Program-made: the position numbers and the translations under genes
Notes under the pieces: model-generated
Databases searched by the model: none
Told to the model about the DNA's origin: nothing
What the model saw: the letters and a program-made list of their open reading frames with translations, nothing else
Shown: positions 1 through 64,000 of the stretch, piece after piece
Layout: each line of letters starts with the position of its first letter
Position numbering within the stretch: the first letter of the stretch is position 1
IMG/VR virus record: IMGVR_UViG_3300009093_000004
Location: 7,735-71,734 of that record
Direction: 5' to 3' (one strand)
Origin: a virus
Length of the DNA: 64,000 nt

Positions 1-131
1 TCGGACGGGGACAGACCCAGGATGCGCTCATAATGGGCCACGATCGAATACTGGGAGGGCTCCAGATGGTGATCACGGACGTACCTGCGGCCCTGATGGA
101 AGGTCCCGGCGAAGATCAGTTTCTTCTTCAT
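1..131 (-). CDS. hypothetical protein, truncated at window edge (MKKKLIFAGTFHQGRRYVRDHHLEPSQYSIVAHYERILGLSPS...)
   Basis: Hand-translated; ATG overlaps the stop of the upstream gene (ATGA). Confidence 0.6.
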   Translation of the reverse strand, partial: MKKKLIFAGTFHQGRRYVRDHHLEPSQYSIVAHYERILGLSPS

Positions 132-298
132 CGACTGGCCTGATAAGCAAGGAAGGCCTCAGTAGCGGTGGCCCCATACCCAGGCGATTCTTTCCACCAG
201 TAGTACCGGCCATAGATCCCAGAGCGGCCGCGCAAGCGTAGGAAGGGCCGGTCCACGCATCTCCAGATCCCGTTCATCAGGAAGATGTGCGGCTTCAC
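128..298 (-). CDS. hypothetical protein
   Basis: GTG start overlaps the lasso gene stop (GTGA); same frame as track ORF 128..319. Confidence 0.55.
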   Translation of the reverse strand: MKPHIFLMNGIWRCVDRPFLRLRGRSGIYGRYYWWKESPGYGATATEAFLAYQASR

Positions 299-450
299 GG
301 CGGGATATGCACCCACCACCCAAAGGGCGGGACGGTCGTCTCCATGAAGTGCCCCAAGAGCATCCCCTGGGTCAGCTCCGAGGCCTTCCCAAGATCCACG
401 ATCTCTACTTCCGTCTCAGGTTTCTCGTCCATCACATCGGTCCTTGTCAT
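295..450 (-). CDS. lasso peptide precursor (proteobacterial-type leader), MTRTDVMDEKPETEVEIVDLGKASELTQ|GMLLGHFMETTVPPFGWWVHIPP
   Basis: Hand-translated, below the ORF-track cut-off. Leader DLGxASxxTx|G with Thr at -2; core Gly1 and Glu9. Coupled to both neighbours (ATGA/GTGA); alternative start at 432 has an AAGGA RBS. Confidence 0.8.
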   Translation of the reverse strand: MTRTDVMDEKPETEVEIVDLGKASELTQGMLLGHFMETTVPPFGWWVHIPP

Positions 451-587
451 AGCTTGTGCTCATGCGCCTTGTTGCGCAGCTTGTCTCCCGGATACCCGCA
501 GCGGGGACTCTTCACCCGCTTGTAGATCTGTTCCTGCGGTAGGTATGGCGGCCGAAGCTGCTCATAAGCCGTCTTCGACCCTGTCAT
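447..587 (-). CDS. small hypothetical protein (MTGSKTAYEQ...)
   Basis: AAGGA RBS before ATG at 587; frame of track ORF 447..635. Confidence 0.5.
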   Translation of the reverse strand: MTGSKTAYEQLRPPYLPQEQIYKRVKSPRCGYPGDKLRNKAHEHKL

Positions 588-851
588 AGCAATTTCCTTT
601 CTATCCACTCGGAAGACCTCGCAAGAATATTTCATTTATGTCAACCATGACGAAACTTTCTCCCCTCCTATCCCCAGTTCCGTGAAGGAATCCTCCGGGA
701 GGTCTACACCTCAAACAGTCCCGGAGGGGTTCCCCGCACTAGTGGTTGAGGGATCGCAACCTCTTTCTCAGGGACCACCGCTCCTGGGCTACGCCTTCCC
801 CATATCCTATCCCGTGTACAGATACAGGAAAAGGATTGTTTTGCGATAAAG

Positions 852-1013
852 CTAGGGGACTGGAGGGTCCAGGATCCGATCCACCTCCCTGCCCACCGCA
901 CGGTACTTGAGGCACCCACAGCAGTCATTCACTTCCTCCCGCACCCGCCGTAATAGCTCCAGCAGATACGCCCGCTCCTTCATCATCTCTTCTATGTCAA
1001 CTGCGGCGCCCAT
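852..1013 (-). CDS. small hypothetical protein with CCGC motif
   Basis: Hand-translated MGAAVDIEEMMKERAYLL...; GGGAGA RBS. Confidence 0.5.
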   Translation of the reverse strand: MGAAVDIEEMMKERAYLLELLRRVREEVNDCCGCLKYRAVGREVDRILDPPVP

Positions 1014-1233
1014 TCTCCCTTCCTATATGCAGCTCCCACTCCCCACCAATCTTCTCCCATAGATCCAAGAGAGTGTCCGTACGGGCCTCCCACGCCCCAG
1101 ACAGCAACGATGAAAAGTTCGACTTGCGCAGCCCCATCCGCCGCGCCGCCTCAGCCTGCGTAATCCCCTCCTCCCGGATCCACTCCCTGATCCCTCGCAA
1201 AACCTCCCCTCTTATCCGTTCACGTGATCTCAT
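997..1233 (-). CDS. XRE-family helix-turn-helix regulator
   Basis: GITQAEAARRMGLRKSNFSSLLSG is a typical HTH_3/HTH_37 pattern. Confidence 0.85.
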   Translation of the reverse strand: MRSRERIRGEVLRGIREWIREEGITQAEAARRMGLRKSNFSSLLSGAWEARTDTLLDLWEKIGGEWELHIGRENGRRS

Positions 1234-1506
1234 TCTGGGAATTATATATCAATGTACCCCACGGGACAGGGTCCCATCAGAGGGGGGTGTCCGGGGGATT
1301 CCTAGACAGGGTCGGGGTGGGATGGATAGGGAGATGGAGGGGTGGATTAGATGGACAGGTGAAGGGGTGGTGCGTCGATGGGACCCGAGAGCCTCCGGCG
1401 CGAACCGCTCCCCCCCGGTGGGGGTCGGTCCACCCTGCCCAGGTCGATCTATAGGACCGATGGATATAGACCTAATCCTGATCGATTAGAACACGAAGTT
1501 CATATA

Positions 1507-1519
1507 GATCAATAAGTTA
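1507..1519 (+). promoter_or_regulatory. IHF-binding-site-like element
   Basis: GATCAATAAGTTA vs WATCAANNNNTTR (one mismatch); abuts the dif-like site. Confidence 0.5.
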
Positions 1520-1521
1520 CG

Positions 1522-1549
1522 ATATGACATAAGATGCATTATGCGCAGT
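1522..1549 (-). other. dif: XerCD dif-like recombination site
   Basis: Minus strand ACTGCGCATAA-TGCATC-TTATGTCATAT vs E. coli dif GGTGCGCATAA-TGTATA-TTATGTTAAAT; 11-6-11 layout, 22/28 identical; intergenic AT-rich patch. Confidence 0.85.
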
Positions 1550-1713
1550 TAGGTCCGATCCTTGATGCTTAGGGTCGGTCCGATCGGTAGGGCCGGACCC
1601 TCCACGGAGGGGAGGCGATCCCCCTAGGTACTGTTCCTGTCCATCCCTGCGATGTAGATCCTGTACGATCCTATCGGTCCTATCCTTGATCCTACCGACC
1701 CGACCGACCGACC

Positions 1714-2142
1714 CTATCGAGCGATCCGATCCAATCTGTTGAGGAGTCTTTGGAGAGCTGAGGCGGCTTCGAGGGCTTCTTTGCGGGCTTCACGACAGTC
1801 CATTGCTAGATGGTCTAGGGTTGCTATCCAGGGTCTGAGATCGGTCCTTAATCTTCTGAGCTTGAGAGCATGGGCGTTGCCCGTAGACGGGCCGGGCCGC
1901 TCCACCTTCGCTGTTCGCTCATCCCGCCTTGCGGGACTTGCGGGTTGCGCGTCCCTAACGCGATCTAGAGTTGTGGCTTCATAGGACGGGCCTGGGGGCA
2001 TCGGTAGATCACTCTTGATCGCCAACGAGGCATGGTCCCGTTCAATCTTCGGCCAGGCCGCGTCCGAACAGTCCCGGCAGCTACGGCTCAAAGACACCCC
2101 ATGGATACAGGCCAAGATCCCCAGCCGCTCGTGCATGGTCAT
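1714..2142 (-). CDS. hypothetical protein with N-terminal CxH...CxxC motif
   Basis: ORF track; AAGGAGG RBS upstream. Confidence 0.65.
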   Translation of the reverse strand: MTMHERLGILACIHGVSLSRSCRDCSDAAWPKIERDHASLAIKSDLPMPPGPSYEATTLDRVRDAQPASPARRDERTAKVERPGPSTGNAHALKLRRLRTDLRPWIATLDHLAMDCREARKEALEAASALQRLLNRLDRIAR

Positions 2143-2293
2143 AGAAACCCTCCTTACTCTCGTTCGTTATTGCCCCATCAGCGGCCGTCTTATCCAGCCC
2201 CTGTCAACCCTTTGTCAATCCCCTCCGATCCTTAAGAATTGTCAAGACCTTTATAGTCAGTGACTTACGTCACATCATCCGGTCAATATCCTC

Positions 2294-2321
2294 TTGACTC
2301 TGAACCTGTACATGATACCTT
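2294..2321 (+). promoter_or_regulatory. sigma70-like early promoter
   Basis: TTGACT-N16-TACCTT with CTGTACA in the spacer, upstream of the early operon. Confidence 0.6.
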
Positions 2322-2365
2322 AGTGCCTCGGTTGACATACACACCCCGCATAGGAAGTAAGCACC

Positions 2366-2503
2366 ATGCACATCTCCATTCGAGTCCGCTTTGCGGTCTG
2401 GTCCTACCTGAGCCAGATTGCCCGTACATCGCCCGTGGCTCGTCCTGAGCGCTTGGCTACTGCCTGGTCGTTCCGGATGGCGCGCTTTCACGTTCCGTTT
2501 TAG
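2366..2503 (+). CDS. small early protein (MHISIRVRFAVW...)
   Basis: Hand-translated; TAGGAAGTAAGCACC-ATG initiation region resembles those of neighbours. Confidence 0.5.
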   Translation: MHISIRVRFAVWSYLSQIARTSPVARPERLATAWSFRMARFHVPF

Positions 2504-2514
2504 GAGCTACGGCC

Positions 2515-2952
2515 ATGAAATACCTCCTCGTCCCTGGTCAATGGCTCGCTGCGTGTGGCCATGGGGATCAAGACCGCACCTTTCGCGTCCGCCATATCGA
2601 GAGGAAGCGCCCTGATGGCTCACGCGATTTCGTCACCGTCGATAGGGACGGCCATACATGGGTTATAGACAAAGCGATTCGTGGCGCCACCTACCTAGCT
2701 CAGCCTCCCAAGCTCACTGAGCAAGACATGCTCGTTGCTGGGGGCGATGCCGCAGATGCCATCATTCACGTCACGAGCCACGCTCGTTATCCCATGGGAC
2801 TGATCGTGAGCAATGCCGTGATGGCCGAACGTGACTACGCCCGCATGCTCAAACTCACCCAGAAGATGGACCGCTCACCCGTCTATATGTCCTCAGACCG
2901 ATCCCAGGGCTATTACCACTGCATCGCCTCTTACGCCTCCTACAACAACTAG
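2515..2952 (+). CDS. early hypothetical protein
   Basis: ORF track; AGGAG RBS. Confidence 0.7.
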   Translation: MKYLLVPGQWLAACGHGDQDRTFRVRHIERKRPDGSRDFVTVDRDGHTWVIDKAIRGATYLAQPPKLTEQDMLVAGGDAADAIIHVTSHARYPMGLIVSNAVMAERDYARMLKLTQKMDRSPVYMSSDRSQGYYHCIASYASYNN

Positions 2953-2963
2953 GGACTTTCCCC

Positions 2964-3152
2964 ATGAAGATCCAAACCCTTGTCCTCGCCATTGATCTGA
3001 AAGCGGGCCAGACCCTGGATTACCCCTACCCCTGGGATGAGTACATCTACTCGGTGGACCAGATGAACGATGGTCAAGTGCGGGTCCGTTACGGCCAGGA
3101 TGGCTCAGGAACTCGCTTCTTCGAGCCTGCCGAACAAGTGCCTGTCCGTTGA
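2964..3152 (+). CDS. early hypothetical protein
   Basis: ORF track; operon context. Confidence 0.6.
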   Translation: MKIQTLVLAIDLKAGQTLDYPYPWDEYIYSVDQMNDGQVRVRYGQDGSGTRFFEPAEQVPVR

Positions 3153-3182
3153 TACCGTCAATTCCTATAGGAGCTATGCACC

Positions 3183-3437
3183 ATGAGCCCAACAACCGAT
3201 GAATCGACCGGCCAAGTAGATCGTATGGCAGAGACCCTGGAGGACTTGGTCGATACCTACGGCCTTGAGGATCTTCTTAAGGCACTGGGTGTTACTTGCC
3301 GTGACAAGGCTGAGCACCTGCGCACCAATTGGCAGGACAAGGACGCGTCTAAATGCTGGGAGGTAGCTGGCAATAAGCTCACCAAGCTGGCCACGACTCC
3401 CGCGATCCTCAATACCTGGCCGTTCCGTTCATTCTAA
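3183..3437 (+). CDS. early hypothetical phage protein
   Basis: ORF track; AGGAG RBS. Confidence 0.7.
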   Translation: MSPTTDESTGQVDRMAETLEDLVDTYGLEDLLKALGVTCRDKAEHLRTNWQDKDASKCWEVAGNKLTKLATTPAILNTWPFRSF

Positions 3438-3451
3438 TTAGGAGCACCCCT

Positions 3452-3664
3452 ATGCCTCAGACTAATCTGACAAGCCTGCAGCTCTCGGTTGCGCAAACAT
3501 TGCGACGCTATAGGCCCGCGGTCATGCCAGGCACCAACGCCATCATCGACATGCGGGAGCAGGCCGCCTGGTACGACGTAGTCAACGCCTGTGTCAAAGG
3601 ACTGGAGGTAGAACCGCCTCATTCTCTGCATGAATTCTGCAACATTGCTGGCGTTCCAGACTAA
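3452..3664 (+). CDS. early hypothetical protein
   Basis: ORF track; AGGAG RBS. Confidence 0.7.
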   Translation: MPQTNLTSLQLSVAQTLRRYRPAVMPGTNAIIDMREQAAWYDVVNACVKGLEVEPPHSLHEFCNIAGVPD

Positions 3665-3696
3665 ACGCACTTCACAACACACAGGAGATACGTACC

Positions 3697-3867
3697 GTGG
3701 ACTACACCCGCAAACTGATCGAGAAGAAACGCGACCTTGAGCGTGCTCAGGCCCGCGCGGTCAAGATTGCCTTCCATGCCTTGCCCCCGGCGCATGCCAA
3801 ACACTGCCAGTGCGACCGCTGCAAGCGTCCCTTGGCCCATGCCATCCTCGCTACTGGCCCGCTGTAG
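3697..3867 (+). CDS. small protein with HxxHCxCxxC putative metal-binding motif
   Basis: Hand-translated from GTG after AGGAGATACGTACC. Confidence 0.6.
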   Translation: MDYTRKLIEKKRDLERAQARAVKIAFHALPPAHAKHCQCDRCKRPLAHAILATGPL

Positions 3868-3876
3868 GAGTTAGCC

Positions 3877-4188
3877 ATGCCTAAGTACTCCATTCTCGTT
3901 ACCACCCTCCCTGAACGCGGTAAGACCCTGGAGATCGATGCCGAGAGCATCACTAAAGCTGCTCACCTTGTGAATGCGGCTCAGGATCTCTTCAACGCGC
4001 TCAACGCGGTGTATCACTCCAACCTGATCGATGGCGACTCGACTCTCATGCGCCAAGCCACTCGCGCCCTTTCGAAAGCCAGGGGCGATAGCCCTAAGCC
4101 AAAAGTCTGCCCCACCTGCGGCTCAGACTCTAAGCAAGGCTGCGCAGAGTCCGACTGTGAGAATGACTGGACCGAGTTTTGGGCCTGA
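3877..4188 (+). CDS. hypothetical protein with C-terminal CxxC/Cys cluster
   Basis: ORF track; AGGAG RBS. Confidence 0.7.
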   Translation: MPKYSILVTTLPERGKTLEIDAESITKAAHLVNAAQDLFNALNAVYHSNLIDGDSTLMRQATRALSKARGDSPKPKVCPTCGSDSKQGCAESDCENDWTEFWA

Positions 4189-4263
4189 CGTTTGAGCGGA
4201 TAGGTCCGCCCCTTGCGGGCCTATCCCTGAACCGTCCGCAACAACCGATAGGAGATAAGCACC

Positions 4264-5424
4264 ATGTCCGTACCTTCAACCGTTCTCACCCAGGCTTCCC
4301 GTCAATGGGCCACTCGTCCCGCCGATCAGCGGTTCGCCTCGCTCCTGACCCTGCAGTCCTTCGTGAATAACGTCTATAGCGCGAGCAAAGAGAAGGTCCT
4401 CCCCTCGCGCGCCATCCTGGCCCAACCCGATCCCACGGATAACTTCAAGGGCCTTCAGATCGTCGGGCCCAATGGTGGACCGGTCAATGCAACCCATTGG
4501 TCCTTTGGCCAGCTGGCGGGCCTGGCTGGGGCTCCTGCAGGGTATCTACGCAGCCTCCCGGCGCCCTTGGCGGCTGACAACCTGAACTACGGCATACAGC
4601 TGGCTCGTGATGTGAAGGACATAGGCGTCCTGCTTTACAAGAACGGCGGTCCTGCGGAGCTACGTGCGGCCACAGGCCCCAATTACGGACGCATCTGGAA
4701 CCGGGATATCGTGAATGTGCTCGTAGACCGCTGCGGCGATGGTCTGACGGGCGATTTCCGCGTGCCACGGGAATTCGGCAAAGCGGTCACCGTCACCAAG
4801 GACAACACGACGCTTTTCGCCTCCGATCGCGACATGTTCGTATTCCTGGCCGATGAGGAGCATCGCATCGAGATCCCCAATCGGCGTAACGGCCAGTCCG
4901 GCTCACTCGCGCGTGGCTTCTTCATCTGGAATTCGGAAGTCGGCGCTTCCACCTTCGGCATCGCGCTCTTCCTGTTCGATTACGTGTGCTGCAATCGCAT
5001 CGTGTGGGGCGCACAGGAGTATCAGGAGATCAGGGTACGTCACACTGCCAGTGCGGGTGTACACCTTCGTGAGCGTGTGTTGCCTGCACTCGACTCCTAC
5101 TCGCGGTCCTCTACTGTCGGCGTACAGCAAGCCATCGCTGCGGCCCAGGAGAAAAAAATCGATGACCTGGAGAAGTTCCTGGCCAATCGCAATTTCAACA
5201 AAGCACAGATTAAGGCGATCAACGCGACACACCTGGAAGAAGAAGGCCGGCCCATCGAAACCCTGTGGGATGCGACTACGGCGGTGACGGCCTACGCGCG
5301 CGGCATCCAGCATCAGGATGAGCGCGTGAAGCTCGAACGGGAAGGGGGAAAGATTCTACAGCTCACCAGCAAGGGGAAGTTTGCTCTTCCCAAACTGGAC
5401 CAGGCGTTGCTGTCGGATGAGTGA
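4264..5424 (+). CDS. DUF932-like phage/plasmid protein
   Basis: 386 aa with GFFIWNSEVG and YVCCNRIVWG...RVRHT motifs typical of DUF932/DUF945. Confidence 0.75.
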   Translation: MSVPSTVLTQASRQWATRPADQRFASLLTLQSFVNNVYSASKEKVLPSRAILAQPDPTDNFKGLQIVGPNGGPVNATHWSFGQLAGLAGAPAGYLRSLPAPLAADNLNYGIQLARDVKDIGVLLYKNGGPAELRAATGPNYGRIWNRDIVNVLVDRCGDGLTGDFRVPREFGKAVTVTKDNTTLFASDRDMFVFLADEEHRIEIPNRRNGQSGSLARGFFIWNSEVGASTFGIALFLFDYVCCNRIVWGAQEYQEIRVRHTASAGVHLRERVLPALDSYSRSSTVGVQQAIAAAQEKKIDDLEKFLANRNFNKAQIKAINATHLEEEGRPIETLWDATTAVTAYARGIQHQDERVKLEREGGKILQLTSKGKFALPKLDQALLSDE

Positions 5425-5507
5425 TCGATAGACTCATTAGGGGCCGTTCGCTCCAGGAGCGGCCCCGCGTGGCTTCTATCCATATATCCACCAAGGAGAT
5501 ACGTACC

Positions 5508-5933
5508 GTGAAGACTAAGACTATCGCTCATACTCAGGTTGTCGGCCTTATTAACAAGGCATGGACCACACTGGAGTTTCTCGACAACATAACACTAGAT
5601 CCCGTGCTGACACGTTGCTATGACATGGCGCTCGCAGGAGAGCGACAACACAGGAGGGGCCTGGAAGGACAATACAAAGTAGCGGCGCATGTTGCGGCGC
5701 GTATGCACGTCGTTCGTTGGCTCGTACACTACTCCACTCCTGGCGTGCGAGCGCCTACGTGTGCCGCAATGCTTTTCATGCGTAACGATATCTCACTTGC
5801 GGCCATGATCGCGGTGAACTATGCCCCGCGTATCAGAGAAGCGCTGAAGCAGGAAGGGCTACCGATCAAGCGGATCCAGGCTATTGACTACGTCAAGTTG
5901 ATAGAGGCTTGTCCTCAGGCATTACCGGAGTGA
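5508..5933 (+). CDS. hypothetical protein
   Basis: GTG start after AGGAGATACGTACC; frame of track ORF 5421..5933. Confidence 0.7.
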   Translation: MKTKTIAHTQVVGLINKAWTTLEFLDNITLDPVLTRCYDMALAGERQHRRGLEGQYKVAAHVAARMHVVRWLVHYSTPGVRAPTCAAMLFMRNDISLAAMIAVNYAPRIREALKQEGLPIKRIQAIDYVKLIEACPQALPE

Positions 5934-6083
5934 ACATGATGCTCATCCTACAAATCGCCGCTGGCGTGTTCCTCGGAGGGTTCGCGCTAATCATGGTGCT
6001 GGGATGGTTGGAGCTACACTCATGATGTTCAGTCTTATGACACAAGCGTTACGTTATGTCGAAGAGTGGAGGCCAAAGCCCGC

Positions 6084-6111
6084 TTGTAATCCCCCCCTGT
6101 CTCTGTACACT
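6084..6111 (+). promoter_or_regulatory. sigma70-like promoter
   Basis: TTGTAA-N16-TACACT, overlapping CTGTCTCTGTACAC. Confidence 0.6.
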
Positions 6112-6147
6112 TGAGATGTCTACTACTTTGCCTTATAGGAGGAACCC

Positions 6148-6630
6148 ATGGAATCACTTGAAGAAACCACCGCACAACCTATTTATACCACTGCTCACGA
6201 GCGAGCGGTGCTCCTGGCCGCTATTCGTCAGTTTGTGGACCAACGTCCCAACCTACGCCGGGACATGTACGAAAACATGGCCGCCCTGTGGAGGATCCAG
6301 CGCATGCTATCCAAACACAAGAACCACGCCGAGAAAATGTTGCGTTACATCGAGAACGACTCAGGGGTAACGCTGCAGGATCTATTGCAGGCTTTCCACA
6401 AGGAACAAAGCCATCTTTCAGTGTTCATCCAGGGGGCTCACGGCGGACCGAAAGTCAGCCTCGCACCGAAAGAAGGCAAACACGGTCCGTGGTATCGGAA
6501 GTATGTCTGCGAAGTCTTAGCTGACGCTATCTGGACGGACTTCTACAGCACGAGCCGCCCCGACCCGCGTAAGCATCTTGGGAGGCTCCTGGGAGCCAAC
6601 GTGGTGCGCCATTGGTTCCCGCACGCATGA
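6148..6630 (+). CDS. hypothetical protein
   Basis: ORF track; AGGAGG RBS. Confidence 0.75.
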   Translation: MESLEETTAQPIYTTAHERAVLLAAIRQFVDQRPNLRRDMYENMAALWRIQRMLSKHKNHAEKMLRYIENDSGVTLQDLLQAFHKEQSHLSVFIQGAHGGPKVSLAPKEGKHGPWYRKYVCEVLADAIWTDFYSTSRPDPRKHLGRLLGANVVRHWFPHA

Positions 6631-6839
6631 GCGGCTGGGTTCATTTCCGCTGGACGGCATCCCTGTATGAGCGCACGGCTGCTTGCATGCGCAAAGCAAT
6701 GCCTGCCTCTTATGAGCATGGTAGCGCGTACCTGACACAGCAGTGGCGCGCGGATTGCAACGCATTAGCGGATATGTTCAAGGAAAACGCGCCATCGTTC
6801 GATCGGGAGCGCTTCTTAAAGGACTGCGGAGTGAAGTGA
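6627..6839 (+). CDS. small phage protein (FxxxxPxFDxxRFxxxC motif)
   Basis: ATGA-coupled start; C-terminal FKENAPSFDRERFLKDCG motif common in phage early proteins. Confidence 0.65.
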   Translation: MSGWVHFRWTASLYERTAACMRKAMPASYEHGSAYLTQQWRADCNALADMFKENAPSFDRERFLKDCGVK

Positions 6840-7015
6840 TGCGGCTGTATCGCTACATGGTTAGATACCATGGCGATCACCATGTGATCGAGTATGAAAT
6901 CTACATACATGACATCGATGTGACCATTCGGAAACGTTCCAACGAGAACACTTACGGCTGTACTTTTATATTGATAGGCGAAGTCGATTATTTCGAAGTA
7001 AACGAAGTGAACTAA
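6839..7015 (+). CDS. small hypothetical protein
   Basis: TGATG-coupled start. Confidence 0.5.
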   Translation: MRLYRYMVRYHGDHHVIEYEIYIHDIDVTIRKRSNENTYGCTFILIGEVDYFEVNEVN

Positions 7016-7030
7016 CGGGAGGACCAGCCA

Positions 7031-7282
7031 ATGAACCTATGCCAGATGACAACGCCCCAGACCATCGCCTACATCAACATGTGGGCCATCACCGCGACCG
7101 TGATCGCCACCTCGGTGATTACCGGCTGTCTGTATCGCATCACACAAGGGGCGGTGCGAGAGGAACTCGCCTATACCAAGGGCTACGAGGCAGCCATGCG
7201 CGAGCACGCCCCACGTATCGACCGACATCTCATGCTGGGGCTGTCTGGGTACGATGCGCGGGAAGAAATCCCCTCCGCATGA
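7031..7282 (+). CDS. small membrane protein
   Basis: GGAGG RBS; one hydrophobic segment. Confidence 0.6.
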   Translation: MNLCQMTTPQTIAYINMWAITATVIATSVITGCLYRITQGAVREELAYTKGYEAAMREHAPRIDRHLMLGLSGYDAREEIPSA

Positions 7283-7434
7283 ACTGGTGGAAGCACTACA
7301 ACAGGCGGACAGGGGAGCCACGAGTGGAGCCTATCCGGCATCTGTCTACCAATCTACGAGCCTTACAGCGCCTCATGCGCAGACGGCCCAAGTGGAAGAA
7401 GTGGCTGAAGCGCAACAAAGGGGGCTGGAAGTGA
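7279..7434 (+). CDS. small basic protein
   Basis: ATGA-coupled start; frame of track ORF 7039..7434. Confidence 0.5.
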   Translation: MNWWKHYNRRTGEPRVEPIRHLSTNLRALQRLMRRRPKWKKWLKRNKGGWK

Positions 7435-7718
7435 GCTTCGTGATCAAAATCATCACTTCAGCCAAAGGCATACGGACTCCCGGTGACGGCCAGTACGTTG
7501 TCGAGTATGTACCGGCCCCCATGAGCCCCCAAGGCGACTACCTTCCTGGCGGGAAGCTCGTGACCACCCCGGACATCGACAAGGCCAAGACCTTTGCGAC
7601 CCCCTTTGAGGCGTACCAGTACTACCGTCAGTCCAATGGCTTACGCCCCGATGGTAAGCCTAATCGCCCCCTTACTGCCTGGCACTGCGAGTTCGCTCGC
7701 AAGGAGAAAACGAAGTGA
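7431..7718 (+). CDS. hypothetical phage protein (RPDGKPNRPLTAW motif)
   Basis: GTGA-coupled start. Confidence 0.6.
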   Translation: MSFVIKIITSAKGIRTPGDGQYVVEYVPAPMSPQGDYLPGGKLVTTPDIDKAKTFATPFEAYQYYRQSNGLRPDGKPNRPLTAWHCEFARKEKTK

Positions 7719-8185
7719 AAGTCATTGTCTGTGGGGGCCGTAACTACGGCAGACTACAAAAAGTAGTCACGCATGAGGACTTTGATCCCGCAATCGAGGC
7801 GCTAAAAGAGAAGCGGTTCCTGAGCGAGAAACTCGCTGGCCTCTACGTGCAGTATGGTTTCACCCATGTGATTCATGGAGATGCCAACGGGGCGGATACC
7901 CTAGCCGGGGAATGGGCGGAGTCCATGGGGTTGCCGGTGGTCAAGGTCCCTGCGGCCTGGGACTTCTATGGCAATTCTGCAGGCATTAGGCGCAACATCT
8001 GGATGTTGGCCCTACTGGGGAAAGATGACATGGTCATTGCCTTCCCAGGAGGACGTGGAACCCAGGACATGGTGGCCAGGGCCAAGAGTGCGAAAATACG
8101 CGTGATCGAGGTAAACCCGAATGCTGCAGTGGCTCCGAAAGAAGATTCGACAGTGGGATACCCTGGCCGTGCTCAAGTGGATTGA
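7715..8185 (+). CDS. SLOG-family (DUF2493/YspA-like) protein
   Basis: VIVCGGR...HGDANGAD...AGIRRN...AFPGGRGT. Confidence 0.85.
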   Translation: MKVIVCGGRNYGRLQKVVTHEDFDPAIEALKEKRFLSEKLAGLYVQYGFTHVIHGDANGADTLAGEWAESMGLPVVKVPAAWDFYGNSAGIRRNIWMLALLGKDDMVIAFPGGRGTQDMVARAKSAKIRVIEVNPNAAVAPKEDSTVGYPGRAQVD

Positions 8186-8390
8186 ACGATGCCAGATCGC
8201 CCCTGGTGGAGCCCAACGCATTGGAAATCTTCGAGAGGGGACCGACTATGTCATCCTGCATACGGAGGATCTGGAAGTCCTACTCAAGCAGGCCGGGGCA
8301 GAGCTATCGAACGGGGCGCCGTACGTCTGGTCACCGCCACCCCCTCGAACGAGACCAGCCGACCGTCCTTCCGATAGATCATCGCCGTGA
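8121..8390 (+). CDS. hypothetical protein
   Basis: GAGGT RBS; overlaps neighbours. Confidence 0.45.
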   Translation: MLQWLRKKIRQWDTLAVLKWIERCQIAPGGAQRIGNLREGTDYVILHTEDLEVLLKQAGAELSNGAPYVWSPPPPRTRPADRPSDRSSP

Positions 8391-8748
8391 TCCCGTACCG
8401 ATCATGAAGCTGCTTCAGCTTGTTGGCCTTGACCTGGGTCATGACGCCAGTCGCATCAACAATGGAGATATTACCGCGCCCATTCTCGGGGTTGTTGTGA
8501 ACGACAAGGAAGTCGGCCCGGTATATCACGCCTCCTTCTAAGACGAAGGGAACCTGGGTCGTATACCAAAGGATCTCGCCGGCCTTCCAGAGTAGGTCTA
8601 GATGCTGGGCGTAGCGGGCTTCAAGTTTGGAGCTATAGCGCCTACTATTGTAAACGAAGCTCTCGTTCCGGTACTTCCCCTTAGACGGGGCGCTTTTGTC
8701 GAGGGCACCTCGAATACGAGCGAGATCAGACAGGGTCCAACGGGGCAC
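8284..8748 (-). CDS. DUF1064-like PD-(D/E)XK endonuclease
   Basis: KYRN...YSSKLEARYA...QVPF...YRADF. Confidence 0.8.
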   Translation of the reverse strand: MPRWTLSDLARIRGALDKSAPSKGKYRNESFVYNSRRYSSKLEARYAQHLDLLWKAGEILWYTTQVPFVLEGGVIYRADFLVVHNNPENGRGNISIVDATGVMTQVKANKLKQLHDRYGITAMIYRKDGRLVSFEGVAVTRRTAPRSIALPRPA

Positions 8749-8959
8749 GCTCCTCCTTCAATCGGCGGATCTCCGCACGCAGCAAAGAGATGTTCCTCAG
8801 AAACCTCAAACGAAGCTCGGTCGGACGAACCTCGCGTAGACAGGAGCAGCCACCGTTGGTGTGCATCCCTCCCGGATGACCAAAGACGCACCCACCATCG
8901 GTACATCCTTTGATCCCTTCCACGTCTGGTCTGTTACCCATCATTCGTTCCTGCATCAA
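8726..8959 (-). CDS. Cys-rich hypothetical protein (GCTDGGC...GMHTNGGCSC)
   Basis: ORF track; coupled. Confidence 0.65.
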   Translation of the reverse strand: MMQERMMGNRPDVEGIKGCTDGGCVFGHPGGMHTNGGCSCLREVRPTELRLRFLRNISLLRAEIRRLKEERAPLDPV

Positions 8960-9183
8960 CCTGGCCAGCCCAGATCCCCGTCACAGGCAGGGCGGGGCGG
9001 CCAGGACCGGATATGGGGATCGTACATCTTCCAGAAGAGCGCCAGTTCCTCCCGAATCACCGTGCGGATCTCGGTGATGGTCACCTCGCGGGGAGCGTCC
9101 TCCATGACACAGACATGGCGATTCCGGTCATCCAAGGGATATCGCTTGCCGCACTCGAAGCAGTATTTATTCCCGATGATCAT
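8956..9183 (-). CDS. hypothetical zinc-ribbon protein
   Basis: CFECG...HVC; AGGA RBS. Confidence 0.6.
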   Translation of the reverse strand: MIIGNKYCFECGKRYPLDDRNRHVCVMEDAPREVTITEIRTVIREELALFWKMYDPHIRSWPPRPACDGDLGWPG

Positions 9184-9202
9184 AAAGTCCTACCGTTCAC
9201 GG

Positions 9203-9349
9203 TTACTTGAGAGCCCACATCGATAGGAAAGCTGTCGCGCTGCCGGCGACCGGAGCCAGCCACAACGGGATATCGTGCCTCGTATAGTAGATGCCGATTA
9301 ACATGAAACCCACAGTCCAACCAGCCACCACCGAGATCGTGATTCTCAT
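9203..9349 (-). CDS. small two-helix membrane protein
   Basis: Hand-translated MRITISVVAGWTVGFMLIG...; ATGA-coupled. Confidence 0.5.
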   Translation of the reverse strand: MRITISVVAGWTVGFMLIGIYYTRHDIPLWLAPVAGSATAFLSMWALK

Positions 9350-9513
9350 TTGTCACCTGTTGCGCTGACATAGCTTCTAACGAGCATGTAATAGCCGCTG
9401 CCTGGGGTAAGGGATCGTATCCATGATGGTCTCTGTCCGCGAACGCGCGCAATCGTATAGCAGACGGCGTCTACAAACATGAAAGCGCCCCAACTCCAGA
9501 CTAGACTATTCAT
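9346..9513 (-). CDS. small membrane protein
   Basis: Hand-translated MNSLVWSWGAFMFVDAV...; ATGA-coupled. Confidence 0.5.
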   Translation of the reverse strand: MNSLVWSWGAFMFVDAVCYTIARVRGQRPSWIRSLTPGSGYYMLVRSYVSATGDK

Positions 9514-9749
9514 GGCGCTGTTCCATTGTCATCGAGTCTCCAAGCTTGGTGGCAGAGCCGATTCCATAGGAACTCGTCATCCTTGCCTTCCTCCTTGATG
9601 CAGTGGGAGCCTTTCGTCATCGCCACGAACAAACGTCGCTCCCCGTTGATGTGATAGTGGTTCATGCCCACAATCGACCATTCACCGAGCGGCCCTTGCT
9701 TCCACGGCGGCAACCGTTGACTACCTTCCATCTTGACCTCCGGACGCAC
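9510..9749 (-). CDS. hypothetical protein
   Basis: ORF track. Confidence 0.6.
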   Translation of the reverse strand: MRPEVKMEGSQRLPPWKQGPLGEWSIVGMNHYHINGERRLFVAMTKGSHCIKEEGKDDEFLWNRLCHQAWRLDDNGTAP

Positions 9750-10212
9750 TATCCGATCCTAATACCCAAAGGTGAGGGTGGAGTCCAGCTAGCTCCTCCT
9801 GGATGATCGGCTCGATCACCTTCCAATCCCCACCTCCGAGTCCACAGCCAATTAGGGGGAAGTGGATATCCTTGAAGCAGATAGGAGTTTCAGGTGCGCG
9901 GGCATAACGGGCCACGTCCGCAAAGCAGGTCCGTAAGGCATCGTAGTTCACGTACTGTTTACCATCCGTACCATACCTGTCCTGAGTGATGGCGTTACAG
10001 ACAATCAGCTCTTTAGTAACGAAGAGTGGACAGCATCTACCGAGCTTCAGAAAGTCCATTTCGTGCCATAGCCGGTAAGCATCGTAGGCCTTCGGATACT
10101 TCTCCCGGATCGCCTTGGCCACCCCGGAGCCCATGACACCCTGGGCATTACAGCCATGTACGATGATCCCGGAGGTAACGGATAGGAGATCCCCGACGTG
10201 TCGTTCGATCAT
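9721..10212 (-). CDS. macro-domain protein (ADP-ribose binding/processing)
   Basis: GDL...IVHGCNAQGVMGSGVA...FPLIGCGLGGGDW. Confidence 0.9.
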   Translation of the reverse strand: MIERHVGDLLSVTSGIIVHGCNAQGVMGSGVAKAIREKYPKAYDAYRLWHEMDFLKLGRCCPLFVTKELIVCNAITQDRYGTDGKQYVNYDALRTCFADVARYARAPETPICFKDIHFPLIGCGLGGGDWKVIEPIIQEELAGLHPHLWVLGSDSASGGQDGR

Positions 10213-10424
10213 TCTGGATCCTTGCTCCGATCGATCAAGACGATATGGGGATCGGTATCGGCCAGATTCCTCACCATGGATCGACCCCTGGAACTACCGT
10301 TGAAGACATTGAGATGTAGACTACCCCGGAGTTCGTGCTCGATACCGAAGCTGGTGATCAGAGCCACAAAGTCCGCGACCTGCTCGTCGGTCATCTCCCC
10401 CTGAAGAAGCACTGTGGGCATCAC
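10209..10424 (-). CDS. hypothetical protein
   Basis: ORF track; coupled. Confidence 0.6.
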   Translation of the reverse strand: MMPTVLLQGEMTDEQVADFVALITSFGIEHELRGSLHLNVFNGSSRGRSMVRNLADTDPHIVLIDRSKDPE

Positions 10425-10645
10425 TTGTCTCCAATCGTCTCTAATCTCGCCTTGTAACGCCGGGCCTGGTGGACCCGGTCCTCATGCTCTGGGGTGCCTG
10501 GTTCGAAGGAGGCACTGGTACGAGCCTCATACGCTTTGAGAAGATCCCAGCCCGTCCTTCTAGCTGCCCGAATGTCCTCCTCCCAGCTGCGGGCACAACG
10601 CCGCTCTATCGAGTCGAAAAAGGCTTGGGCGCGCTCGTCATTCAA
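10421..10645 (-). CDS. hypothetical protein
   Basis: ORF track; coupled. Confidence 0.6.
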   Translation of the reverse strand: MNDERAQAFFDSIERRCARSWEEDIRAARRTGWDLLKAYEARTSASFEPGTPEHEDRVHQARRYKARLETIGDK

Positions 10646-11070
10646 GGAGTCTCGTCCTCCCGCGTAACCAGCTTCTTCTCAGGGTAGTAGAACTGGGTAG
10701 CAACCACAGGTCGGTGGTCGTATACATCCGACCCCTTCGGGGGTTCCCCCTCTCGGATATAACTGTAGATCTCAACGGGAGTGATCTCGATGAGCCTTCC
10801 GTCCGTGAACTTGGCGTTGTACTCGAACCAGTTATCCCCCTCGAACGTGTAGAAGTTCAGGATGCCGTGGAAGGTGATTTCCTTGGGGGGGCATGCTTCA
10901 CCATCCGTTCCAGGCCAACCCGAGTCGAAGAGCAATTTTCCCTCGGCGGTGATGGTGTAGAGATCCAGGGCCCGATGGAAATCCTTGGTCTGGAAGTCAT
11001 TGGAGGGAGTCGGAGCCCCTTCGACCGTGGGCAACGGAGCGTTGCAAACAACCGAGTCATACATCCCCAT
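10642..11070 (-). CDS. conserved phage hypothetical protein (MGMYD...FQTKD...F.DG motifs)
   Basis: Start moved to MGMYD, which has a GGAGG RBS. Confidence 0.75.
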   Translation of the reverse strand: MGMYDSVVCNAPLPTVEGAPTPSNDFQTKDFHRALDLYTITAEGKLLFDSGWPGTDGEACPPKEITFHGILNFYTFEGDNWFEYNAKFTDGRLIEITPVEIYSYIREGEPPKGSDVYDHRPVVATQFYYPEKKLVTREDETP

Positions 11071-11085
11071 CCGGACCCCTCCCAG

Positions 11086-11113
11086 TTGACATTTGTCTAG
11101 GTTCAGATAATCT
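11086..11113 (+). promoter_or_regulatory. sigma70-like promoter
   Basis: TTGACA-N16-TAATCT. Confidence 0.65.
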
Positions 11114-11119
11114 AGCAGA

Positions 11120-11581
11120 CATGAAGGCGTTGGTGGAAATGATTTTGGTGGATCCAACCCGGTTCGTCAGGACCGATCTCCCCTGTCACCTGTTAGGTTT
11201 CTGGGAAGAGCAGATCGATCTGATGGAACGTGCGGGCAGAATCCCACCCCTTTCCCCTTCCTCCTCTCTGGATTCGGGGTACTCAGGTTCCCTCCTGGGG
11301 GGCCGGGTCCGTCACTCTCCGGGGTCCAGGATTCCCTTACAAACGAATCGATCGGATTCGGACCGGAGAGGAATGGGGACACCTCGGACCGGGATAATGG
11401 TTTCTTGATGGCAGGCCCATTTCGGCCCCAGTGACCTTTCGCGTATCGGGCGACCGGTACGGGGCTTGCTAGGGCGACAGTTCCGGGAGAGACTAGTCCG
11501 GAAACCATCGGTAGGACTGGCAAGTGCATACCGATAACGGCCCTGGGTGACGGCTAATCATCCAGGGCCATTTTTATTTTT
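11120..11581 (+). ncRNA. candidate ~460-nt structured RNA, or leaderless 95-aa ORF with a long structured 3' region
   Basis: Bounded by its own promoter and intrinsic terminator; many nested stems. Confidence 0.4.
11539..11581 (+). terminator. intrinsic terminator
   Basis: GGCCCTGGGTGA/TCATCCAGGGCC 12-bp stem followed by ATTTTTATTTTT. Confidence 0.85.
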
Positions 11582-11614
11582 ACTCCTCCGCTTCCGCTCT
11601 TGGCAAGATTCCCC

Positions 11615-11657
11615 TTGCAATCTGTACAGACACTGCCTAATCTCTGTACCTGTACAC
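11615..11657 (+). promoter_or_regulatory. sigma70-like promoter with CTGTACA boxes
   Basis: TTGCAA-N17-TAATCT; CTGTACAG in the spacer and CTGTACCTGTACAC downstream. Confidence 0.6.
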
Positions 11658-11689
11658 GGTAAACATTTCAGCTTAGGGGAGGGCCAGGC

Positions 11690-12085
11690 ATGGGGTATAC
11701 GACCCGGTTCGAGGGAGAGCTTCGCTTCACAAACCCGATCAGCGTTCCTCAGCTGGTCTATCTGAACCAGCTGATCGAGAACAAGGACGGGACGTTTCGG
11801 GAACACATCGATCTGGAAGTGACCCGAGACTATTCGGGCTTGAAGTGGAACTTGGCTGAGAAGACCTACGGGATGGATGAGGCGGTCGAATACATCCTCC
11901 AGGCCATGAGTACCAAGTTCCCCGACTTCGGCCTGGTGGGCGTCCTAAAGGCCCAGGGAGAGGACGTGGATGACCGGTGGGAGCTTCGGGCCGATGGACG
12001 CACATCGGTCAGGGTCGATACCCCACCGACAGGACCTAAGGTCATATGCCCCCATTGCCGATCCACCTTTCGGGTGGGGGGCTGA
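11690..12085 (+). CDS. conserved phage hypothetical protein (MGYTTRFEG...; C-terminal CPHC)
   Basis: ORF track; GGAGG RBS. Confidence 0.75.
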   Translation: MGYTTRFEGELRFTNPISVPQLVYLNQLIENKDGTFREHIDLEVTRDYSGLKWNLAEKTYGMDEAVEYILQAMSTKFPDFGLVGVLKAQGEDVDDRWELRADGRTSVRVDTPPTGPKVICPHCRSTFRVGG

Positions 12086-12087
12086 CC

Positions 12088-12297
12088 ATGGACCAGGTCG
12101 AAAGTCTCAAGGCCTACATTGGGGTGTGCCTGATGGAGCGGATGGAGAGGGGTCAAACGATTCTCTTCTCGGCGGAACAGGTCCAGACCATGGCCGAGAT
12201 CGCCAATGAGTTCGTCATGGAGATCCTGATCGAGCTTCGGGACGATCCGGACCTGCTCTACCGTCTCCAACAGTCTTTCCAGGCACGGAGGCAGTAA
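12088..12297 (+). CDS. hypothetical protein
   Basis: Internal ATG of track ORF 12046..12297. Confidence 0.6.
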   Translation: MDQVESLKAYIGVCLMERMERGQTILFSAEQVQTMAEIANEFVMEILIELRDDPDLLYRLQQSFQARRQ

Positions 12298-12572
12298 TGC
12301 GCTATACCCATATGCCCGTGGCTGGTCGCTGTGTCTTTTGCAAGACCCCTGAGCAGCAGTTGGAGGCCGGCGATTGCGAGACGCACAAGAAGCAGGCAGC
12401 GGAGGCGCGGCCGAGCGTACAAGCCCAGGTCCTACTGTTCATGCTCAATAGAGGGGTCGCTTTAGATGATCAGCAGCTTGAGGCCGTGATCGATCTGTCT
12501 TGCGAGTTTATGTCGGCCAGTTATGCCGCCATGGTTGACGAACTGGAGAAGCACTGGAGTAATCATCGGTGA
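12297..12572 (+). CDS. hypothetical protein
   Basis: ORF track; coupled. Confidence 0.6.
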   Translation: MRYTHMPVAGRCVFCKTPEQQLEAGDCETHKKQAAEARPSVQAQVLLFMLNRGVALDDQQLEAVIDLSCEFMSASYAAMVDELEKHWSNHR

Positions 12573-12871
12573 GCGAAGAGACTACTGCGAAGAAGAAAGC
12601 GTCCGCCAACAAGTCCTACTGGAAAGCCAACCGCATCGCCAAGCGCAAGGGTCACTACGCGGCCCAGTTCGGTATCACCGATCGCAACAAGCGGCGCCGC
12701 ATCAAGCGCCACGTACGGGCGAATCCGAACGACACCAAGGCGATCAAACGCTATGAGGAGACCTACGGGAAGGTGTCCGAAGTGGGCCTGTCCTCCAAGG
12801 GCAGGAAGCAGAAGAGCAAAGTCATCGGGCACGTCCAGGTTCGTCTGACCTTCCTTGAGCCAGCAACATGA
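12569..12871 (+). CDS. very basic, probably nucleic-acid-binding protein
   Basis: K/R-rich; RRIKRHVRANPND motif. Confidence 0.65.
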   Translation: MSEETTAKKKASANKSYWKANRIAKRKGHYAAQFGITDRNKRRRIKRHVRANPNDTKAIKRYEETYGKVSEVGLSSKGRKQKSKVIGHVQVRLTFLEPAT

Positions 12872-13452
12872 CCCATGGACAGTGCCACTGTCGTGTGTGC
12901 GTGGGGGACCATGCTGGATATGGTCCATGCATGCTCACCTCAAAACCTGTAAACAAAGACCCTACCGGCTGGCGCGAGTTCATTCAGAACGTGATCGACG
13001 GCAAAAACTACTTCCGCGCTGGCGAGTATATGCAACTGCTTCAGCAGCTTGAAACAGTGACGCGGGAGCGAGACGAAGCGCTTTCGAAGCTAAGAGCTGA
13101 CGAGACGCCAGCACCTATCAATCAATGTGACGGTTGCCGTCGTGGGCTTCCCAAGAACGAGCGTGGTATTCACGTCGGCCCAGGCGGATTTTGGGCTGGT
13201 GACGTGCAGGGCTGTACCGCGCACTTGTACTCACCGGAGGAACCGACCCGTGAGCTTTCGGCTAGCGAGGCTGCGTCATTCGACAAGACACTGGCGCGTT
13301 CGCCACGTCGCATCCCGCCGCGCGAATTCGACGTCGAGAGCCATACGGGGCTCTATCCGTCCGATGAACTGTCGGAGACTAGCGGTCCGGAGAAAGCCAG
13401 AGAGCCTAACCAACAGGCGAATGCTGCGATCCAAAAGGCAGAAGGCAAATGA
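12868..13452 (+). CDS. modular hypothetical protein
   Basis: ORF track; Cys/His clusters joined by short linkers. Confidence 0.65.
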   Translation: MTHGQCHCRVCVGDHAGYGPCMLTSKPVNKDPTGWREFIQNVIDGKNYFRAGEYMQLLQQLETVTRERDEALSKLRADETPAPINQCDGCRRGLPKNERGIHVGPGGFWAGDVQGCTAHLYSPEEPTRELSASEAASFDKTLARSPRRIPPREFDVESHTGLYPSDELSETSGPEKAREPNQQANAAIQKAEGK

Positions 13453-13631
13453 TGCAGGCCTATTCCAACATGTACTACCACTGGGGATGGGTCGTGGTCT
13501 CCTTCGCCGGGTTTGTAGTAGGTATCTGGGCCGGATTCACACGCAAGTGGTACGCCTTTTTTCTCTGGCTAGTAGCGGTTGCCGCTCTAGGTGGGTTGGC
13601 CTTCAAGTACAAAGAGGGGATATACGAATGA
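13449..13631 (+). CDS. small two-TM membrane protein
   Basis: Hydrophobic profile; coupled at both ends. Confidence 0.65.
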   Translation: MMQAYSNMYYHWGWVVVSFAGFVVGIWAGFTRKWYAFFLWLVAVAALGGLAFKYKEGIYE

Positions 13632-14467
13632 TCACAGTGATAGACAGTGACAACTACGCGGCATCCGGCATCGAGACCATAGTGTTCCCTGGAGGGGAGC
13701 CGCATGTAAAGCTCCCGATCTTCCCGGTCCAGAAGCATGAGGACTTCATCCTCCTGTACCTCAAGGCCAGGACCTTGCTCGATACCTTCAACGGGGCCCT
13801 GGTGCTTGATGCCCTGTCCCGTCAGGGGCAACGGGCCAAGCTCTTCTGTCCCTACTTTCCCGGTGCCCGCCAGGATCGGGCCAATGATGGGACCGCGCCT
13901 CTCACCATCGAAATCATGGGACAGCTACTTTCTCATCGCCCCACCTACGTCTTTGATCTCCATTCCGATCTCGCCCGTGTTGCCATGGATTGGGACCCAA
14001 GTATTCTCATGCCCTCGGATCTTCCCGAAGGAGTCCAGGGTCAATGGGATGGTGTGATCGCTCCGGACAAAGGCGCATTGAACAGAGCTATGGATTTCCT
14101 ACAGAAATTCTGCCCTGGTACGTACATCTTCCGATGTGAGAAGGACCGGGATCCAAAGACCGGTCGCATCCTGAGCTACCAGATGCCACCTCTTCCTAAG
14201 TCCGGGCACTACATCGTGGTGGATGATATCTGTGATGGTGGAGCAACCTTCAACCTACTAGCCGAGTGCTGGGGTACTGACTGGCTTGCTTCAGGTTCCA
14301 CTCTGGATTTGTTCGTATCCCACGGAATCTTCTCTCGTGGGATAGGGAACATTAGCCCTATCTATCACAACATCATCACTACGGACAGCTGGTGTCAGGC
14401 GAACACCTTCGGACGGTTGAGAGTGATCCCACTCCTCCCACAACTGCTGCCCCTCTTTGGGACGTAA
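13628..14467 (+). CDS. ribose-phosphate pyrophosphokinase-like protein (probable NARP1 Adps)
   Basis: FPGGE, PYFPGARQDR, DLHS, APDKGA and VVDDICDGGATF PRTase loop; start moved to MITVID. Confidence 0.9.
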   Translation: MITVIDSDNYAASGIETIVFPGGEPHVKLPIFPVQKHEDFILLYLKARTLLDTFNGALVLDALSRQGQRAKLFCPYFPGARQDRANDGTAPLTIEIMGQLLSHRPTYVFDLHSDLARVAMDWDPSILMPSDLPEGVQGQWDGVIAPDKGALNRAMDFLQKFCPGTYIFRCEKDRDPKTGRILSYQMPPLPKSGHYIVVDDICDGGATFNLLAECWGTDWLASGSTLDLFVSHGIFSRGIGNISPIYHNIITTDSWCQANTFGRLRVIPLLPQLLPLFGT

Positions 14468-14480
14468 AGAGGAAGACGAC

Positions 14481-15284
14481 ATGACCAAGGATCAGCTTAC
14501 CGCTGAGGACTATGAAGAAGTGCTCGCCGATCACCGCAGACTCGTGCGCGAATTAGACGTCCTTTTGAACGGTGAGCATGGAGCGGCCAAGCAGGCAAGT
14601 CTGTGCGATATCGTCGGGCAGCTCAAACGGCAGAAATGCGCTCCGTCCTCAAAGAAGTGCGTCTACTGTGGCCGTGAAGACGGAAAGCACAATGAGGTGT
14701 GCCTTTTGGCGGATAACCAACGCCTACGCGCCGAACGGGACGATGCGCTCGAAATCCTCTCCATCGCGCTCCCCGGTCCGCGACCGTGGCCCACTGAGAG
14801 CAATGTGGCCAAGCTGCGTATCTATCGAGAAATGGCGCTAGATAAGAGAAGAAGCGCCGACGAGACGACAACAGTTCAATCCGCCCACCGCGAAGGTTCC
14901 GAGCCGACCTCTCGCCTGGTCGGAGACATCGATTGGTGTCTGACACAGATCAGTCCGGCGCACAAAGTCCATGAAGTGCTTTCCCGAGTCGCTCGTCAGC
15001 TCGCAGGCTCATCGGAGGAACCGAACGGAAATCAGGCAGATTCAGCATCTTCGGGTGCTGACGCCGCAGCTCCTATGCCCAGGGGGAGTTTGCCGAATAG
15101 CTTGGGCGCCTTTCCGGAGAAAACCAGTAGTGAACTTTGCGGCGCGCGCTGGGAGATGGCTGACCGCGTCAATATCTACTGCACTCTACCTAAAGGCCAT
15201 GCCGCACAACATGAGGCGTGGGGGACTACGGGTCTATTCCACGCATGGAGCGCAGTGAACGGGGACGAACGTAATGATGGTTGA
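14481..15284 (+). CDS. modular hypothetical protein
   Basis: GAGGA RBS before MTKDQ; LVRELDVLLNG.GAAKQASLCDIV phage module. Confidence 0.7.
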   Translation: MTKDQLTAEDYEEVLADHRRLVRELDVLLNGEHGAAKQASLCDIVGQLKRQKCAPSSKKCVYCGREDGKHNEVCLLADNQRLRAERDDALEILSIALPGPRPWPTESNVAKLRIYREMALDKRRSADETTTVQSAHREGSEPTSRLVGDIDWCLTQISPAHKVHEVLSRVARQLAGSSEEPNGNQADSASSGADAAAPMPRGSLPNSLGAFPEKTSSELCGARWEMADRVNIYCTLPKGHAAQHEAWGTTGLFHAWSAVNGDERNDG

Positions 15285-15378
15285 TATAGGTTGGGTTGTG
15301 GCCGCGCTCCTTGCGGGCATCATTACCGGAGTCGCCTTGGTATCTTGGCTGGATAACCGTTGAGCGAGCCAGTGCGTC

Positions 15379-15567
15379 ATGACTGAAGAACGAATACGCC
15401 GAGAGGAAGAGGAACTCCGCAAGCGGATTATCCGCGAAGCGGTGGAGGCTGCCGTCGCAGACTTCAAAGTCTCGCTGGAACAGATGCTCAGGCCTCTGGA
15501 GCGGAAGCGCAAACGTAAACAGTTGGGCAAGACATGTAATGAAACAAAACAACGGGAGGGTCTATAG
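15379..15567 (+). CDS. hypothetical protein
   Basis: ORF track. Confidence 0.45.
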   Translation: MTEERIRREEEELRKRIIREAVEAAVADFKVSLEQMLRPLERKRKRKQLGKTCNETKQREGL

Positions 15568-17049
15568 ATGTTTGGACTGATCGGGATGACGGACGGGTAT
15601 AAGCTGGACCATCGGCGCCAGTATCCTGTAGGAACTGAGTATGTCTATTCAAACTTCACGGCCCGGTCTACCAGGATCGGTGGACAGGACGCGGTGATCT
15701 TCTTTGGCCTACAGCGCTTCTTGATGAAGTACTTTACCTACCAGGCAATCGCTACCTTTTTCGATGAGCCTGCCAAGGCGGTTCGGGATGCCTATAGGGA
15801 ATTCCTCCGCAGCTACCTGGGAGAGCAGGCTGGTGCCATGGTCGGGACCGATCACATCATGGCTCTGCACAAGCTGGGCTATCTACCCCTGGAAATCCGG
15901 GCCCTCCCGGAAGGGACGGCCGTTCCCTATCGGGTCCCGATGCTCACTATCGAGAACACCCACCCAGATTTCTTCTGGCTGACCAACTACTTCGAGACCT
16001 TACTCTCGTGCAACCTGTGGCTCCCGTGCACGTCGGCCACCACCGCGCTTCGCTACAGGAAGATTCTCACCCACTATTCCAGTCTCACCACTGGGAAAAT
16101 AGATCTGGTCCCGTATCAGGGGCATGATTTTTCCTTCCGGGGCCTCGAAGGAGTTGAGGGAGCGGAGCTATCTGGGGCAGGACATCTTCTCTCCTTCCTG
16201 GGTACGGACTGCATCCCCGCCATCCAGATGCTTAAGGAGGATTACTTCGGAACAGGAACTATCGGGATCTCTGTCCCAGCGACTGAGCATTCCGTCATGT
16301 GTGCCGGGGGCCAGGGAGATGAACTAGCCACATTCGCCAGACTCTTGGACCTTTACCCGTCAGGCTACATCTCGATCGTTTCGGACACGTGGGACTTGTG
16401 GAAGGTTCTGGGAACCTATCTCCCCACCCTCAAGGAAAAGATCCTTGATCGAGATGGGGCCTTGATCATCCGTCCTGACTCCGGAGACCCGGTACTGATC
16501 CTGACAGGGGATGCCTCGGCCACGCCAGGTAGCCTACAGCACAAGGGGGTCGTGGAATCCCTGTGGGATATCTTCGGCGGCGCCGTGAGCCCTACTGGAT
16601 ACAAGGTCCTAGATAGTCATATCGGGACCATCTACGGAGATTCCATCACGGTCGAGCGGGCTCAGGCGATCTGTGAGCGTCTGAAGGAAAAGGGTTTTGC
16701 TTCCACCAATGTTGTGTTCGGGATCGGTTCGTACACATACCAGTATGTGACCCGAGACACCAACGGGTTTGCTATGAAGGCCACCTGGGCTCAGGTGAAC
16801 GGTGAGGAGCGACTTCTCCAGAAGGACCCGGTCACGGATACGTCTGGAAAAAAGTCAGCTCGTGGCCGGTTGGTCGTGGTACAAGACAAGGACGGGTTAC
16901 GTCTGATCGATGGGCTCACCAAGAAGGAGCAAGAAGGGTACGGCACTGTCGATCTACTTCAGCCTGTCTGGAGGGATGGAAATTTCATGCTGGGCCGAAC
17001 ATTGACGCTCGCTGAAATACGTCAGAGAGTGGCTAGTCTGGTTCGATAA
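15568..17049 (+). CDS. nicotinamide phosphoribosyltransferase-like protein (probable NARP1 Namat)
   Basis: TDGYKLDH, HDFSFRG, PATEHSVM, SIVSDTWD, IRPDSGDP, IYGDSIT, FGIGS, KKSARG. Confidence 0.95.
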   Translation: MFGLIGMTDGYKLDHRRQYPVGTEYVYSNFTARSTRIGGQDAVIFFGLQRFLMKYFTYQAIATFFDEPAKAVRDAYREFLRSYLGEQAGAMVGTDHIMALHKLGYLPLEIRALPEGTAVPYRVPMLTIENTHPDFFWLTNYFETLLSCNLWLPCTSATTALRYRKILTHYSSLTTGKIDLVPYQGHDFSFRGLEGVEGAELSGAGHLLSFLGTDCIPAIQMLKEDYFGTGTIGISVPATEHSVMCAGGQGDELATFARLLDLYPSGYISIVSDTWDLWKVLGTYLPTLKEKILDRDGALIIRPDSGDPVLILTGDASATPGSLQHKGVVESLWDIFGGAVSPTGYKVLDSHIGTIYGDSITVERAQAICERLKEKGFASTNVVFGIGSYTYQYVTRDTNGFAMKATWAQVNGEERLLQKDPVTDTSGKKSARGRLVVVQDKDGLRLIDGLTKKEQEGYGTVDLLQPVWRDGNFMLGRTLTLAEIRQRVASLVR

Positions 17050-17072
17050 CTAACAAAACGAAAGGAGGGTTT

Positions 17073-17408
17073 ATGATCCGCATGATCACCGTTCTCATGA
17101 TGCTAAGTGTCACCACTGCACAAGCCCTGGCACCACTCCAGATACCGACACCACAGCAGCTGGGTGTTTCCATCTGCGTAGGAGGAAGTCCGTACGTCGC
17201 CTACCAGATAACAGGTACTTCGGCACAGGGATTCACCACCGGCCTTGCGTTTGAACAGGTCAAGTGCAGCACCACCGGCTACCATGCCGGCTGCGCCTTG
17301 GTCTACTGGGATCCCGCCACCGGGATAGTCCAGTCCATTGACCTTCTCTACACCACGACGGGCCGACTCCCGGCTAGTGCCGATTCCTGCCTGAACCCTA
17401 TAGGGTGA
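17073..17408 (+). CDS. secreted/periplasmic protein with 4 Cys
   Basis: Signal peptide ending AQA; AAGGAGG RBS. Confidence 0.7.
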   Translation: MIRMITVLMMLSVTTAQALAPLQIPTPQQLGVSICVGGSPYVAYQITGTSAQGFTTGLAFEQVKCSTTGYHAGCALVYWDPATGIVQSIDLLYTTTGRLPASADSCLNPIG

Positions 17409-17463
17409 AAGCCACGCTGGACGCTTGAAGAGCGGTGTGTCCAGTAGAAGATCGACGCTCAAA

Positions 17464-17476
17464 TATCAACAACTTG
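17464..17476 (+). promoter_or_regulatory. IHF-binding-site-like element
   Basis: TATCAACAACTTG matches WATCAANNNNTTR exactly; intergenic. Confidence 0.4.
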
Positions 17477-17489
17477 TAGGAGATCACAC

Positions 17490-18140
17490 ATGTTAGAGGT
17501 TCAAGGTCACCGTGTAATCGTCGCTGTCGATCGTTCTGGATCCATGGACGAGTCCGACTGTGATGGACAAACCCGCTATCGCTACTTGCGGGAAAAGCTG
17601 AAGGCTTTCGTTCCGGCTGCCGCCTCATCGGCCGATGGCGGAAAAGTCTACGGCGTTTTCTTTAATGCCGGCATTCATACCGAAGTGCTCATTACCGGGT
17701 CGGACGTGGACACGCAGATGAACAAGTACGGGCCAGGCGGCGGGACGGCCACTCATCTGGCTGTGGAGGCGGCTTTCAAGATCCATCAGGCGGATCCAAA
17801 AACACCCACACTGCTGTTCCTGGTTACCGATGGGCGTCCAGATTCAACGGATGCCGTGAACAGGGAAATCGTCTCCGTGACCAAGCGGCTCGATAACCCG
17901 GAGAGCTTCCGGATCATGGTGCTCACAGTCGGTCAGCGAACTCCGGAACTCACGGCATGGCTGGAACAGCTCGATGCTGAGCTGGGTCCGATGGGCGCCA
18001 AGTTCGACATCGTGGGGCAGAACAACTTGAACGATGTGGACTTCCAAGAAGCGGCTGCGGAACTCATCGCCTCCACCACCACCAACGCTCAGGCGGCAGC
18101 GGGAGACACCGCCGGTAAGGCCACCCACCGTATCGATTGA
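17490..18140 (+). CDS. vWA-domain protein (Ter-associated type)
   Basis: MIDAS DRSGSM, GGGT and LVTDG motifs. Confidence 0.9.
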   Translation: MLEVQGHRVIVAVDRSGSMDESDCDGQTRYRYLREKLKAFVPAAASSADGGKVYGVFFNAGIHTEVLITGSDVDTQMNKYGPGGGTATHLAVEAAFKIHQADPKTPTLLFLVTDGRPDSTDAVNREIVSVTKRLDNPESFRIMVLTVGQRTPELTAWLEQLDAELGPMGAKFDIVGQNNLNDVDFQEAAAELIASTTTNAQAAAGDTAGKATHRID

Positions 18141-18151
18141 TCCCAACCTTT

Positions 18152-18181
18152 GGGGCGGGACTGACACCGCCCCTCATTTTT
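18152..18181 (+). terminator. intrinsic terminator/attenuator between vWA and TerC
   Basis: GGGGCGG/CCGCCCC stem then TCATTTTT. Confidence 0.55.
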
Positions 18182-18190
18182 GGAGGAACG

Positions 18191-18796
18191 ATGTTCGTCT
18201 ATAGCATCCTGCTTCTAGGCTCCGTGATCTTCCTAGACTTGATCCTCTCGGGAGACAATGCCGTGGTCATCGCCATGGCCGCTAATGGACTTCCCAAGGA
18301 GGACCGGGATAAGGCCATCACGCTGGGGATGGGGATGGCGATCCTGCTGCGGATCCTCTTTGCCCTATTTGCCCTTTTCCTGCTTGCCTGGCACATCTTT
18401 GCCTTCCTGGGGGGATGTCTACTTCTATGGGTCGCCTACGGGATGGGCAAAGAAATGTGGGCGGAGGCCAAAGGCACGGCGGACTCTGCCAAGCCTGCCG
18501 ATGTATCGGCGGACAATCGCTTCTGGAAGGCGATGGGGGTCATCTGCGCGGCCGATGTCTCCATGTCGCTCGATAACGTCCTGGCGGTCGCCTCCTTGGC
18601 CCGCAACCACCCTTTCATCATGGGCGTGGGGTTCCTCTTCTCGATGGGTATGCTCACGATCGCGGCCCGATGGGTGGCGGATCTTATGGAAACCCACAAA
18701 TGGATGAGCTGGGTAGGGCTTGGACTGATTGTGTGGGTCGCGATCGATCTGATCGTGGGGAATTACGATGCCACTTTGACATTGATGCGGTCATGA
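18191..18796 (+). CDS. TerC/YjbE-family integral membrane protein
   Basis: DLILSGDNAVVIAMA and ADVSMSLDNVLAVA; GGAGG RBS before ATG 18191. Confidence 0.9.
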   Translation: MFVYSILLLGSVIFLDLILSGDNAVVIAMAANGLPKEDRDKAITLGMGMAILLRILFALFALFLLAWHIFAFLGGCLLLWVAYGMGKEMWAEAKGTADSAKPADVSADNRFWKAMGVICAADVSMSLDNVLAVASLARNHPFIMGVGFLFSMGMLTIAARWVADLMETHKWMSWVGLGLIVWVAIDLIVGNYDATLTLMRS

Positions 18797-19236
18797 AACC
18801 TCTCAACGCTTTACTCGATCTGGAGGAACAAGCTGAGCGATCTAAAAAGCATGTGGAGCAGATCCGAGAAACCATTACGAACCATCCTTCCTTGTTCGCT
18901 GCCCTAGAGTCGATGGATCTCAGAGTCACGTTCTCCATTCAGGAGGGTGAAATCAATCTCGGCTTCACCGGCAATGCCAACACACTGGGTCTTGTATGGA
19001 ATGTGCTTCGGCGCTATGGATACCAGCCTGGCTGCCGTCCTAATAAATCTGAACCCACGTTCTATACATGGTGGACCAAGGAAGGGGCATCCAGAATATG
19101 GATGTCTTTCAGTAGCACTGTCTGTCGGCGCGTGCAGGTCGGGACCCAGACCGTGGAGCAGCCGATCTACGAGATACATTGCGGTGAGTTGCCTCTACTG
19201 GAGGCAGAGTCTGTGGACGATAGCATTCCCTTCTGA
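18793..19236 (+). CDS. hypothetical protein ending in SSB-like tail DDSIPF
   Basis: ATGA-coupled to TerC. Confidence 0.7.
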   Translation: MKPLNALLDLEEQAERSKKHVEQIRETITNHPSLFAALESMDLRVTFSIQEGEINLGFTGNANTLGLVWNVLRRYGYQPGCRPNKSEPTFYTWWTKEGASRIWMSFSSTVCRRVQVGTQTVEQPIYEIHCGELPLLEAESVDDSIPF

Positions 19237-19246
19237 GGAGAACACG

Positions 19247-19576
19247 ATGAAAGACTGGGTACTTCACTACTGGGGCAATCCGTGGATCGCGCTCTTGCTC
19301 TATTGGTTCCCCTTGGCCATCTGCACGGTGGGCTACATCGTTCGGACCTGGCGTAACGTAAGGAAAGACCTGAGAAATCGGGTAACGAAAGCCAACTATT
19401 ACCCAACCGACACGATCGGGACCCTTATCGGGAGAGGCTTGGTCACGATCATCCCGATCGCTAATCTCTGCGCTGCAGCCTTTGACCTTGCCCCGCAAGG
19501 GTTGGGCAACTTCATCAAAGGGCTAGGGAAGATATTCGATCAACCCCTTGTTCCGGTAAAAAAGGCCCAGGAATAA
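19247..19576 (+). CDS. membrane protein
   Basis: GAGGAG RBS; two hydrophobic segments. Confidence 0.7.
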   Translation: MKDWVLHYWGNPWIALLLYWFPLAICTVGYIVRTWRNVRKDLRNRVTKANYYPTDTIGTLIGRGLVTIIPIANLCAAAFDLAPQGLGNFIKGLGKIFDQPLVPVKKAQE

Positions 19577-19585
19577 CCCTGGGCC
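19558..19585 (-). terminator. intrinsic terminator between convergent operons
   Basis: GGCCCAGG/CCTGGGCC stem with U-tract on the minus strand. Confidence 0.7.
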
Positions 19586-19639
19586 AATCACATGATGACC
19601 CAGGGGGAGGGGGGTCCCCCGGAGGGAGGGTCACTTCGA

Positions 19640-19900
19640 TTAGTCTACATTACGATGGACCCGGCGCAAGAGGGGATCTTTAGGAGTACATCCCCGTTCG
19701 TTGTTACAGCGCTTGTGGGCGAGCGCTAGGTTATCCATCGCATTGGTGCCGCCCATCTTCCGAGGCACCACGTGTTCGAAGGTCTCGTAATCCCATTTAT
19801 CGGCATCCCTGCACTGCATTGGTAGTCCGCACCAACAGCACATGTTGGCTTGCATCTTACGCAGCGTCTTACGACGCTTCTTTCGCAGGGAGGGGTTCAT
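19640..19900 (-). CDS. HNH endonuclease
   Basis: CCWCG...EHVVPRKMGGTN...NL..AHKRCN. Confidence 0.85.
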   Translation of the reverse strand: MNPSLRKKRRKTLRKMQANMCCWCGLPMQCRDADKWDYETFEHVVPRKMGGTNAMDNLALAHKRCNNERGCTPKDPLLRRVHRNVD

Positions 19901-20165
19901 CCGGGAGACTATGGGATACCTCCTCTTCACGGCCGACCAGCCGGTCTCGGTCGATCTCCACATCGATCTCGGCCACCAGCTTCCTAATCATGTTCCGGGG
20001 CGGGATGGTCCAAAGCCCCACCACCAAAAGGCTCCGGGCCAGGAAGAGGAGCCGTCGCTTGTTGTCCAGGGAGAGTTCCGCCACGATCTCCGCCTTGGTG
20101 CGGACCGATACCGTGGGCTCTTCCTGGCGCTCTTTACGGGTCTTGTGGCTTTTCGGCCGGGCCAT
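19869..20165 (-). CDS. hypothetical protein
   Basis: Internal ATG (MARPK) with purine-rich RBS. Confidence 0.55.
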   Translation of the reverse strand: MARPKSHKTRKERQEEPTVSVRTKAEIVAELSLDNKRRLLFLARSLLVVGLWTIPPRNMIRKLVAEIDVEIDRDRLVGREEEVSHSLPDEPLPAKEAS

Positions 20166-20319
20166 CCCTTCTCCATGTCTTCTTCCGCTGTGGACGCTTA
20201 CACTTTCGGCAGAACCCACAGCAGGGTATGCAGTGCTTGGTTCCAGGCATTCGGTGGCAGCTGCAATGGCACGGAACGCAATCCGGACATGTGCTGGCCG
20301 AGGCGCACCGTAGGATCAT
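20134..20319 (-). CDS. small Cys-rich protein
   Basis: 11 Cys in the first ~42 aa; coupled to the Cro-like gene. Confidence 0.5.
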   Translation of the reverse strand: MILRCASASTCPDCVPCHCSCHRMPGTKHCIPCCGFCRKCKRPQRKKTWRRDGPAEKPQDP

Positions 20320-20555
20320 CGATGTCTAACCAGCCTGGCCTTTTCCAGCTGCTTCAATCTCTTCAGGCGATAGCGCTCGTACAACTCCGAGTTCACCTCG
20401 ACGCCGGCCTTCTTGGCAAGGATCAAGGCGGCCCCCAAGGGAACCAGCCTATCCAGGCGCCACTGGTAAACCGCTGAGCGGTGTCTCACCCCTTGCAATT
20501 CCTTGATGATCGCGGGGCGAGAGCCAAAGATCTTCAAGGCTTCCTTCATGTACAT
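20316..20555 (-). CDS. Cro-like HTH regulator
   Basis: EALKIFGS...RSAVYQW...VP pattern of Cro/YdaS; divergent from promoter 20603. Confidence 0.7.
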   Translation of the reverse strand: MYMKEALKIFGSRPAIIKELQGVRHRSAVYQWRLDRLVPLGAALILAKKAGVEVNSELYERYRLKRLKQLEKARLVRHR

Positions 20556-20602
20556 ATACCATTGATGATACAGCGTTCTGCACAAAAAAAGCCAACACGC
20601 TG

Positions 20603-20630
20603 TTGACATTCACTTCTGATCCTGTACAGT
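20603..20630 (+). promoter_or_regulatory. sigma70-like promoter
   Basis: TTGACA-N16-TACAGT with CTGTACAG. Confidence 0.7.
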
Positions 20631-20636
20631 CACTCT

Positions 20637-20835
20637 TGCGTGCTGGAGACGTGAATGGATCCGAGAATACTGGCCCATGCCAGAGCTTGGTCCGACTTCC
20701 AGAACCGTCGCCGTGATCGCCCCGAAGCGACTTCGATTCTCATTACCCTGCCGATTTATCGGTGCATGCACTGAGGAAGGACCAGTAGGGGATATATCGG
20801 AAGTGCAGGGACTGGGAGTCCTGCCAGTGCGCACA
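20637..20835 (+). ncRNA. candidate ~200-nt pseudoknotted RNA with tRNA/tmRNA-like ends
   Basis: Starts at the predicted TSS; 10-bp terminal stem; several internal complementary segments. Confidence 0.6.
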
Positions 20836-20858
20836 TGAATAAACAAAAGGAGGGCTAG

Positions 20859-21269
20859 ATGAGTGACGAAGCTGTGATGGTGCCGGATTTCGCCGTTGTG
20901 GACACTGGGAAGCCCACCTGCATGTACGAGTGCGGGCGGCCGGTATCCCATGAGGGCTATGCCTGCGACACCTGCTCCGAGGAGCGCCTTCCTTTGGAGC
21001 ACCAGAGACGGGAGGGTGATACGGTTCTTCTCATCAGGAAGCGGCGCCTGAAAATACAAGGCAGCGCTGCAGAGAGCGCTGTCCTACTACGTCCCAAACA
21101 CCAGGAAGAAATGAACGAGCGAAGCAAGGAGCGTTTCAAGTCTTTAAGAGATGCAGCCACACTCATCTACGGCAACGTGACTTTCTCCAGGAGCGCCGAG
21201 GGGAAAGAGTTCTGGCTGGCTATCTACGGCATGCTCTTGGAGAAGGCCGAAGAGTTCAAGCCAAAATGA
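20859..21269 (+). CDS. hypothetical protein with Cys motif
   Basis: AAGGAGG RBS. Confidence 0.7.
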   Translation: MSDEAVMVPDFAVVDTGKPTCMYECGRPVSHEGYACDTCSEERLPLEHQRREGDTVLLIRKRRLKIQGSAAESAVLLRPKHQEEMNERSKERFKSLRDAATLIYGNVTFSRSAEGKEFWLAIYGMLLEKAEEFKPK

Positions 21270-21550
21270 ATGAGACCACCCTCCATGAGTGTGTGACCTG
21301 TGGGCAGGAGTTGAATGTCCTACCTGGTTACAACTGCCAGCGGTGCGCTACAGCTACCTCGCAAGCATCTACTCCAGTAGTAGTACAGGAACTGCCTGCG
21401 CCACAGATGACTGGCCAGATTGAAGTGAACGCGAAGATTGTAGCGGACTCTCTTAGTAACGCCTTCTACTGGGGTGCCACCGAGGATCCAAAGGGCTACT
21501 GGTCTGATGTCCATGCCAGGCTCATGAGAATTCACTTAAAGGGGAGGTAA
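21266..21550 (+). CDS. hypothetical protein, distant paralogue of the previous gene
   Basis: CxxC pairs and a shared F...E...[FY]W C-terminal motif. Confidence 0.65.
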   Translation: MNETTLHECVTCGQELNVLPGYNCQRCATATSQASTPVVVQELPAPQMTGQIEVNAKIVADSLSNAFYWGATEDPKGYWSDVHARLMRIHLKGR

Positions 21551-21552
21551 CA

Positions 21553-22068
21553 ATGGACGCACTTGAAGAGTTCAAGAACGGGGTGAAAGAGCAGCTCGCC
21601 GCATTGCGGGTAATGCTGACAACTGCTGATAGTCCGGTGAAGCAGGTTCGTGCTATGGCTATTTTCCAGACGGATGACCGGCAGCTCCACATCGTGTTCA
21701 TTCCGGATGAGTCCGATAATTCTCTCGTGGCAAAAATCCTTCTGCACTTTAACACTCAGTTCGGAGCTACTCGTCTCTACTTACTGAGTGAAGCGTGGGT
21801 GATCTCCCGAGACAAGCCACCGCTCACCTCGGATCGTCCTCCCCGTGAGTGTGAGGATCGGCGCGAGGTTCTACTCTGCTTTGCGGTAGATCGGTACGCC
21901 GGGATGGTTCGGGCTGACCAGGAGATACATCGCAACCCCGATGGTTCGCCTTTTTTTACGGGCGAACCTTATGTTTGCGTTGTCCCGGAGCATGCCATTC
22001 CTAGCAGCTTCCCGACGAAAAGTCAGCTTTGGCCTAACGCCCAAGATTCTGCAATAAGGATCAACTGA
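21553..22068 (+). CDS. hypothetical protein (SEAW...P..C.DRRE motif)
   Basis: GGAGG RBS. Confidence 0.75.
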   Translation: MDALEEFKNGVKEQLAALRVMLTTADSPVKQVRAMAIFQTDDRQLHIVFIPDESDNSLVAKILLHFNTQFGATRLYLLSEAWVISRDKPPLTSDRPPRECEDRREVLLCFAVDRYAGMVRADQEIHRNPDGSPFFTGEPYVCVVPEHAIPSSFPTKSQLWPNAQDSAIRIN

Positions 22069-22069
22069 T

Positions 22070-22546
22070 ATGAGCAAACAAGCCTTGGTTCCATTAGGTC
22101 AACGCGAACAAGAAGTGCTGCGTCACATCAAACAAGGTCAGCGCGCATCCGAGATCGCTACCCAGATGGGCATTATGGAGAAATCTGTCCGGGCCTACGC
22201 CTCTAATCTACGCAACAAGGGGTATCTTCCTCGGCTTCCTGAAGATCATAAAGGCCGCCATCGAGATCGGCCGGTATTGACGGCGGCAGAGCTGGAGCGC
22301 CAACGTCTAGCGGAAATCCGCGAGAAGGAATCCACTGGTCTTGCCGTTCGAGAGGTTCTTCCTGAGCCCTTGCCAGAGGCCAAGACTCCAACACGCAGGA
22401 AGAGCAACGGAGGCGCGTCTATCACGACTGGCATGATTGCCAGGCAGTTAGAGGACGAGATCAAGGCTCACATGGCCAAAGGGGGCAATATGGAAAAATG
22501 GCACCGTTGGGCCTTGGTGCTGACCGGGGAGATCCTCGGAGAATAA
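22070..22546 (+). CDS. LuxR/sigma-region-4-type HTH protein
   Basis: LGQREQEVL...EIATQMGIMEKSVRAYASNLRNKG. Confidence 0.8.
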   Translation: MSKQALVPLGQREQEVLRHIKQGQRASEIATQMGIMEKSVRAYASNLRNKGYLPRLPEDHKGRHRDRPVLTAAELERQRLAEIREKESTGLAVREVLPEPLPEAKTPTRRKSNGGASITTGMIARQLEDEIKAHMAKGGNMEKWHRWALVLTGEILGE

Positions 22547-22586
22547 CACGTAGAGTTTTCTGTACAGACCTTTGTAGGAGGATATA

Positions 22587-22826
22587 ATGCCGCTCACCAA
22601 AGCGCAGATCGAAGTACTCAGGCACGCCGCTGAGTTCCCCTGTTTCGAAACCACCGATGGTAAAACCACCCATCATCCACTGCTCCCCTTTAAAGGGGCT
22701 ATCGCACGGTCAGTGACTAGCTCGCTACTCGCCAAGGGCTACTTGGATGCGAGTGGGAGGATCACTCTCTCCGGTCGCGGAGCCCTACTTATTTCCCCGG
22801 AAGCCACATCTGAGGTGGCGCCATGA
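22587..22826 (+). CDS. small winged-helix-like protein
   Basis: MPLTKAQIEVL...SLLAKGYL...ITLSGRGAL. Confidence 0.55.
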   Translation: MPLTKAQIEVLRHAAEFPCFETTDGKTTHHPLLPFKGAIARSVTSSLLAKGYLDASGRITLSGRGALLISPEATSEVAP

Positions 22827-23650
22827 CAATGTACTTTGAGGTCCTTACGGTTAGTCCCGATATGGCCAATGAGTGGCTCAGGAAGAACGAGGGGAACCGC
22901 AAGCTACGTGAGTCTCGGGCTGCAGGACTCGCCCGTGCGATTGTGGCCGGGAAGTGGACCTTGACCCATCAGGCCATTGCCTTTTCCAAGAAGGGACGGC
23001 TCTTGGACGGCCAGCACCGACTTCGGGCGATCATCCTAGCCAACATACCTATTCAGTGCGTGGTAGCTCGCGATGTTCCGGAGGATGCCTTTGCGTACAT
23101 GGACGCTGGACTCCCGCGCCAGATGTACGAACGTATACGCAAGGATAAACGGCATACGTCTATCTGCTCCACGCTGTTCCGTCTGCTGCAGTCCAATCGG
23201 GTTCCTCAGGAACACGAGATGGAGCTGATGATCGAGACCTTGGGCCCTGCCATGGTCAAGATGGATCAGGTTACACGTCCCACCACGGCCAAGAACGTGA
23301 TCAAGGCGGCGCCGTTCGAGGCAGCGATCACTCTTCGAATGACGGAGGCTTTGAGAGACAAGGACATGGATCGAGCCAATCGCATCAACTTCCATATGGA
23401 AAAGTTGCGCAAGGGTGAAACAACGTTACTGCCGCCGCTGCTACAATCCTTCTACCGACAGACCGCTGAGGGTGTGAAGAATCCGGAGATCGGGGTATCT
23501 CCCAGCACGGATAAATTTGTGCGCACCTGGATTGCTTTTGATCCCGCAAAAGAGGATACAACACGCCTTCAGGTGAGCGACCACAGCACTGCAGTTCATG
23601 AGGCGCAGCAAGCCTTCCGCGAGGCGTTCGAGGGGATTTTTGATGAATAG
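22823..23650 (+). CDS. ParB/Srx-like N-terminal domain protein
   Basis: N.GNRKL...LLDGQHRLRAI motif. Confidence 0.75.
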   Translation: MTMYFEVLTVSPDMANEWLRKNEGNRKLRESRAAGLARAIVAGKWTLTHQAIAFSKKGRLLDGQHRLRAIILANIPIQCVVARDVPEDAFAYMDAGLPRQMYERIRKDKRHTSICSTLFRLLQSNRVPQEHEMELMIETLGPAMVKMDQVTRPTTAKNVIKAAPFEAAITLRMTEALRDKDMDRANRINFHMEKLRKGETTLLPPLLQSFYRQTAEGVKNPEIGVSPSTDKFVRTWIAFDPAKEDTTRLQVSDHSTAVHEAQQAFREAFEGIFDE

Positions 23651-24101
23651 CAAGATTGACCTTGACCTGCTGAAGGAAGCCGGAGAACAAGCCGGTATCT
23701 TATTCAAGAACACCCCTGTCCTGATGATGCCCTTCATCGCTAGTTGTCTGATGGTGACTTTGGAAAAAATGAGGGAGTCTGGCCAGGTAGATGCAAGCGA
23801 ATCCCTACTGTCAGCGCTATGGGCCACTGTCGATAAGTTCATCATTATGCCCTCCATTGAATCATGCCCGACGTGCAGGAGCCGTGGGAAAAGTCCTAGT
23901 GTCGGGGCTATGTACTTCGTAATCGACGAGTACTTCAAGGAGAGGGGTCATTTCCGTAAGTCCCTTGCTACATATATGGAAGGGTTTCGTCAGATCGCTA
24001 ACCCTGACATGGCCGAGTTGGCGAGAATCCAGGAAAAAGTTGCCACCCGGATAGCAGAGATTCTGGTCAATATCATCAAGGCAAAAGCCACCACCACCTA
24101 A
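23643..24101 (+). CDS. hypothetical protein
   Basis: GAGGGG RBS before MNSKID. Confidence 0.65.
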   Translation: MNSKIDLDLLKEAGEQAGILFKNTPVLMMPFIASCLMVTLEKMRESGQVDASESLLSALWATVDKFIIMPSIESCPTCRSRGKSPSVGAMYFVIDEYFKERGHFRKSLATYMEGFRQIANPDMAELARIQEKVATRIAEILVNIIKAKATTT

Positions 24102-24116
24102 GAGAGAGATAGACGC

Positions 24117-24620
24117 ATGGCCGATGCAGCAATGGTTGGAGAAGGGGTCGTCGAGGAGTTCGGTTTTTCGAATAACCACAAACCGAAGGTCAAGATATCC
24201 GGTCAATGGTACTACCTGGGTAACACACGTCTGGATGGTGTGGCTGCTGGAGATACCCTTTCGTTTGAATGGGTCTCTTTTAAGGCCGAGGGTATGCGAT
24301 CCGCTATCCGGTCCTTACAAAGCTGGGGGCATGTCGCTCGCTCAGCCCCACCTAAGGCCCCGTCCGCGCCTCCGTCTAGCCCTCCCCCTAGCATCCCGCC
24401 TAGCCCTGGACCCGTGCCATCTAGCGCGGTTCAGACTCCGAGTCCCACCTCTCTGGAGGGGCAGCCACTCTATAACGAGGGCGAACTTCGACTCATCAGT
24501 AACTTCATGGCGGCGGTAGCGCCGAAGATCGAGAAGCCGGCCCAGGTTTCTGAATGGTTCCGCGCCATCGGCTGCGCTGTCCGTGGAGTAGAGTTCTTCG
24601 AAGAAGAGATCCCGTTCTAG
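24117..24620 (+). CDS. putative ssDNA-binding protein
   Basis: Beta-rich N-terminus, Pro/Ser linker and acidic-aromatic tail EEEIPF. Confidence 0.5.
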   Translation: MADAAMVGEGVVEEFGFSNNHKPKVKISGQWYYLGNTRLDGVAAGDTLSFEWVSFKAEGMRSAIRSLQSWGHVARSAPPKAPSAPPSSPPPSIPPSPGPVPSSAVQTPSPTSLEGQPLYNEGELRLISNFMAAVAPKIEKPAQVSEWFRAIGCAVRGVEFFEEEIPF

Positions 24621-24622
24621 CC

Positions 24623-24928
24623 ATGGTGGATTACCTCTTTATCTGCTCGCATAACATGGGCAGAAGCCCTACGGCTGAGCACGTGGCGCGCACCATCGGG
24701 CTGACCGCTGACAGCGCCGGGACTGATCTCGGGGCGATCCGTAGGCTCACAGTGGAGCAGATCGTCCAGGCGGATCGGATCGTATGCATGGAAGAGCGTC
24801 ATGCCCAGGTGGTAGCCAGAATCGTGCCCAAGAGGGCGAAGGACATCGAAGTCTGGAACATCCCTGACAATTTTTCGTACTGCCAGCCTGAGCTGGTGGA
24901 CACCATCAAGACCCTGCTTGGGAGATAA
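24623..24928 (+). CDS. low-molecular-weight protein tyrosine phosphatase-like protein
   Basis: LFICSHNMGRSPTAE (CX5R), SAGT, IPD. Confidence 0.9.
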   Translation: MVDYLFICSHNMGRSPTAEHVARTIGLTADSAGTDLGAIRRLTVEQIVQADRIVCMEERHAQVVARIVPKRAKDIEVWNIPDNFSYCQPELVDTIKTLLGR

Positions 24929-24930
24929 GC

Positions 24931-25134
24931 ATGCCTTTATTTGAAGTAGCGATCCTTGAGAACCCCACTAAGAAAGCCGCCGAGGAAGGGACTGGCCAGA
25001 AGCTGGTCATGGGGCCGAAAGCTGTCATTGCCCGTGATGCCCAGTCGGCTGCCATCAATGCCGTTCTGGATGGCGGCATCGACGCATCCGTTGATCGCTC
25101 TCGGCTGGAGGTTCTCGTCCGCCCTTTTGCTTGA
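24931..25134 (+). CDS. conserved phage hypothetical protein (...VLVRPF)
   Basis: GGAG RBS. Confidence 0.7.
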   Translation: MPLFEVAILENPTKKAAEEGTGQKLVMGPKAVIARDAQSAAINAVLDGGIDASVDRSRLEVLVRPFA

Positions 25135-25346
25135 CGCCTGTGCGGAAGGAGGAGGTGCCGAAGCACAATCCCCTCCTCCGAGGACAGGCGATGGAAAAAT
25201 TCGACCCTTCCCATGAGAACTGGGGGTCTGGCCAGTCAGGACAGGGAGTAGGTTTTAGTGGCCCCTCCGTGAGCTACCTCACTAGCACTGCGGGGTCCCA
25301 GGTTTTCAATGCCAGCGCGTTAACTAGCATAGGACAGAGCCGATGA
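25131..25346 (+). CDS. hypothetical protein (start uncertain)
   Basis: ORF track. Confidence 0.45.
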   Translation: MTPVRKEEVPKHNPLLRGQAMEKFDPSHENWGSGQSGQGVGFSGPSVSYLTSTAGSQVFNASALTSIGQSR

Positions 25347-25594
25347 GCGACTACGAACAGAAGCGGAAGACCCTGATCACATACCTCAAGATGAAGACCG
25401 ATGAGGGTGACTGGCATGGAGTGAGCGATGCCGCCAACGATCTGCGAGTGTTGGAAGCTTCTCCCAGGACGTATGAGAATCAGCTGACTGGAATCCAGAA
25501 CGAGTCGAACTATAAAACTGGTCAGCAGGCTGGGTACAACATATGCGCGCAGCAGTCCCAGCAGGCCTCTTCTGTCCCATTTACGAGGGGATAA
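25343..25594 (+). CDS. hypothetical protein (DWHGVSDAANDLR motif)
   Basis: ORF track; coupled. Confidence 0.65.
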   Translation: MSDYEQKRKTLITYLKMKTDEGDWHGVSDAANDLRVLEASPRTYENQLTGIQNESNYKTGQQAGYNICAQQSQQASSVPFTRG

Positions 25595-25603
25595 CAAAAT
25601 AAG

Positions 25604-25631
25604 TTGCAACGTGTACAGACACCTGTACACT
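25604..25631 (+). promoter_or_regulatory. sigma70-like promoter with palindromic operator
   Basis: TTGCAA-N16-TACACT; GTGTACAG-acac-CTGTACAC at 25611-25630. Confidence 0.7.
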
Positions 25632-25675
25632 TGACATGGCCGTTAATACAAACATCTATGTAGGAGGAAATCACC

Positions 25676-27136
25676 TTGTCAGAATCACTGAGAAATGTCG
25701 GTAAGACCATTACGGCGGACGTGGTCCGGACCGGCGATGTGCTAACCATTCCGAAGGGGGCAACGATCGATCAAGCCATCGATCTGTTGGTACGGCGCAA
25801 GAAGTTCGAGGAAGAAGAGACGTGTATTCGTCGCGGCTTCCCGGTTTTCCCGTTGGATGGCGCTGTGGCCCTGGATCGAGTTCTGAACCGTCTTTACGGT
25901 TGGGCCCCTGCCATCGCAACGCCCGGCTTCTTCACCAGCAACCCGCCACAGTTGATTGCGGTCAACGTCGGGCCGAATGAGGTGAAGCAAGTCCCGTGGG
26001 GCCGGTTCAAGCTCCCGAACGTCGAGGGGCATGTGGATACCTCCACGGAACGCGGCGAGAGTGGCTGTCTCACCTTTCAGGTGGTGGCCACGGTGAAGCG
26101 CAAGAACGAGGACGAGATCCAACGGCTCTTCACCGAGATCTCCAGTGAGATCAAGGCACACAGCATCTATCGTGGCAAGGCGATCAAGATCCGCTTCCGG
26201 GACGACGAGGGCGACCCTCTCGATATGCCCAAGCCGATCTTTCTGGATACCTCGCACATCCGGGAAGACCAGTTGATCTACTCCCAAGTGGTCATGGATG
26301 CCGTCCAGACCAACCTCTTCACGCCGATCCGGCGGGCGCACGATTGCTTGAAGAACGGTATCCGCTTGAAGCGGGGCGTTCTCTTGGGTGGTCAGTATGG
26401 AACGGGCAAGACGTTGGCGGCAGCGGTCGCCAGCAAGATCGCGGTGGATACCGGGATCACCTACGTGTATGCGGAGCGTGCCGATGAACTCAAGGATGCG
26501 GTGGAATTCGCCAAGCAATACCAATCGCCGGCTGCGGTGGTCTTCGTCGAAGATATCGACCGAGATATCACCGGTGAGCGTACGCACGAGATGGACGCAG
26601 TTCTCAACACGATCGATGGTGTGGACGGCAAACACCACAATATCGTGGTGGTCCTCACCACCAACGCCCTGGATAAGGTCCACAAGGCGATGCTGCGGCC
26701 TGGCCGGCTCGATGCGGTGATCAATATCACCCCGCCCGATGGTCCTGCTGTGGAGCGACTCATTCGAATGTACGGCAACGGACTGGTCCGGGATGACTCA
26801 GACCTCAGCGAGGTGGGGGCTGTTCTTCAGGGGAATATCCCGGCAGTGATCGAGGAAGTGGTGAAACGGGCCAAGCTGTCGCAGCTGGCGATCCAGTCCG
26901 AGGGATCGCCCTTGAACGAGATCTCCCAGGTGGCGTTGCTAGAGGCGGCCCACACCATGCGGATGCAAATCGAATTGCTCCGGGGTGGTGAGCCGAAGGC
27001 CGACACAACCCCCTTCGAGGATCGTCTGGTGCATCTGATCCAGAAGGGGATCAACCGCAATGGTGCGGTGACGGTGGAGACGGAGAATCGCCTCCGCCTC
27101 TTGGACAAGGATATCCGTGAAAATTTGATGGGGTGA
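25676..27136 (+). CDS. AAA+ ATPase (classical clade)
   Basis: Walker A GQYGTGKT, Walker B FVEDID, TTN, LRPGRLD; TTG start with AGGAGG RBS. Confidence 0.9.
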   Translation: MSESLRNVGKTITADVVRTGDVLTIPKGATIDQAIDLLVRRKKFEEEETCIRRGFPVFPLDGAVALDRVLNRLYGWAPAIATPGFFTSNPPQLIAVNVGPNEVKQVPWGRFKLPNVEGHVDTSTERGESGCLTFQVVATVKRKNEDEIQRLFTEISSEIKAHSIYRGKAIKIRFRDDEGDPLDMPKPIFLDTSHIREDQLIYSQVVMDAVQTNLFTPIRRAHDCLKNGIRLKRGVLLGGQYGTGKTLAAAVASKIAVDTGITYVYAERADELKDAVEFAKQYQSPAAVVFVEDIDRDITGERTHEMDAVLNTIDGVDGKHHNIVVVLTTNALDKVHKAMLRPGRLDAVINITPPDGPAVERLIRMYGNGLVRDDSDLSEVGAVLQGNIPAVIEEVVKRAKLSQLAIQSEGSPLNEISQVALLEAAHTMRMQIELLRGGEPKADTTPFEDRLVHLIQKGINRNGAVTVETENRLRLLDKDIRENLMG

Positions 27137-27141
27137 GTGAA

Positions 27142-27221
27142 GGGCGCGTTTAGCTGGGGATAGGTTGGTATGAACCGCGCATGAAAGGGCCGTCCCGGAG
27201 ACCCCAGTCCGGGACCGCTCC
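27142..27221 (+). ncRNA. candidate ~80-nt tRNA-shaped RNA with loop-loop pairing
   Basis: GTCCCGGA/TCCGGGAC stem whose loop CCCCAG is complementary to upstream CTGGGG. Confidence 0.4.
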
Positions 27222-27239
27222 TTATCATAGGAGATCTCA

Positions 27240-27740
27240 ATGAATACACGTGAGGCCGTTCTGGAGGCGGCGGACTTCCTCGAAAGGAATCCAAACGCCT
27301 TCAATTTCTTGGTGTGTACGGTCCCGGAGAGTCTGTCAGATCAGGGCTGCTATCTGGGATGGATAAACTACTTCCAAGGGGAAGACTTTACCCCCTATCT
27401 AAGAGATCGTCTGGGTCGCCCCTTCGTCTCTTCTGAAGCGGTGATCGGACCGACAGAGCTGCACGAGGCGGATTTTTTCTCGATCATGAGCCGTCTCTCC
27501 AAGAATATGATAGGCACCCATCCTCGTCCCTGGGATGTTCTCCGGGCGTTTGCAGCCGAGTACTTCCCGGAACCTCAGGAGCCGTACGAGTATGTCCTGC
27601 CGGTCTGGGCCGCCATGCGCGATCGAGAGTTCACCCACGCCCTGATCAATGCCGAAGAAGAGCACAAGGCCTATCGCCGCTTCAGGCGTGGTCTTGCCAT
27701 ACAACTGACCCGACCTATGAAGTACCCGGAGGGGACTTGA
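27240..27740 (+). CDS. hypothetical protein (CxxG motif family)
   Basis: AGGAG RBS; GCYLGWI. Confidence 0.7.
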   Translation: MNTREAVLEAADFLERNPNAFNFLVCTVPESLSDQGCYLGWINYFQGEDFTPYLRDRLGRPFVSSEAVIGPTELHEADFFSIMSRLSKNMIGTHPRPWDVLRAFAAEYFPEPQEPYEYVLPVWAAMRDREFTHALINAEEEHKAYRRFRRGLAIQLTRPMKYPEGT

Positions 27741-27741
27741 G

Positions 27742-28047
27742 ATGCCCTGTTACCTCGTTTATGAAAAGCACACTGACAAGCGACACCTCGTTATCGGGGA
27801 TAACCCTGCTCAGGTGATCCGCTATATCGCCACCAAGACCATCACAGCCGAGACCCTTACGGGGCAGCAGGTGGCGGAGTTGGTGGGAACTGGGATGCCT
27901 GTAGAGGATGCCCGGCGCCCCCAGAAGGAGCTGGACCTGGGTGGTAGGACGACCTACGAGCACAAGCAGGGATGCGCGGCCGACCCTTGGACCCCGATCG
28001 GGGAGAGGGGTTGTAAGTGCCTCACCCTGGAGATCCCGCCCGTATGA
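27742..28047 (+). CDS. hypothetical protein
   Basis: GGAGG RBS. Confidence 0.65.
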   Translation: MPCYLVYEKHTDKRHLVIGDNPAQVIRYIATKTITAETLTGQQVAELVGTGMPVEDARRPQKELDLGGRTTYEHKQGCAADPWTPIGERGCKCLTLEIPPV

Positions 28048-28376
28048 AGAAGAAATGGAAACGCCTTTGGCTCAAGGCTTTGCGTAGTAACAAGTACCAA
28101 CAAGGCCGGTTCGTTTTAAGACGTGGCTCAGGACGTAAGAAGGAGTGCCGCTTCTGCCCTCTCGGTATACTGGCAGATATTATCTGCCCCCGAGGGTGGC
28201 GAAGCGATGGTATGAATTACTCGTACTCCATGAGGGGCAGCTACACTCAACTAGATAAAGAGTTGATGAGTATCACAGGCCTTTCTGCAAGCGACCAGTC
28301 AAGAGTCATGATGATGAATGATGAACAGCAGCGTTCCTTCCCAACGATCTCTCGCTGGATCGAGGAACATCTATAA
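28044..28376 (+). CDS. hypothetical protein (W..ALRS..Y.QG...FCPLG motif)
   Basis: ATGA-coupled start. Confidence 0.7.
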   Translation: MKKKWKRLWLKALRSNKYQQGRFVLRRGSGRKKECRFCPLGILADIICPRGWRSDGMNYSYSMRGSYTQLDKELMSITGLSASDQSRVMMMNDEQQRSFPTISRWIEEHL

Positions 28377-28541
28377 ATGGCCACACCCCTGAAGGAAGGG
28401 GTAACGCCTACACATGGAATCCGCAGCACATATGTCAACCTGAAGTGTCGCTGCGTCGAGTGTACAAGGGCCAATCGTGAATACATGCGCCCCTATATGA
28501 GGGAGTGGAAGCAGAGGCGCCGAGACCAACCGGAGGAATGA
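28377..28541 (+). CDS. small Zn-binding protein (HG...Y...CRC..C..A)
   Basis: Hand-translated; GAGGA RBS. Confidence 0.65.
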   Translation: MATPLKEGVTPTHGIRSTYVNLKCRCVECTRANREYMRPYMREWKQRRRDQPEE

Positions 28542-28542
28542 T

Positions 28543-28956
28543 ATGAACATTAGTGGCATAAGCAATCGTGAGGAGTGGGAGTTCACCTACCTCGCCGTGA
28601 AGGTTCTGGATGGCGCCCGTAAGCAGCTACAGTATCGCCAGTCCCGAGTGGATTTCTGGGAGTCCAAGAAGGCCGAGGTGATGGAGGAGATCAGGACCAA
28701 GGGGTTGGATGTGTACGAGCCGGAGGCGGAGAAGCTCTCTGGCTACGTCGGTACCCAGAACGTCATGGGTTCCCCCCAGATCAAAGTGGATCCTGCCCTA
28801 CAGCTGCGACTCACCGAGGCCAGCAACAAGATCCGTGAGAACAGGCAGTGGGTGGCAGAGTATGACGCCTGGGTCCAAGTCCTGGAGGGTAATAAAGATG
28901 CTTCCCTGAGGCTGAAGCAGGGAGACTGGCTGTTCTTCTTCGGTCGAAGTCTATAA
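28543..28956 (+). CDS. conserved phage hypothetical protein
   Basis: GGAGG RBS. Confidence 0.75.
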   Translation: MNISGISNREEWEFTYLAVKVLDGARKQLQYRQSRVDFWESKKAEVMEEIRTKGLDVYEPEAEKLSGYVGTQNVMGSPQIKVDPALQLRLTEASNKIRENRQWVAEYDAWVQVLEGNKDASLRLKQGDWLFFFGRSL

Positions 28957-28983
28957 GACAAACCACATAAGAGGAGGATTCAC

Positions 28984-29373
28984 ATGAACGATATAGAGGT
29001 TCTGGAAAAGGCAAGAGGAAAACTATGTCGGGGGTGGGTTGCCAACAAGCGAGGAGTGGGCCATTGCGGAGAGTACCGTAGTGGGAATAGCCCTATGGCT
29101 GTCGCCTGGTGCGCTCTTGGGGCACTCGATGCAGCTCTCGATACGGATGAATGTTGCCGCCACCCAATAGGTATTCGGCTTATTCGGCGGCTCTCTCAAG
29201 GCATTAAGGATCCTTTAAAGGATACCTTCCCGGAAACGGCAGTCGCTGAATACAGCAATAGATCCGGGCAGGCGAAGACCATAGCCCTGTTCGATACCAC
29301 CATCCGCAAATTGAAGATGGAGAGAATGGCGGCTTCAGCGACTTTCGCCATGGGGCCAAGGAGAGCAGCATGA
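28984..29373 (+). CDS. DUF6197-like protein
   Basis: VLEKAR...GW...WCALGAL...LFDTTI. Confidence 0.65.
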   Translation: MNDIEVLEKARGKLCRGWVANKRGVGHCGEYRSGNSPMAVAWCALGALDAALDTDECCRHPIGIRLIRRLSQGIKDPLKDTFPETAVAEYSNRSGQAKTIALFDTTIRKLKMERMAASATFAMGPRRAA

Positions 29374-29762
29374 TGACAGGCATCCTGTTCACCGCTGGTA
29401 TAGCGGTGATCTTGGCGATTTTCTTCACCCGCTCCTATATTGAGGATCTACGGTTGGAGCTGAAAGTCGTAACCAATAAGCTGTTCATCGAGAAATCTGT
29501 CACAGCTATGCACAGGGAGAATGCCCTAAAACATCGCCTAGAGATCTACAAGCTCCAGAGAGGGCTCGGACGGAAGCATCGCAAGATCATTATGCTCCAG
29601 ACGACACTGGCTCGTGTGGAGCGGGACCTGGAGGCTCTGCAGCGGATGTCGGATATTCCGACTCTAACGCAGCTAGGGCAATCCTGCGATGCATTTCACA
29701 GCATGGACACTGAGTTGCACAGCTCGCAATCCCCTGCAGAGCCTGTAGCAGAGATGGGCTGA
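29370..29762 (+). CDS. membrane-anchored coiled-coil protein
   Basis: N-terminal TM segment. Confidence 0.65.
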   Translation: MMTGILFTAGIAVILAIFFTRSYIEDLRLELKVVTNKLFIEKSVTAMHRENALKHRLEIYKLQRGLGRKHRKIIMLQTTLARVERDLEALQRMSDIPTLTQLGQSCDAFHSMDTELHSSQSPAEPVAEMG

Positions 29763-29781
29763 TCTCCACGGGGGCCGGGAT

Positions 29782-29913
29782 TCAGGTCTTAGGGAAGAGC
29801 TTCTGGATCTCGGCCTTAATGGTGGCCTCCAAGTCAGCCACCTTCTGGGCATGATGGGAGTCAATGTACATACCAACGCCCATACCGATAATAAAAACGA
29901 TCAGGTACATCAT
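29782..29913 (-). CDS. small membrane protein at the end of the lysis operon
   Basis: Hand-translated MMYLIVFIIGMGVGMYIDSHH...; GAGGT RBS. Confidence 0.6.
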   Translation of the reverse strand: MMYLIVFIIGMGVGMYIDSHHAQKVADLEATIKAEIQKLFPKT

Positions 29914-29916
29914 AAC

Positions 29917-30429
29917 TTACCTCGTTTGCCAAAGTCGCAGCTGAGCACTCATGGAGTCGGCTCTGGCTGCAAGAACTGAGAGCATCTGGAGTCGATCTCG
30001 GGAGACTGAAGGATCTCCCGGAGGCAGATGCTGAATAGGTTCTGTGGCGGGGCCGGGACGAGCATCTCCGGCGTGGGAGCCTGTGGATGGGGGCAGATGT
30101 CCGTTGCCACCGTATGGGTGGCACAGCTGGTCAGCAGTGGTAATAGGATGCTGAGCCTGATAGTCGATGCTGTCTGCACGTTCTTGCGCATAGGCCTTCT
30201 CGGCCGCCTCTGCCCGCTCACGGAGCTGTTGAGTGATCTTATCCGCTGCAGCTTTGAATTGCTGGAGAGCTTTGTCATCAGCCTGCTGCTGTTGCACGAT
30301 CCCGTCACGGATCAGGCTCCTTTCCCATAGGTGCACCCCCAGGGCCGACCCACCGGCCAACACCAAGATCACCAGCATCTCGGACAGCCAGGTCGGGAGA
30401 CCGGTCCAGGCCAGCAGGGTGGCGATCAT
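29917..30429 (-). CDS. i-spanin (Rz-like)
   Basis: N-terminal TM plus coiled coil; downstream of endolysin. Confidence 0.75.
   Translation of the reverse strand: MIATLLAWTGLPTWLSEMLVILVLAGGSALGVHLWERSLIRDGIVQQQQADDKALQQFKAAADKITQQLRERAEAAEKAYAQERADSIDYQAQHPITTADQLCHPYGGNGHLPPSTGSHAGDARPGPATEPIQHLPPGDPSVSRDRLQMLSVLAARADSMSAQLRLWQTR
29949..30191 (-). CDS. o-spanin (Rz1-like) embedded in the i-spanin
   Basis: Alternate frame; lipobox LLTSC; Pro-rich mature part. Confidence 0.7.
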   Translation of the reverse strand: MRKNVQTASTIRLSILLPLLTSCATHTVATDICPHPQAPTPEMLVPAPPQNLFSICLREILQSPEIDSRCSQFLQPEPTP

Positions 30430-30491
30430 AGGACGTGCCCGGAGCAGGCCACGAGCAGTCCGAAGAGGATCCAGGTGATGGAATACTTCAT
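30426..30491 (-). CDS. 21-aa putative micro-lipoprotein MKYSITWILFGLLVACSGHVL
   Basis: Hand-translated; ATGA overlaps at both ends; lipobox LVAC. Confidence 0.55.
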   Translation of the reverse strand: MKYSITWILFGLLVACSGHVL

Positions 30492-30682
30492 CGCTGTGTA
30501 GCTCGCCAGAAGATCGCCCCGGCGCCCACCAAGCGCAGCACGGCATGCCAGTGTGGCCATGGTAGAAGGTCTTTGAAGTCCTGCTCGTAAGGACTCAAAT
30601 CGACCACAGCGAGCGCCCCAAGGATCGTGGCGATCGTCTTCTGACCATGGGATGCCCAGTAGGACTTAAGCCAGACTAGCAT
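30488..30682 (-). CDS. holin-like membrane protein
   Basis: Two hydrophobic segments; adjacent to endolysin. Confidence 0.55.
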   Translation of the reverse strand: MLVWLKSYWASHGQKTIATILGALAVVDLSPYEQDFKDLLPWPHWHAVLRLVGAGAIFWRATQR

Positions 30683-31206
30683 TACAGACCCGCCTCTTTG
30701 CGAGCGATCAGCCAGTAAGGGATACGCTGATCGACAGTTTTATAGGAGCCATTGATAGTGGCCGTAATCGCTCCGAAATGATGGATGTCAGCCAGGGTAT
30801 TGAGACCGTGCTTGCTCCAGAACCAGGCGGCTGATCGAGAAGCGGGTCCTGGGGTTTCAAGCAGAGATGGAGATCCAATGAGGTCCAGGCTGAGCGCCGT
30901 TCCGCAAGCCAGGTAGTTAGCTCTTCCAGTGATCTGAATAAGCCCACGGCCCTTATAGCGGGGTCCGTCTCCTGGCTGAGTGTTGCCCAGATCCACCCGT
31001 CCTTCATAAGCAAGTCCATCAGCGAGTTCAAGAAGGTGTCTGAGTTCACCGGATTCGTGGGCAACCTGTGCAAGGAAGGCGGCCTGGCGCATACTACTCG
31101 TGATGGAGAATTCCGCCATAGCGGAGTTGAGCGGATCCACAAAAGCATCCACCTTCCCGGTCGAGAAGGGCATGATCTTCTGTAGGTTGGTCGCTTCCCA
31201 GATCAC
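30682..31206 (-). CDS. endolysin, glycoside hydrolase family 19
   Basis: AAFLAQVAHESG, YKGRGLIQITGRANY, SAAWFW, INGS. Confidence 0.95.
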   Translation of the reverse strand: MIWEATNLQKIMPFSTGKVDAFVDPLNSAMAEFSITSSMRQAAFLAQVAHESGELRHLLELADGLAYEGRVDLGNTQPGDGPRYKGRGLIQITGRANYLACGTALSLDLIGSPSLLETPGPASRSAAWFWSKHGLNTLADIHHFGAITATINGSYKTVDQRIPYWLIARKEAGL

Positions 31207-31376
31207 TTCTTCGTGTTGCTCCTATAGTAGTTGTAGCTGGCGCGGGCGACGATCAACCCTGCCACTGACAGCGCTATCCGCAATGCCATGTCAACTAACG
31301 GCAACCAACTCACGATCGCTGCCACTCCCGTAAAGGAAACACCCAGAGCTGCGAGGAAGTGCTTGAAATGCTCCAT
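31203..31376 (-). CDS. holin-like membrane protein
   Basis: MEHFKHF...; two TMs and basic C-terminus. Confidence 0.6.
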   Translation of the reverse strand: MEHFKHFLAALGVSFTGVAAIVSWLPLVDMALRIALSVAGLIVARASYNYYRSNTKK

Positions 31377-31732
31377 CAGACTTTGCCTCCACGCGCCATG
31401 GGCTGCGGCTGCTGCTGACTTTGCGCATTGGCAGGACTCCCCTGCGGCTTCGCTTGGGGCCCCAATGCCGAGATCTCCCTCTGCAATAACGCCCACCACG
31501 ATGTTCCAGGATCGGAAACGGGCCCGCCCACAGCATACTTTCGGCCAAGAGCTTTCCGTTTCTCCGAAAGAGCTATCGCAATGGCTTGCTTCTTGTCGCG
31601 CACCATCGGGCCCTTCTTGGAGCCACTGTGTAGTTGGCCATGTTTGAACTCGTGCATCACCTTGCCCACCTTGCCACCCGCTGCGTACTTGTGGCGCAGT
31701 CGGGAGAACTGGGGGCTGGTCAGCAGTCCCAT
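31376..31732 (-). CDS. small basic protein with DUF6496-like domain
   Basis: KVGKVMHEFKHGQLHSGSKKGP...KQAIAIALSE; GAGGA RBS. Confidence 0.7.
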   Translation of the reverse strand: MGLLTSPQFSRLRHKYAAGGKVGKVMHEFKHGQLHSGSKKGPMVRDKKQAIAIALSEKRKALGRKYAVGGPVSDPGTSWWALLQREISALGPQAKPQGSPANAQSQQQPQPMARGGKV

Positions 31733-31749
31733 GTCGGTATTCCTCATCG

Positions 31750-33780
31750 TCACTGAGTGATCCCATATTTCTGTGCCAGTTGGTCGCGATCGGGTTGTCC
31801 GGATACCGCAGCGGCCCCTTTGGTTGCCGCTACACCTGCAGCTTGCCAACGTGATGGCGGGGCCATTCGGTTCTCCAGAGACTGAAGAGCTTCAGCCGCC
31901 TGTGCAGGATCAGGGGAGGATAGAATGCGGGCAGCCTGGGATGCTACTCCCTGGTTCCAGGTGCTCTTCTGCATCATACGTAGCACGTTGTGCATGGCCG
32001 CCCCGATCCAACTGTGATGGAGCTGAGAGGCGATAGTGGCCGCCTTGCCGATGTTCTCCCCTGCTGTATTCTCAAAGTCCCCCGCCGCCTCCATGCGTCT
32101 ATAGGTCTGGGACCCACCCAGGAGCTGGGAGTTGTTCTGGAAGATCCTCTTTTCCAGATCGAGGGTCTTCATAAAGATGTCAAACTTTTGGGGATCGCCG
32201 TCGAAGAGTGTCTTGATGAGTTCCTGCTTCTTCGGTCCGCCCAGGATCTCGGCCGCCAGGTTTGTGTTACGACCGCTCATCTCCGCAGGAGTTAACATCC
32301 GATCTGCCACCCCCATCCGCAAGGCGGTCTTGCCCGCTTCGGAGAGCTGACCCACATACTGGTGGGCCTGACCGGGAGACATGGCGAAGAAACTGTCCTG
32401 ACCGCCACTACGACCGGCCTGGTTGGCCGCGATCACCTCGGAGTCATCTCCATAGGTCTCGGCAGCATTCTTGAAGGACGGACTCGCCTCCTTCAGTCGA
32501 GCCATGATGAAGTTGCGGGCGCCCTTGAGTGAGGTGGCGAGATCGCCTTCCCCTCCCTGACCACCCTGGCCTGACTTGGCCTGGTTATAGAGTTGGCCGA
32601 TCCGAGTGTTCAGGGCCCGCTGCAGGAAGTCCATGTCCCGAACCGTGGGGGCTTCCTGCGTACGCACCCACTCCTCGGCGCCGAGGGAGGCGGCCGAAGC
32701 ATTTCCACCTTCAGGCTGTAGAGCGGTTGTAGGCTTATCAGCAGGCTTAGGAGCGTATAGGGAAGTCAGCGGTTGAGATTGCTTGCCCATCGTGGCATCC
32801 AGTGAGCGCACTCGCCGGTCCATGGCCACCGCATTCTGGTAGGTCCGTGCGACCTCCGGGTTCTCTAGGACATGCCAGACATCCGGATCCATCACGGGCT
32901 GCGGATCATTGCGCACCGCCTCGTAATTCGCCTTGGCGTTCTGACTACGGGTGCGATCCAGGAGATCGGAGTAGAGCCCGGCATCTCCCTGGGCATTCAT
33001 GGCCGCCCGAGTCTCCTGGGGAACACGGGTCTTAGTATCCGCCATGATCCCGGCGCGATCCTCGGCAATAGCTGTGGCCGCTCCTCCGGGCTTCTGAGCC
33101 AGCACCTCACCGGTAGTCCGGGTGTTTGGCCCGATGTCCGTCAGACGCATCGGGACGCCCTGATCGTTCGCCTGCTTCACATCCTGAGCGGCGGCAGGCC
33201 AGGGTCGGTTGTCCTTCTCCAGACGGGCCTGGACGCGGGCCAGGGCCTTCTGAGTGTCCCCTCGATTCATCCCACCCGGAGCGGGTTCCGGCTCAAGGCC
33301 GGTCGGCATCCTGGATCCAGCCAGGAGGGTCTCCACGAAGTGAGTCCCTTTCTCCGCTCCAGTCTCTGGATGCGGAAGGTACTTATCTAGGGTCTGACCG
33401 ACCTGGGAGGACAGGGTATTACTCGGCCAGGCACGAGCATCAAAGGGGTTGAGTTGATTCAACTCGAACTTCTTCGGATACTTAATGGCGTCATACACGC
33501 TAGTAGCCGCATCGGGAATCATGTTAACCATGCCGATGGCGGCGTCAGGAACAGATCGGGCAGCCAGAACGGCTTGCCGTCCATAACCTCCCAGGTACTT
33601 CTGATCGAGACTACGGAGCTTGTCGAGGATCCCTGGTTGGGCCTGTTGCTGCTGCGGCTCCTCGCCCAGGAGATCATCTGCCTTGGGTAGTGGGGCGCTC
33701 ACTGAAGCCGAGGGGCTATCCAGTGGGTGCGGACCATCCAACAGGTCATCTGCACTAGGCAGATCGCTCACTGCGCCCAC
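31750..33780 (-). CDS. internal virion/DNA ejection protein
   Basis: 676 aa, helical, Ala-rich; podovirus position. Confidence 0.65.
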   Translation of the reverse strand: MGAVSDLPSADDLLDGPHPLDSPSASVSAPLPKADDLLGEEPQQQQAQPGILDKLRSLDQKYLGGYGRQAVLAARSVPDAAIGMVNMIPDAATSVYDAIKYPKKFELNQLNPFDARAWPSNTLSSQVGQTLDKYLPHPETGAEKGTHFVETLLAGSRMPTGLEPEPAPGGMNRGDTQKALARVQARLEKDNRPWPAAAQDVKQANDQGVPMRLTDIGPNTRTTGEVLAQKPGGAATAIAEDRAGIMADTKTRVPQETRAAMNAQGDAGLYSDLLDRTRSQNAKANYEAVRNDPQPVMDPDVWHVLENPEVARTYQNAVAMDRRVRSLDATMGKQSQPLTSLYAPKPADKPTTALQPEGGNASAASLGAEEWVRTQEAPTVRDMDFLQRALNTRIGQLYNQAKSGQGGQGGEGDLATSLKGARNFIMARLKEASPSFKNAAETYGDDSEVIAANQAGRSGGQDSFFAMSPGQAHQYVGQLSEAGKTALRMGVADRMLTPAEMSGRNTNLAAEILGGPKKQELIKTLFDGDPQKFDIFMKTLDLEKRIFQNNSQLLGGSQTYRRMEAAGDFENTAGENIGKAATIASQLHHSWIGAAMHNVLRMMQKSTWNQGVASQAARILSSPDPAQAAEALQSLENRMAPPSRWQAAGVAATKGAAAVSGQPDRDQLAQKYGITQ

Positions 33781-35246
33781 CCGTTTTGCTGCAGGACATG
33801 CTTGGCCTGGTCACGGGTCAGTTTGCCGGCTTTGTAGTCAGCAATCACTGCATCCTTGGTGGAGTAGCTGGCTGCTCCCGTGGACTGGTGGTGATTCTGG
33901 AGAAGCTTGGCCACCTCGGGAGTGACCTTGCCCATCGCCCCCTTCTGGGGATCCCCGTAGAACTCCTTGTCGAGCAGTTCCTTGGGTAGAAAGTTGAGCG
34001 AGCTGCGATACTGGCGCTCCAGATCGGCCACCTGGGTGGTGAGTACATCCTTGTAGGTATCCCGGACCTGCCCCCACTGCTGGGGAGCAAGAGAGGTTCG
34101 GATCCGACCTTCCTGTGATTCGCGCTCCGCGCCGGTGCCGCCCCTCGGAACGATCGAGTTCACCAACTCGTCTCCGAGGAATCCCTGGACGGCCTGAGCC
34201 GATGTCAACTCTGGATGGCCCGTCTGGGCGCCGAATTGCTGCACAAGACGGTTCACAAGGGTGTAGTCGCCAGTCTGTCCGGCCTGCTTCATGGCCCCCA
34301 TCAGCTTGTCGTAGGTATCAATGTGACCCATGACGTTGTTGATGAAGCGGAGTTTGTCGCCGTGGTTGGCATCCGTATCGAACTGCTGGCGGACCTTGTT
34401 GGCTATGGCGTAGTTTCCTTCCTGAAACTCGGGATTTAATGCCAGGACCTTCTGGAGATCTTGTTGGTACTGAATCCGCTGCAAGGGGGTGGCTCGCGCG
34501 GTAGGTGCGGGGAACGGAACAGCATACCTAGCGCGGGCCTCCGCGATCGGGTCCTGTTGGTCCCCGCCCTGGCCACCGGCCCCGTTAGCTCCAGCCAGCT
34601 GACCCTGGATAGTGGCTTCGGCTTTCGCCTTGGCCAGTTCCGCGACCAAGCCGGCATCCATCCCGCCCTGATCCTTGGCGGCGGAGATCTGCCGGCCCAG
34701 GTTCGAGTTCAGGGCCGTAGAGGCATTGTTTGACATCTGCTGGCCACGGTTGACCATGTTGTTGGCCAGCTGACTTTGTAGCTGATGAGCCATGATCCCG
34801 GCCTGCTGAGCATCGATGCCGTACTTCGCCATCAGCTGCTGCTTCTGCAACTCCCCTGCCCGAGTCTCTTGCATGCCCTGGGCACCGGCCTGTGCCGCAG
34901 CTGCGCCCACTCCTGCCATTCCCTGCAGAGACGGCTTCTCACCGGCAATAGCGCCCATAGTGCGAAGTGCCTGCTCTTGCTTGCTGGGACCGTACTGGAG
35001 GCTTCCAAGTCGCTCCTGGGTCTTGAGCAACAAGTCCTTGAGAGCCGAGTAGTCCTGGCCCTCCTGTCCATATGCCTGGGCGGCTTGCTCGTATCCTCGG
35101 TTGGCAATGTCTTGTCCTTGGGTAAGCCGGCGCAGTTGTATCTGACGATCCAGATCAGCTTCTTGCTGAGCCTGGGAGAGATTCTGCTGAGGAGTGGCCC
35201 CGGAGGCTTGTAGCGGGCTGTATCCCGAGGTGTTCAGATCAGGCAT
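33768..35246 (-). CDS. internal virion/DNA ejection protein
   Basis: Gln/Ala/Gly-rich, helical. Confidence 0.65.
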   Translation of the reverse strand: MPDLNTSGYSPLQASGATPQQNLSQAQQEADLDRQIQLRRLTQGQDIANRGYEQAAQAYGQEGQDYSALKDLLLKTQERLGSLQYGPSKQEQALRTMGAIAGEKPSLQGMAGVGAAAAQAGAQGMQETRAGELQKQQLMAKYGIDAQQAGIMAHQLQSQLANNMVNRGQQMSNNASTALNSNLGRQISAAKDQGGMDAGLVAELAKAKAEATIQGQLAGANGAGGQGGDQQDPIAEARARYAVPFPAPTARATPLQRIQYQQDLQKVLALNPEFQEGNYAIANKVRQQFDTDANHGDKLRFINNVMGHIDTYDKLMGAMKQAGQTGDYTLVNRLVQQFGAQTGHPELTSAQAVQGFLGDELVNSIVPRGGTGAERESQEGRIRTSLAPQQWGQVRDTYKDVLTTQVADLERQYRSSLNFLPKELLDKEFYGDPQKGAMGKVTPEVAKLLQNHHQSTGAASYSTKDAVIADYKAGKLTRDQAKHVLQQNGWAQ

Positions 35247-36765
35247 TAGAGGCCGCCAGCGGCGAGTAACCCTGCCGCTTCAAGGTGATGGTGCCGCCGC
35301 GCCGCGCCGGGTATGGAGCGATTCGGGTGCCATAGGGGATGACACCCTGAATGCTTCGGTAGCCCGGTAGGTAGCTCGGGCCGCCCATGGCTCGCTTGAT
35401 ATGGCCGCCCTTCTTTACGCCATAGTCTGACAGGGAGTAGCCGCCGTTGTTCTGCTGCTGTTGCTGCTGACCGGTGAACATGCCCCCCAGGCTGCTGGCC
35501 AATTGTCCTCCGGTGAGCGCACCACCTAGTAGCTGCTGGAGTCCAGAAGAGGATTGCCCGTAGGGGGAATAGCTGTAGTTGGTCGATCCACTTGGAATCT
35601 GGATTCCCTGAAGGGCCGATTGCATAGCCCCGGCAGCGGTCAGCGGCCAGTTGGCCTGCTGTTGGAACTGCTGCATAGGAACGTTGTAGTTCGCCTGGGT
35701 CTGGGCCTGCTGCTGCTGACCCATCTGATTCTGCATGCCGGCCTGGCTCAGCGTGTTGTTGAGCGCCGTTGTCCCCAGGCTGCCAAGAGTATTCGCTCCA
35801 GCCAACTGAGTCCCCACCCCAGCATTCTGGAGGTTGCCGGCTCCGAGGCCGAGGTTTCCGTAAAGCCCCGCACCTGATAGGCCAGTTTGTTGGGCCGCGT
35901 TCTGAAGTCCACCCGCAGTGGAGCCCAGCCCCGCCGTAAGACCAGCCCCGTATAGCCCAGTGCCTTGAGCTGCATTAGCCGCGTTAGCGGCAGTGCCAGC
36001 CAGGCCCGATAGAATATTCTGTTGGGCCTCGGCCCCGCCCAACGCGGTATTAAAGCCACTAGCCATAGTGGAAGCGGTCGCCATCTTCTCATTCAGATCC
36101 TCCGCCGCGCCTAGCTTCTGAGCATACTCACCTTGGCGAGTACTTCCCAGGACCTGGCCGGCTTGTGTGAACTGATCTTGTAGAGAAGGCAGAACGTTCT
36201 GGTTGAAGTTCTGCGCTGATAGCTTGTTCGAGGCATCCGCTACCTGACTCATATACGGATTCATGAACTGCTGCATCTGAGAGGACAGCGGGGAAGATGC
36301 CTGCTGGATGTAGGGGTTGGCCGCCTGCATCGCATTCGGCTGCTGGAGCGCGCCTTGAATCCCACTCTGGGCGTTCTGTAGGTATGGGCTCGCCGCCTGT
36401 AAGGCGTTGGGTTGCGTCAGGGCAGAGCCGGCCTGGTTAGTGGCCATGCCGAGATAAGGGTTGGCCGCTGCCAGCGGAGATTGCTGTCCCAACGCATTCT
36501 GAGCGGTCTGAACGCCCTGAAGGGCCTGGTCCGCTCCCAGGCCCTTCGCCCCTTGCACGGTTCCGTAGGAGGACTGCTGGTCACCCGAGAGAGGTGCGAC
36601 CTGCGGACCCTGATACTGTTGATAGCCCTGATTAGCGAACTGGGCAGCGTTCTGCAGGATCCCCTGGGTGTAGTCGTTATACCACTGGGGAAGAGTGTTC
36701 GAAGTCTGGTTCAGCGTCTGCTGATATTGCATCGGCTGCTGCGTCAGGAAGGATGTCAAACTCAT
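35239..36765 (-). CDS. DNA ejection/pilot protein
   Basis: LPQWY...FMNPY motifs; Q/G/A-rich. Confidence 0.7.
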   Translation of the reverse strand: MSLTSFLTQQPMQYQQTLNQTSNTLPQWYNDYTQGILQNAAQFANQGYQQYQGPQVAPLSGDQQSSYGTVQGAKGLGADQALQGVQTAQNALGQQSPLAAANPYLGMATNQAGSALTQPNALQAASPYLQNAQSGIQGALQQPNAMQAANPYIQQASSPLSSQMQQFMNPYMSQVADASNKLSAQNFNQNVLPSLQDQFTQAGQVLGSTRQGEYAQKLGAAEDLNEKMATASTMASGFNTALGGAEAQQNILSGLAGTAANAANAAQGTGLYGAGLTAGLGSTAGGLQNAAQQTGLSGAGLYGNLGLGAGNLQNAGVGTQLAGANTLGSLGTTALNNTLSQAGMQNQMGQQQQAQTQANYNVPMQQFQQQANWPLTAAGAMQSALQGIQIPSGSTNYSYSPYGQSSSGLQQLLGGALTGGQLASSLGGMFTGQQQQQQNNGGYSLSDYGVKKGGHIKRAMGGPSYLPGYRSIQGVIPYGTRIAPYPARRGGTITLKRQGYSPLAASNA

Positions 36766-38855
36766 GACTGCCCGCCTTTCAGGTAAGTCTGCGGACTCTT
36801 CGCCTTCATGAACTGTTTCCCTTTCGCCATCGATTGTGCGGCGTGCATCCGCAACCGCTCCCGGAGTTGATCAAGCTTCTTGGCGCCCGCCTCGTTCGAC
36901 CCATCCCCTAGCATCGAGACGGTATGCGCATCCATGACGTACTCCCCATTGGAGAGCTTGGCATCGATGTCATCGCTCTGGCCGGTCCCTGGCCCTTGGA
37001 TGTAACTCGGGCCGCCCTTGGTGGCCGGGACCATGTGAGGGTTCTGAGAGGCAGCGAGCGGACCATGTTCCTGGATCGCCCCACCCTCGGCCCGTCCCCG
37101 CATGATCGGCATGGGGTGCATGGTTGGCTGGCCACCCAGGAGCGCGATCAACTGATCCACACTCGGACTCGTCTGCTGTAGAGGGATCTGCGCGGGAGGC
37201 TGGGGTTGCCCGCCATACTGCTGCAGGGGAGAGGTTTGCGACGGGGGCGCTGTCGGAGGGCCGCCGCTTGGAGAGAAGAACATGTTGCCGCCAGGGGTGG
37301 GTTGCTCCCCGGCGTGCGCGTAATCGATGTTCGTTGGATTCAGGCGCTGACGTGGTGTGGCGCTGAAATTCCCATACATGTTGGACGCAGACGGCCCAGA
37401 TCCCTGGAACATCGGCGGAGGAGTCGGCTTGTAGTTGGCCAGCATGGTCTCCTGGCCATTCTTACTGCCTGCAGCCCCCGCCAACCCGAGACCGCCCCCA
37501 AGGAGGGCCCCCAGCAGGTTCGGGTTCGATAGAAGACCGCTCAGGGCCGATCCGATCGACCCTAGTCCAGAATGAGAGGACTGCTGGCCACCAGGTCCGG
37601 AGTAGCTTCCTCCAAGGGAGGGGAGGTTCACATTCCCGGAATTATCGGTCGGGACGACGTTGTCCCAACCGATGATGTCCCCGAGGGACGCTCCCTTATA
37701 GGGATCCATTCCGGGAGAGTTCTGATCGAGCACCATGCCGCTAAAGTCTGGAGCGGGAGGTGAATCGAGGTTTACATCGTAGGCACTAGGGTAATTCGGG
37801 GTGAAGTAGTCAACGTACCCGCCATCATCAAAATGCGGGGTCTCGGCCCTCTGCGAGAAAGAAGGACCATTGAGAATCTCATGCAGACTACTCTGCTTCA
37901 CGGGGCCACCTTGTGCGTGTTGCTGCTGGTTTAGGCTGTTGAAATAGCCCGAGGCGCCCCGTTGGAGGCCCGTGATTCCGGCCTGTTCAGGGCTGGATCC
38001 ACGAAGATAGGAGGATAGCGCGCTACCGGCAGCGTTGCCCAGATAGGAAGGCATCCCTGAAGATGTCAACCCATAGCCCAACGCCCCGCCAAGCCCTGCT
38101 GCTTCTGCGCCCTGAGCACCACCACTGATCCCTCCAGCGGCTGTTCTAGTGGCCAGATTTGCCAAAGCTGGGTTCATTCCTGTGGCCTCGGAAACCATGG
38201 GGGCACTCGCCCCGACCCCGCCAGCGACCGCTCCAAGCAATGGGTTACCCCCATTGGCGGCTGAGTTGGCAGCGCCAACCCCGGCTCCTACGGCGGCATT
38301 ACCAGCCGATCCTAACCCGGCGAACGCGCCTGCCCCGGCTGCTGCGGTCACAGCAGGAAGGACAACATACTGTCCAACATTCTCTAGGGCCTGGACCAAA
38401 GTGGGGTCAACACGAGGATGGTCACCGAGAACCTGGGAGGGATCTGGAATCCCCTGGTATAGGGGATTCTCCATGTTCCATTTGACGGCCTGCTGCACGT
38501 CCTGGGCGTTATTGAGGTTAGTTCCCCATTTGAGCGGCTGACCCTGGTATTTGCCGGGCGCGTTCAGGTAGTACCCTGACTCGTGTCCAGCCAGCTGCTT
38601 CTCATACGGCATGAAAGCCGTGTAGAAATCGGACATCTGCTGAGAGCTAAGAGGACTCTTGATCAGCTGTCGCAGGTTGTTCTGCCTGGTGAGGGCATCA
38701 AACTGGTTGCTCTTCAAAGCCTGAGCGAAAGCATCCTTATAATCACCGGCATCGATGTATGGCTGTAGGGCCTTATCTACGCTTCCATACATATCCTGCA
38801 TGCGTAGGCCCATGGCGTTGGTCTTGCCGAAGTAGTCATCTTCTCGGCGCATCAC
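36762..38855 (-). CDS. internal virion protein
   Basis: Gly-rich; C-terminal GPGTGQSDDIDAKLSNGEYV motif. Confidence 0.7.
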   Translation of the reverse strand: MMRREDDYFGKTNAMGLRMQDMYGSVDKALQPYIDAGDYKDAFAQALKSNQFDALTRQNNLRQLIKSPLSSQQMSDFYTAFMPYEKQLAGHESGYYLNAPGKYQGQPLKWGTNLNNAQDVQQAVKWNMENPLYQGIPDPSQVLGDHPRVDPTLVQALENVGQYVVLPAVTAAAGAGAFAGLGSAGNAAVGAGVGAANSAANGGNPLLGAVAGGVGASAPMVSEATGMNPALANLATRTAAGGISGGAQGAEAAGLGGALGYGLTSSGMPSYLGNAAGSALSSYLRGSSPEQAGITGLQRGASGYFNSLNQQQHAQGGPVKQSSLHEILNGPSFSQRAETPHFDDGGYVDYFTPNYPSAYDVNLDSPPAPDFSGMVLDQNSPGMDPYKGASLGDIIGWDNVVPTDNSGNVNLPSLGGSYSGPGGQQSSHSGLGSIGSALSGLLSNPNLLGALLGGGLGLAGAAGSKNGQETMLANYKPTPPPMFQGSGPSASNMYGNFSATPRQRLNPTNIDYAHAGEQPTPGGNMFFSPSGGPPTAPPSQTSPLQQYGGQPQPPAQIPLQQTSPSVDQLIALLGGQPTMHPMPIMRGRAEGGAIQEHGPLAASQNPHMVPATKGGPSYIQGPGTGQSDDIDAKLSNGEYVMDAHTVSMLGDGSNEAGAKKLDQLRERLRMHAAQSMAKGKQFMKAKSPQTYLKGGQS

Positions 38856-40393
38856 AGTCTCCTCGCCGTATCTACTTCAACATAGATCATGTTTCTACCG
38901 GCCTGGTAAGTCCCGCCCGTGGTATTGCTCTGGAACTGCAACTTCATCTGCCGTGCATTAGTCCTTAAGGGCACAACCTGAGAGAAGCCAGGAGCGGTCG
39001 CCGTAGCGGGGATGTTCTGCGTGGTAGAGACCACGTACGGGGCCTTAGAGTTGGCCCGAGTTAAGACCGAGACGGTCATATCACCAGACTGGATGAAGTC
39101 CGGCTCTAACGTATCCAGATGGAGAGTCTTGTCCATCGGCTGCTGGAAGGTGGTCGGAGAGATCACCCCGGTGGTGATGCTGCTCGCGATAGCACTTACA
39201 TTCGAGCCATCGATCTGATCGGTCCCGGTCTCGTGCTGCCACAAGCGATAGGTGGTGGGAGAGCCAAGACCATCTACACCGGCCATCAGAAGGCCGGTAT
39301 TCGACACTTCGTTAAATACAGCGGTTGAGCGCCCGGCATTCGGCAGCGGGGTGTCATACCAGATGTTCTCACGGTGGTTGTAGATCACCGCCCAGTTGGG
39401 CTCCGTGGCGCCAAAGAGCGGCGCACAGAACCAGATTTCTCCCCAGCGAGCGTTGCGAACTGCGAAAGCCTTCTGGGCATACCTGCGGTTGAGATTGTCG
39501 AAGAAGAAGTTGATGTTCCGGGGGTTCGCCACCTCCTGTAGGACACCGTTGTAGGTCAGGAACCGGTCCTGGGCCATCCAAAAGAAGATGCCCTCGATAT
39601 TCACTACTGAGTTGTAGGAGAGGATCGAGGACTCATCCGAGAGAATGTCAAACGCAAAGGTCGGCGCGCCGCCGACGAAGTACATGCGGATGACCGAGTC
39701 GATCGACCAGATCAGGAATGCTGGGGAGAATCCGCCACCACCGCGCAAGGGTAATGCCTTGACGATCTTCTGGTCTGTAACGCGGGCCGCGCCGGAGCCA
39801 GCATTGGTGAAGTCCAGAGGCTTATTCGGCACTGACCATTGCACAAGGCCGTTGGAGCCGTAGACCACCGTATAGGGGGGCACCACGACCACCCCTCCCG
39901 TGGCATCGGTTGCCAGGCCACCCACGGCGGTCAAGGCCGTGGTGGTATACATCGGCCCCGCGTAGAGGTTCCCGGTAGTAGTTCCGTAGGCTATGTCCCC
40001 AAGGGCAGGTACCACGAACCCGAGGATCTGCTGAGAGCTTGATGTCAGATCGAAGTACGAGGTGAGCTGCCAGATATTGTTTGCATTGGAGGGGAAGCCT
40101 CCGGGAGTCCGGTTGGCCGGAGCGGAAGTGTTCCCATTGGAATCGATCGTGAACAGCTCGATCCCAGCGGCATATCCCGAGTGGATGTAGGACTGACCGC
40201 TGAGCGTCTGAGAATGCAAGGCTCGGGAGATCCCAGTCATGCTCTGAGACAGGGACTGATAGCCTCCGATCTTGCGGGGAAGGCCGCGCTGAAACCGGGT
40301 CCACACCCCATCGGTATAGGCCTTATGGCTCAACTCCGTGCCGTCCCTCTGGATGGCTGGCTCAAAGTTGAGGGGAAAGGGCTCGAAGGCCAT
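38852..40393 (-). CDS. tail nozzle/stabilisation protein
   Basis: 513 aa, beta-rich; WTRFQRGLPRKIGG and GEIW motifs; position. Confidence 0.7.
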   Translation of the reverse strand: MAFEPFPLNFEPAIQRDGTELSHKAYTDGVWTRFQRGLPRKIGGYQSLSQSMTGISRALHSQTLSGQSYIHSGYAAGIELFTIDSNGNTSAPANRTPGGFPSNANNIWQLTSYFDLTSSSQQILGFVVPALGDIAYGTTTGNLYAGPMYTTTALTAVGGLATDATGGVVVVPPYTVVYGSNGLVQWSVPNKPLDFTNAGSGAARVTDQKIVKALPLRGGGGFSPAFLIWSIDSVIRMYFVGGAPTFAFDILSDESSILSYNSVVNIEGIFFWMAQDRFLTYNGVLQEVANPRNINFFFDNLNRRYAQKAFAVRNARWGEIWFCAPLFGATEPNWAVIYNHRENIWYDTPLPNAGRSTAVFNEVSNTGLLMAGVDGLGSPTTYRLWQHETGTDQIDGSNVSAIASSITTGVISPTTFQQPMDKTLHLDTLEPDFIQSGDMTVSVLTRANSKAPYVVSTTQNIPATATAPGFSQVVPLRTNARQMKLQFQSNTTGGTYQAGRNMIYVEVDTARRL

Positions 40394-41628
40394 TAGAACA
40401 GTAGCCCCCAGACTACAGAGTCCGAATTGGAGAGGATACCCAAGGCATTCTGAGCCGCGGCTGCATTGGTGGCGGTGAATACGGCGACACCCACGGAGGT
40501 GCCCCCCAAGTTGGTCAGGGCCGCTGAAGCGGTGGTCGCACCGGTTCCACCTTGGTTGACCGCAATCGGGACTGCGATACCAGCCGTGGAGGCATTCACC
40601 ACATTTGTGCCATCGCAGTAGAGGATGAACCGCGCACCTGCAGTTAGCGTGATCTGTCCAGCCCCACTAATCTGTGCCGCTGTACCAATGCCGAGGGTTC
40701 CACCTGTGGTCTCGTTATCGACCCAGTACTGCTGAACCGTGCTGGGAACCTGGATGTTCGTGTTGCCCGCCAAGCTTCCAGTGAAGCGATAGGCAACCTT
40801 GTTCTGCACGTTGCTGGGCAGGACGAAGGTTCCAGACTGGCCGGTCAGGCTGACCACCTGAAAGTTGAAGATATTCGTATTGACGGTGCCCAGGCCGATC
40901 GTCCACCAGCCCGTCCCATCGGTGACGAGGAAGCAGGAGTCGCTTACGTTCATCGACAGGCTCGACCCACCATTGATCAGGTCAGGACTCGTCGGATTAA
41001 TTGTGAGCGTACCGGTACCGGAATTACGGACTTGGATGTAGTAATTGGTGCCCGAGGAAAAGGCCGTTGGCATCGTGATCGTGCCCGCACCGCCGCTCCA
41101 GTTGAGGAGATTGTCCCGGTCTGCAGGACCTACCGAGTAGTTCGAGTTCAGTGTGGTGACATTCATCACCTGCTGCAGGAAAGGACCGTTCGCTCCGAGA
41201 CCCGATCCGGCTAGGGCAGCCGCGTTGGCAGCGGAAGTGCCCGCTCCGAACTGGAATGTCAACCATATACCCGCCGCCGTCAGGTTGCTGGTGAGGCCAA
41301 AGAAAATGGCGGCTCCCGGAGCGATCGAGGCGATCGATCCGCCCGTGCTGTTGGCGACCGTGAACGCACTGGATCCCGCGTTGAAGATGAGCGTCTTCTC
41401 ACCGAGGGAAGTGTTATTTGCCGGGGGCATCTGCAGCGTACACCCGGTCCCCAGGGGAGTGATGTACATTAGATCGGCCAGCACATTGGCGTTGGCCGGG
41501 AAGTTGTCGATCGCCCACTGCAACTGAGTGGTGGACCCTGCAAGCAGGGAGTACGCCTGGAAGGTGGTCTGACTCGGGAGGATAGTCAGTCCATTATTTA
41601 GTGGGGAGCCATAGCCCTGGCCTGCCAT
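40393..41628 (-). CDS. tail/fibre-associated virion protein
   Basis: Thr/Gly/Ser-rich; VNQGGTGATTASAALTNLG fibre motif. Confidence 0.7.
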   Translation of the reverse strand: MAGQGYGSPLNNGLTILPSQTTFQAYSLLAGSTTQLQWAIDNFPANANVLADLMYITPLGTGCTLQMPPANNTSLGEKTLIFNAGSSAFTVANSTGGSIASIAPGAAIFFGLTSNLTAAGIWLTFQFGAGTSAANAAALAGSGLGANGPFLQQVMNVTTLNSNYSVGPADRDNLLNWSGGAGTITMPTAFSSGTNYYIQVRNSGTGTLTINPTSPDLINGGSSLSMNVSDSCFLVTDGTGWWTIGLGTVNTNIFNFQVVSLTGQSGTFVLPSNVQNKVAYRFTGSLAGNTNIQVPSTVQQYWVDNETTGGTLGIGTAAQISGAGQITLTAGARFILYCDGTNVVNASTAGIAVPIAVNQGGTGATTASAALTNLGGTSVGVAVFTATNAAAAQNALGILSNSDSVVWGLLF

Positions 41629-42308
41629 TACGGCGGTCCTCCGGTGGTTACGCTTTGGCGGGTCTCAGTGGCCCGGCCGACCATATCTTGGATGTCCTCG
41701 TTGGACAGGGCCCGCATTCCCTCATTGAATAGGGCCTCCCAGACTGGGATACGCTCATCGTTCTTGAGGAAAGGGGAGCACTCCAGCAGGGTGGAATAGA
41801 GCAGTACCTCGGGTGCATAGATGCTGATCCAGTTCTGGGTATTACTAGCATCCAACAGGGCCGGTAGCTCCCAGAACATCACCTCGAAGGGATAGTTCTG
41901 GTCTGGAGTCGGAGCTACCACCCAGTTGTTATAGTCGTAATCGGCATAGAAGCATGGCATACCCACCACGGAGTCGTCTGGCCAGAAACCACGTAAGAAC
42001 TCGTAGGAGCGCTCATAGAGCGGGGTGCGCCTAGTGTATTGCCCAGTCTTGGGATTGAACCTACCGAAGTTGAAGGAGATGGTCTCCCTCCATCGGTCAG
42101 GCTTTGGCATCAGGGGTGACCCAGCCGTGAAGTTGTTAGTCAATGGGCGCTGGAAGCCAAGGATCTTGACCCCACGGGAGATCCTTCGCTCCGCGTTGTT
42201 GATCAGCTTTGGAAGCTGCGCAAAGACGATCGGATCGATCACAGTGCCCCTTTCTAGGTAGGCCTGTACGTCCGACATCAGCGAGCTAAAGGTCATCCCA
42301 TCCGGCAT
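41628..42308 (-). CDS. head-tail adaptor/tail tubular protein
   Basis: LINNAERRI...APTPD...NW....PEVLLY..L.E..PFLKND. Confidence 0.75.
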   Translation of the reverse strand: MPDGMTFSSLMSDVQAYLERGTVIDPIVFAQLPKLINNAERRISRGVKILGFQRPLTNNFTAGSPLMPKPDRWRETISFNFGRFNPKTGQYTRRTPLYERSYEFLRGFWPDDSVVGMPCFYADYDYNNWVVAPTPDQNYPFEVMFWELPALLDASNTQNWISIYAPEVLLYSTLLECSPFLKNDERIPVWEALFNEGMRALSNEDIQDMVGRATETRQSVTTGGPP

Positions 42309-42311
42309 GGC

Positions 42312-42470
42312 TTACTCTTTCTTGACTTGCAACTCGACCTGTTGCTGGAGCTTGTTCTCAAGGGGCGCTGCGACCTTGTGAGGCAGCTCACCCAGACCTG
42401 CCAAGAGAATACGCAGGTCATCCCCTGTGAGCTTCACATCGAATTCGTCAGTAGGTTGTATGGTGATCAT
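42312..42470 (-). CDS. small tail-fibre-associated protein
   Basis: Hand-translated ...ILLAGLGELPHKVAAPLENKLQQQ. Confidence 0.6.
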   Translation of the reverse strand: MITIQPTDEFDVKLTGDDLRILLAGLGELPHKVAAPLENKLQQQVELQVKKE

Positions 42471-42472
42471 GT

Positions 42473-44146
42473 TCAGTTTGTTAGATAGGAAATTGAGAAG
42501 GTCGCGTTAATGTTTCGAGCGTTGATAGAGCCGAACGCAGTGGTGGAGTAGGCCGTAGAGCTGAAGGCGGTGAAGGTTACCGTGCCACTACCGGCATTGA
42601 TGATCGCGGCCCAGTTCTGGGAGGCCGTAGGGGATGATCCCTGAGCTAGTACCAGAGGGCATTCCACAGTCTGAGTCACCGTAGCTGGCTGGATCGCTGC
42701 TGGCAGACCTGTTAGCGTGAAGGTGCTAGCGTTAGCCGTCATGTTGATAGCCGGGATGGTGAGAACCACCGAGTTACCGCTCTTCGAGTACTGGATAGTG
42801 GCCGTGGGGGACCCTGAAACTCCGGTGAAGGTGCCTGTAAAGCTGTTGCTGGTCCCCGTGGTGACGGCCACCCCGTTGATGAATAGGCTCTGGGTATTAA
42901 GAGATCCGGGCCCTTGAGGCCCTCCTGTAGCGCTGCCGCATACAGTAGAGCCATCCCCAAAGACTGCAAATAGGTTGGCGCTATTCGCTCCATTGTTACA
43001 CCGTATTGCGGTGTCATTCTGGCTTGTTCCCGCTATAACGAACAACCCGAATGACTGGTTAGCAGTCGTACCAGAGGAGATAATAAGCCCATGAGTGTTG
43101 GGCCTAGTGTTGATGGTTACCTGATAACCAAAGGTGGTCGTCCCATTGGAGGAAAACACGGCACTTGCCGTGCCCGAATTCGGCGCGATGAACAAGGATC
43201 CGAAAGCCCTAATACACGCATCATCGACAGCCGGAGCGGGTGTACCGGCACCAGCTGTCGTAAGTAGGCTACCATCTCCGAAGTAGTGTCTACCAACTCC
43301 TCCACGGTTGATCTGGAAGTAAGAAGCTCCAGAGCCAGCTGCCCCCATCTGCAACGGGTTTACAACGTTTCCTGTCACGACAACGTTGTTATTAATAACT
43401 AAGGACGGATAGTTTCCGTTCCCCATCGAGATGGCGCCGTTCCCTGCGATCTGGAAGAAACTCAAAGAGTTAGGCTGGTTGTTCACCACTAGAGCGTTAT
43501 CGCCAGCAGAAGTACCCGCGAGAATCAGCACCCCAAAAGAGGCTGATCCTGCGTTGGCTCCATTGACTCTCAATCCATACTGACTGACTCCTGAATTAGC
43601 CACGATGGCGTAGTTATTTCCTGGAGCGTTGAAAGTCCACTGGCCACCAACAAACCCAACCCCTGATCCATTGAAGGTATAGGTAGGGTTATTTGTGTTA
43701 TCTCCGAATGAATAGGCGGAAGCGCTTACAAGAAGCGCAGCACTGGCCCCTGCCGGGGCGATAGCAATAGGACCACTATCGGCACCAAGGTAGATCGTCC
43801 CATCGTTTGAGTTTCCATCGCCCACAAAGCCTGTGCGGGCTCCGGTGGAATCGCGGAAGCCTATATAGGCTAGATTGGTGCCGCCAACGGCAGCACCTTG
43901 GACAGTCAGAGCCTCTCCGCTACCTCGAACATTTAGACCTGCATTAGCAGTAGTAGGGCCGTTGATCGTGACGGCGCCTGTACCCGAGAAGGTTACAGGC
44001 TTATTGTCCGTTGATCCGAAGGTGATTCCGTTCTCGGAAGCGACAATGATCCCCAACCCAGAGGCGCGGTTCACTAGAGAGAAATTACCAATCCATCTCA
44101 AGACGGAATTTCCGCCCTGCATGGGGCCTTGAAACTTCATACTCAT
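42473..44146 (-). CDS. tail fibre/receptor-binding protein
   Basis: 557 aa; G/S/T/N-rich beta repeats; GLPAAIQP tip motif. Confidence 0.75.
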   Translation of the reverse strand: MSMKFQGPMQGGNSVLRWIGNFSLVNRASGLGIIVASENGITFGSTDNKPVTFSGTGAVTINGPTTANAGLNVRGSGEALTVQGAAVGGTNLAYIGFRDSTGARTGFVGDGNSNDGTIYLGADSGPIAIAPAGASAALLVSASAYSFGDNTNNPTYTFNGSGVGFVGGQWTFNAPGNNYAIVANSGVSQYGLRVNGANAGSASFGVLILAGTSAGDNALVVNNQPNSLSFFQIAGNGAISMGNGNYPSLVINNNVVVTGNVVNPLQMGAAGSGASYFQINRGGVGRHYFGDGSLLTTAGAGTPAPAVDDACIRAFGSLFIAPNSGTASAVFSSNGTTTFGYQVTINTRPNTHGLIISSGTTANQSFGLFVIAGTSQNDTAIRCNNGANSANLFAVFGDGSTVCGSATGGPQGPGSLNTQSLFINGVAVTTGTSNSFTGTFTGVSGSPTATIQYSKSGNSVVLTIPAINMTANASTFTLTGLPAAIQPATVTQTVECPLVLAQGSSPTASQNWAAIINAGSGTVTFTAFSSTAYSTTAFGSINARNINATFSISYLTN

Positions 44147-44478
44147 GTGATTTCGGCCACCGACATTATCGCCGTGACGGAGGCGGCCGTGTTACTTTGA
44201 ACGACGACGGTATCTCCAGAATTCAGCACAATGCGGTTCCCTTCGTCAGCCAGGGTTAGAGATCCGCCAGGCAAAAGTCCAGCACCTACACACAAGTAGT
44301 AGTTGGTTCCACCACTATTGATATAGCAAGTGACTGCGATAACGGAGCCGATCTGGTTAGCTAGGGTTAACCCTGAAATAACTACTCCAGTCGTCACGGC
44401 TGGAGCGGTATAGGCGCCAATGACCGCAGCGGTTGTCCCGATGCCGGCCGTGCGCAGAGAGCGTAGGACAGAGGACAT
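44143..44478 (-). CDS. virion structural protein
   Basis: Beta-sandwich-like; late module. Confidence 0.7.
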   Translation of the reverse strand: MSSVLRSLRTAGIGTTAAVIGAYTAPAVTTGVVISGLTLANQIGSVIAVTCYINSGGTNYYLCVGAGLLPGGSLTLADEGNRIVLNSGDTVVVQSNTAASVTAIMSVAEIT

Positions 44479-44479
44479 A

Positions 44480-44800
44480 TCAGGTTCCTTTAATGAACGT
44501 CACGCCATCAGTCGATACGGCGTCTGCAGGTGGCCAGCCAGGGTTCTCAGGGACGGCAACCGGTAGGGGGGTGGCCACAGGGAAGTCGGGACGCACGAAC
44601 TCCAGCACCGTGTTGTCAGGCTCACGAGGAGGGAGACGATATGGATCGTACTCATCCACATCATCGTTCTTCATGCACACCTTGAGGCCCGGATAGTTCG
44701 GATCGTCCACTAGCTCATCGAGCGGGAACTTGAGTCCGCACCGGGCACACAAGCCAATGCCGTAGGAAGAACGACCCCTTACATCGACCCAGTAAGCCAT
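44480..44800 (-). CDS. conserved late protein (CARCG...GLKVC...D..DPY)
   Basis: Motif typical of this phage gene order. Confidence 0.7.
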   Translation of the reverse strand: MAYWVDVRGRSSYGIGLCARCGLKFPLDELVDDPNYPGLKVCMKNDDVDEYDPYRLPPREPDNTVLEFVRPDFPVATPLPVAVPENPGWPPADAVSTDGVTFIKGT

Positions 44801-46263
44801 TACTGCGTATACCTCCCGATCTGGGGCAAGATCCGCATGGGAGCCTTCTCGCGCTCCTCGGAGCGGGCCAGGTTCAAACTCTTATCCGCCTTGGCCTCAA
44901 GGATGGGGATCATGGCCGGATTCACTTCCTGGATCGTGTAGGCTAGGCGTGAGGCGAGGCCATCCACGATCGCGGATAACCACCGGTTAGGGATGTTGAT
45001 CCGCTGCGATAGGTCCTGGACATCCATGATCTGTCGATGTCTCCAGATAACCAGGCAGGCGTTGTTCTGCTCGTTGATCCCCGGAGTGGGCCACAGGCGC
45101 ATGATCGGCCAGGGCTCCTGTCGATCGAGCCAATATTGGAAGGGCCGACTCTCGAAGAAGGTGTTGTTCAGGTTGGCAAAGTCATCGCGTGAGTACGGAG
45201 CGAGCGGTACCTGAAACTGGGTCTGGTAGAACCCGACATTGCTCACCATCAGGGTCCCGGACTGCAGCGGATTCGGAGGAACCGGATCGGCCACTACAGA
45301 CCACGTCAGGGCAGGAGGAGCGCCATCCAGATCAATCATGGTGGTTTCGCCCGCCTGGGCGTTGGGCTGAACGCTCGCCACCAAGGTTGAGTCCGCCCAC
45401 ACCTGCACCGGGACCGCAGGACCGGCCCAGGTGATCGACACGGTGTTGATCCGGATCTGGGTGGTGAAGGTGAAGGTCGGTGACGGACTCAGCTGTAAGG
45501 GGTTCTGCTGCCGGATATTGGCCGTCAGGACATCGATAGTCCCCGGAGGCATGGTTACACCGGCTAGATGAGCGGTGAAGGGCAACAGGACAATGTCAAC
45601 CGCAAAGAGTTGCGGGCCACGGTTTGCCAGGTCGGAAGTCAGGAACATGAACAGTTCCTGACGAGCGATACGGATCATCTCATCCGAGATGAGGGACGTT
45701 CGGATCTTGCAACGGTTGAAGGCCCGCTCGAAGACTTCCTCCACCGTGAAGGTCATCTGACCGATCACTCCACTGGGAGTGATGACCTGCGCCTGCGAAT
45801 CCCCGTCCGCAAAGAAGGTGGGAACACTATAGCCAATCGGGATGGCGGAGGCGAGGTTATACGGTGGAGTTGGGAATGTGCTGTTAGCGCCGGTCACATG
45901 GTAGGCGCTGGCAGAACTGGCCGTATCGGTTCCGAAGGTGAAAGCCCCCGTGCCTTGTGGGAAAAGAACTATCTGGTAGGCCTGCCCTGCGATAACTGGG
46001 GTTGGAGTCACCGCGAATGGGATGAGGCCTCCGCCGGGCTGAATAGTCTGCGGGGCGGAGTACACCAGGAGCTGCTGAGTGCCATCGTAGAGCGCCATCA
46101 CGAACTGTTGCGCGCTAACAGGGTTCAGATAGGCGAAGAGCGTCGAGACCGTCCCGGAGGAGGTGGCGACATACGGAATGGGAGCAAGGTAGGCCCCATC
46201 ATTTCCGGATGGCCCCGTTATGGAATAACTGGAAAAGGTCGGATCGCCGCAGAGTACGGTCAC
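44800..46263 (-). CDS. head-tail connector-like protein with extra N-terminal beta domain
   Basis: C-terminal part EEVFERAF.RC...LANRG...RP.QYWLDRQ...LWPTP...P.RW. Confidence 0.65.
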   Translation of the reverse strand: MTVLCGDPTFSSYSITGPSGNDGAYLAPIPYVATSSGTVSTLFAYLNPVSAQQFVMALYDGTQQLLVYSAPQTIQPGGGLIPFAVTPTPVIAGQAYQIVLFPQGTGAFTFGTDTASSASAYHVTGANSTFPTPPYNLASAIPIGYSVPTFFADGDSQAQVITPSGVIGQMTFTVEEVFERAFNRCKIRTSLISDEMIRIARQELFMFLTSDLANRGPQLFAVDIVLLPFTAHLAGVTMPPGTIDVLTANIRQQNPLQLSPSPTFTFTTQIRINTVSITWAGPAVPVQVWADSTLVASVQPNAQAGETTMIDLDGAPPALTWSVVADPVPPNPLQSGTLMVSNVGFYQTQFQVPLAPYSRDDFANLNNTFFESRPFQYWLDRQEPWPIMRLWPTPGINEQNNACLVIWRHRQIMDVQDLSQRINIPNRWLSAIVDGLASRLAYTIQEVNPAMIPILEAKADKSLNLARSEEREKAPMRILPQIGRYTQ

Positions 46264-46335
46264 TGAAGGGCCTCAATGTTAACCTGACACTGAGGCCCGC
46301 TCGACCCGAAGGGAGCATGCCCTATTACCGGGACT

Positions 46336-47286
46336 TTACCCGATTACATCATCCCTATGCACTCTCCAGGGCTGATATCCGATATTGAGGCGGACGTCGG
46401 TGACGGCGGTCATGGGCACGAGAGGCACGAAAGCACCTCCGATCTGTTGCACGGTAAAGACCGATCCGCTAACTAATAGACCACTTAACTGTAGATCCCC
46501 TTGTAGGGATCCATAGGCTACGCTGCCCGAAGAAGAGACCCCAGACATCGTCCCGATCGGGATAGCCGTAGCTGGACCAAACAGCAGTGAGGTGACCGGC
46601 AACGTGCCGCCAAGAGCCCCGGCACCGACCATCTCGCCATAGATCACAGAGCCGCTGTTGATGAGCCCGGATAGCGAAAGGATAGTCCCAGAGGACTTAA
46701 AGGTGTCTCCGGGCTGCGGGACAAACTGGTTCGGGTTGAATGGTGATCCCAATCCAGGGCCTGGTTGCGGAATAAATCCGATCCGGGGCGGGACCAGGGT
46801 AAGTAAAGCCGAGAAAACCGATCCCGAGATCGACAGCCCCGCCATGGGCACCACGAAGGTGGGCGGGGTAAAGGACAGGGGCGGAAGAAAGAAGAGCGAG
46901 TCTCCCAGGACCGATCCTGCTCCCGATCGACCCATGGGGGCTGGGATGTATCCCTGCACCACCTGGGTGATGATCGGGCTCTGGGAAGGCAGCAACGCAA
47001 AGAGCTGCGAAGTCCGATCGGGTTGGCGGACCCACTCCGGATTTTCAACCAGCACCACCTGATTGATCGGAACCAGGGAGGTTCCCTGCGGAGGGGGAGA
47101 GCCGAAGAGATTGCCGTAGAGGAGGGACCCCGAGGCCATGACGCCCGTCAGAGCCGCCCCGCCGGTGGCGGGATAGGTCTGACGGAAGGCGTGCAGGGTT
47201 TGAGTGCGGTCGGGTTGCCGACCCCACTCTGGGTTCTCCACCAGCACGAGGCTGGTATACGGTATCAGCCCCGTGCCGCTAGCCAT
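46336..47286 (-). CDS. virion structural protein with internal repeats
   Basis: VLVENPEWxRQPDRT twice; SGSV repeats. Confidence 0.65.
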   Translation of the reverse strand: MASGTGLIPYTSLVLVENPEWGRQPDRTQTLHAFRQTYPATGGAALTGVMASGSLLYGNLFGSPPPQGTSLVPINQVVLVENPEWVRQPDRTSQLFALLPSQSPIITQVVQGYIPAPMGRSGAGSVLGDSLFFLPPLSFTPPTFVVPMAGLSISGSVFSALLTLVPPRIGFIPQPGPGLGSPFNPNQFVPQPGDTFKSSGTILSLSGLINSGSVIYGEMVGAGALGGTLPVTSLLFGPATAIPIGTMSGVSSSGSVAYGSLQGDLQLSGLLVSGSVFTVQQIGGAFVPLVPMTAVTDVRLNIGYQPWRVHRDDVIG

Positions 47287-47314
47287 GGACTATCCCTCGA
47301 TAGACGATCCGAGG

Positions 47315-47794
47315 TTAGATTTCCTCGAAGTAGACCTCTGAGGAGGCGCTGTAGCCAGCTCCAGGGGCCGCCAGAAGCGACAAGTTCCACCGGGCACCAC
47401 CTGATACCGGGATCCTTTGATCCGGGGTGAAGATGCGCTCGTAGGGCACCACGATCGAGATGTAGTCCGCTCCAGGCCAGATGACTCCAGAGGTGCCGGG
47501 GGTGGTCACACCGGAGTTACAGGTGGTCGCTGCTGCCACCGTATTGCGGCGATTGAGCGCTCGCGGAGTCTGCGCCGTGCCACCTGAGCCAGTGGTGGTG
47601 CGCTGTTGCATCTGCAAGCGGATGCGAACGTCCTGAGCTACGCCCGAGGTGATCGTCGGAGCGATCGTCAGGCGTACTGAGTGAATCAAGATCGAGACGC
47701 CAGCAGCCGCGACGAACTCCCAGATGTCCTGCACCGCGTTGGTGATGGTGGTGTTCTCGAAGCTGACCGTATACATCAAACCGTTGGCAGCCAT
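47315..47794 (-). CDS. virion structural protein
   Basis: Late module. Confidence 0.7.
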   Translation of the reverse strand: MAANGLMYTVSFENTTITNAVQDIWEFVAAAGVSILIHSVRLTIAPTITSGVAQDVRIRLQMQQRTTTGSGGTAQTPRALNRRNTVAAATTCNSGVTTPGTSGVIWPGADYISIVVPYERIFTPDQRIPVSGGARWNLSLLAAPGAGYSASSEVYFEEI

Positions 47795-47803
47795 GGAAGC
47801 CTC

Positions 47804-48520
47804 TTAGATGAAATGCCTGACGTAGTTGGGATATGGGAGACGGGCGAAAGCACTTGAGCCGGCAGCAGCCTTCACAGCGAGGATGTATCCGGCGCCAATA
47901 TTGGCGGAGCTACTTGTCCATGTGGTGGTGACGCCCGTCGTCCCGACGTTCTCTTGATACTCGATACCACCGGTCATGAAGAACCGACCATCGGCATTCG
48001 ATATGGATCCCGGAAGGGTGAAGCCAGAGCCCGCTGTGTAGGTAAGCGACCGACCACCACTAACACCCTCGTCATCCCAGAAGAGGGCGATGATGTCATC
48101 ACCGGTTACGCTTTGGCTGGCCGTAGCGCCACCGGTGTGATTGGTGACTCCCGTGGACTCACTGGTGTATCCAGAAGCATCGATTGCAGAAGCCGTGGCT
48201 CGTCCAGAAAGGCCGATCACCGCTAGGAAGGCTATGTCAGCGGAAGCGAAGTTAGCTGTGAAGGTCTGGGATGCACTCACCGTGGGGTTGGTGACCGTAT
48301 AGCAATAGGCTCTGGCGTTTGTGCCGGTGATCGTCTGAGGAGTGGTGCTCGGATGCGCCACCCAGGTATTTGAGGAGCTATCGACAAAGCTACTAACCGT
48401 GTTACTGGCAGGCACCACGATAATAGAGGCTAGGAAGTTCGAGCCGCTGAAGTTTGTGGCCGCTGAAGCTAGCGAGCTGGCCGCTGCCGTAGTTGCCTTG
48501 ACTCCCTGGTTGAAGGCCAT
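47804..48520 (-). CDS. virion structural protein
   Basis: S/T/A-rich, beta. Confidence 0.7.
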   Translation of the reverse strand: MAFNQGVKATTAAASSLASAATNFSGSNFLASIIVVPASNTVSSFVDSSSNTWVAHPSTTPQTITGTNARAYCYTVTNPTVSASQTFTANFASADIAFLAVIGLSGRATASAIDASGYTSESTGVTNHTGGATASQSVTGDDIIALFWDDEGVSGGRSLTYTAGSGFTLPGSISNADGRFFMTGGIEYQENVGTTGVTTTWTSSSANIGAGYILAVKAAAGSSAFARLPYPNYVRHFI

Positions 48521-49581
48521 TACTGCACCGTGACCGGGTAGGCAATAACCTCAACACCGTTTGCATTAAACATATGGATCCATCCGGTGGCGCCGGCGAC
48601 GAATCCATCGTTTCGGTACGTGAACACAGCGTTGGTATCAGTCCATGCTGTCGGGATCTGCACCATGAACTTGGTCGATGAGGCGTAGACGGCATTGTCT
48701 GTCATTACGCAGCGCTGGAGGGTCGTATCGACATACGAACAGTCCATCCAGACGGAGCACTGATTGCCGATTCCGTACTGGTCTAGCCCATCAAATATCG
48801 AGATCGCCCAGGTTATGGCGTTGGAAACGTTGTCGTTATTATTGCAGTACCCAGCTGAGCCAGTTAGTAGGACCCCGCTGCCATCGTAGACCTTCCCCCC
48901 GACATTGTCCTTGCCATTGATGATGACTTGGTAGACACCGTTGGTGGCGCCGACAGTTCCTAGCTTATAGGCGTACTCGTCGGTGTTCCATACGTTGGCG
49001 TTGAGGGGCGAGATGACAGTCCCGAAAGTCTCCTGGCTATAGGATGTCCCGGTCGTAGCCGTGACGTAGCCCGAGTCGCCTCCCGTGTCGATCCCTGATG
49101 CATTCGGACGGATTGTCTGATAGACGTGCGGAGATCCAGTGTAGGCCGCTCCACCTCCAGCACGGGCATGCTTGAAAATGAAGGCGTTCTGCACCGACCC
49201 GACCGTCATAGCCCAGTATTCTTTACAGAAGATGTAAATCGACTGGGAGTTTGGGACATTGTTCCCAACTCTGGGGAAGGCGGAGGCGTTTGTGGAGGCG
49301 TTGACTGGGTAGATACACTTGAGGCTCTTGGTGCCACTGAACGCCCGGTCGTTCGCGACCTGGACGGTGGCAATACCATCATTGCCCAAGTTGGCCATGC
49401 CGCAGGCAAGGTAGCTATCTCCTATGTTCTGCCCTTCGAAGTCATTCCAATACAGCGGAGCAGCGGTGGCCTTGGATCCAAAGCCACCTACTGCTCGATG
49501 TACTGTGAGAACACCACTGCTGATGAAGGCGCCATCGCCTTGCACACTGTTGTATCCCCGGTTATGGGCTCCGAACCACAT
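48520..49581 (-). CDS. virion protein with possible carbohydrate-binding/lyase-like beta fold
   Basis: WNDFEG...AFSGTKSLK...FKHAR; late module. Confidence 0.55.
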   Translation of the reverse strand: MWFGAHNRGYNSVQGDGAFISSGVLTVHRAVGGFGSKATAAPLYWNDFEGQNIGDSYLACGMANLGNDGIATVQVANDRAFSGTKSLKCIYPVNASTNASAFPRVGNNVPNSQSIYIFCKEYWAMTVGSVQNAFIFKHARAGGGAAYTGSPHVYQTIRPNASGIDTGGDSGYVTATTGTSYSQETFGTVISPLNANVWNTDEYAYKLGTVGATNGVYQVIINGKDNVGGKVYDGSGVLLTGSAGYCNNNDNVSNAITWAISIFDGLDQYGIGNQCSVWMDCSYVDTTLQRCVMTDNAVYASSTKFMVQIPTAWTDTNAVFTYRNDGFVAGATGWIHMFNANGVEVIAYPVTVQ

Positions 49582-49585
49582 GGGA

Positions 49586-50143
49586 TCAGGTGGCGTACGT
49601 CAAACTGTACTGCTGCACGGTCATGGACCCGGTAGCAACCGTCTGGGTGAAGAACATGTCGAAAGTGTTCGACACAGTCGAATCGAAGCCAGCCCCGGCC
49701 GCCACACCACCACTCACCGGCAACGAGAAGATTCCGTTGCTTCCGGTGCTGGCCGTGGGAGAGCCCACTACCGCGATCGAGGACCAGACGCCCTGTCCAA
49801 TGATGGTCGCGTTGGTGGAGTTACCGATCGTGCGCACGGTCAACTCGATGTCGAGCCACCACGGCACGTTGGTCTGCTGAGTGGTGTTCAGGCTCATGGC
49901 CTGGGAATCAAAGACCACCGCTGAGCCGACACGTATGTCAAACCTTGCGGTGCCCGGCGTAGTCGCTACGCAGGAGATGATTCCGCAGGCGCGGATGTTG
50001 AACCGGTCGCCAATCTTCAGATAGTTGGCGGGGAAGGTGAAACGGGCTGCCGGCGGAAGGCAGGAAGCTGCCGCCGCAGCGGTCAGCGCGGATCCTGCTA
50101 CCTGGGCAGTGACTAGGGTTTGGCACCAGCTATTGCTAGACAT
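49586..50143 (-). CDS. virion structural protein
   Basis: Late module. Confidence 0.7.
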   Translation of the reverse strand: MSSNSWCQTLVTAQVAGSALTAAAAASCLPPAARFTFPANYLKIGDRFNIRACGIISCVATTPGTARFDIRVGSAVVFDSQAMSLNTTQQTNVPWWLDIELTVRTIGNSTNATIIGQGVWSSIAVVGSPTASTGSNGIFSLPVSGGVAAGAGFDSTVSNTFDMFFTQTVATGSMTVQQYSLTYAT

Positions 50144-50149
50144 AGATCC

Positions 50150-50848
50150 TTACCAGAGTTTGGCCACGAGGGCGCTAATAGCGAACGAGGGAGTGATGTT
50201 GGTCGCCACCACCAGAGGGGTTTGTAGAATGATCACGCCAGCGCCCACAGAGGAGGTGTTGACGGGAGATCCGTTGGCGGAAGTCGTAGACAGCGTGACC
50301 GCCGTTCCGGAGACCGTGCCGATGTAGTAGACAGTCCCTTCCGTTAGACCGGAAGGTAGGGTGCCGGTAGCGGTCGGGTACACAGAGGCCCGGTTGTTGA
50401 CCGAGAAGGAGGAATTAGGGACCGTTAGGACGCCGGGAGAGGCCGAGGTAGCGGTGAATTCCAGGGCTGGTCCCGATCCAACCGTACCGGAGGCCAGGAG
50501 CGTTCCGGCGCCCGAGGAAGCCAGTCCAATGCCGAAGTGGGTGATCGTGTCGCCGGTCGCGCCACACTGCGGGAAGTTGATCGCAGCGGTGTTGCTTACG
50601 GTTGCCGGTGAGGTTCCCGAGACCGTGAACCCGCCCGTAGTTCTAGCTACCGCAACACGACCGTAGTTGGTGTACGCGGTCTCATTGGTCGTCTGAGATC
50701 CCCCTTCACCCGGATCCCCGTTGTGAAGAGAGACATAAAGGCTAGTCGCGGGAGATGTCGCTGTGTTATCAGCGATATTCGCCCAGTTGACGGCCTGAAA
50801 GATGAGCTTCAGGACGTTGGATTGTGTGCCGTTGGCAAAACTCGCCAT
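50150..50848 (-). CDS. minor tail/structural protein
   Basis: LYVSLH..DPGE.G....E..YTNYGRVAV motif. Confidence 0.75.
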   Translation of the reverse strand: MASFANGTQSNVLKLIFQAVNWANIADNTATSPATSLYVSLHNGDPGEGGSQTTNETAYTNYGRVAVARTTGGFTVSGTSPATVSNTAAINFPQCGATGDTITHFGIGLASSGAGTLLASGTVGSGPALEFTATSASPGVLTVPNSSFSVNNRASVYPTATGTLPSGLTEGTVYYIGTVSGTAVTLSTTSANGSPVNTSSVGAGVIILQTPLVVATNITPSFAISALVAKLW

Positions 50849-50923
50849 GCAGGATGACTCCGTAAGGAACCGAAGTGGCGTAAGCCCTGCATGGGGCAGC
50901 CAGAAAGATGCGCTACTGTATCG

Positions 50924-51241
50924 CTATCCGCCAGCAGCCGTCGAGAGGGCATTATTCACAGAATAGGCCCACTCTCGCCACGAACGGCCTTGCGGATAGG
51001 GGATGTCGAATGGAGTTAGAGTCGGCTCCTGGGCAATCTGTGTGGCCCAAAGCTCGAAGGCTGCCTCCTCCATAAGGTACGGGAGGGGAAGGATATGGGC
51101 CATCACGTAGGTGAAAGCATGGGCCCAAGTCAGAAGCTCCATCCCGGTTGGGTTAACAATGTCAACGTGGAAGCTGGCCGAACGGGTACCGCCGAGGCTC
51201 CCTAGGGCTACTGATCCAGACTGGAGGACCCCAGCTGACAC
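50924..51241 (-). CDS. late hypothetical protein
   Basis: ORF track. Confidence 0.6.
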   Translation of the reverse strand: MSAGVLQSGSVALGSLGGTRSASFHVDIVNPTGMELLTWAHAFTYVMAHILPLPYLMEEAAFELWATQIAQEPTLTPFDIPYPQGRSWREWAYSVNNALSTAAGG

Positions 51242-51242
51242 T

Positions 51243-52001
51243 TCAGCACTTGCCGCCCTTCTTCATCGGCGTACCCACCATCGAGCCCATCCCGCCACCC
51301 ATTCCACGGGGCTTCATCGGCTGCTGTCCCATCGAGGGAGTACCGCCTGCGGGAAGCCCAGGGACTCCTGGCTGAGGCCGACCCATTCCTTTCCCACCGA
51401 CCATCGCCGGAGAGTGACGGACTTTCTTCATCCCGATGACCGGAGCGCGAGGCATCCCGGTAGGACGAGCGATCCCGCCTCCTGCGAAGTAGGACTTGTG
51501 CCCCTCGTTCTTGTGAGGAGGGGCATGATGTTTGTAAGGGTGACCAGCGTTCGGATGATGTAGGCCAATCGGCTTGCTCTCGATCCTGTGGCTACTCTTG
51601 AAATGGTTATGGACCGGTCCGCCCTTGGCTTTACGGATCTTGCCGCCGCGCCGGGCCTCAAGATGCTCTCCCTGCTCAGGCTCCCGATGGGTATAGCCTT
51701 CCTGATTCTCATGCGGCTCAGCATCCTCACGCTTGAAGTGCCCGCCCTTGGCGAAGGCCAGGTGATTGCCAGGGAACCCCACTTTTAAATCGGGGCCCTT
51801 CTCTCCTACTGTCGGAGTTGGGATCTTGGCTGCGGGGATGGACTTTCCCGTCTTGGCATCGGTCGGACCCTTGACTCCACCACCCTTGGCGAATTTCGGC
51901 TTGCTACGGGTATAGCCGCCCACATGGGTCATGCCTTTGTTGGCCGATCCATGGAAACCATGTTCCGGTAGGAAATCCCAACCTGATCGCATCTTTCCCA
52001 T
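51243..52001 (-). CDS. basic low-complexity virion protein with AxGG repeats
   Basis: FAKGG twice, RRGG, AKGG, FAGGG, KKGG. Confidence 0.7.
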   Translation of the reverse strand: MGKMRSGWDFLPEHGFHGSANKGMTHVGGYTRSKPKFAKGGGVKGPTDAKTGKSIPAAKIPTPTVGEKGPDLKVGFPGNHLAFAKGGHFKREDAEPHENQEGYTHREPEQGEHLEARRGGKIRKAKGGPVHNHFKSSHRIESKPIGLHHPNAGHPYKHHAPPHKNEGHKSYFAGGGIARPTGMPRAPVIGMKKVRHSPAMVGGKGMGRPQPGVPGLPAGGTPSMGQQPMKPRGMGGGMGSMVGTPMKKGGKC

Positions 52002-52327
52002 TAGGCCCCTCCTGAGTCTCCAGATTGGATGATCTCAAAGGTCACTGACCCAGTGCTAGCTGTCACATTCGCTCGTAGTGCAGTGAAGGGTGCGGTGATC
52101 GTGGTACTAGCCGCAGCGCTTCCTGATGCAATCGGAGCAGTGATACCTCCGCCGTTCCAGGTAGGTGCCACTGCTGGGTTATATGGATCATCCATCGTTG
52201 CATCCACGGAATACGTGGCAGTTGCGCTGATAGAGACCGAAATCCGGATATTCGTCGGACTGGCACGCCAATCCAGCGGTACGATCTGGGTCCCCGTCCC
52301 CGTAATAGTGAAGCGGATCGGCCGCAT
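52001..52327 (-). CDS. virion structural protein
   Basis: Beta-sandwich-like. Confidence 0.7.
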   Translation of the reverse strand: MRPIRFTITGTGTQIVPLDWRASPTNIRISVSISATATYSVDATMDDPYNPAVAPTWNGGGITAPIASGSAAASTTITAPFTALRANVTASTGSVTFEIIQSGDSGGA

Positions 52328-52336
52328 TCAAGCCCC

Positions 52337-53662
52337 TTAGAACTGGGTATTACCGAATACCAGATGCGGAGTTAGATTCGTACCCTGAGCCCAGTTGTAC
52401 TGCGAGGGGTTCACCTGCAGGTACACACGAGTCGAGCCGTTAGCGGCCGTTTGCAGCGCATAGGTACCTCGCACATCACCCGTGGCCGCAGTCGTAGGCC
52501 AGGTCAGATCTGCCTTGGTGAAGCCCGTATTGGCTGACACCTGAGCATCATTGACCGCCACGTTCATGTACGAGAACGTGTCCGCGCGAAGATTCAGCCC
52601 GACCACACCGTTGGCAGTAGCCTGAGTTCCGATATTCACGTTACCGACTAAAGAAGCCACGCCCGTCACAACCGACTTGATGGACTTGAAGGCCTTCTTA
52701 CCCACCACCGCAGTAGTGCCGTTCAGGGTGATCGTCTCGGTCATGGGGATACCGTAGACATCCCATCCCGAAGTAGTCAGCGTCACCGTGGTATCACCCG
52801 CGTTGGTGCTGACATAGGAGAGGACACGAGACAGACCCTGGCGAGGATCGAACAGGATGGTTGCTCCGTCCTGCTGATACGGCCAGTACGCGATCCCCGG
52901 AGTAGGTCCGTACAGGTTAGCGTTGCCGATTCCACCGTTAGTTACGGCAGACTGGGCAGCGTTGGCGACATACAGGTAGTGGTTAACATAGTCGATCGCC
53001 AGAACCTGAGTGATCAGAGGAGCCGTGCCCCCCGCGTTGCCCGCATTCGCCACGATAATGTACTGGCCGGGAGAGAACATCAGCTCCGGTTGCACATGGT
53101 TCGTGGTCTGCAGCTGGACGATCTGGTTCTTGTTGACCGTCTGGCCGGCATACTGCACCGGCACCACACCGTAGCCAGGACCCTGAGTCGTAGACAGGGT
53201 GACTGTGGTCGAGGTGAACGTCGTTCCGGCCACCATGCCGAAATCCAACGTCAACGGAGCGACGGTGACCGTTGATGCCTGAATTCCTGGCGGGGTGTAG
53301 AACCGATTTCCGTAGACATCGGTCGTCAGGACCCAAGGAGCGAGCGGCACGTTGGCTACGGCCGATTGGACCGTTCCAGATGCCAGAGTCAAAGAAGTAC
53401 CGGCCGTGGCCGAGGCGCCTTGAGCCGCCACTACGTTGTTCGTAGCGGAAGCAGTCGGGAAGCCGTCCACCGTGCAGATATAGTCGCTCGCGTTCAGCGC
53501 ATAGATGCGGTTGGGGAAGGCCCCCTGCGTCATGGCAAAACGATCGTCCGTGACGGCCGTGCCGTCCATGAAGGCACTTGGACCGGCCTCGAAGTCTCGG
53601 TTCTGGATCGGACTCTGGTTCCCGATCGTAGCGATCGGTCCAGGAACTACGGAAAGAGCCAT
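52337..53662 (-). CDS. virion structural (head decoration-like) protein
   Basis: SGWDVYGIPMTE...GKKAFKSI...TGDVRGTY motifs; follows MCP. Confidence 0.7.
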   Translation of the reverse strand: MALSVVPGPIATIGNQSPIQNRDFEAGPSAFMDGTAVTDDRFAMTQGAFPNRIYALNASDYICTVDGFPTASATNNVVAAQGASATAGTSLTLASGTVQSAVANVPLAPWVLTTDVYGNRFYTPPGIQASTVTVAPLTLDFGMVAGTTFTSTTVTLSTTQGPGYGVVPVQYAGQTVNKNQIVQLQTTNHVQPELMFSPGQYIIVANAGNAGGTAPLITQVLAIDYVNHYLYVANAAQSAVTNGGIGNANLYGPTPGIAYWPYQQDGATILFDPRQGLSRVLSYVSTNAGDTTVTLTTSGWDVYGIPMTETITLNGTTAVVGKKAFKSIKSVVTGVASLVGNVNIGTQATANGVVGLNLRADTFSYMNVAVNDAQVSANTGFTKADLTWPTTAATGDVRGTYALQTAANGSTRVYLQVNPSQYNWAQGTNLTPHLVFGNTQF

Positions 53663-53674
53663 TCGGGTCTCCTA

Positions 53675-54604
53675 TTACAGGCCCGGCGTGCCCCAAAGCG
53701 CGCGCGGATCAGTCCAAGAGTGCGGCGCATAGCGCTCACCCAACTTGTACCGGGCGGAATCAGTCTCGAAGTCGCCCTCCATGGAGCGCTCCACACCTCG
53801 GCGCCGGACCATCTGCAGGCCCATCTTGACGCTCTCCTTGCTCGCCAGGATGAACCAGGCCGAGTTGGAGGTGAGACGCGCCAGGTTGGCCTGGCCGCCC
53901 TTGAGTAGGCCCATGGCCGGGACCGGGTTGATGTCGTTCACTATCGCTCCAGTGCGCAGGACGCTCTTCAAGAGCACCTCACCCTGGAGTAGGTTGGATG
54001 GGCTTAGGACCAGCTTATAGGGCTCCACGCGGATCTTGCGGCCCGTGGAATCCACCGCGCTTCGCATTTGAATGAGCAACTGCTCAAGCGAAGTCTGGGA
54101 AAGAGCCGCCGCAGAGCTGAGCTGGTTCGAGAATGTCAAACCGCCGTAGATCGGATGCGAGGGATTCACCAGCGAGACGCCGTCCCCACCAACATAGGCG
54201 GAGTTGAAGGCGCGGTTGATGGTGTTGGCACCCAGAAGCTCCTGAGTCTCGATCAGGGACTGGGTCGCGTGCTCCGCGAAGATCTTGCCGATTCGGATGT
54301 GGTCGCCGTCCTCAGCCAGGACCTTGGTGATGGCGAAGGCCATACCGTAGACCTTGTAGACGTAGCGCTGAATGAACAGCGTGCCGCCCTGCTGGTAGAC
54401 GTACGGCTGACCGTCCGGGACTTCCGGGGCCGCCGTGAAGCCAAACAGCATCGGCTCCTCGTGGTAGGCGCGGGCAGTACCCTTCACTTCCGTGAAGACT
54501 TCCTCCCACTCGTTCTTACGCTGGAGCATGACACCGTCATGGACCTTATTCAGGATCGGCTCGACAACCGCCTTAAGGTCTGAACTCCGAATTGGTGCGG
54601 CCAT
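53675..54604 (-). CDS. major capsid protein
   Basis: 309 aa; GGDGVSL...HP, AWF, EGDFETDSARYK..ERY...WTDPRALWGTPG. Confidence 0.9.
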   Translation of the reverse strand: MAAPIRSSDLKAVVEPILNKVHDGVMLQRKNEWEEVFTEVKGTARAYHEEPMLFGFTAAPEVPDGQPYVYQQGGTLFIQRYVYKVYGMAFAITKVLAEDGDHIRIGKIFAEHATQSLIETQELLGANTINRAFNSAYVGGDGVSLVNPSHPIYGGLTFSNQLSSAAALSQTSLEQLLIQMRSAVDSTGRKIRVEPYKLVLSPSNLLQGEVLLKSVLRTGAIVNDINPVPAMGLLKGGQANLARLTSNSAWFILASKESVKMGLQMVRRRGVERSMEGDFETDSARYKLGERYAPHSWTDPRALWGTPGL

Positions 54605-54619
54605 TTAGAACTACTCCGA

Positions 54620-55399
54620 TTAGATAGCGACGAAGGAGGCGCCGACCTGACGGAAGGCGATCTTCACGTAGAGATCCGGGAAAGCATCCGAGACGTTGCC
54701 AACCGGGCTGGAGGTGTCAGGAGCCTGGACCACCATGAGCTGGCCCTGGTTACCGGCAGTAGCGATCAAGCTAACCGCCAGTCGCTGCGCGCTCTGGCCG
54801 ACCGGGACCGCGTTACCGGCAGGGTTACCACCCACACCAAGGTCAGCGGCGTTCAGGTTGAACTGCAGACCGGTCAGAGCAGGGAAGGCCGCCGTGGTGA
54901 GGCCCGAGATAGTGGATACCGCAGCATCCGCCTGGATCTGATACACGTTCTCCGGGTCATCCCAGACATAGGCGATGGTGTACGTGCCGGGATAGGTCTG
55001 CAGGCCCGAAGTCCAGAACTTCGAGTATTGCCGGCGACCGTTGATATCGGTGTACTCCACACCGGCGAACGAACCCAGGAGCTTGCAGAAGCCGTTACCG
55101 GCCGCCGATCCTGAGTTGGTGCCGCTAGCCGTCATCTGGGCGGGCAGAAGGACCAACTGGTTGGTCGCGACAGTCGCGCCTACCGCAACCGAAACCGCCG
55201 TACCAGCAGTGCCGCCTGCCTGGAAGGTCGGAACGCTCACAGTAGTGGAGTTGGCACCACGTGCCAGCATCACGGGGGAGCCGTAATAAATGGCCGGAGT
55301 CTGACCTGACAGCAGGACGTTCTCGTACTGGTTCGAACGCGCCTGACCGCTCGGGTGCCACCGCGCCAGCAAGCCATATGGAGTCTGCGTAAGTGCCAT
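54620..55399 (-). CDS. capsid-associated protein
   Basis: PYGL...G.FAGVEYTD...YVWDDP..VYQIQAD; precedes MCP. Confidence 0.7.
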   Translation of the reverse strand: MALTQTPYGLLARWHPSGQARSNQYENVLLSGQTPAIYYGSPVMLARGANSTTVSVPTFQAGGTAGTAVSVAVGATVATNQLVLLPAQMTASGTNSGSAAGNGFCKLLGSFAGVEYTDINGRRQYSKFWTSGLQTYPGTYTIAYVWDDPENVYQIQADAAVSTISGLTTAAFPALTGLQFNLNAADLGVGGNPAGNAVPVGQSAQRLAVSLIATAGNQGQLMVVQAPDTSSPVGNVSDAFPDLYVKIAFRQVGASFVAI

Positions 55400-55405
55400 G
55401 TCTCG

Positions 55406-55978
55406 TTACTCGGTGAAGGTAGGTTCGCGGCGCTGCCGCGCGTTGAGGAAATCTGCAGTTCCGTCGCCCAGGTACACGTCAGCACCGCCTTCTCGTGCCA
55501 TCTCTTTCACGTACCTGGCGGTGTCTCGGACACGCTCCTCTTGCTCATACGGACGCTCGTGGTGCGCGACCTTCATATAGGCCTGGTAGAGATCGCTTGG
55601 CAGCTTGAAGAGCACCATCTCCTTGTGACCGATGCAGCCAGCGAACTGGCCCTGGTCGATCGTGATGTGCTGTAGGCCGGGCATCTCTTCGGGAGTCACG
55701 CGCTCGTAGCCCATGGCCTCACGGTGCGCGATCGGGTCATACTGATTGGTGGTCGAAAGCCAGCAACAGTGGTACCCCGGAATCTCCGGGGGTTGAGGAA
55801 GAACGTTGTTGAACATCTCGGTGCGGAACCGCGCGATCATCTCGGCCTTGGATAGCCCGCGTTCATCCGAATGAGGCTTGCGCTGGTCGGCTGCCTTGGT
55901 GTTCTCGTACTTCTCGGCGGTGCGCCCCGAGCGCTCACGCTCGATCAGGATTTCACTGGCGTCAGTGTTCTTGGCCAT
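55406..55978 (-). CDS. conserved head-morphogenesis protein
   Basis: LPQPPEIPGYHCCW...GYE.V motif; start moved to MAKNTD. Confidence 0.7.
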   Translation of the reverse strand: MAKNTDASEILIERERSGRTAEKYENTKAADQRKPHSDERGLSKAEMIARFRTEMFNNVLPQPPEIPGYHCCWLSTTNQYDPIAHREAMGYERVTPEEMPGLQHITIDQGQFAGCIGHKEMVLFKLPSDLYQAYMKVAHHERPYEQEERVRDTARYVKEMAREGGADVYLGDGTADFLNARQRREPTFTE

Positions 55979-55979
55979 C

Positions 55980-57149
55980 TCAGTTGACTCCGTTGTCACG
56001 ATCGTGTTGATCGAAGTACTTGATGTACTCCGCTTGCTCTTTCTTATCGGCGGCGGACAGGCCAGGACCCCACAAACCAAGGTCACGTAGAGCCTGAACT
56101 CGCTCGGCAGAAAGTCGCTTCGTGGTTGCACCCGCATTCGCTTGCCGGCCGGAGCCGGCGACAGCAGGACCCTTAGCAACGCGCTTTTCAGCCTGTGGAG
56201 CTGCTTTTTGCGTTGGGGCCTGTCGTTGCTGAGTTTGCTGAACCGTCGTGTCCAATTCGTCTTCCAGATCGCCTCCCTCACCTTCGCCAAACAGATGTGG
56301 GAGGGCGGCACGTCCACGTCTGTCTAGTTCTGACCAGTACTCAGGTTCGCTTGCGTGGAACCGCCCCTCGGCTTGCATCGCGAGATCAATCGCGTGGAGG
56401 ACTGCGGTCTCGCGGTTTGCCGGTCCCTCCTGGGAGAATTTCAGCCAGGGCTTATCGGCGCTGAAGCGAGCTGCGAGTTGGTTGATTTCAGCCTGCCCAG
56501 GAAGGGGCTGCTGCTTGGGTCGCTGGGGCTGGGAAGCCCGCTGGGTGATCGCCTGCTGGAGGCGGTCTTTCTCCGTCTTTAAGACGGAAGCCCTGGAGAG
56601 GGCTTGTTCTCGAATTAACCTTGCCTGTCGGAGAGCCTCGCTGTCGCCCTGCGTGAGGGCTTGAGACTCAAGCGATAGAGCTTGGTCAGCATCATTCTGG
56701 TATTCGGTAAGGCGTCCGTCAATAGTTAGGAGCCTCGTCTCCAGAGCAGATCCCTCCAGAGCAGCCAACCGCTGCATGATCTCGAAGTTCTGCTGGAGGG
56801 CGAAATCCCTCTCTTCACGAAGTCGGCGGGCGGCCCTACGATACTGGTCCTGCCGTTGCTTACGGGACTTCTTGCCGTCATGACGCTGATGTTCACCGGT
56901 TCCCTTGCCCTCGGGATCCTGGCCTTGATCATCTATCTCGGCCTCGCCACCTTCCGCAAGCCGTACTTCCTCGACTGGCTGACGGGCGCCTTCATCTTTG
57001 TCAGCGGCTCCTTCTGCCTTCTTTCCACCGCCACCATCCTCACTGCCATCTTCAAGGCCTTGGTGACCCTCTTCTCCTAGCTGGCTCTCCATCTCCAGCT
57101 CATCGTCATCGCCAGCCCCAATGTGGGCGGCGGCTCGTGCAGTTGCCAT
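55980..57149 (-). CDS. scaffolding-like protein
   Basis: Acidic N-terminus, coiled coil, KPW...EYWSELDRR. Confidence 0.7.
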   Translation of the reverse strand: MATARAAAHIGAGDDDELEMESQLGEEGHQGLEDGSEDGGGGKKAEGAADKDEGARQPVEEVRLAEGGEAEIDDQGQDPEGKGTGEHQRHDGKKSRKQRQDQYRRAARRLREERDFALQQNFEIMQRLAALEGSALETRLLTIDGRLTEYQNDADQALSLESQALTQGDSEALRQARLIREQALSRASVLKTEKDRLQQAITQRASQPQRPKQQPLPGQAEINQLAARFSADKPWLKFSQEGPANRETAVLHAIDLAMQAEGRFHASEPEYWSELDRRGRAALPHLFGEGEGGDLEDELDTTVQQTQQRQAPTQKAAPQAEKRVAKGPAVAGSGRQANAGATTKRLSAERVQALRDLGLWGPGLSAADKKEQAEYIKYFDQHDRDNGVN

Positions 57150-57222
57150 GACTCATACCCGTGGTTGATAATGTTGCTGCGCGAGCGAACTCTCAAACCG
57201 ACCGGGAGTTAGCAACCAGGCC

Positions 57223-57257
57223 CAGGCCCCTCTTCCCCGAGGGGCCTGTTCTTTTTT
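57223..57257 (+). terminator. intrinsic terminator-like hairpin antisense to the late operon
   Basis: CAGGCCCCTC/GAGGGGCCTG followed by TTCTTTTTT. Confidence 0.6.
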
Positions 57258-57595
57258 CAGTCCATCAACCATTCCCCTTCCGGGGTGTTTTCTCTCTTGG
57301 CCTTCAAGGACTCTTTGAGAACCCTGGCCATCAGGATGAGATTCTCCAAGTTCGCCTCCTCAGCCTGAGAGTCCTGAACAATGTCCGGGAAAGCGCCACG
57401 CAGATGAACAGAGCCCTCTTGGAATAGTTTGGCGAATTGTAGGAACTGTCTACGGATCTCAGAAATGCTGAGGCCATCCACCTGGCTCGAATAGGAAGGA
57501 TTCCCGCCAGTGAATAGCCTTACCTTGGATCCATTGCCATTCACTGCATGAGTCGCATCAATTTGCGCTCTCTTTAACGGTCCTACGATGCTCAT
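57257..57595 (-). CDS. hypothetical protein
   Basis: ORF track; coupled. Confidence 0.55.
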   Translation of the reverse strand: MSIVGPLKRAQIDATHAVNGNGSKVRLFTGGNPSYSSQVDGLSISEIRRQFLQFAKLFQEGSVHLRGAFPDIVQDSQAEEANLENLILMARVLKESLKAKRENTPEGEWLMD

Positions 57596-58026
57596 AGATA
57601 ACTGGTGATCGCTAGCGCTACGCTCGCATCCTCGATCTTGCAGATCTGCTGTAGGTGATCGAACACCACGAAAACGATCTCCTCCTCTTCGTTCAGCTTC
57701 ACCGAGAAGCGGTTGCCGCCGAACCGAGGGATCTGTAGGTAGTCACCGACTTGGAAGGACGGGCCCTCGGGCCAGGGGCGACCATCCGCGTAGTGGAAGG
57801 CATGGGGGCTAATAGCCACCACCTTGCCAACCGTACACAGCTGAACCTCTGACTCCTTGGCAGACTGGGTCAGGAAGATTCCGCCTTTGGTTTTGGCCAT
57901 AGCCCTACGGACCTGAACAATGTAGTTGGTCAGGAGAGGGACACGTCCATGACGGACTTCCGGGAAAGCCTCTTCTACAGATCGGTAGTCGTAGGAGATG
58001 GCGTGGGCAAGATTGACGCCTGACAT
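57592..58026 (-). CDS. groES: GroES-like co-chaperonin
   Basis: KTKGGIFL...GKVVAI...VGD....RFGG. Confidence 0.85.
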   Translation of the reverse strand: MSGVNLAHAISYDYRSVEEAFPEVRHGRVPLLTNYIVQVRRAMAKTKGGIFLTQSAKESEVQLCTVGKVVAISPHAFHYADGRPWPEGPSFQVGDYLQIPRFGGNRFSVKLNEEEEIVFVVFDHLQQICKIEDASVALAITSYL

Positions 58027-58223
58027 TATTTGAATTCCTCTTCTTCGTTCTCCGCCAGGAGAACATCACGAACGATCTTCAGGGCCTCATTGAGGCCAAC
58101 GTACTTTCCCTGGCAGTACCCGAATAGGTATTCCGGGGGCAGGTCCATAGAGGGCCGCCGGGAGGCGCATTGAAGCTTCGCCTCCTCGATGGCCTTATGA
58201 AGTTGGTCGATCAGCTGCTTCAA
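58026..58223 (-). CDS. conserved small protein next to the portal
   Basis: YLFGYCQGKYVGLNEAL. Confidence 0.65.
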   Translation of the reverse strand: MKQLIDQLHKAIEEAKLQCASRRPSMDLPPEYLFGYCQGKYVGLNEALKIVRDVLLAENEEEEFK

Positions 58224-58498
58224 GTGAAGAGCTTCTCCAGCTGTTCAGTCTTAGCAGCCTGCCCTTTCTGGTAGGGCATCCACTCGCAGAAACGGCCTTG
58301 AGGTTTTTCATCGCCGTCCTGAACGAGAGTCACACTGGTACGCGAATAGGGCACTCCGTTGGCGTCGAATACGACCAGATTCACCATCCGGTCTGTCCAG
58401 ACGTGGGCGATCAGAGCTGCGTGGGGCTGAGTCTGCTCAGGGATAGTGCCGGAGACATCCCAGTACCAGACCACTCTACCTACCGTGGGTTGAATCAT
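58220..58498 (-). CDS. conserved phage protein (PTVGRVVWY...AALI..V...VNL.VF)
   Basis: ORF track. Confidence 0.7.
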   Translation of the reverse strand: MIQPTVGRVVWYWDVSGTIPEQTQPHAALIAHVWTDRMVNLVVFDANGVPYSRTSVTLVQDGDEKPQGRFCEWMPYQKGQAAKTEQLEKLFT

Positions 58499-58644
58499 TT
58501 TCCTCTCCCGCTTCGCGGCTTCATGCTCTTTGGGAGCGTGGAGCCCTTATGTTGGGAATACGGCTTCCCTGTGGTCGCCAGCTTGTAGCGCTGAGGGACC
58601 TTCTCGTTCGGAATGCCCTTGTTTGCCTTGGGAACATCAGCCAT
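58495..58644 (-). CDS. small basic protein
   Basis: Hand-translated MADVPKANKGIPNEKVPQRYKLATTGK...; AGGAG RBS. Confidence 0.6.
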   Translation of the reverse strand: MADVPKANKGIPNEKVPQRYKLATTGKPYSQHKGSTLPKSMKPRSGRGK

Positions 58645-61456
58645 TGGAATCTCCTGATTGTTGAGCCGCCTTTGCTTGGGCGGAAATCTGCTGTTGCTTC
58701 AAATCGTTCGCGTCTTTGGCCTGCTCTTGCTGAAGTTCGGCCTTCTGCTGCTCCATAGCTATGGAGTCCTGATGCTCTTGATGACGCATCTGGTGATCCA
58801 TGTGCATGGAGTGCTGCTCGTTGGCCTGACGCTGCCCCTCTATCTGCATCTCGTTGTTGATGCGCTGACCTTCGAGGTGCATGTCGGCCTGTAGCTGCTG
58901 CTGGGTCTGTTGAGCCTTGGCCGCTTCCTTCATCTGAGTGCGCGCAGTCTCGGCCTGCTCGTGCTCGCGGGCAATCGCCAGCTTCGTCTGCTGATTCCCC
59001 TGGCTGTCCTGCTGTTTGACGGTGTTGGCCTGCTGGCGGTCCTGGTGCTCCAGTTTCGCCTGCTCGCCTTTCTGCTGAGCGGCCATCATCTGGGCGTGGC
59101 CAGGATCCATCATCGGAGGAGGCATCATCTGCTGGATGGCCTGCTGCAACTGACCGATGACCTGAACCGCCCTCTGGAGGGTCTGGTTCTGCATGGCCTG
59201 CTGCATGACGATCGCGGAAGTCTTAGCCAGCATCTGGTCGTACAGCTGACTGATCTGCGGATCGTGCTGGGTACTTTGCGGCAGCTCTCCTATGTCAACC
59301 TTTTCGGCGTCCGGGTCCAACTGTTTAGCGACCTGGCTAGCCTGCTCCGACGCGATCTCATGCACCTTGGTGGCGTACCAGAAGATGATGTGCTCCTTTA
59401 GGTTCTGCATGAGGCCCTGCATCGCCTGGAGGTTTCCGCCGATGACCGTCTGGAAGAACTGATTCTCGTAGTAGTCGCAGTGGGTGTTGATGTGAGCCTC
59501 GTGATCCTGCTGGGGGAAGGCCACGATCGGGCGTCCGAGGCACAGAGCTACGTTCTCATTCACCGGGTTCAGCTGCTGCGGCTCTAGCTTCTGAACGAGG
59601 AGATCCTTCCCATCGTTCGGGAGCTTCATCTGCTTGAGAATCAGCTCCTCCACCTTGCGCATGTCGTAGATGCCGGCGCCGCCTGGGGTCACCGCCAGCT
59701 GTAGCGCCCGCTGGGCCACGGTCTGAATCTGACCGTACCGCTGCACCTCGCAGAAGATATTCGGGTCCGAGACCGGGATCACATCATGAGGACCCTCGAA
59801 GTCCTTTTGCGTGACCAGCTGCTCACCGAGCAGCTCCACGACGACCTTGTCATCGAGCCAGGTCTTGTTGATGCGGTGAAGGATCTTTAGGAGCCGGTCC
59901 ATGGCGTTGTGCATGCGTCCATGGATCGCGGAGAAGGCCACCATGCCCTGCTCGATACGAGCCAGAGTGGTTCCTACCGGGACATCCCCATTCGCCTGGG
60001 CTTCCTCGATGGTGGTGCGGATGACATCTTCCGCCTGTTCTCCGAGGAGACCGAGGAGGTTGAGCAGCACCGGGGACGGGGGCGAGAACGGCACCGGCAT
60101 GATCAGCTTACGGATGTCGTCCTGATCGCCGGTTCCTTCGATCTCGGTCACCTCGGTGGGGCTGATCCGGATGTTCTGGCCAGTGCCAGCCGCTCCCTTG
60201 ATCTTGATCATGCCCGCCAGGTTGTTGATATGGGCGGAGTCCAAGAGGGCGCGCAGGGCGCCGGTGGCGGCGATCGACAGTCCGCCAATGATGTGGTGCA
60301 GTCCTAGCGCATAGGCACCACGGAACGGGATGAAGGGGAACTCTGCAACCCAGTCGAGTCTCTTGCAGAAGAAATCCTTTTCCTCCCAGTTACGGTAGAT
60401 CGACAGCACCTCCTTGGTGGTCATGTCGATCGAGATGAGATAAGGCATCGGCCCTACTTCGTTGGCCTCGTCATCAGCCTTCTCGATGGTCTCTCCCGAT
60501 TCCTCCGAGTCCTCCTGCAACCTCTCGGTATGCGATCCCTTCTTGTCCGGGTCGCGGATCTCGAAGAAGCAGTCGCACTCGTAGACCATCCGCAGGCCAT
60601 CCGGGTTGGACTGGTCGCTCTCTTTGCCCTCTACCTTGGAGATGACCTGCTGGGTCTCAGTCTCTTCTGGCTGTACCGGAGATCCCATGTTCGGGATCGT
60701 GCGATACATCTTGGTGCGGATACGACGGTCGAATTCCTGGGCCGTCATCCTTTGAACATGGGTGCGCCGCTCAGCCGAATAGTAGTTGGTGGCCGCGTAG
60801 GGGAGGATCATGTCGTCAATGGGGATCCACTCGTGATCCACATTACGGATATCCCCGTCAGGGCCTGGAGGAATGAGCTTCATGTACTCGTTGCCATCCA
60901 TGATGAGATTTATGAACAGCTGCTCACTCTCGTGCCGGAAGTTGGGCATCAGCTGCGTGAGCTGATAGTTCATCCAGCGGGCTTTACGGCGCGAACGGTC
61001 AAGACCGTCAGTCGAGACCGAACCCGCCATATATTCACGCACGGGCCCGCCCGGCGGGAACAACTCTTTGATGGTGCGGGCTTCGAAGTCGATCGAGGCC
61101 TTGATGTACATCGGATGCGTGACATGGGAGGCTCCCGAGAAGTTAGCCCCGCCGATGGTCTCCTTTTCGAGACCCATGCGCTTCTTACCCTCGGCTACCT
61201 GCTCATCGCGTCGCTTGCGATCCTGGATGTCCTTATCGATCAATTCCAGGAGGGAAGTGGCGATGGTCTGGCGCTCGCCCTCGGAGAGTTCTAGAGCGAG
61301 GTTTCGGTAGAAGGCCTTTGATTGCTCAGACTCTCCGCTTTTCTTCTCTACGATGTTGGCGGATCCGTCAGCATTCTCCGTGATCTCGTAGTCGGACTGG
61401 CCAGAGTTTGACTGCCCCACCATTCCAGAGAGGCTCTGGTCGTTCTGATCAGCCAT
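58637..61456 (-). CDS. portal protein with long Gln-rich C-terminal barrel
   Basis: FYRNLA, GASHVTHP, ELFPPGGPV, YALGLHHIIGGL, ALLDSAH, PVGTT, PVSDPN; start moved to MADQND. Confidence 0.9.
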   Translation of the reverse strand: MADQNDQSLSGMVGQSNSGQSDYEITENADGSANIVEKKSGESEQSKAFYRNLALELSEGERQTIATSLLELIDKDIQDRKRRDEQVAEGKKRMGLEKETIGGANFSGASHVTHPMYIKASIDFEARTIKELFPPGGPVREYMAGSVSTDGLDRSRRKARWMNYQLTQLMPNFRHESEQLFINLIMDGNEYMKLIPPGPDGDIRNVDHEWIPIDDMILPYAATNYYSAERRTHVQRMTAQEFDRRIRTKMYRTIPNMGSPVQPEETETQQVISKVEGKESDQSNPDGLRMVYECDCFFEIRDPDKKGSHTERLQEDSEESGETIEKADDEANEVGPMPYLISIDMTTKEVLSIYRNWEEKDFFCKRLDWVAEFPFIPFRGAYALGLHHIIGGLSIAATGALRALLDSAHINNLAGMIKIKGAAGTGQNIRISPTEVTEIEGTGDQDDIRKLIMPVPFSPPSPVLLNLLGLLGEQAEDVIRTTIEEAQANGDVPVGTTLARIEQGMVAFSAIHGRMHNAMDRLLKILHRINKTWLDDKVVVELLGEQLVTQKDFEGPHDVIPVSDPNIFCEVQRYGQIQTVAQRALQLAVTPGGAGIYDMRKVEELILKQMKLPNDGKDLLVQKLEPQQLNPVNENVALCLGRPIVAFPQQDHEAHINTHCDYYENQFFQTVIGGNLQAMQGLMQNLKEHIIFWYATKVHEIASEQASQVAKQLDPDAEKVDIGELPQSTQHDPQISQLYDQMLAKTSAIVMQQAMQNQTLQRAVQVIGQLQQAIQQMMPPPMMDPGHAQMMAAQQKGEQAKLEHQDRQQANTVKQQDSQGNQQTKLAIAREHEQAETARTQMKEAAKAQQTQQQLQADMHLEGQRINNEMQIEGQRQANEQHSMHMDHQMRHQEHQDSIAMEQQKAELQQEQAKDANDLKQQQISAQAKAAQQSGDSNG

Positions 61457-61602
61457 GGAGGATGCTCCTGATCTCACCCTTGACCCTGTTCCAGGGTAGC
61501 CAGATGGCATATCCAAACAGGAAGCAGGTAGAACATAGCCACCAGAGGAACCATTTTTCCGACTGGAGGGCCTTATGCCCATATTTCACAAAAGTTGGAG
61601 GG

Positions 61603-63240
61603 CTAGGCCGCATATGGGTTTAAACCTTTGGGAGTCCGTTGTTTGCCAACTTGTCGTTCTTGATAGACAGGAAGGCGGAGCCAGTTACGAGAGAGCCACA
61701 GGAGAGACTGGGTGGCCGAGTCCATGAGATCGTCATGGGGAATGGAGTATTCACCCGCGTAGGAGCACATCTGACCAATTAGAGGCTCTGCCCACGCCGA
61801 GAAAGTGTTGCTGTTCCTTCCCTGATCAGACTCGGTTTGTGGCGCTCCGCAGTCGGGGCACACCTCATCGTCCTTACGCCCGATCTGCCACTGCGTATGG
61901 CAGTAGTTGCAGGTACGGATGAAAGTGAGCGGGGCGTACACGATCTTCTGTACGAAGAGTGGCGCCACGAGATTCAACCGCATGAGCTTGTCAGCCTTCC
62001 CTGGGTTGTAGGGCATGACCGGGATACCTTCCCGGCGGAGCTGCTGACGGAGCGAGACGCCAGAGTTCTTGTCCTCGATCAGGATCATATCGGCCGCCCG
62101 CCCCTGGTTGTACATCCGCTTGGGACCAAAGAGAGGGGTGATCTGAGGTACCAGGGAATCCATCCCGTACCGCTGCATCCGGGCCTTACGGACCCTGGCG
62201 ACCAGATCAGGGAATCCCAGTCGTTCCTGCCAGGCATCGAGCAACACGACGCGAGGAGACCCACGTTTCAGCTGCTGGATCTCCTGATAGGCGATATCAC
62301 GACGTTGATCGAGTGCCTGTTCCTCATCCCGACTCAGCGGCTCACGCCAGCCACCCCAGACAGAGCAAGCGGTGTAGTCGGTCTTTCGACCCTCCGGATC
62401 CTTTTTGACATCCACCGCGTCCTCGGAGAGAGCGGTGTCGAGTGACATCAGGATGATCTCGAAGTCAGGGAGTGGCCGATCATGGGGCCATTTCTGCCAC
62501 TGGGAACGCTTGATGACTCCCAGCTCTTCGGCATCGAGCAACTCACCAGCCAGCTCCTGGCGACCCAAGCGAGTGCCTTTCAGCACGTTCATCTGTCGCA
62601 GGAAGTTATCCGAGAGGTTGGCCCTGTTCTCCTCTGTGTTACCGCCTACCTTCTTGATCGTCTTGTCAGCGAAGAAGGTCTTGATCAGCTCTTTGGGCTT
62701 CGGAGTGGAGGTAATGACGCAGGTGGTCCGCTTCCCAAGTCGGTGACCAAACTTGGCTTGCTCCCAGGCTGGGACATCATCGACCCAGGCGGCAACCTCA
62801 TCACAGGCGAGAAAGTGGCATTGAGGGCCGCGGAGTCTCTCAGACTCCTCAGCAGAGAACCCCCTGAGGACGGAGCCGTTGTAGAACTCGATGATGGAGT
62901 CGGTCTTATTGTAGTACTTGATGAGGCAGGGTGGGACCTGTCGGATGATTCCTGACTCTCCCTCAAAGTTAACATACCGTATGTCATTGTGGGTTGGGGC
63001 CAGGATGTGCCCGAAGGTTTTAGGGTTATCGCATAGCTCACCCGCAATCCACTGGCCAAGAGTGAGTGACTTACCGAAGCCACGACCGGCATGGATAAAG
63101 ACTGTGTCATAGGGTTCCTTGCTGAAATCGATGATCTGCTTTGGACGGGCCATCTTCAGCCAGCGGGTTTTCCATTCCAACCGCGCGAGATCCCACAGCG
63201 ATAGGGCACCGAGAGTGGCTCGAAGCTCCGACTCACTCAC
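61603..63240 (-). CDS. terL: terminase large subunit
   Basis: AGRGFGKS Walker A, LRGPQ...DE, TSTPKP, SLDTA, IEDKNSG, HDDLMDS. Confidence 0.95.
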   Translation of the reverse strand: MSESELRATLGALSLWDLARLEWKTRWLKMARPKQIIDFSKEPYDTVFIHAGRGFGKSLTLGQWIAGELCDNPKTFGHILAPTHNDIRYVNFEGESGIIRQVPPCLIKYYNKTDSIIEFYNGSVLRGFSAEESERLRGPQCHFLACDEVAAWVDDVPAWEQAKFGHRLGKRTTCVITSTPKPKELIKTFFADKTIKKVGGNTEENRANLSDNFLRQMNVLKGTRLGRQELAGELLDAEELGVIKRSQWQKWPHDRPLPDFEIILMSLDTALSEDAVDVKKDPEGRKTDYTACSVWGGWREPLSRDEEQALDQRRDIAYQEIQQLKRGSPRVVLLDAWQERLGFPDLVARVRKARMQRYGMDSLVPQITPLFGPKRMYNQGRAADMILIEDKNSGVSLRQQLRREGIPVMPYNPGKADKLMRLNLVAPLFVQKIVYAPLTFIRTCNYCHTQWQIGRKDDEVCPDCGAPQTESDQGRNSNTFSAWAEPLIGQMCSYAGEYSIPHDDLMDSATQSLLWLSRNWLRLPVYQERQVGKQRTPKGLNPYAA

Positions 63241-63644
63241 GCGGGCACCTTTTCCTTCGCCTTCTCGGCCAGGATGCGCTCTGTGAGCTGATCGATGAGT
63301 TTCTGCTTCTGCTCCTCGGGAAGATCCTTCTGTGTGGTCTCCACAGCCCGGATGTCACGCCAGCCACCTCGGGCGCGGAGCACGAAGGAGGCACACTGGA
63401 AGAACTGGGGGTGCTTGCTGTCGATGGCAGCTTTGATCACCTCGCTCCCGACTGCCACCACCATCTGACTTGTACCGGTCTGATAGACGTGCCGGTAGTA
63501 CTGTTCGAACTCTTCGAGAGTGATACTAAGGATGTCGCAGATCTGGTCTGGATCAAGACCGCAAGCCGCCATCCTTCGCACGTAGGTTCGCGACTCTTCG
63601 GTAGGAATATGTTGGGGCCGTGGGATGATCTCTTGCGAAGTCAT
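63237..63644 (-). CDS. terS: terminase small subunit
   Basis: Immediately upstream of TerL; HIPTEESR.YV...G...I HTH and F.L.ARGGW. Confidence 0.8.
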   Translation of the reverse strand: MTSQEIIPRPQHIPTEESRTYVRRMAACGLDPDQICDILSITLEEFEQYYRHVYQTGTSQMVVAVGSEVIKAAIDSKHPQFFQCASFVLRARGGWRDIRAVETTQKDLPEEQKQKLIDQLTERILAEKAKEKVPA

Positions 63645-63938
63645 CGTGCCAGGCCCCTATGATCAGGGCGGAAGGGCATCGAATTGTGACTCGCAAGGCT
63701 CCCAAGGGAGCGCGATGCGGCGGAGTCTATACTCCGGAGATGTCACCAAACAAGCCGTGCCGGGATTGCGGCAAGCCGATCAGGCCCGGACCACCCCGAT
63801 GTGCGGAGTGTCGATTACTGTTGAAACTACTTCGAAAGTCGGCCTGGAAGGTGTATCGAGCGATGGGATCGCCGGGCGACTGGGATACGTTCTTCGCCAG
63901 TTATGCGAACCGGCAGATGCCGAAGCTACCGGGACATC

Positions 63939-64000
63939 TCAGAATTCGGGGGCGGGAGGGTACTCGGCGGGCACGGCCTGCCACTCCTCCAGGGTCTTTA
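63939..64000 (-). CDS. 3' end of a gene entering from outside the window (...KTLEEWQAVPAEYPPAPEF*)
   Basis: Hand-translated; partial. Confidence 0.4.
   Translation of the reverse strand, partial: KTLEEWQAVPAEYPPAPEF

Follow-up and report, generated by a model that had tools for sequence, protein, structure and literature searches.

To our knowledge, lasso peptides are known solely as products of self-contained bacterial clusters, and the phage-borne peptide natural products described so far bring their own enzymes. Precursors that are encoded apart from their enzyme do exist, as scattered prochlorosin precursors are matured in trans by one enzyme, ProcM, via leader recognition alone. In both the prochlorosins and the gene described here the precursor is remote from the enzyme, the difference being that prochlorosins and ProcM share one genome, whereas here a split between virus and host would apply. 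AimP, the phage arbitrium pre-pro-peptide, is processed by general proteases of the host, and a receptor encoded by the phage senses it. It resembles the present peptide in being a small phage peptide with host-dependent processing (which is proposed in our case), but the two have no sequence relation, and no receptor gene was recognisable in our phage.

The rules for lasso precursors, as they are set out in excerpts from PMC7549694, are that an RRE binds the leader, that threonine is the penultimate leader residue, that the first core residue is small and that an Asp or Glu forms the lactam. According to the available portion of a survey of phage-borne clusters, almost all of these are bacteriocins, and the word "lasso" occurred 0 times in that portion of the text (bioRxiv 10.1101/2020.10.01.322628). 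Temperate-phage RiPP and bacteriocin clusters, such as sublancin on SPbeta, are like the present locus in that a ribosomal peptide gene is borne by a phage; as far as the same excerpts describe them, those clusters add modification, immunity and export genes, whereas the precursor in our phage stands alone (bioRxiv 10.1101/2020.10.01.322628). An earlier examination of the DNA (the sequence-only reading) had known of no lasso precursor described in a phage. At the level of titles and abstracts we likewise found none in print, though supplementary files may list some. The family name "DUF5974", which designates one of the models matched below, had no occurrence in the full-text literature.

The stretch of DNA analysed (64 kb, referred to as the window) comprises bases 7735-71734 of a 71,734-bp record that has direct terminal repeats, with a 123-bp repeat at the genome ends, and an estimated completeness of 100%. 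PHROG matches identified a large terminase (phrog_2, E 2e-14), a portal (phrog_1216, E 1.7e-8), and tape-measure-like, virion and tail fibre proteins; a complete genome with large terminase, portal and tail genes of this kind is that of a tailed phage (Caudoviricetes). Its nearest cultured phages were the Caulobacter vibrioides phages GB2A, RLK, KcrB and RW, with an amino acid identity of 42.7% over 93% for TerL and of 44.2% over 75% for the portal. Since this relationship is distant, an alphaproteobacterial host is indicated loosely at most. The sequencing runs holding phage sequence were labelled as soil or rhizosphere metagenomes, and there were no RNA runs among those listed. No tyrosine integrase was found and the window had no tRNA genes. 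Among the 40 proteins scanned against PHROG, none matched an integration family, bar a weak match to a DNA-transposition protein on a Cro-like HTH protein.

DNA comparison found no close cultured phage. The sole stretch with DNA-level similarity to cultured phages was the gene of a DUF932 / phrog_1362 protein (window 4264-5424, plus strand), at 67.5% to Synechococcus virus S-ESS1 and 72.9% to Erythrobacter phage ZS04, in which it is annotated as an "integrase". Two sister phages (G001 and G002, both near-complete records) were identified via the portal, which was 83% identical. They were syntenic with our phage, with 68-79% nucleotide identity over the structural module.

At the left end of the window, the sequence-only reading had proposed a 51-codon minus-strand ORF at 295..450 with an ATG start, and our ORF listing contained it exactly as claimed. 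The details reported for its surroundings were also borne out. The ATG at 450-448 overlaps the TGA at 449-447 of the upstream ORF 447-635 (ATGA), the stop codon TGA at 297-295 overlaps an in-frame GTG at 298-296 of the downstream ORF (GTGA), and the motif AAGGA at 445-441 lies 8 nt 5' of a second in-frame ATG at 432-430, which encodes Met7. The assertion that the gene had been overlooked was right in part: the ORF is in the window as described, but its 45-aa form was already called in the public protein collection. That form (P0001) is present there on 5 contigs and has a precomputed PF19399 match.

We consider Met7 the likely start of the peptide, giving 45 aa, because P0001 and a diverged relative, P0002, both begin there and because all profile matches start there. 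The six codons ahead of it lie outside every model match and are absent from P0001 and P0002 (Table 1). A codon-usage model trained on 25 long ORFs of the same phage was used to compare the six frames over 298-450. The peptide frame had the best coding score of the six, +10.7 bits, against -2.0 to -52.0 for the other five. The gene scored 0.21-0.24 bits/codon, compared to 0.29 +/- 0.12 for the 25 long phage ORFs, and had a GC3 of 0.80. Together, these features give 295-432 on the minus strand the appearance of a real, translatable phage gene for a 45-aa peptide. An A+T-rich patch with TTGACA at window 636-700 (minus strand), directly 5' of the small ORF lying ahead of the peptide gene, may be a candidate promoter for this string of genes; a sigma-70 scan of window 1-1600 returned 0 sites.

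Table 1. Features of the peptide locus and of one further region of the phage (window coordinates unless stated otherwise).
Feature	Position	Strand	Basis or remark
Start of 206-aa ORF, next in the leftward string	1..131	-	Extends beyond the window; genome 7245-7865
Downstream small ORF, 63 aa (56 aa from GTG at 298)	128..319	-	GTG overlaps the peptide stop
Preferred CDS, 45-aa lasso-precursor-like peptide from Met7	295..432	-	ORF listing, model register, coding score; stop 297-295
Putative core, 23 aa (Gly1 366-364, Glu9 342-340, aromatic tail)	298..366	-	ORF translation
Leader region, 22 aa, Thr at -2 (codon 372-370)	367..432	-	Matches to NF033522, PF19399 and PF24178; aligns with the P0004 leader
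Possible 6-codon N-terminal extension	433..450	-	ATG at 450-448 overlaps the upstream stop
AAGGA Shine-Dalgarno-like motif	441..445	-	Read from the sequence; 8 nt 5' of the Met7 ATG
Upstream small ORF, 62 aa (46 aa if begun at an internal ATG preceded by AAGGAA)	447..635	-	Stop overlaps the ATG at 450
Cro/CI-type HTH protein, head of the leftward early region	997..1233	-	PF13744 E 3.3e-6; phrog_2339 E 2.4e-10
Nicotinamide phosphoribosyltransferase region	15568-17049 and 13127-14467	+	PF04095, NAMPT_N, weak phosphoribosyltransferase-domain match

The N-terminal part of the peptide matched several curated models of lasso precursors. The E-values were 1.2e-7 for NF033522 (benenodin family lasso peptide; 31.4 bits, curated cut-off 33), 4.8e-8 for PF19399 (DUF5974; 33.2 bits, cut-off 38.5), 7.8e-5 for PF24178 (subterisin; 23 bits, cut-off 27), 6.3e-5 for NF033525 (albusnodin) and 0.067 for NF033521 (lasso leader). 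The stretch aligned to NF033522, PF19399 and PF24178 was residues 7-37 of the 51-aa frame, and model position 1 of these three (position 7 of NF033525) aligned to Met7 or Asp8. Although the E-values were significant, the peptide stayed below the curated cut-off of NF033522, PF24178 and PF19399 alike, because model positions 1-26 or 1-29 alone align, that is, the leader and the first core residues. In addition, 18 of 30 feature neighbours in the ESM Atlas belonged to PF24178 (subterisin) clusters, with a top score of 0.92 that is subject to the tool's own caveats.

A tblastn search with the peptide against 72,556 plasmids gave two records at E<=10, one of which was the Sphingobium indicum UT26S plasmid pCHQ1. 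The protein matched there is WP_013041639.1 (P0004), annotated as a benenodin family lasso peptide, which is probably the sphingonodin II precursor. Its gene lies directly upstream of lasso B2 and asparagine-synthetase-family genes, with a GntR regulator and a TonB-dependent receptor nearby. Sphingonodins are listed from S. japonicum UT26 in excerpts from PMC7549694.

The phage peptide and this benenodin/subterisin-type precursor are in the same length class (45 and 46 aa), and their leaders are collinear from Met1. BLASTP aligned them Met1 to Met1 with 17/37 residues identical (E 1e-8 as a single comparison), through the same T-Q-G-M junction. Both carry the stretch E-V...(I/V)-D-L-G-x-A-S-x-x-T-Q-G-M, with Thr at -2 and Gly1. 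The two differ in that the bacterial gene is accompanied by B2, cyclase, GntR regulator and TonB-dependent receptor genes and the phage gene by none of these; in that the cores are unrelated, with Glu9 as the acceptor in the phage peptide and Asp8 in P0004; and in their NF033522 scores (31.4 bits compared to 56 bits for P0004).

Short acidic N-termini could score on short lasso-leader profiles by chance, and several observations are compatible with this: the three family scores are below their cut-offs, the tblastn E-value against whole collections is insignificant (E = 10 for the plasmid set), and the short models also produced background matches at E<=10 in control genomes (5/14 for NF033522 and 4/14 for PF19399). 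We nevertheless consider a chance resemblance extremely unlikely. None of the control-genome matches reached a cut-off, whereas the peptide had per-genome E-values of 3e-8 (NF033522) and 9e-9 (PF19399). In six-frame searches of the three phage genomes at E<=10, each of these two models matched 1/3, at the peptide locus alone, and neither matched either sister phage. Four independent curated models agree on the register, and the alignment to P0004, a precursor whose gene adjoins B2 and cyclase-family genes, stays collinear over the whole stretch between Met1 and the cleavage junction. Moreover, a profile free of phage peptides, based on the bacterial precursors P0004, P0005 and a third from MT835580.1 (L025), was run against all 5,202 segments (25 aa or longer) in the six-frame translations of our phage and the two sister phages. 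With 23.3 bits (E 1.4e-5), the peptide ORF was 17 bits ahead of the next segment, which scored 6.2 bits. The stretch G-x-A-S-x-x-T-x-G is common to the peptide and all three bacterial precursors.

The peptide thus has, in sequence, both a Thr at -2 and the stretch expected for RRE recognition. The suggestion that the leader is of the proteobacterial lasso type gains support from the four model matches, the P0004 alignment and the three-precursor profile. By sequence comparison, we regard it as established that the 22-residue N-terminal part shares homology with the leaders of class II lasso precursors from Alphaproteobacteria; by its scores, the peptide is not a formal member of the benenodin subfamily.

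For the C-terminal part, we numbered the putative core from Gly29 of the 51-aa frame as position 1. The translation contains the features that had been listed for it, namely Gly1, a Glu9 acceptor and F15/W17/W18 in the tail. Glu9 is the sole acidic residue of the putative core, which lacks Cys, contains two His and ends in a tail rich in Pro and Trp; Phe15, Trp17 and Trp18 lie within the 14 residues after Glu9, and the Thr(-2)-x / Gly1 junction is canonical. A small first residue and an Asp or Glu at 7-9 are present in both P0001 and P0002. The 23-residue C-terminal part thus has what is formally needed of a lasso core, and the product itself is putative.

P0002, from the public protein collection, is an intact protein of 45 aa that is present on 5 contigs and is 76% identical to P0001. 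The differences between them are unevenly distributed: 9/22 leader positions differ, as opposed to 2/23 core positions, which are core positions 2 and 3 (Fisher p = 0.017). They agree at every one of the last 20 residues, the cleavage junction and Glu9 are kept in both, and the leader positions fixed between the two are those common to bacterial leaders. The sequence-only reading had advised a search of related phages for leaders that are conserved and cores that vary. We did not find such a pattern in a larger set of phages; there were two lineages, in which the leader varies and the core is invariant.

One explanation for an invariant C-terminus is that a captured lasso precursor has been exapted and now acts unmodified, for example as a small protein whose hydrophobic or aromatic C-terminus binds a membrane or a protein of the host or phage, with no involvement of a lasso enzyme. 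The conservation of the last 20 residues agrees with this, as do the tight coupling to phage ORFans and the finding that no bacterial lasso core is related to that of the peptide (among 1.84 billion representatives, there was no relative besides P0002). We regard it as unlikely, in that it leaves unexplained why Thr(-2), Gly1, the G-x-A-S-x-x-T stretch and a single Glu9 are all retained in both variants.

The sequence-only reading had recognised no lasso B, C or RRE gene in the window, and our searches agreed, with 0 matches in the 64 kb. It had also advised a check of the rest of the contig for B and C genes; there were none in the 7.7 kb outside the window either, so the peptide gene is still an orphan. 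Six-frame searches of the complete 71,734-bp genome gave 0 matches at E<=1 for each of PF13471 (lasso B protease core), PF00733 (Asn-synthase-type cyclase), PF05402 (PqqD/RRE), PF00005 (ABC transporter ATPase, exporter) and PF00326 (S9 peptidase, isopeptidase). Precursor, B and C are thus not found together in the complete genome, and the neighbours of the peptide gene are without such domains. As judged by these domain searches, the peptide gene is an orphan precursor-like gene in a complete phage genome.

The 62- and 63-aa ORFs that flank the peptide gene had no family match (Pfam, NCBIfam, PHROG). The stop of the downstream ORF overlaps the ATG of the 206-aa ORF, for which there was no Pfam or PHROG family and no usable match in the Atlas; the sole non-identical relative of the 206-aa protein covers 25% of it and has no tie to P0002. 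Through the start and stop overlaps on both sides, the peptide ORF belongs to a coupled series of genes that run leftward. The rest of the genome beyond the window, 7.7 kb, contains small ORFans, a RecA-dependent nuclease, a DUF7873 protein and a family-less 554-aa protein. In this same leftward region, the nuclease homologue (PF16786, E 1.3e-14) is at L002 3331-3720 and the DUF7873 protein (PF25283, E 4.9e-62) at L002 5364-6152, both on the minus strand.

Comparison with the sister phages revealed that the early region bounded by the Cro-like HTH gene on one side and by a conserved 97-aa ORF on the other has been replaced in its entirety. In our phage this region is 3.9 kb and includes the peptide, and the sisters have a different 2.6 kb in its place. 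The HTH protein has homologues of 51-53% identity in G001 and G002 and marks one border of the cassette. The replaced region corresponds to genome 4858-8731 (window up to 997) in our phage and to 63133-65739 in G002, and its ORFs are unrelated. The peptide was absent from both sister phages (0/4 records at E<=10). As the region is swapped between relatives and the sisters are without the peptide, the gene is accessory cargo in an exchangeable early cassette, which lies downstream of the Cro-like regulator.

This location also bears on whether the gene could be a functionless, decaying piece of a lasso cluster, acquired from a host through illegitimate recombination. Such a remnant would fit a gene that is rare (two lineages, P0001 and P0002), that is absent from 2/2 near-complete sister phages and that lies in a region exchanged between relatives. 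It would not be expected to have a codon score typical of the phage's own genes, nor start and stop codons overlapping those of phage neighbours, nor a 76%-identical relative that is intact, of the same length, with start and stop kept and with strongly non-uniform change. There was also no trace of a B gene downstream (PF13471, six frames, E<=1). We therefore judge a remnant to be very unlikely. The P0001/P0002 pattern is suggestive of a different situation, as it is what would be expected if enzyme recognition and a specific product both matter.

A further explanation, which the sequence-only reading had also raised, is that the leader is a decoy, in which case the peptide would, during infection, occupy the host RRE/B (or the B/C complex) and block maturation of the host's own lasso peptide, and the core need not cyclise. 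This could be of use, for instance, where a host lasso peptide or its regulon hampers the phage. In keeping with a decoy, it is for the leader that homology can be demonstrated, the gene is in an early cassette, which is the usual site of host-takeover and counter-defence genes, and the phage has neither an exporter nor an immunity gene. Host-encoded lasso families in Sphingomonadales have also been described as co-expressed with defence systems, a correlative association in the available excerpts of that study (PMC11118758). A pure decoy, though, predicts the opposite of the observed pattern, in which the leader drifts (9/22) while the C-terminal 20 residues are invariant and the canonical junction and Glu9 acceptor are kept in both variants. 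We consider this explanation unlikely, slightly more so than an exapted peptide. In this comparison of two sequences, leader drift with an invariant core is suggestive of a product that matters, in preference to a leader acting purely as a decoy.

Based on these comparisons, we rank one possibility, likewise raised in the sequence-only reading, above the decoy, the exapted peptide, the remnant and chance: that a B/C pair of the host acts in trans on the peptide and converts it into a lasso peptide specified by the phage, with the product as the selected function. We favour this explanation tentatively, giving it close to but short of an even chance. A host with a lasso B (RRE-protease) and a C (cyclase) of matching leader preference would bind the phage peptide through its leader. 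Cleavage would occur after the residue that follows Thr(-2), and cyclisation of Gly1 to Glu9 would yield a phage-specified lasso peptide of 2630.30 Da. The function under selection would be that of this product, not of the leader.

It is plausible that the candidate host clade owns such systems, given the kinship to Caulobacter phages and the location of the closest leader on a Sphingomonadales plasmid. As a rule, a lasso cyclase tolerates little change in ring size or acceptor. In the two nearest bacterial precursors among those compared, core position 8 is Asp, whereas the phage peptide has Glu at 9, and the enzymes of these two precursors may therefore not accept it; the cognate enzyme, if any, is thus probably other than that of pCHQ1. 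Maturation by a host pair is also opposed by the fact that the two sister phages do without the gene and that there is no exporter. If the phage is strictly lytic, which would agree with no tyrosine integrase having been found, there would be little time for an ATP-dependent, two-enzyme maturation.

More broadly, and a shade more tentatively, we speculate that the locus is one half of a RiPP pathway split between virus and host. The phage would contribute a substrate-only gene with a leader tuned to the host B/C pair, and during infection or lysogeny the host enzymes would build a protease-resistant lasso of phage design. The lasso product might block a host enzyme or the cluster-associated TonB-dependent receptor. 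If this speculation is correct, RiPP leaders would be portable "addresses" through which a virus borrows or jams a host biosynthetic machine. Among the auxiliary or counter-host genes of phages, the gene would form a class of its own, a "substrate-only auxiliary gene" by which a natural-product pathway is reprogrammed, and it would be a natural pairing of precursor and enzyme across genomes. It would also add a new, strongly conserved lasso core with a Gly1-Glu9 ring and a Trp-rich tail.

Searches for further relatives identified P0001 and P0002 alone in the public protein collection, and a three-sequence profile search of the same collection added P0004 and P0005 alone. The search of the 1.84 billion representatives gave, besides P0002, a repeat-rich, tandem-domain surface protein of 2,062 aa (P0003) with an E-value of 1.1e-6 in 4 stretches, which on reading was a repeat-summed chance match. 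Peptide pattern scans confirmed 0/93 and 0/81 matches in genome contigs and 0/71 and 0/38 in metagenome contigs. In four scans of viral contigs, one match was confirmed in each (of 13, 35, 11 and 41 pattern matches), and each time it lay on one contig of 9,953 bp, a fragment of this phage at 99.75% identity. A tblastn search of the peptide against 50,697 phage records gave 4 records, none of them lasso-like (best E = 3), and a PDB sequence search gave chance matches alone (E 1.5). When P0004 was the tblastn query against phages, a place in Caulobacter phage CcrSC was matched at E = 3; it was rejected as it is antisense in an annotated gene and has neither a Met nor a T-x-G junction.

One candidate for a phage with a full lasso cluster was also considered. 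The Sphingobium B2 protein matched a single record among the 50,697 phage records by tblastn, MT835580.1, which is labelled "UNVERIFIED: Bacteriophage sp." This record has a complete lasso cluster (L025 4803-9439) comprising a 43-aa precursor, B, C and an S9-type peptidase, and the cluster adjoins a TonB-dependent receptor, a type IV coupling protein and ArdC. We rejected it as a phage because 0/10 of the large proteins scanned (L027, 1-50000) had phage hallmarks; by its gene content, it looks like a conjugative element.

Elsewhere in the window, the phage encodes a nicotinamide phosphoribosyltransferase (PF04095, E 3.9e-38, plus NAMPT_N) near a 446-aa protein with a weak phosphoribosyltransferase-domain match (Table 1). 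Together, the two look like a module for NAD+ salvage, a type that in phages has been proposed to act against NAD-depleting defence.
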